Shown here piece by piece: positions 1 through 64,000 of a stretch of 64,000 nt of DNA. A model generated the notes under the pieces. The model was not told the DNA's origin, ran no database searches, and saw only the letters and a list, made by a program, of their open reading frames with translations. Position 1 is the first letter of the stretch. Each line of letters begins with the position of its first letter. The stretch comes from Eledone cirrhosa (lineage: Eukaryota), in the NCBI GenBank assembly GCA_964016885.1, contig CAXHJY010000730.1:31897-95896 (forward strand). The letters are read 5' to 3'. Both the position numbers and the translations under genes were made by a program.

Positions 1-28877: not shown

Positions 28878-29700
28878 CATCGTTTAACGTCTATCTTCCA
28901 CGCTAGCATGGGCTTAGACGGGAATTATCCCACTTGAGGCAAGATTGGTCGCATAGGACTATCTGGCAGGTTTTCTATGGCTGGATGCCCTTCCTAACAC
29001 CAACCACGTTTACAGTGTTAACTGGGAGGTTTTTACCGTGTTACTCACACGGCCACATTTCAGCATGGACTCTGTGTTTTTTGTCGCGACACCTACACGA
29101 CCTCATTTATTTAGGACTGGATGTTGTGGTACCAACTTTACAGAGGAAGGGTGGTGTTGATGGGAGTGGGAGGTGGGGTGGAGTAGGGGTAGTGGGATGG
29201 GGATGTATATTTGGTTAAGAGGTGCCTACTGACTGTATGTTAACTTTGTACATAGGCAAGGTGGGTCTTCTGTATTACTGTGTATCGCCAAACATCTCGG
29301 TCCAGTGACATTGTCTTGGAGAGGTGTAAGTGTGTGAGGTCGGAATTTATCAAGTCGTCCCAGGTTTTTCTGGGTCTGCCTACTCCGTAACTTCCGTCAA
29401 TTCTGATCACCCTGCACTTTTTTATACAGCTGTCGTCTTTCATGCGCATCACGTGACCATACCAATGTAGTCTTCTCTCAAGTAAACAGCATCTGATCCC
29501 TCTTATTCCTAATTTCTCACTTAGTTCATTAATGCTTTGCCGTTCACGTATATTACTATTATACATCCAACGGAGCATGCAAGCTTCGTTTCTCTCCAGT
29601 CTACGCAGGTCCTCTGCACACAATGCCCATGTCTCACTGCCATGTAACATTGCAGTGGGTTTACCTACTCCGTAACTTCCATCCACTTTGATTGCCCTAT
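28878..29700 (-). mobile_element. RTE LINE 3' fragment abutting the AP2M1 acceptor
   Basis: ORF 29240-29686 (MLHGSETW...WYGHV) plus 3' UTR. Confidence 0.85.
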
Positions 29701-29729
29701 AATTTCTATTTTTTTACTTCTATTTTCAG

Positions 29730-29864
29730 GTGCCGTTTGCGCCATCCGGGTTCAAAGTTCGCTACTTAAAAGTGTTTGAGTCAAAACTGAACTATAATGA
29801 CCACGATGTCATAAAGTGGGTACGTTACATAGGACGCAGTGGATTGTACGAAACCCGATGTTAA
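29730..29864 (+). CDS. AP2M1: AP-2 complex subunit mu, last coding exon (not in the ORF track)
   Basis: tattttcag|GTG; [44 protein letters not shown]; in phase 0 with the previous exon. Confidence 0.97.
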
Positions 29865-30226
29865 ACAGCTCTTTGGGTGGTGGTGGGGTGACAAAGGGGA
29901 GGAGGATTACAGGGGGAGATAAGGAATAAATGACAGGAGGAGGAGGAAAGATAAAGACCTCTCCCAAAAGTTAATACAGAGTTTTCTCCCTTTTTTAATA
30001 GTAATAATAATAATATGCTTTTTCTTTTCTTCTTCTTCTTCTTCTTCTTCTTCCCATTCTTCTTCCTCCTGTGATAGTTCCTGGGGTGTCACAGTCCTCA
30101 GTTTCCCCTTTGTTCAAGTTTTTCTTCCTCTCATAATGATAATAGTAACAACAACAATAATAATAATAATCATTCACATCTTCGTTTGAAGTCACTTTAT
30201 GATCAACTGTTTTATTTTACTTACTT

Positions 30227-30263
<37 letters not shown>

Positions 30264-30266
<3 letters not shown>

Positions 30267-30685
30267 CAATAATATTAATAAATGGAAGCTATCTTTATAA
30301 AACCATATTTATTCTATTATATATATTTCAAGGGTATCAACAATTTTGGTACGTTCTCATCAGATAAAATGCAAAAGTTGGTTTACAGATAGTGACATAT
30401 TCAAAACTAGAACTTAGCGTTTTGGGTTCTGTTTGAATAGTGAAGAACTTTAAATCAGGATGGATATGTCACTATCTGTAAACCAACTTTTGTATTTTAT
30501 CTGATGAGAGCGTACCAAAATTGTTGATACCCTTGAAATATATATAATAAAATAAATATGGTTTTATAAAGATAGTTTCCATTTATTAATATTATTGATA
30601 TTATACTCCAGAAGAAACTGTAGAGTGCTTCTAATCTGTTATAAACTAAATTTGTTGAATAACCATCAAATTAAATAACTCATTG

Positions 30686-30690
<5 letters not shown>
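30264..30690. mobile_element. Foldback PLE-derived element (family C): 140-bp arms 30264-30403 and 30461-30600, extension to 30690
   Basis: Reverse-complement arms; flanked by (TG)n and (TA)n; HHR motif in each arm. Confidence 0.85.
30494..30553 (+). ncRNA. Type I minimal hammerhead (family C); mirror copy at 30311-30370 (-)
   Basis: attttat-CTGATGA-gagcgtacc...gataccctt-GAAA-tatata-TA-ataaaat; stem II partly degenerate. Confidence 0.7.
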
Positions 30691-30743
<53 letters not shown>

Positions 30744-30749
<6 letters not shown>

Positions 30750-31298
30750 TATTCAAAAAGAATGAACCAATTTCATTACGCAATATTTTAATAAGGAAAA
30801 GCAATAGAAAACTCCAGCTAAGTGGCAAGTATTCTACTGACAATCAACTTTTATTTCCTGTCTTACAAGTGTTCAATATGGCCACCACCTGCAGCACAGG
30901 CAACCTCAATACGATAAGAGGATTCCTCCCAGCATATCACGATCTACTGAGTTGATCGCTGTTCTTATTCCATGTTTTAAGGTGATCGAGGTTAGTGGGT
31001 AGCGGTGGATCATAAACAACATCTTTTACATATCCCCACAAAAATCACACATGGTGAGGTGTGGGGTTCAGGCAGGCCAAGCAGAAAGAGCAAGGTGTTA
31101 CTAAGGACTCGCCATTCTGAGGGTAAACAAACAACTGAACAACGTTGCTGGAGGAATGAGGTGACTACAGCACTCCATGTGACAGCCCTTCAAAACTTAG
31201 AAAACTCCTTTCAAATGGTCACTGACTCATTCCATGACGATGCTTGAGAACTGAAGCAATGTGTCATGAAATCGGTTCATTCTTTTTGAATAGCCCTG
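30744..31298 (-). mobile_element. Internally deleted Tc1/mariner DNA transposon
   Basis: ~32-bp TIRs (Y)aggg(y)tattcaaaaagaatgaacc(r)atttca, TA flanks; remnant LWGYVKDVVY on minus strand. Confidence 0.85.
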
Positions 31299-32071
31299 TA
31301 TATATACATTTACACACCACATACGTATTAGCATTCTTACTTATATATATATGTATATATATATATATATTTACACACCATATGTATTAGCATTCTTAAG
31401 TATATATATAAAACCACATACACATTAGCATTCTTAAGTAGAAATGTTTATATATATATATATATATTTAATATAGAAGGCACATGGCTTGTAATCGAAA
31501 GGTTGAGTTCAATTCTCAGACCGGGTGATGTGTTGTTTCCTTGAGCAAGACACTTTATTTCACATTGCTCCAGTTTACTCAGCTGTAGAAATGAGATGAT
31601 AGGGGCTGAAAAAGCAGAGAGTCGAGAAGGCAACCAAACAATTAGCAGTTGCCAGACCGGTTGGCTGCCTTTTTCAGCCCCATAAAATGTCTATTATATT
31701 CCTTTGTTAAATTTCGAATACCTGATGTCACTGGATTCATACTGAATCCAGTCATTGAAATGTTCATAGTATAATAAACCTTTAAGGAATTACACCAGTC
31801 CAGCCTCCTGTTATTTTATAATAATTAACTCCATACTCGCACCAGCAACAACACAAACGAAGACAGGTGAGTGCTCTCCCTAATATTACATCAATGTTGA
31901 CTATACGGAATGACCAGTTCTATCCAGTGCTGAACCAACAAACCTAAATGAATATATATATATATATATATATATATGTTTTTTCAGCCCCAAGGTTTGT
32001 GTCTATTATATTCCTTTGTTAAATTACACATTCCGCAAATAACCAGGACCTTGAATCCCAAGAATACACTA

Positions 32072-32113
<42 letters not shown>

Positions 32114-32116
<3 letters not shown>

Positions 32117-32542
32117 TCACTGTTTTACGTCCGTTCTTCCACGCTAGCATGGGTTTTACGAGTTGTCCTGTTGTGGGCAGTGTCCAGTCGGCTGACCATG
32201 TCTTGCTCATACAGGAACTGATTTTGACTTGATTTCTACAGCTGGATGCCCTTCCTAATACCAACCTCATTTACAGTAAGTGCTGGGTGCTTTTTTTTCC
32301 ATGGCGCCTACACGTCCACTTTACAGTGTGGGCTGGGTGCTTTTTTACCGTGGCACCTCCACGACTACTTTGCAGAGGAATGATATGAACCCCAATCCTA
32401 TCATCTCATTTCTACAGCTGAGTAAAGTGGAGCAATGTGAAATAAAGTGTCTTGCTCAAAGAAACAACACATCAGTCCGAGAATTGAACTCACAACCTTT
32501 CGATTGCAAGCCCAATGCTCTAACCACTAAGCCATGTGCCTC
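32114..32542 (-). mobile_element. tRNA-derived SINE with RTE-type tail (other copies ~31476-31610, 36522-36946, 43768-43890, 48195-48520)
   Basis: Head ggcacatggcttagtggttagagc...gagttcaattc; body ttgagcaagacacttt; tail shared with the RTE 3' UTR. Confidence 0.8.
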
Positions 32543-32819
32543 CATATATATATATATATATGTGTATATATATATATATATTCTCATTTGTTGTGCTCAT
32601 AGTTTTTGGCAGTAGTATAAATACTGGTTGGATGCCCTTCCTAACACCAGCACCACTTTACAGCATGGACTGGGTGCTTTTATTCGTGCCACCAGCACTA
32701 GAGGTTGTCTTATTGGACTCAGGGGCCCTATCCATTATGTGTATATATATATATATATATATATGTTAAATATTTCCGTGAAAAAGGTATAATACTGAGC
32801 TATTTAATTATATAACACA

Positions 32820-33665
32820 ATATAATTATTCCATTACCCAAGATTTCAGGAAGTCAGACGGTTCTAACAGAAAGGTCTGATCTGATGAACGACTTAAGAC
32901 GCCTCTGTTACAATCGTCTGACTTCGTGAAACCTTGCGTTTTCTTTAGAAATACGAAATTTCTATACATATTTGTATAAAGCTATGCCTGAAGCGAAATC
33001 TTATTTCTTTTCTAATATAAGTTGAGCCAACTTACGCAGCTTCATATGCAAATGAGATTAATCACCTCATTTACACAGACGAGGAAACTATATATTCTCG
33101 CCTGTCTTCTAGTCCAGCAGTCGCAAGCGGTGGGAGGGACCGTCCTGACGAAGGCCAGAAATGCATAGACGGTTGTCCCCCTTGCTTCCGCCAGAGGGTG
33201 TTTGCATAGCTACGGCTTCCTAAAACTGTGTTTCTTTAGAAATACGAAATTTCTATACATATATGAAGTGTTTCCATAGGAAAGGAAAAGAGAGTGCTCT
33301 ATGTAGGCTACAGAGCTTTTTAGTTATGTAATAAACAAGATAATTATTCCATTACCTAAGGTATCAGGAAGTCAGACGATTCTAGCAGAGGTGTCTGATC
33401 TGATGAACGACTACAGTTGCCTCTGTTAGAATCGTCGGACTTCGTGAAACCTTGGGTAATGCAATGTTTATTACATAATTAAATATATATATATTGTTAA
33501 GCTTTGGGAATCGTGCTAAACATTCAGAAACGAAATATATATGTGTTTCCGTAGTAAAGGAAAAGATTGCTCTATGTAGGCTACAGAGCTTTTTAGTTGT
33601 TATAAACAACATAAGATAATTATTCCATTTACCAAAGGTTTCACGAAGACAGACGTCTGACTTCA
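32820..33665. repeat. Cluster of rearranged PLE-pLTR-like hairpin units with partial HHR motifs (family F)
   Basis: Three related units (attattccattacc...gaagtcagacg); CTGATGA at 32882 and 33400; GAAACcttggGTA at 33446. Confidence 0.55.
33139..33173 (+). ncRNA. Ultra-compact hammerhead motif (family E)
   Basis: accgtc-CTGACGA-aggcca-GAAA-tgca-TA-gacggt; between 32-bp direct repeats at 32940 and 33231. Confidence 0.65.
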
Positions 33666-34047
33666 ATCGTCAGAATGAAATTTTATTTTATTTAAATCGG
33701 TATGTATTTTTGTATGTGTTTCTTCATTTGCTAGTTTATATTCATATACTCATACCTATAAATGTATGCATATGCACATACATGCACAAACATATACACA
33801 TATGCATAAAAAAAAAATCGATGAATATTGTAAACCCCTCCCTGCAATCCCTGGGCCCAGAGAACGAGGGCCCACCAAAAATTAATAATGCATGCAAATA
33901 AAATTACGTCAAGATGTGAATGACAATTCTGAAAAACCTGCAAAAAAAAAAATGCCTTTGTTCATTGTTTCATTTTTGATGAAATGTCATCCTTTTTTCT
34001 CTGTTAACCACTAAACCCTTTAGGATTTACATTACTCTATATATACT

Positions 34048-36520
34048 CACTGTCAGAACTAGACGAACTTGGAAACAGAAGGCAACCTGGAGAAGAAAGA
34101 TCTGGAAGCTGAAAGACCCCTCAGCCAGTAATAGATTTAAAGATATTCTACTCGACGCCTATGACAATAAAGAACAGATAGAGACATTCAATGTAGAAGA
34201 GCACTGGGAGTTTCTAAAAAATAACTTACTAAAGGAACGGGGGTAGCAGGGTACATTACATAGAGACTAGGAGGGAAGCTAGGCGACAGATATACTTAGC
34301 TAGAAGGAAAGTAGAAGATAGGAAATTCAAGCATGAGGACCAGAAACAGGTGTTCAAGATTGCAAGGCAGTGTGTCAGAGAGAATTGTGATGTCATTGGA
34401 GAGAAGTGTATCCGGAATGATAAAGGTGAGCTTGCTGAGAAGAAAGATGCGTGGAAGAGCCATTACGAAAGATTACTAAATGAGAATGCACGGGAAAAAG
34501 AGACCCTACCCGAAGCGGACCCTATAGCGGGGCCAGCATAGCAAATCGGCAGCAGCGTAGTAAGGCAATCAAATATATGAAGACGGGGAAGGCAACCGGT
34601 CCATCGGGTATAGCTGCCGAGATACTGAAGGCATCTGGGTCTGTAGGTCACACTATAACCACACGTATTGTTAACCAGGTAATACTAGAGAGTATCGTAC
34701 CAAAGGATTGGTGCAGCAGCATCATTGTCAACTGCTACAATGGTAAAGGTGATGCAGATAGACCAGGTCATGAAAGTAATGGAAAGAGTTATAGCACAGT
34801 TGATTAGGGACCTGGAAAAACTAGATGAGATGCAATTTGGGTTTGTACCAGGAAGAGGCACCACCGATGCCCTCTTCCTTGTGAGGCAGTTAGAGGAAAA
34901 GTACCTAGCTAAAAGTAAGCTGCTCTACCTGGCATTCGTCGATCTGGAAAAAGCCTTCGACAGAGTCCCCCATGCTATAATCTGGTGGGCTCTTAGTAAA
35001 TTAGGAGTAGATGAATAGCTTGAGAAAGCTATACAAGCCATGTTTAGGGGAGCAGTCAGCAAAGTTAGGGTTAGCAATGACTATTGTGAGGAATTTAGCA
35101 TGCAGGCCGGTGTCCACCAGAGCTATTTTTAGCCCTCTCCTGTTCATCATAGTCTTGCAGGCAATAACGGAGGAGTTTAAGACCGGATGCCCATGGGAAC
35201 ACTTGTATGCGGATGATCTTACACTTATAGCTGAATCTATGGTAGAACTAGAGAAGAAATTCCAAACATGGAAGCAGAGACTAGAAAGAAAGGGTCTCAA
35301 AGTCAACCTGACAAAGAGTAAGGTTCTTGTAAATAGACGAGAAAACAGAACCCAGATCCCCCCAAGGAAATGGCCTTGCTCAGTATGTAGGAAATCTATC
35401 CTCTGCCCCAAATGCAAACAATGGGTACACAAGAGATGTAGCGGGATCTCAGGAAGTTTAACTAAGAATGTAGGCTTCATATGTAGCAAACTCTGGGAGG
35501 GCTCTGTAGAAACAGTAGACAGCTTCTGCTACCTAGGTGACCAAATTAGCAGCGGAGGTGGGAGTTCTGAAAGTACAGTAACCAGAGTAAGAACGGGATG
35601 GAAGAAGTTCAGGGAGCTACTGCCATTGCTAGCTGCAAAGGCTTTTCCCTCAAAATGAAAGGGAGACTATGATGCGTGCATATGAACAGCAATGCTACAT
35701 GGTAGGGAGACCTGGGTGTTGTGTGTAGATGAGAAAGAAACGAAGCCTGCATGTTCCGATGGATGTGTAATACGTGAACAGCAAAGCATAAATGAATTGA
35801 GAGATACTGAGCATAAGAGGAATCAAATGCTGTGTGTAGGAGAGGAGGTTGCGTTGATATGGACATGTGATGCGTATGAAGGATGACAGCTGCATAAGGT
35901 GCAGAGCGCTAGAAGTCGATGGAAACCGCGGAGTGGGGAGATAAAAACCAACCTTACCCAATTACACCTCTCAAAGGCGATGATTCAGGACCGAGACCTC
36001 TTAGTGATACAGAAGATCCGACTTCCCACAAGAACAAGCCGAAGCTGAAGCATATAGACAATATGCCCCTCCCCTCCCCCCTTACCACTGCACCAGATAA
36101 AATAAACAGAGGAGTTTAAGATCGGCTGCCGAAGGAAACTTCTGTACGCAGATGATCTTACACTTATGGCTGAATCTATGGGGAACTAGAGAAGAAATTC
36201 TAAACATGGAAGCAGGGACTAGAAAGAAGGGGTCTCAGAGTCAACCCTGACAAAGAGTAAGGTCCTTGTAAGTAGACAGGAAAACAAATCCCGTGAGGGA
36301 AATGGCCTTGCTCGGTATGTAGGAAAGGTGTGGGCAGAAATTCCATCGTCTGCCTCAAATGCAAACTATGGGTACACAAGAGATGTGGGATCTCACGAAG
36401 TTTCGTTAAGAATATAGGCTTTACGTATAGCAGTTGCACTGGGACTGTAAGCAGCAAACAGTCACAAGAAACAAAAACTACCAAATTCTAGGAGGGCTCT
36501 GTAGAAACAATAGACAACTA
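34048..36520 (+). mobile_element. Degenerate RTE LINE plus a duplicated internal fragment
   Basis: ORF fragments 34350-35886 (HLYADD); second fragment 36100-36520. Confidence 0.9.
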
Positions 36521-37665
36521 TGAAGGCACATGGCTTAGTGATTAGAGCATTGGGCTTGCAATCGAAAGGTGAGTTCAATTCTCGGACTGATGTGTTGTTT
36601 CCTTGAGCAAGACACTTTATTTTACATTGCTCCAGTTTCCTCAGTTGTAGAAATGAGATGATAGGTCTGGGGTCCATATCATTCCACTGCAAAGTGGTCG
36701 TGGAGGTGCCACGGCAAAAAAGCACCTAGCCCACACTGTGAAGTGGACGTGTAGGCGCCACGGAAAAGGCACCCAGCACTCATTGTAAATGAGGTTGGTG
36801 TTAGGAAGGGCATCGAGCTGTAGAAATCAAGCCAGAATCAGTTCCCGTATGAGCAAGACATGGTCAGCCGACCGGACACTGCCCACAACAGGACAACCCG
36901 TCTAACCCATCCTAGCATGGAAGAACGGACGTAAAACGGTGATGATGGATATAGATAATTTAAAATTTTTTATACAAATGGATATAGTTAATTACTATTC
37001 TTCAATGACTTCTAATTTACTTATGTGTGTGTGTGTCGAGCGCTGTTATTTGGCGTTGTTGAAAAGAGCAGTGACCCTTGACCTGGCAATAAAAAACTGT
37101 AGACAAAATTCTTTCTGTACCCAAACCAATATATATATACATAGATAGATACACAGACACACATAGACACGCACACACACACACACACATACATACACAC
37201 ACACAAACTTGCGTGCGTGCGTGTCTATGTGTGTTTGTGTGTGTCTGTGTATCTATGTATATATATATATAAGGGATACAAATACTACTTTCTCACTGTC
37301 CCCAAGCATCATTCGTTGCTAAGTATTTTATTTTGCAAGGTACTATTTTCCCCCTGAGTTTGTGATTTCAGAGAAAGGTAAGAAATTCTTCATATTTTAC
37401 ATCTTTTGTATTTTGACTTTACAGTTTGAATTGTAGAATTGTTTATGCAATCAAAATATTACAACAGCTAACAGTGAAATATAGAATTTAAAACAAAAAT
37501 GCTTTTTCGACTGAAATCAAGTCTTTGAGAACATTCACGTCTATTTTTCAAAAATATATAATTTGAAATAGTTTGCTTTTGTTTTGGATTGAAACTTTTT
37601 TTGTATTTAATTCGTACGGGTATTTTTTAAAGATCATTCTAACATAACTTGATTAGACCCATTAC

Positions 37666-38145
37666 ATGCACTGCGGCATTCATATTTCTCAACTTATTAT
37701 AACTAAGTCTGTACAACAAGCTTCACTTATCAAAAATGTTCTAGGTTATGTGAATGAATTGCAGAAAATATATAGTACATCAGGAAAATTTAAGCACGCG
37801 TATTTATCACAACATGATGAAGAAAATGAAGTATCGTCTCCACGCTCCTTAACACCTGTGTGCCCTACTCGATGGCTAACACGACTTTCTGCAGTCAAAG
37901 CCCTTCTTGACAATTATTCAGATGTCCCTATTTCTTTACAAGAGGCAACAAATGAGTTTGGCACCAACATTGCATCCAGAGCTAATGTTATTCTTACGTG
38001 TCACTCTCCGGGCCAATGTGTCCTTGGATTGCACGTTGTAGTTCCATTACTTCAATTCCTTGAAGGATTGAACAAATATTTTAAAAGTACCACCTTCAAT
38101 CTAGGTAGCATGTTGCTTCTTTCAACTGTTCGACTCAATCGTTGA
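37666..38145 (+). pseudogene. hAT transposase fragment
   Basis: HC..H and LTPVCPTRWLTRLSAV motifs typical of hAT catalytic regions. Confidence 0.6.
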
Positions 38146-38194
38146 GTTTCTTCGAGGACGCAACACAGAACTGTATAAAAAACCCTCGATGTGA

Positions 38195-39446
38195 GGCAAG
38201 ACTATCTCGCCGACATCTTCGACAAATGCAATAGCCTCGTTATGGCTTTGCAGGGGGAGAAGATCACCTTCTTTAAAGAAAGGAATGCTGTGAAAATATT
38301 CCTGGCCAAATTGAAAGTCATCGAAAGGAATCTTTGTCGACGGGAATTTCCTAGTGTCGCCAATGTTTCAAACATTGTGAGCGATGACCAACTCCAAATG
38401 TATACCACGCACCTCCGTGCACTACAAGACAACACGAGATAACGGTTTGTCGACCTTTTGCAGATGGACATCCCAATGTGGATAGCAGATCCCTTCACAG
38501 CTAACTTCGACGACTTGGACGTTAAATTTCAGGAAGAATTAATTGAACTTCAGACAGACGACATTATCAAAATGAAATTTTCTAAAATAGGTGAACCCCT
38601 TTTTTGGATGCAAGAGGAAATTCAGCGTCGATTTCCACTGCTACATGCAGAAGCTAAGAGATTTGCTTTGCCTTTTCCTAGCTCATACTTAGTCGAGAGG
38701 GGGTTTGGTGCTGTTTCCAGACTGCACAGTAAGGCTCGCAACGCTACAATGTGATTGCGCGTGGAGATCTCCGGCTACAGCTCACGAAAATCCAGCCTGA
38801 CGTCAAAGAGTTAGCTAAACTCCATGAAGCTCAAGGGTCCCATTGATACGAGGTCAAAGTAAGTCGATTTCTTATTTGTAGTTGCAGTCTGACTGGACTG
38901 GAAACCATCTACCACAATTCACTTACTCATTTGTTGTATATGTTTTACCGTTTACTAATGAATATACCCTCTTACGTGGTCATGAAAACCCTCTTCCGTG
39001 GTCTCTAAGCTCACAAAGCAGAGGGGACATCAAGTTAGATATCAACATTTATTCTGTCGGTTTCATTAAAGGAAAAATTGGAAAGCTTTTAAATAATACA
39101 ATTGCCACTTTCTTCCAGATAAGAGCACTCTTTGGATAGACAGAGATGCTCTTGTATAAATGTTCAAAATAGCTGCTATCGTCTGGTGGGAATATAACAA
39201 ATTCAACTGGTCCTAATTCATAAAAAAGAACATTTATGTTCCTTTTTTTGAAATTTATATACTTCCTTTCAAGGAATGTATTTATACTTTCAACTGTCTG
39301 CAATGGTATCTTTGGAATATTGTTAATCAATTTTTTAGTAATCTACTGATATCAAAATCAGTAGTATATTGAAAAATGGAAAAATAGGGGGGGGGGGGGG
39401 GGGGCGTTTCGTGATTTTAAGGGACAAAATGGGTTGAGAACCTTTG
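38195..39446 (+). mobile_element. Buster/Charlie-type hAT remnant (C-terminal region and 3' end)
   Basis: YLADIF...LQG, QEELIELQTD, PFPSSYLVERGF; terminal ggttgagaacc followed by gtctacac. Confidence 0.7.
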
Positions 39447-39857
39447 GTCTACACCAACATATTTTTTCCAAAGATTTGATCTCAGTCGAAAAAGCTTTTT
39501 TTAAATTCTATATTTCACTGTTAGCTGTTGTAATATTTTGAGTGGATAGACAATTCTACAATTTAAACTGTAGAGACAAAATACAAAAGATGCAAAATAT
39601 GAAGAATTTCTTACCTTTTTCTTGAATCACAAACTCAAGGGGGAAAATAGTACCTTGCAAAATAAAGTGCCTCGATCACAAACTTAGTTGCAACGAATGA
39701 ATTGAGATGCTTAGTGACAGTGAGCAAACAATATCTGTATAGATACACATACTTGTGTGTGTGTGTCTGTGTGTGCCTTGTTTTTGGTACAGAAAGAATT
39801 TTGTCTCCAGTTTTATTGCCATATATATATATATATATATGGGCCACACCTCCTTCT

Positions 39858-39889
<32 letters not shown>

Positions 39890-41544
39890 AAGAGAGCGTA
39901 AGAATTGTGTGTGTGTTTGGTATACGTCTATCTATCTATCTCCAACAGGGGGCTCACACATGCGGCCCGCGAACTACTTATCTGTGGCCCGTGGTAGAAC
40001 CAATATGTCAGATTCCATTATAACTGGTGAAAATAAGGCGGTGAGCTGGTGGAATTGTTAGCACATCTGGTGAAATGTTAGCACATCTGGTGAAATGTTA
40101 GCACATCTGGCGAAATGTTAGCACATCTGGTGAAATGTAAGCACATCTAGCAAAATGCTTAACAGTACTTCTTCCGTTTTTACGTTCTGAGTTCAAATTC
40201 CGCCGATCTCAACTTTGCCTTTCATCCTTTTGGGATCAACGAATTAAGTACCAGTTGTGTACTAGGATCGATGTAATCGACTGAACCCTAAACCCTAAAT
40301 TTCATGCCTTGTGCTTATAGTAGAAATGATTATAACTGGTGAAAATCTTCATCCACCACCACGTTTGGCCCACTGTACCTCTCCTCCAGGACGTAATGGC
40401 CCTTTTGTGTCCTTGAGTTTGAGACCCCTCTTCCACACACACACATATATACTTTCCTTTTTATCTGTCTCTGGACTACGGCCATGCTGGAGCATCATCT
40501 TGGTAAGTTATGGGGACGTCAACAAACCAACAAGCATTGGTGGGAGGGCAAACACAAACGCAAAGACACACACAGACATATATAGATATATACAACGCGG
40601 TTCTTTTAGTTTCGGTCTATCAAATCCACTCACAGGGCTTTGGTCAGCCCGGGCAGTGGGACTGAACCTGGAAACGTGGTTGAGAAGCAAGCTTCGTGTC
40701 ACACTGCGCATATATATGTGTGTGTCTGTGTGTTATCAAGTTAACAATGAAAATAAAAAGAACAAAGTCAAGTTACTTTATAACTTTGTTTTTATTTTTA
40801 TTGTTAATTTAATACCTAATATCCGACTCTGTATCTAAAGAATTAATTCAGCGAAACACAGAACTTCTCTTTGGATTTTACAAGATTACATTGAGTCCTA
40901 TCTACGGTACAGACCCTACCACCAGAGGTAGACCAGACTGAAAAAAGAAAATATATATATGTGTGTGTGTATAATATATATATATATATAAATCTACATA
41001 CATACATTTACTATGTATATAGCTATGCATTTATACATTTGTATATATACATGCATTTATATTTAAGTGTGTAAGGATGTTGATATGATTTATGTTGTTT
41101 TTTTTGGTAAGGAGAAAATGTTTGTCTACAGATTTTATTACGTAGGGAGATTAAATACCACAGTTCTGGCTGAAAGCTGACCTAGTTCTTAACCTCATCA
41201 AACACCACCGCCGGCCTGTGTGTCTATGTATGTATGTATGTATGTACGTATGCATATGTATGTATATGTATACGCTTACACCTTTCACTTCCATTGCTTC
41301 TTTTTGTTATCATTTCTGTTGAAGTTGTTCTTGTAACTGTTGTAAAACTTGACGTTGTCCTTATTTTCATTTTCTTTTATTTTTTTTGTTTTCCTTTTAT
41401 TTCCCTAGGGAATTCGTAGACAAGCTTCTTTTATTTATTTTCTTTGTTTTCTTCATTCAAATGCATTCACACTGGCTGTCTAAGAGACATACAAATATGA
41501 CTTATAAAACTTACCTAAGTAGATAGCTTAGCTATCACTATACT

Positions 41545-43360
41545 GGGTACTTTTTGTTGTGACACCTACATGACCACTTTACAGTGGACGGAAGTGCGAG
41601 GGTGAAGTAGGGGTCTGAGGTGGGGTGTAAATTGGGTTAAGTAGTGCCTACTGACTGTAGATTTAACTTCGAACGTAAGGGAAGGCAGGTCTTCTGTACA
41701 ACTGCATGGTGCCAAAGATCTCGATGCAGTGTCATTGTCCTAGAGAGGTGTAAGTGGGCAAGGTCAGGTTTTTATCACCTCATTCCAGATTTTTCTTGGT
41801 CTACCCACTCCATAGCTTCCATCAATTTTCATTGCTCTGCACTTTTTTATACAGCTGTCATCCTTCAGACCCATCACATGTCCATACCAACGTAATCTCC
41901 TCTACAGAACACATTTGATACCTCTTGTGCTTAGTCTGTTTCTCAATTCTTTTATGCTTTGCTGTTCGCGTATATTACTATTACACATCTATCAGAGCAT
42001 GCAAGCTTCATTTCTTTCTAATCTACGCAAGTCTTCACCACACAATGCCCATGTCTCACTACCATGTAATATCTCTGTTCGTATACAAGCATCATACAAT
42101 CTGCCTTTCACTTTTAGAGAAAAAACCCTTGTGGCCAACAGCAGTATTAGCTCTCTGCACTTTTTCCATCTCGCTCTAACTCTGGCTACTACACTTTCAG
42201 AGTACCCTCCACCACAGCTGATTTTGTCCCCCAGGTAATGGAAAGCGCCTACTATTTCTATAGAACCATCAGAAGGAGCTAGTATCCTGTGGGCACCTGC
42301 TACTTATTGCACCTGAGCATCGGCCACATATAAAATCTACATTCTTAGATAGCTTACCTGTGATCCCACTACATCTTTTATGTACACATCGTTTGCATTT
42401 GGGACATAAAATGGAGTTTCTGCCTACTCCTTTCTTACACACTGAGCATGGCCATTTCCCAGAGGGCACCAGTGCCCTATTTTCCTTTCTACAAACTAGA
42501 ACTTTAGTCTCAGACAAGTTAACTTTAAGACTTTTGATTCTAGGCCATTCTTTCATGTTTGGAATTTTTTAGTACACCTATAGATTCAGCTATGAGGGTT
42601 AGATCATCTGTGTATAGAAGTTCCCTTGGGCAACCAGACTCCTCTGTTATAGCCTGTAGGACAATAATAAAGAGAAGGGGGCTAAGGACGGAGCCTTGGT
42701 GAACAACTTTTACGCTAAATTCTTCACTATTCCTCTATACATGGCTTGTATAGCTCTCACAAGCCATTCATCAACACCTAGTTTTCTAAGAGCCCACCAG
42801 ATAATGGAGCGGGGTACTCTGTCAAAGGCTTTCTCCAAGACAACAAAAGCTATGTAGAGGGGTTTACTTTTAGCTAGGTACTCCTGTAGTTATCGTACAA
42901 GGAAAAGAGCGTCTGTGGTACTTTTACCCGAACAAACCCAAACTACATTTCATCTAGATCAATTCTCTCTCTGATTAGTTGCGCTATTACTTTTTCTGTG
43001 ACCTTCATGACCTGGTCAACTATTTTAATACCTCTATAGTTTTCTTGATCTAGAGCATCTCCTTTGCCCTTGTAACAGTTGACGATGCTGCTGCTACGCC
43101 AGTCATTTGGAATGACCCCATTCTGTATACTTGGTTTACTATCCGGGTGACGATAGTATGTCCCACCATTCCAGATGCTTTCAACATCTCAGCAACTATC
43201 TCCGAAGGCCCAGCTGCCTTGCCTGTCTTCATATCTATGATTGCCTTACTTATTATACTACCTTTAACTTGCACCGCTGGTCCCTCTATTGGATCGATGT
43301 GGGGCAGATTATCTTTATCTCATTCATTCTCCTCATTTAGTAGTCTCTCGTAGTGTCACT
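41545..43360 (-). mobile_element. Degenerate RTE LINE
   Basis: Fragments KAAGPSEIVAEMLK and KWPCSVCKKGVGRNS. Confidence 0.85.
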
Positions 43361-43537
43361 TATCTATCTTTCTTTCTGTGTCTCTCTATATATCAAGACT
43401 CTCTCACTATATAGATATTGTTATACTTTGGGAGGGTCATGTTGCCAATAAAAACACACACACACCTGTTGGTTTTCACTTCAATTCATTATAAATTTCT
43501 GGTTGGTTGGTTTGATAACCGGAAGCTTGTTTATATA

Positions 43538-43580
43538 GTCAAAGCTCTTTCATCACACATTCTGTAACCTCCTCAGTGAC
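43538..43580 (-). ncRNA. Hammerhead (family G) in element ~43418-43635; degenerate copies at ~43970-44007 (+) and 45594-45636 (-, CUGAGAA)
   Basis: gtca-CTGAGGA-ggttacagaatgtgtgat-GAAA-gagc-TT-tgac. Confidence 0.65.
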
Positions 43581-44142
43581 TAGGTTTTTATTTTGTGTGT
43601 CTCTTCTTTGTTCTGTCCTACACCATCTTGTTTTTGTGTGTTGTGTGTTTAGTTTGCGCATGTGTTACATCCAGGTGTGTGTTTATTTATTTACTTGTCA
43701 CTAGTTGGTTGTTTGTTCTATTTGTGTGTGTCTGTATGTCTTCATTTTGTCCTTAATTACTAGTTGTGAAGGCGTGTGGCTGAGTGGTTAGAGAATTGGA
43801 TTCGCATCGTGAGGTTGTGAGTTCGATTCCTGGACCAGGTGATGCGTTATGTCCTTGACCAAGACACTTTATTTCATGTTGCTCCTTCTACCTAGAGTTT
43901 TGACCGATAGATAGTGTTAGCAACTGGAAAAACCAATGGAAACATTGTTTTCTACACATGTTTTATGTTTAAGGAGGTCACAGAATGTGTGACAAAAGAG
44001 CTTTGACAATATTTAAACAACTTTCCGGATATCGAACCAACCAACTGGAAATTTATAATAAATTGAAGTGAAAACCAACAGATGTGTGTGTTTCTATTAG
44101 CAACATGACCCTCCCAAAGTATAACAGAATCTGTTTCAACAC

Positions 44143-44990
44143 AATAAATGTAATCTGAGTTTTTCAAATATTAATAATAATATTCGATTCGTTTGCAATT
44201 ATGCAAACAAGCCTCTTTTAAAGCCATGTCAGTAGAATGAGCCCCTCATTCTTGCTCTTGTGTAGCATGTAAACAGAACTGCAGACACTAATATTTCTGG
44301 GTATCACCCTTCATCAGTACAGATCACTGTTCACCTGCCAACTGTCACAGCTAGTGAAAATATATGCTATTTTCTAAAATATGCAGTGACTGATCGGCTT
44401 GATTTGCATATTAGCTGACTGGCTGATCAGTCAGATCTGCATATTAGCAGATCCACTGACCAGCCAGATTTGCATATCAGCAGACTGGCCATCAGTTTCA
44501 TGCATACGAGTGATAAATGGCCAGCTTTGCCAAATTCAAATAACTAACAAAAAGTTATCGCTCTACATGGCTGAATACAATAAATGTAATCTGAGTTTCT
44601 CGAATATTAATAATAATACTCCATTCGTTTGCAATTATGCAAACAAGCCTTGCAAATGAGGCTGATCAGTGGATCTGCTAATATGCAAATCAGGCCAATC
44701 ACTGTATATTTTAGAAAATAGCATATATTTTCACTAGCTGTGACAGTTGGCAGATGAACAGTGATCTGTACTGATGAAGGGTGATACCCAGAAACATTAG
44801 TGTCTGCAGTTCTGTTTACATGCCAACACAAGAGCAAGAATGATGGGCTCATTCTACTGACATGGCTTAAAAAGAGGCTTGTTTGCATAATTGCAAACGA
44901 ATCAAATATTATTATTAATATTTGAAAAACTCAGATTACATTTATTGTATTCAGTCCTGTAGAGTGATAACTTTTTGTTAATTATTATTA
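44143..44990. mobile_element. Foldback HHR element (family I) nested in a family G element, with 11-bp TSD
   Basis: Inverted arms ~44142-44410 and ~44680-44948; tgtttcaacac at 44132-44142 and 44991-45001; uninterrupted target site at ~45767. Confidence 0.8.
44766..44809 (+). ncRNA. Type I hammerhead ribozyme (family I); mirror copy at 44279-44322 (-)
   Basis: ctgta-CTGATGA-a gggt gat accc a-GAAAC attagt GTC-tgcag; canonical GUC triplet. Confidence 0.85.
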
Positions 44991-45043
44991 TGTTTCAACA
45001 CGTTTTCAGATAAGAAATTTTGAAAAACAAATTAAAAAACGAA

Positions 45044-45075
<32 letters not shown>

Positions 45076-45081
<6 letters not shown>

Positions 45082-45447
45082 CTGATGGTAGCTAAGATGC
45101 TTCCATTGACGGTATGCCGGTTGAGCACTCTATGCTCTTACAGAGCAGAGTATGATAGAATAGAAAACGAAAAAAATCAGTGATGCATCTGAACTCAATT
45201 TATTGTGTGTTACAATTGTTTCGGTGGTGGACAGCTCGAGACGTGATAATTGTGTGGATCTGTCTGATTCTGGACCCACAGGTTCAACAGACACGTCTAA
45301 TGATTTCGGAGCATATTCTCTCACTCAGTGATCATTGTGTGGATCAGACAGATCCACACAATGATCACGTCTCGAGCTGTCCGCCGGGGAAACAATTGTA
45401 ACACACAATAAATTGAGTTCAGATGCATCACTGATTTTTCGTTTTCT

Positions 45448-45454
<7 letters not shown>
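45076..45454. mobile_element. Foldback PLE-pLTR remnant with only the 3' half of an HHR in each arm
   Basis: Arms ~45155-45270 and ~45340-45454; GAAACaattGTAacacacaataaa; CTGANGA box absent; (TA)n flanks. Confidence 0.7.
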
Positions 45455-45483
<29 letters not shown>

Positions 45484-46151
45484 ACTTTGGGAGGGTCATA
45501 CTACCAATAGAAACACACGCACATGTTGGTTTTCACTTCAATTTATTATAAATTTCCGGTTGGTTGGTTTGGTAACCGGAAGGTTTATATATTGTCAAAG
45601 CTCTTTCATCACACATTCTGTGACCTTCTCAGTGACTAGGTTTTTGTTTTGCGTCTTTCCTTTGTTCTGTTTTACACCATCTTGTTTTTGTAATAAAATG
45701 AAGTGAAAACCAACAGGTGTGTGTGTTTTTATTGGCAATATGACCCTCCCAAAGTATAACAGAATCTGTTTCAACACACGGTTTCAGATAAGAAATCTCA
45801 CAAAACAAATTCAAAAACGAATTATTTTTATTTTGTTTTAAGTGAAAAGGAGGGGTGGGGTAAAAAAAACAGTGAATGGGGATCTGAGAGTTGAGAGTAA
45901 ATAAACTTTATAATAGAATTGTTTTGTTAATTCGAGAGAAGTGTGAGTTCGTGTCCACCTCTCTCTATGCCCAAATACAAACACAAGCATCAGTAATATG
46001 GGTGGGTCAAAGTATTAATGGACCCACCCTAACAGCAGCAGCTACACTCTTGAGATTCCACCAGGGTGTGTAGTTCCAGGACAGAAGAGTTCGACTACAA
46101 GATAAGGGGCTAAGAAAGCAGGTGGGAGAGAATGGTGGCGCTTACATAAAT

Positions 46152-46485
46152 ATCTCACATAATATCGAATCTTTAAGATTTTAACGTTATTTATTTTGAG
46201 AACAATACCGTAACATCAGTATGAGTGACCACAGAAAGAGGTGAAAGAATTCTGGCTGGATATAGCCGGTTTAAATGCTAAAGGGCTAAACCACCCACAT
46301 TCGGCCAGAATTCTCTCACCTCTTTCTGTTCAAACCAGCTGTAATAGGCCACTCATACTGATGTTAAGGTATGTTCTCGAAATAAATAGCATCAAAATCT
46401 CATAGATTCGATATTATGTGTGGTAAAACCTGTACTGTGAAAATACAATAGTATATATAGTGTAATGTAAATGCTAAAGGGTTAA
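46152..46485. mobile_element. Two piggyBac-type MITE copies in opposite orientation
   Basis: Ends aatgctaaaggg(c/t)taa; same family as 26070-26928. Confidence 0.7.
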
Positions 46486-46984
46486 AACAACCCAGTGCAT
46501 TACTGGTACTTTATTTTATCGACCCCGAAAGAATGAAAGGCAAAGTTAACCTTGGCGGGATTTGAACTCAGGATGTAAAGGGTTAGGGTAAGAACTGTAA
46601 CTGCAGGGTTAGGGTAAGAACTGTAACTGCAAAGCATGTTATGAAACGCTCTACCGATTCTGCCGACCCACCACCCCTTCTAGTAATAACAATAATAGTA
46701 AAGTTGTGAGTGTATGTAAGATAGATGTGGTTTTAACAGCAATAAATATCAGTACTACTGTAACGGTGAAAATGGTGTTGGTATGAGGATACGGGACTCC
46801 ATATGACGTATCAGTGGCACTGCAACGAGAAATGGTTAAATATTGAATTATTGACACTTGTTTTATTACATATTTCTATTAGGTGTGGTGGTGGTGGTGG
46901 TGGTGTTGATGGTGGTGATAATGGTGGTGGTGTGATGGTGGTGGGATAGTGGTGGTGGGATGGTGATGGTGGTGTGGTGGTGAT

Positions 46985-47400
46985 GTGATGGCTAGGTCGT
47001 CTGCATAGCTAAGGTTTGATAGGATTTTACCTATTTGATAGCCAGAGAAATGTTCTTCTTCAGTTTGGTAGATAAGTGCAGCTATAACTATACAGAAAAG
47101 AAGTACTGATAGTACATCACCCGGCTTAACTCCCTTCGAGGTGTCTATACAGCATGTAGTTCCCAAATCTGTTTTGATATATGCTGTTGAGTTGGTGCAA
47201 GTTTCTTTCAATAGGTTGATGTATTTTTTGTTAATCGAGGACTTGTTTAAGAGTTGCCACAAGTTGGGTAGTTTCACATTGTCAAAAGCTTTTGTGAAAT
47301 CAATGAAAGTGATGTGCACAGGGTTGTTGAATTCTATTGATTTCTCAATGATTTGTTCAATAGTTAGGATCTGCTCAATGGTGCCTCTTCCAGGTTGATA
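46985..47400 (-). pseudogene. LINE reverse transcriptase fragment
   Basis: FIDFTKAFDNV, GVKPGDVLS, YADD. Confidence 0.8.
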
Positions 47401-48522
47401 CACAGTGCTGATGATATATAATTTATGGTGGTGATGATGATGATGATATATAATTTATGGCGGTGATGATGATGATATATAATTTATGTTATATCAAAGG
47501 GTGTTAATTTTTTACAAAAGGTGTCAATGAACACAATTTACTGAGAATCAGTTAATTTTGAAGGAATCTACTGAATTAAAGATCCATCCATGTTTACAGT
47601 CAACTCTTCTAGCAGATAATAATAAACATTGACCTGTCCTACCTATTCTAGCATGGAAAATGGACATTAAACGATGATGATGATGATTTGTCTGTTGGAT
47701 CCGTGTTGCTTATGACAGGTGTTTAACCTGTTTGGGAAATGGAACAAGAACCTGCTCATGAAATTAACATGTATGTGGCTGAGTATTCCACAGATATGTG
47801 TACCCATCACAGAGTTACTCAGAGAGATTCAACATGAAACAGTGAACTGGTGAATTGTGAAATAAAATATCTTGCTGAAGGACATAAACAATACTCTGAA
47901 TTCATTGTTTTACCATTGTGAGTTAGACAAACTAGGTCATATGACTTCATAAAATACTCCCTTAAACCTTTAGCATTCACATTAATTTATCAAATGTCAT
48001 GTTTATCTATTCACATTATTTTCAGTTAATCATACTCAAGAGGGTTATCAATTTTATTTGTTTGTAATTTTCTATGTGCAGGCTTGAAATTTTGTCAGTA
48101 GATGTTTAAATATCAATAATTTACAATTATATATTTTTACCTGATTCTTTTTAGTTAAATTTGACTTTTGTGGGCAGGTAAAATTAATTAACAGGGGCAT
48201 GGCTTAGTGGTTAGAGCATTGGCCTTGGAATCGAAAGGTTGTGAGTTCAATTCTCTGACCGGGTGATGTGTTGTTTCCTTGAGCAAGACACTTTATTTCA
48301 CATTGCTCCAGTTTACTCAGCTGTAGAAATGAGATGATAGGGACCCCAGTCCCTGCAAAGTGGTCGTGGAAGTGTCACTGCAAAAAAAGCACCCAGCCCA
48401 CACAATAAATGAGGTTGGTGTTAGGAAGGGCATCCTGCTGTAGAAATCAAGCCAGAATCAGTTCTTGTCCCACCCTTGCAAGCAGGGAAAAGCGGACGTA
48501 AAATGAAATGATGATGATGATT

Positions 48523-48960
48523 TGAAGTATCAACCCTGTGCAAATACTGGTTTAATTTTAAACACCTTGTTTTCGGCATAATACTTGATATATAAGGGTC
48601 ACTAAACCTTATATCAGTGTTCCAGTAATTCCACAGTCTTGGAAATTGTTTTATACCGACCATAATATTTACGGTAAAAAATGCTTGCATTTCTGCAGCA
48701 TCTGTTGGTCGCCATAACAGATCGGGTTTTCCTTGATTTGAAATCTGTTGTTGGGTATATCGATTAGTCTCAAAACAACAATCATCGTCAGACGAAATTT
48801 CAGAAATATACATGTTTGATTCATTTGAAGATAAATCAATAATATTATCTTTTGTTTCTTGTTCATTTTGAATGTCGTCGAGTGTAAAACCTTCAAAGTT
48901 GGTATCGCTACTTTCACAAGCCAAGTTGATACACACAAAAAATCTCTTCTACTTTCAACG
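48523..48960 (-). pseudogene. piggyBac (PGBD4-like) transposase N-terminal fragment
   Basis: WRPTDAAEMQAFF...GIKQFPRLWNYW...IM...LNQYLH. Confidence 0.7.
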
Positions 48961-50607
48961 TTAAAAAAACACATGTTGTTTTAAGTTGTTTCACTATGTT
49001 AAGTGTTAATTTTCGCGGCAAGGGCCTAATCTCGCAGTAATCTCGAATTGACGGGGTTTTGATGATGGTATTGTTTATTTTTAGAACGATATTTTAGTGT
49101 GGGTCTTGTTGGCCACTTTGACTGGTTTGAACAAATAAAGGGAAAATAATTTCGGTCATTTTGGGCCATTTTGAACACTAAAGAGTTATGGTTATCATAT
49201 GCCTTGTCGTGAAGTCTGTTGGATGCCAGAATTTTTAGTACACACGATGGGCAAATAGTGCACATTTTACAGTTATTGCAACTGGAACCCATATTCTCAC
49301 CATCATTAAACAATAGCTTTAATACATCAAAGTTTGAAGCAAAAGAACGCAATTCTAATTTTACTTGATCTTTGCTGATTTGTGGAAACAATAATACCAT
49401 CTAATGCTTAAACTTCAAGGTTCTTCTCGCTAAAGGGTTAATAATAAATACTTTAAAAAAAATTGTTAATAAAAAGTGATATACCTGTATATGCCACACA
49501 TTCATCCCATCCAGGTCGCGCCCAAGCCGCTTCACGGGTCTCCTTCCTAGTCTGGAGGTCTTCATAAGCTGAATGAAGTTGAAAATCAAACATGAACAAC
49601 ACTAGAAATGGCAACAGTATGTTAATTAACTGTATAGGTGTTGGATAAAAAAGATCTTTGATACTTACATCCTACCAGTTGTGTTATATGGTCTTGACTG
49701 TGTTAATTGGACGACGACAAGGTCACTTCAGAAGCTCTCTACATTCCAGAACCAAATAATGAAACTTATGACTGGCAAGCGGCTCAGGGACCGTATCTGT
49801 ATCAGTGAGCTGCTCAACATTACCAGACTTAAACCAATTACATCAATTGTCAAGTTAAGAGTACTCAAACTATACGGTCATATAAAAAGATCAACTCGTG
49901 GTGTGAGTAGGTTATGCCTGGAAGGAAGGTTGGCTGGTAAGAGAAGTAGAGGCTAGCAGCCAAAACGATGGCTTGATAATGTCAACTTATGGACTGGACT
50001 TGATCTTTGCTCTTTAAACTCTGCTGTTGGTGATCGAAGTTTGTGGAGAAAAATATCTCATGTTGATGCGCAGTCTACAACTGGTGGAGTTTAGTGTCAA
50101 AGTAGTAAAACAATGAAAAAAAAAACAAGCAGGAATGAATAGAGAAATTGGAGGGAACAGCAGTAATGAATGCAATATAGGTGAGGAGGCATTTAATGAG
50201 AAGCACAAAGTGAATTATCATTAGGTGCAAGCAGAGTTAAATGCAGAAGATTTGGGATGCAAATTGGAAAATTTTTTAGAAAAAAAGCAATGCAGTGGGG
50301 AGTTGTTAGTAACAAAAAAGGATGTGGAGGTTGTATGTGTGTATGTGTGTGTACATACCCCACAAATGGTGCACATTATACTGTTTCCCAAGATGACAAA
50401 AGAAGCCATCTACAGCGCCAGGTCGATGCCGAATACCACGTGCCCTAAACATGTATAAACGGAGAGAAAAGACCTCGTAGACAAAAAGGTGTACAATAGT
50501 GAAGTAAGTGCTTGAACTTGTGACTGTGTGTGACAGTGCATATATGTATGTGTGTAATATATAAGTATATATATATATATATACACACACATATATATAT
50601 TTATATA

Positions 50608-50876
50608 GTTCAAGAAGTCTTTAGACAAATTCCTTCAAGAAATCCCGGATAAACCTCCTACACCCGTATATATATATATATATAACTTTGATAGGTTTCG
50701 GCCAGTATTGGCCCAGGCCATGTCTAATTTAACAGCACCACCTGGCGAAGTCTTTCAAATCAGGATTTGGGCACAATGGCCCACTCAAGTAGAGTTATTG
50801 TTTACAGAGGCATATCCAGGTGTAGGAGGTTTATCCAGGATTTCTTGAAGGAATTTGTCCAAAGACGTCTTGAACT
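50608..50876. mobile_element. Two CR1-like 3' end fragments in opposite orientation around (TA)n
   Basis: Match 10445-10638. Confidence 0.75.
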
Positions 50877-51133
50877 ATATAAAAATATATATGTTTATAT
50901 ATATATATATTTAAATGTAAAAAGGCTCCCAATCCACACTGTAAATGTGGTTGATGTTAGGAAGGGCATCAAGCTGTAAAAAACCTGCCAGAGACACTTC
51001 CATGTGAGCAAGACACGGTCTCCCGACCATTCCCACATCAAATGGAACAAAACTGCCTAACCCATGTTAGCGTGGAAGAATGGATGTTAAACGATGATAT
51101 ATATATACACACACACACACATACATACATATA

Positions 51134-51183
<50 letters not shown>

Positions 51184-51271
51184 TAAAAGGAGTTTTATTT
51201 ACAATCCTTTAAAATTTATAATGGTATTATAATGAAATAGTATGGTAGAATATTAAATGTTAAGTGTTAAT

Positions 51272-51310
51272 TGAACAAGTACTTTCATGCTTTCGCAATC
51301 TTCAGGTTCA
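51272..51310 (-). ncRNA. Type I minimal hammerhead (family H) in element ~51180-51350
   Basis: tgaac-CTGAAGA-t tgc gaaa gca t-GAAA-gtac-TT-gttca. Confidence 0.75.
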
Positions 51311-51664
51311 TATTGTGTGGTGACAGTCAAGTTTGCAATTTTCAACTGCAATGAGATGGGTAAATTTTGTGCCTTATATACATATACACATACATACACA
51401 TATCATCATCATCGTTTAAAGTCCATCTTCCATGCTTGCATGGGTTAGACGGGAGTTGTCCCATTTGAGGTAAGATTGGTCGGGTGACCGTGTCTCGCTC
51501 GTATAGGACTATCTGGCAGGTTTCCTACGGCTAGATGCCCTTCATAACACCAACCACATTTACAGTGTGGACTGGGGGGTTTTTACCGTGTTACCTACAC
51601 GGCCACATTACTGCATGGACTGTTTTTTCCCTTCTCTCTTTCCTTCTTTTTTTATATAATTGGT

Positions 51665-53260
51665 GTTGGATGCTTAAAGTGTCAGTATGCAGTAGGCTGT
51701 ATGAGCACTCAATGCCCTCGTAGAGCAGAGTATGATATCACAGAAAAAAGAGAATCAATGTTGCGATGAAAGGAATTTATTGGATATATTACAATAAATT
51801 CCCGTCTATCTACTAACGAGCATATTTTCAATGACCATTCCACTTATTACAATGAAGCTCTTGCTCGGAGTGGATTTGTCGATAAGGTAGCATATACAGA
51901 GTACGAGAAGAGACCTAGAAGAAATAGATACCGACGCATTATATGGAGGTGGCCACACCATTAGCTAAGATCTTTCTCTCCCTTATTATGAAGCATTTTC
52001 CCCCTCACATAAATATAGTAAAATTTTTAATAGAAATACTATTAAAATTTCTTACTCTACGACTCCTAACCTTGCACATAACATCACAGCTTCAAATTTA
52101 GCTAAATTACCTAGCCGTAGGAACACGTGCAACCCTGTAGTTAGTACAAACTGTAATTGTAGGAATCATGTTGACTGCCCCCCTATCCGGGAAATGCCTC
52201 TCTAGTAACATTGTCTACAAATGTAAGGTTGAAACACCCACGTCCCGTAGGGCCTACATAGGGTTAACCGCCAATAGATTCAAGCAGCATCTTTACATGC
52301 ATACCCATTCTTTTCGTAACCCTTTAAGAAGGAATATGACGTCACTTTCAGCTTATATCTGGGGTCTAAAAGACAACCACACCCAATATAAGTTATACTG
52401 GGAGATCCTAGTTAGGGCTAGATCGTATAACGGAAATAAAAGACCATGTGACCTCTGCAGCGCTGAGGCCCTGGAAATACTCTACGCCAAAGACCACATC
52501 TTAAACAAAAAATCTGAGGCAATTTTGGCTTGTAAACATAAATTGCACAAAACTTTCCTGTATTACAGCCCCACATTATACCCTAACGGATAGTACGATC
52601 TATACGCGGATATTTTACGTCTTGATGTGGTAGCTAAGTATATGTTTTGTTTATACCATTACTTATTTGCATAGGTAAGTATATATTACCCGTATGTTTT
52701 GTGAAGGTACGTATACCTTCTCGTACGTATATTTGATTGTATGTTATGGCGTATATATTATATATTCTGGTACATATGGTTTTGGTTATGTGTATACGTG
52801 AGTTTTGCGTCTGTGTGAGAATGCGGGTTCGTACGTATATAGGGTGGGTGTATATGTGTACTTCGTGTTTTGGTTGACGTACGTCTCCGAACATATGTGA
52901 ATTTACATGTAGGTATGTGTGTGCGCTTGTTATATACGTATTTATTTATTTATATACGTTTATTTAATTATATGTATACACACACACACACACATATATT
53001 TATTTTTTTAAAATATATTTTTATGTGTATTTGGTGTATACATTCTTATGCGTGCGGGTACAGGCAATGTGTGGGTTCTGTATGTACGTGCGGGTTTTTT
53101 TTGTGTACGAGCGTGTATTTGTATACCTATGGCGAGTGTTTTCGCGTATGCTTATTTATGTACGTATATGGGTGCGTGTATGTATTTATTTAATTTCAAT
53201 TACCTCTGTATTTTATTTACTTTATTCTTAACTCTGAAGCCGAGAATCATTCGGTTTCCT
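51665..53260 (+). mobile_element. 5'-truncated Naiad-type PLE (thumb, linker, GIY-YIG endonuclease, 3' UTR) preceded by an inverted pLTR piece
   Basis: SRLSTNEHIFN..YYNEAL; CNC..CPL.GKC; NIVYKC; YIGLT; CDLC..E; CKH; frameshifted. Confidence 0.85.
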
Positions 53261-53513
53261 TGTTAGAATTTTAGTCTACGACTTCAGTTATACCATTTAC
53301 GTGGTTTTGTCTTTGTGTGCAATTGTTCTCCCCGCTCCAAATATGACGTATTATCTTCGTTTTTTCCGTTCATTGCCAGAGAACGTCTCTATGAACCACC
53401 TAATAGAATATTAGTCTACGACTTCTTTTATACCATAAACGTGGTTTTGTCTTTCCATGTAATTGTTTTTCACCACTCCTAATAATAATGTATTATATTC
53501 GTTTTTTCCCCTT

Positions 53514-53818
53514 GTGACTGGGGATTCTTTTCTTTGTTTTTGTGCCTCTCCTTTGTTCTGTCCTACGCCATCTTGGCGTAGGACAGAATAAAGGAGAGGC
53601 ACAAAAACAAAGAAAAGAATCCCCAGTCACTGAAGAGGTCACAGAATGTCTGACGAAAGAACTTTGACAATATATAAACAACCATCTGGTTGTGGAACCA
53701 ACCAACCAACCAACCGGAAATTTATAAATTCCTAAATTTATAAATTTATTATAATAAATTGAAGTGAAAGCAACTGGTGCGTGTGTTTCTTATTGGCAAC
53801 ATGACCCTCCCAAAGTAT

Positions 53819-53823
<5 letters not shown>
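53514..53823 (+). mobile_element. Family G short element with 57-bp 5' foldback (3-nt loop) and HHR at 53626-53668
   Basis: Arms 53514-53570 and 53574-53630; gtca-CTGAAGA-ggtcacagaatgtctgac-GAAA-gaac-TT-tgac; ends in (TA)n. Confidence 0.75.
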
Positions 53824-53850
<27 letters not shown>

Positions 53851-53895
53851 TACACCTAAATAACATATGTACTTGTCTATACCATACTAATTCAA

Positions 53896-53950
53896 ACTGC
53901 CTGAAGAGGTCACAGCCAAAGATGGCTGTCACTGAAATATATATAGCAGT
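53896..53950 (+). ncRNA. Hammerhead ribozyme in the 5' pLTR (family J)
   Basis: actgc-CTGAAGA-ggtcacagcca aaga tggctgtcact-GAAA-tatata-TA-gcagt; cleavage predicted after 53945. Confidence 0.88.
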
Positions 53951-54155
53951 AATAAACGAAGCTAAATTTTAATCATTTGACTTTTATTTAACTTTATTTT
54001 ACACTACTCCGGAGTAACCAAACCAACCTGCGCACTTCGTCGAGTGCTCCAACAGCCTGCATACTGAGGTGTTGGTATACAACCAACAGAAACTCAAAAT
54101 CTATCTAGCTCCCACACGGGTTGAGCGCTTCAAACAGTAGCGGACCTAAGTCACT

Positions 54156-56836
54156 ATGGATAAACTGGCAACCTTAGCGTCACTGAAGGACATCCCCCTA
54201 CCTGACAAACAAGAATACACCAGTGATCTCATCAAGAGTATGGACTCCCTCATCCGTAGGATGAGATGGAAGGCGTTCCACTTCGAAAGAGGAACGCAGA
54301 AAACTACAAACACTGAAAAGATGGAGTACCTTTTTCGATCAAGGAGGAATCCCCCCCACAACAGACTAATGGAGGAGTTTGAAAACGAGATGATTAACAT
54401 CATATCCAACCTCAAATTCTCCGGAAACCCAACCAGAAGTCAGGAGTACCTCAGACACCTGAGAAACCGGATTACAGTACTTAAAGGGACAACTGGAATA
54501 CTTGTCCATGCTGACAAAACAAACAACATCTACAACATGAACACTGAACTGTACAATAAGCTAATCCGCAGGGAACTGAGGAAGTGCTACAAAAAAACAC
54601 CTGGATTTACCCTGGATGAGATCAATGCCACAGCTTACAGGATTATATCCAGAATCGGCATAGAGGACAGGACGGCCCCATACCAACCAAGGGAGCCGCG
54701 GATTACCCTTAAAGACCACAAGTCAAACTTTGAGTCCGACCTCCCTGTCAGACTAATAGCCCCCTCCAGATCTGACCTAGGGATCATCAGTAAAAGAATA
54801 CTGGATAGGATTTTGCCCAAGCTTTGGAAGAAAACCAAATTACAGCAATGGTCATGCACGAGAGAAGTAATAGAATGGTTCAAAATACTGCAGGAGAAAA
54901 GTAGGACCAGCTTTATACAACTGGACATCGCAAGCTACTACTCCTCAATCTCACCCATAGTACTTAATAAAGCCCTATGTTTAGCGATGTCCAATACGGA
55001 CCTAACCTGAGAGGAGGTGAGCATCATCCACACCGCAAGAAAGACCTTAATCCGCTTCGATGGAGACCTGTGGACCAGGAGTGATTGGCCAAATAACTTT
55101 GACATCACGATGGGCTCCAGCGACTCAGCGCAGGTAACGGACCTGGTTGGGCTCTACCTGCTGAAGCAGATAAAAGATGAAATCCCCTGCCTGGGCGGCG
55201 GATTATATCGTGACGATGCTCTATTCACAGTACATGACCACAGCACCAATATGTTGGAGGGTATGAGGAGGCGCATTCGCCATTTCTTTAAGAACCAGGG
55301 GCTCAGCATAGAAATAGACCCAAATAGAAAGGTAGTTTACTTCCTAGACACCACCCTAAACCAGAACACCGAGCAATACTACCCCTACCACAAGCCCAAC
55401 GAGAAACTCGTATATGTTAACGCCAAATCAAACCACCCTAGATCCATAACCAAGGCAGTGGTGAAGAGTGTCTCGGACAGGATCTCCAGCCTGTCCGCAA
55501 GTAAGGAAATATTCAACAACCACGCGGAATATTACAACGCAGCTCTAAAGAAGGCGGCACATGGACAAAATATAACATATAGTCCGAAAAGCCGGGAGGT
55601 GGATAGCCCAACAGACACCCACAACCGCGTCGCCAGAGGGGGGAGGGCGAACCCTAACAATACAGGCAGAACAGAATCAAATAGGCACCATGTACCAGAC
55701 ACCACCACACAGGCGGTGGGGACTAGTGCGCTTGACCACGAGATGGAGCACAATATGAGTAGCAGTCTCAGGCGTGACGCTAACTACCCCAGGATGGACA
55801 ACCCCAACCGCAGGACACGTGGGGGGGGGGAAGAAACGGGCGACCACCCCACGATGGATCTCCTGGGGCGGACAACAACCACCCCACAAATCCGGGCCGC
55901 GAAGATAACAAAAAGTATAGAGCCCAAAAGGGAAGCAACAGTGCGGAAACCACCAGCAAACCAACAAATCTCCAACAAATCACGAAGCCCCCAACCCACA
56001 CATATAGGAGGAGACACCGACAAATCACGTGGTACAACCCACCCTACTCAGCGGCCCTAAAGAAAAGCTTGGCCCGATTGTTCTTTGGAGCACTTGACAG
56101 ATGCTTCCCGAGGGACCACAGATACCACAGGATCTTCAACAGACACACTGTGAAGCTTTCGTATTCCACCACGAGAAATTTGGCCCAACACATAGCTAGC
56201 ATCAACAGAAGTAGGCTTAAAAACCACACACAACCAGAAGATGGCAATACAAACACTCAGCAGAACCATGTGAAAGGAGGGAAGGGGGGACCCAGAGCCC
56301 ACCCAAGAAACACAAACAGACCCAAGGACCCCCCACCGAGCATGGGGGAAGACCAACATGTAACACATAATGAGAACCCTAATCTAAGCACGCAGAGGCC
56401 GCCCACCCTCTGCAACTGTAGAAACCCCGAATCATGCCCCCTTGGTAATGAATGTCTCAAGAAGAACATAGTGTACGGTTGTAGGGTTAAAACCCCCAAC
56501 TCCGAACACCTCTACATAGGAGCCACACCAACGAGCTTTAAGGACCGCTGGTACAACCATCGCCATTCATTCAAGAAGGAGGCCAAAAGGAAAAGCACAG
56601 CTCTCTCCGACCTGATCTGGAAGCTTAAGCTGGACAGGACCCCATACTCTCCGGCCTGGTACATAATCAGGAAAGTACCACCCGATAAAGGGGGATCTTG
56701 CATATGCAAACTATGCCTGAACGAGACCCTCGAGATACTAAGAGGTGGAAGCGGCCTGATAAACCTCAGAACCGACTTCTTCGGGACATGCAGACACCTT
56801 AGAGCCGGGACCTTTCTCAAGATATATGGACAGTAG
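54156..56836 (+). CDS. PLE RT plus GIY-YIG endonuclease (~893 aa if repaired); in-frame TGA at 55008 and one frameshift, probably at the G10 run 55821-55830
   Basis: SLKDIP..RRMRWKAF, ADKT, QLDIASYY, TMGSSDSA, LYRDDAL, FLD, SNHP, WYNPPYS, CNC..CPL..C, IVY..YIG, CKLC..E, CRH. Confidence 0.9.
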
Positions 56837-58022
56837 GAACACAAGAAGATGTCCCCTCAAGCTATAGGGACTTCTACAGAACATGAAAACACCTCTCGGC
56901 CAGACCTCCCTCAAGCTATATGGGCAATAACAACACCCTAGGTTGTGAACTCCCCTCAAGCCACAGGGAACAACCCAGGCAGAGCAGACACCATGATAGC
57001 CTAGAGATAGAATCGGACACAGCCATTATAATTTGGCCAACATCTATAACACAAACACTTTTAATTTACCAGATTTCTGACTTTAAAGTTCCAATCTTAA
57101 ATCTTGATTTCTCTTTATTAATTTGTTATTTGTTTTCTGCCCTCTTCACTGTATCACCTTATATTTATTTTAAGGTGAGATAGATTATAACACAAACACA
57201 TTGAATATCTCATCTTAACATCTTGTATCATACCAATCTATCCAACATATTCTGACCTTGAGATTGGTTATAGCACACACACACACTTTATCCTACATTA
57301 TTTCTCACCTCTCCATATACATTATCATTACTTTTTCACCAATCTCTCATTTACTCTTTATTCTTTATTCTCTATTTATTTATTTATTTTCAAATTACAC
57401 AAATTATATTAATTATTTTATTTTATTATATTATTTATTTATTTCCTGTTTTCTTCATTTATTGCCTTATATTTCTTCATATACATGAAAGAACCCCCCC
57501 CCCCACCACCACTACGATGGTGGCGGGAGGGATGAAGAAAAAACACAAACTGGATACTTCTAAATTGTCAGCAGCAGCAAGATATAAGCTGACCACTACA
57601 ACAACAACAGTACCAAAATAATGGTGGAGGTCAAATGTACTGAACAATAGTAGGCATAAACACTACAGGGAGCCTCACCCCAGAAAGAATTCTATAGACT
57701 TCTGACTGAGGAATGCTCTCAGAACAATGGGAAGTTGGACACTTTTTTTGTTATTTTGTTCCTTTAACACCTTGTCCCTTCTACCATTTTATCAATTTTT
57801 AAGCTAACTCCAACAATAACAACACTTAGAATGAGGAATGTTCTAATAACTGACCAATGAGAGGAGAAGGGGACCTGTGACGCGAAAATTCGTTTGTTTG
57901 AATTCATATGACTCCAGTTCCCCAGTGAATTAACAACCCAACAAGGAACTGGGCATATCAGAGTATTGACAATATCATACACCTAAATAACATATGTACT
58001 TGTCTATACCATACTAATTCAA

Positions 58023-58077
58023 ACTGCCTGAAGAGGTCACAGCCAAAGATGGCTGTCACTGAAATATATATAGCAGT
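58023..58077 (+). ncRNA. Hammerhead ribozyme in the 3' pLTR (family J)
   Basis: Identical to 53896-53950. Confidence 0.88.
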
Positions 58078-58126
58078 AATAAACGAAGCTAAATTTTAAT
58101 CATTTGACTTTTATTTAACTTTATTT

Positions 58127-58158
<32 letters not shown>

Positions 58159-58204
58159 ACATGTATATATATATATATATATATATATAATATGTATATA
58201 TATA

Positions 58205-58241
<37 letters not shown>

Positions 58242-58267
58242 GTATATATATAATATGTATATATATA

Positions 58268-58299
<32 letters not shown>

Positions 58300-58447
58300 G
58301 TAATATGTATATATATATATATGTAATATGTATATATATATATATGTATATATATATATAATATGTATATATATATAATATGTATATATATATATATGTA
58401 ATATGTATATATATATATAATATGTATATATATATATAATATGTATA

Positions 58448-60974
58448 TCATCATCGTTTAACGTCCGTGTTCCACGCTTGCATGGGTTTGGACGGGTGAC
58501 ATTGTCTTGGTGAGGTGTAACTGTGTGAGGTCGGAGTTTATCAGCTCGTCCCAGGTTTTTCTGGGTCTGCCTATTCCGTGGCTACCGTCTATCTTTATTG
58601 CCCTGCACTTTGTTATACAGCTATCGTCCTTCATGCGCATCACGTGACCATACCAACGTAGCCTTCTCTCTAGTAAACAACATCTGATCCCTCTTATTTC
58701 TAATTTTTTCCTTAGTTCGTTTATGCTTTGTCGTTCACGTATATTACTATTACACATCCAGCGGAGCATGCAAGCTTCGTTCCTCTCTAGTCTGCGTATA
58801 TCCTCTGCACACAATGCCCAGGTCTCACTGCCATGCAACATTGCTGTTCGTATGCAGGCATCGTACAACCTGCCTTTCATTTTTAGGGAGAACCCTTTAG
58901 CGGCTAATAGTGGTATAAGCTCTCTGAACTTTTTCCACCCAGTTCTGACTCTAGCTACTGTACTTTCAGAGCACCCTCCCCCACTGCTGATTTTGTCACC
59001 CAGGTAACGGAAGCTGTCCACTATTTCTATAGAACCCTCTGTGCAATTGAAAGAGCTAGTATTTTGTGGGCACTTGCTGCTACTTATTGCCCCAGAACAC
59101 CGGCCACATGTAAAATCTATGTTCTTAGTTAGCTTACCTGTGATCCCACTACATCTTTTATGAACCCAAACTTTGTATTTGGGACACAAAATGGAATTTC
59201 TACCTACGCCTTTCCTACACTCTGCGCATGGCCACTTCCCGGAGGGGACCGCCGCCTTATTTTCTTTCTTACAAACTAGAACTTTAGTCTTAGCCAGGTT
59301 AATTTTAAGGCCTTTTGATTCTAGCCCGTGCTTCCAAGTTTGGAATTTCTTCTCTAGCTCGGCCATTGATTCAGCTATGAGCGTTAGATCATCTGCGTAT
59401 AGGAGTTCCCATGGGCAGCCGGTCTTGAACTCCACTGTTATAGCCTGGAGGGCAATAATAAATAGTAGGGGGCTAAGAACAGAGCCCTGATGAACACCAA
59501 CTTTTACACTAAACTCTTCACTATATTCGTTGTTAATTCTAACCTTGCTGACTGTTTCTTTATACATGGCTTGTATAGCTCTCACAAGCCATTCATCGAC
59601 ACCTAGTTTTCTAAGAGCCCACCAGATAATGGAACGGGGGACTCTGTCGAAGGCCTTCTCCAAGTCGACGAAAGCTAAGTATAGGGGTTTACTTTTAGCT
59701 TTCTAGGTACTTCTCCTGTAGTTGTCGTACAATGAAAAGAGCGTCTGTGGTACTTTTTCTTGACACAAACCCGAACTGCATTTCATCTAGATCAATTCGC
59801 TCTCTGATTAGTTGCGCTATTACTTTTTCCGTGACCTTCATGACCTGGTCGATTAATTTAATGCCTCTATAGTTACTCCTATCTAGGGCATCTCCTTTAC
59901 CCTTATAACAGTTAACGATAATGCTGCTACGCCAGTCCTTCGGAACAACCCCATTCTGTATGACTTGGTTGACTATCCGGGTGACCATGGTGTGTCCCAC
60001 CGTACCAGATGCCTTCAGCATCTCGGTAACTATTTCCGAAGGCCCAGCCGCCTTGCCTGTCTTCATATCTTTGATTGCCTTACTTATTTTACTACCCTCG
60101 ACTAACACTGCTGGTCCCTCTATTGGGTCGATGTGGGGGAGACTGTCTTTCTCCCATTTATTCTCCTCATTGAGTAGCCTTTCATAGTGACACTTCCAAG
60201 CTACCTTCTTATCGGCGTCGGTGATGGCAAGTACGCCGTCATCGTTAAGTACACACTTCTCCCCGACAATATCACTGTTTTCCTTGACACATTGCCTGGC
60301 AATCCTGAACACCTCACGTTTTTGGTCCTCACGTTGTAGAACATGCTTGAACTTTCTTTCCTCAGCTTCCCTTCTTGCTAAGTACACTTGTCTCCTAGCT
60401 TCCCTCCTGGCCACTTGATAGTCTTCTCTGCTTCCCCCATCCCGCCATACTTTCCAAGCCTGCTTTTTGGCCTTAATTGACCCCTCCACCTTACTGTTCC
60501 ACCACCATGTTACTCTCCTCCTGCCTACAGGCCTGCTCCAGCCACAGACTTCGTCTGTCGCCGTCAGCAGGTTTGCTTTCAGGAATTCCCACTGTTCCTC
60601 TACCTTGTACGACTCTATTTGCTCTTCCTTACAGTCGAAAGCATCAAGTAATATGCTTTGGAATTTATTTTTGGCTGTGGGGTCCTTTAGCTTCCATATT
60701 TTTCTCATGAGGGTAGTCCTCTTCTGTTGCCTAGTACGTCTCGTCCTGACTATTAGGTCGCTAATTATCAGTCTATGTTGGGAGGTGCATTCTTCATGGG
60801 GGAGGGATTTAGTGTTTACCACAGTCACTTTGTCACGTCTTCTGGTAAGGATATAATCTACCTGGCTGGTATATTCCCCTGAACTGTAGGTGATCAAGTG
60901 ATTGTCTCGTTTTTGAAGTTAGTGTTGCAGATAGTTAGGTTATTTGCGTCACAGAATTCCAGGATTCTGGAGCC

Positions 60975-60977
<3 letters not shown>
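58448..60977 (-). mobile_element. 5'-truncated, young RTE LINE (ORFs 59695-60897 and 58458-59663, one frameshift)
   Basis: End of APE, RT with LLYADD, Cys-rich region, (GAT)n tail. Confidence 0.93.
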
Positions 60978-61004
<27 letters not shown>

Positions 61005-61012
<8 letters not shown>

Positions 61013-61417
61013 AGATCAAAAGATGGTTAAAGGAGTTCCATGTATTTTATTATGCGCATTTCAAAAACAAACATCATCATGCAATAATATTTGTGTTTTC
61101 ATCAGATAAAACAGGAGAACATGATATGAAGGCTAAAAAACACATGTGGATAGTGCAGTTTTAAATCAACATATGAAAAGTGGTTTTAGATTGATGTGTG
61201 ATATTGGGAAAAATATTTTAATATCACACATCAATCTAAAACCACTTTTCATATGTTGATTTAAAACTGCACTATCCACAAGTGTTTTTTAGCCTTCATA
61301 TCATGTTCTCCTGTTTTATCTGATGAAAACACAAGTATTATTGCATGATGATGTTTGTTTTTGAAATGCGCATAATAAAATACATGGAACTCCTTTAACC
61401 ATCTTTTGATCTTATAT

Positions 61418-61420
<3 letters not shown>
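61005..61420. mobile_element. Short foldback copy of family B: 201-bp arms, 14-nt loop, intact HHR cores at 61045-61111 (-) and 61314-61380 (+)
   Basis: Near-perfect palindrome matching the ends of 2576-4733; (TA)n on both sides. Confidence 0.9.

Positions 61421-64000
<2,580 letters not shown>

Follow-up and report, generated by a model that had tools for sequence, protein, structure and literature searches.

Copies of Hydra-clade PLEs in Eledone cirrhosa end directly 5' of either of two bulged hairpins

The Hydra-clade PLEs studied here carry two bulged hairpins between the hammerhead-like motif and the ORF, and copies end 5' of one hairpin or the other; each hairpin likely docks one RT. From sequence comparison, the probability of this reading is put at about 0.68. 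The hairpin itself is real, covaries, and marks the element ends. The analysis concerns a 64,000-nucleotide stretch of Eledone cirrhosa DNA (contig CAXHJY010000730.1, positions 31,897 to 95,896), referred to as the window, and related copies elsewhere. The clade and the tail of these elements are known. The duplicated cis-element and the rule that a head-to-head insertion has one end of each kind are apparently undescribed, and literature searches, conducted largely outside the subscription journals, found a description of neither.

Results

The window element

The main element of the window has an ORF at 54156 to 56836 (+) with RT followed by GIY-YIG. Its domains were assigned from motifs; Pfam searches with four ORF pieces gave zero RT or GIY-YIG matches. 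By these motifs the RT occupies 54156 to 55637 and a GIY-YIG endonuclease (EN) at the C terminus 55988 to 56806, with no N-terminal EN. The RWK motif is present as RRMRWKAF, DKG is replaced by DKT (HADKTNN), and the CxCX5C linker reads CNCRNPESC; no CCHH was seen by eye in the EN. This copy is broken by a stop at 55008 to 55010 and by a change of reading frame that falls between about 55784 and 56060.

The 5' pseudo-LTR (pLTR; 53845 to 54001, +) has the same sequence as the 3' end of the element (57972 to 58128, +). It contains a hammerhead-like motif, CTGAAGAG...GAAA, at 53901 to 53950 (+), whose core begins 105 nt upstream of the first hairpin. The 3' pLTR, with its own hammerhead-like motif at 58028, stops at what is called site 1 below and is followed by (TA)n. 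An inverted arm is absent from this element.

The initial annotation had called the element a Naiad. According to Craig et al. (2021, PMC8557442), Naiads have an N-terminal GIY-YIG EN and DKA, while the Hydra clade is defined by RWK, DKT, CxCX5C, plus a GIY-YIG at the C terminus. The Naiad label was rejected: neither an N-terminal GIY-YIG nor a DKA motif nor the absence of a canonical hammerhead was found, and the order of RT and GIY-YIG, the DKT, and the hammerhead-like motif are those of Hydra. A motif search of the published Naiad consensi, in which line breaks mask some matches, did not recover the hairpin either. The element is thus, judged by its motifs, a Hydra-clade PLE. An apparent hammerhead motif in the pLTR and insertion into (TA)n, both traits of this clade, are present as well. 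Its length of 4.3 kb and broken ORF differ from the Hydra-clade norm of generally <3 kb with a single ORF; unbroken Hydra ORFs of 710 aa occur in family F elsewhere in the genome. Such ORFs are numerous and near-identical at loci L185 to L206, suggesting recent activity, and the anchor of family B had about 24,800 matches.

Other repeats surround the element. Beside it (53517 to 53627 and 53574 to 53810) lies a different family, in which a long inverted repeat accompanies a hammerhead-like core, with further copies at 28385 to 28586, 43413 to 43637, and 45491 to 45778 and cores at 53630, 28546, and 43576. LINE fragments, which from their motifs we take to be RTE-like and CR1-like, lie within (TA)n-rich microsatellites at 452 to 2192, 12488 to 14368, 24384 to 25763, and 58458 to 60918, and also at 9000 to 10562.

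The hairpin motif

The motif is about 25 nt long and duplicated. It consists of mostly RCTC, an upper stem-loop, a 2-nt bulge with U first, GAGY, and then mostly RCU. In the window element, hairpin 1 (hp1) lies at 54005 to 54046 (+), with an ACTC:GAGT lower stem and a TC bulge, and hairpin 2 (hp2) lies at 54108 to 54126 (+), with GCTC:GAGC and a TT bulge. Each of the seven hairpins originally cited in the window was recovered, with ACTC or GCTC starting at 2456, 4738, 30605, and 54006 on the plus strand and at 45151, 51731, and 33316 on the minus strand; an eighth, uncited, starts at 33589 (-). In the 3.0-Gb genome, three hairpin patterns gave 16,723, 3,907, and 16,402 matches, against 55, 9, and 182 for the reversed-pattern controls. 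A few of the matches are chance occurrences in other repeats (L062, L065).

That the upper stems vary in sequence yet stay paired, as had been proposed, was upheld. The upper stem lay outside the search patterns, and its first three positions paired in 87% of cells, compared with 62% after shuffling (unfiltered set, 55 distinct inner sequences); 0 of 5,000 shuffles, which ignore relatedness, reached the observed score. Among 38 hand-placed hairpins, upper pair 1 was paired in all 38 (CG 22, TA 13, GC 2, GT 1), and upper pairs 1 to 4 were paired in 79% on average, compared with 47% in shuffles, again ignoring relatedness. The score of this set was matched by 0 of 5,000 shuffles, and the same held for 14 metagenomic hairpins taken alone. 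Lower pair 1 was GC in 26, AT in 8, TA in 3, and mismatched in 1, and lower pair 2 was CG in 35 and TA in 3. The bulge began with T in 38/38, which was part of the placement rule. Insertions of 60 to 90 nt are tolerated in the upper loop (L185, L213, L038, L090), with the lower stem, the bulge, and the spacing to the terminus constant.

Folded in isolation, hp1 of the window element forms at -8.3 kcal/mol. The minimum-energy structure predicted for 53880 to 54160 lacks it, with a competing palindrome at 54004 to 54015, and this region is no more stable than shuffled sequence (z = -1.2). Strand counts (15 G-U versus 10 A-C; P = 0.42) show no significant preference for the sense RNA strand. Rfam gave zero matches in 53850 to 54170; for the window, the 150 of 525 matches listed were only microsatellite and inverted-repeat miRNA noise below the gathering score.

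Element termini

The initial annotation had proposed one hairpin and one terminus; two of each were found. Copies of the main family stop either at 54001, directly ahead of hp1 (site 1), or near 54100 to 54104, directly ahead of hp2 (site 2, with termini mostly 4 to 8 nt 5' of the hairpin). The stretch between the sites (54002 to 54104, +) is the known PLE tail. Among 93 copies with an anchor upstream of hp1, 44 ended at site 1, 46 at site 2, and 1 elsewhere, and 2 read through, so that 90 of the 91 ended copies stop directly 5' of hp1 or hp2. Of 155 ends scored in six ORF families, 143 were no more than 20 nt 5' of a hairpin, and such windows make up about 9% of each reference. The 155 ends exclude 14 artefacts of a chimeric reference (in family B, placed at -123 to -137), 48 read-throughs, and 7 edge cases, and the loci were partly selected by the hairpin pattern. 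The typical terminus is 3 to 10 nt before the hairpin, and those at -14 to -20 are mostly subfamily mismatches. The proposal of a covarying bulged hairpin directly 3' of PLE termini is borne out in many families.

The ends of partner copies agree exactly with those first reported: 58128 is equivalent to 54001, and 2576, 61005, and 61420 are all equivalent to 4733. Both 54001 and 4733 are separated from TACTC by 3 nt, and the ends at 30264 and 45454 are 5 and 4 nt ahead of ACTC. Because the (TA)n flank offers TA microhomology, the true junction is blurred by a few nucleotides.

Both hairpins are present in nine ORF families (M, B, F, F2, c6, c5, the L038 family, A, and D); the truncated L140 has hp2 only. 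The distance from the hammerhead core to hp1 is 94 to 107 nt in four families, hp2 lies 67 to 99 nt downstream of hp1, and hp2 is about 20 to 90 nt ahead of the ATG. In families A and D, no more than the tail end was known beforehand, and read-through copies were recovered with hairpin-free patterns. The prediction of hp2 held: it was found directly past the tail end and followed by a Hydra ORF in 3/3 read-through copies of family A and 4/4 fetched copies of family D, with a lower-stem mismatch in one copy of each family.

Families c5 and D have no canonical CTGANGA..GAAA core upstream of hp1 and carry other structured sequence instead (L133, 1340 to 1420; window 45230 to 45330, -; L061). No Rfam ribozyme match was obtained in L133 or L061, and a ribozyme search of seven loci with Rfam gave none.

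Short arms also share recurrent 5' ends, at -176 to -179 in family B (22/50) and at -222 to -224 in family M (7/25). In both families this end falls between C and ATATG, where a predicted hairpin located upstream of the hammerhead has its base (window about 57906; L221, L222, L229, L246, L252), and it may mark where transcription starts or where the RT runs off.

Head-to-head insertions

In head-to-head pairs, 41 of 45 combined a site-1 end with a site-2 end, a departure from independence at P = 8e-10. The remainder were two site 2/site 2 pairs, one site 1/site 1 pair, and one pair with another end. The 45 pairs are minus/plus neighbors chosen by position alone, with four loci fetched earlier included. 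Family B pairs were picked without the terminal-W filter, which loses some read-through copies; the partner position of L245 comes from the filtered pattern. Three insertions in the window obey the rule. In family B (2576 to 4821), the minus arm ends at site 1 (2576) and the plus arm at site 2 (about 4821), with hp1 at 4737 to 4763. The family C insertion (30264 to 30694) has a site-1 end at 30264, hp1 at 30604 to 30627, and its tail end at about 30690, and that of family D (45077 to 45454) has its tail end at about 45077, hp1 at 45126 to 45152 (-), and a site-1 end at 45454. The exception is the family B inverted pair at 61005 to 61420, both ends of which are site 1.

In five pairs (L219, L224, L228, L238, L251), the site-1 arm has 0.8 to 3 kb of extra upstream sequence and the site-2 arm has the tail. 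Each arm thus holds sequence missing from the other, indicating that the arms were templated separately and that neither was copied from the other. Arms were near-symmetric in 9/17 abutting pairs of family B and 4/8 of family M, often at a CATATG palindrome.

Short families of the window

The initial annotation had tied the short hairpin-bearing families to the PLE machinery. Read-through copies elsewhere that bear an ORF were found for families A (2455), B (4737), D (45152), and F (33316). The short window copies of these families are therefore truncated arms, and their classification as retrozymes was rejected. Family C (30604) is 76 to 86% like an ORF-bearing family. Most of the short families in the window are accordingly truncated copies of other ORF-bearing Hydra families. 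In family A, hp1 is at 2455 to 2477 (+) and the tail end at about 2545; in family E, hp1 (51706 to 51732, -) lies in an inverted arm adjoining a Hydra thumb/EN fragment (51996 to 52539, +); and in family F, hp1 is at 33296 to 33316 (-), with a second copy at 33569 to 33589. What stands of the proposed tie is an ORF-less family with hairpins outside the window, which is the actual link between short families and PLE machinery.

This family consists of tandem copies of about 594 bp (L090; relatives L084 and L111), with a longest stop-free frame of 96 aa. It carries hp1 and a long-looped hp2 with a compensated TCTC:GAGA lower stem, and site 2 is just ahead of hp2. Its ends are mostly at site 2, in (TA)n. 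Site-1 ends are rare (1/38 among the matches listed, a share that is an overestimate because the pattern dropped many read-through copies), and the sole inverted pair seen (L278) is site 1/site 2. Like the non-LTR retrozymes, ORF-less tandem units for which mobilization by PLEs has been proposed (PMC7229834; bioRxiv 10.64898/2026.07.22.740005), the 594-bp family is an ORF-less tandem unit. It differs from them in the Type I hammerhead expected in each unit: no core was found by a CTGANGA..GAAA search of the 190 nt upstream of hp1, and Rfam found no ribozyme in L090, L084, or L111. The family may have an unrecognized ribozyme or none.

Conservation beyond the genome

Scanning metagenome contigs by protein sequence alone yielded 14 loci, nine with a 5'UTR and five without. 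The motif was present in 8/9 of these Hydra-like 5'UTRs. Two hairpins were found in L173, L174, L175, L180, L181, and L184, L181 and L184 each having a single mismatch in a lower stem, and one clear hairpin in L171 and L176; L177 was not clearly readable. By eye, L174 and L176 show an end about 7 to 8 nt ahead of a hairpin. A search of viral contigs gave no relatives.

Coral and sea cucumber Hydra consensi carry the motif with compensatory changes. Among six published Hydra consensi, it was clear by eye in Hydra-2_Amil, Hydra-1_Ajap (twice), and Hydra-2_Ajap; it is degenerate in Hydra-1_Crog and doubtful in Hydra-1_Obim, and Hydra-1_Amil ends short of the region. Six 9-nt words of the 3' arm gave eight matches in the published PLE consensi, of which four were in Hydra UTR hairpins, two in Naiad, and two in Chlamys sequences. 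The Naiad and Chlamys matches lie, by eye, in apparent coding stretches that lack the hairpin; line breaks mask some matches.

Discussion

A covarying structure at a fixed position with respect to where the cDNA starts was found, with genomic termini as a proxy for that start, and the position of the hairpin 3' of the termini fits an RT-positioning signal. In the proposed mechanism, each hairpin would hold one RT just 3' of the template start, so that the cDNA would start internally, a few bases upstream. The EN would cut both strands of the (TA)n target, both target 3'-OH ends would prime on sense RNA, one per hairpin, and the two cDNAs would then join head-to-head at their far ends. Double priming at two hairpins would lead to a head-to-head inversion with the tail at one end only. 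With a single shared RNA, the enzyme at site 2 would need to move through hp1 and strip off the other cDNA; the alternative is two RNAs. ORF-less units with both hairpins would be mobilized in trans. The stronger version, in which the hairpin pair loads two RTs per transcript as programmed double priming, each primed by one end of the double-strand cut, and in which the two-site layout is possibly PLE-wide, has about an even chance of being correct.

The same termini might be produced by hairpins acting as DNA, the EN recognizing them in a cDNA or fold-back intermediate and resolving it at site 1 or 2, with self-priming at palindromic junctions. The tail is often at one end only, and PMC8557442 attributes this to EN-mediated resolution. 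Self-priming on an antisense template is invoked in PMC3846280 from junction palindromes, and the tail is needed for EN recognition in D. virilis, as cited by Frangieh et al. (2024, PMC11167929). The near-symmetric abutting arms at CATATG in families B and M and the indecisive G-U and A-C counts also agree with this view. However, the mutually exclusive arms of the five pairs above cannot be a fold-back of one cDNA, and a cDNA begun at a site excludes the hairpin that lies 3' of it. In addition, the in vitro RT starts of Poseidon_Ac, of another clade, coincide with the tail ends (PMC11167929). We consider this explanation unlikely. A role in RNA cleavage or 3'-end formation directly 5' of the hairpins, with ordinary TPRT beginning at the new RNA 3' ends, is also unlikely. 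It predicts identical genomic termini, and RNA-seq read ends of A. carolinensis correspond to the start sites (PMC11167929), but it leaves one-of-each pairing without a simple reason. The in vitro product size was constant despite extra 3' RNA, with unprocessed RNA the dominant substrate (PMC11167929), and Rfam had no match at 53850 to 54170.

The proximity of hp2 to the ATG would suit hairpins that serve RNP assembly, translation, or transcription, with the termini set by AU-rich microhomology to the (TA)n targets, and the termini do lie in AU-rich tracts that merge with (TA)n. This is very improbable, as the UTRs are AT-rich throughout, yet the ends gather only ahead of hairpins and track the hp1-hp2 spacing as it varies from 67 to 99 nt; moreover, both hairpins are retained in the ORF-less family. 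Docking of one RT by each hairpin is the preferred reading.

Bulged stem-loops that position an RT for internal initiation occur in HBV epsilon and telomerase RNA, and PLEs are the sister group of telomerase. The likeness of the Hydra hairpin to these stems is by analogy, with no homology claimed; HBV epsilon is protein primed and templated from its bulge. In L1 twin priming, both target ends prime and inverted insertions result, the second primer annealing at variable internal sites, whereas both putative Hydra starts are fixed at repeated structures.

The closest precedent is Poseidon_Ac, whose RT starts internally in vitro at two sites bounding the tail (PMC11167929). This Poseidon PLE cuts and extends both target strands and requires RNA 3' of the starts, and the top and bottom strands did not differ in start site. 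The two internal starts at the tail boundaries and the extension of both strands are as proposed for Hydra. In contrast, initiation in Poseidon_Ac was placed inside an AC-rich stem-loop, whereas Hydra termini lie 5' of the hairpin. The binding motif was left undefined within 172 nt, and the accessible text reports no duplicated motif or one-of-each rule. The exact hairpin motif was not visible by eye in the Poseidon_Ac template. By eye, a possible UCUC/GAGA helix begins there at +126, which is 3' of the start at +111 to +118 and within the required +172.

With the Hydra-clade PLEs described in PMC8557442, the elements studied here share, besides the defining coding motifs, the hammerhead motif, (TA)n targets, the pLTR, an inverted arm, and a tail that is often single-ended. 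The tail is longer here (about 67 to 100 nt, in the window in an element of 4.3 kb) than the 30 to 40 nt in those elements, for which the accessible text describes no hairpin. The link between retrozymes and PLEs has been based on hammerheads, pLTR similarity, and co-occurrence, and no cis signal is named in the accessible parts of PMC7229834 and bioRxiv 10.64898/2026.07.22.740005; neither there nor in those of PMC4209133 is such a hairpin named.

The hairpins bear on how PLEs choose the template start and on why their inserted copies are inverted and have the tail at one end. A duplicated motif of about 25 nt that is present in different animal phyla, and whose two copies correspond one-to-one with the two ends, opens the mechanism to testing by hairpin swaps. 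It would also offer a minimal RNA with which to determine structures of a telomerase-related RT, serve as a signature in annotating Hydra elements and the ORF-less families that depend on them, and possibly allow programmed insertion of cDNA from both ends. If the proposed mechanism is true, one design would yield the PLE tail, head-to-head inversion, and the trans-mobilization of ORF-less RNAs.
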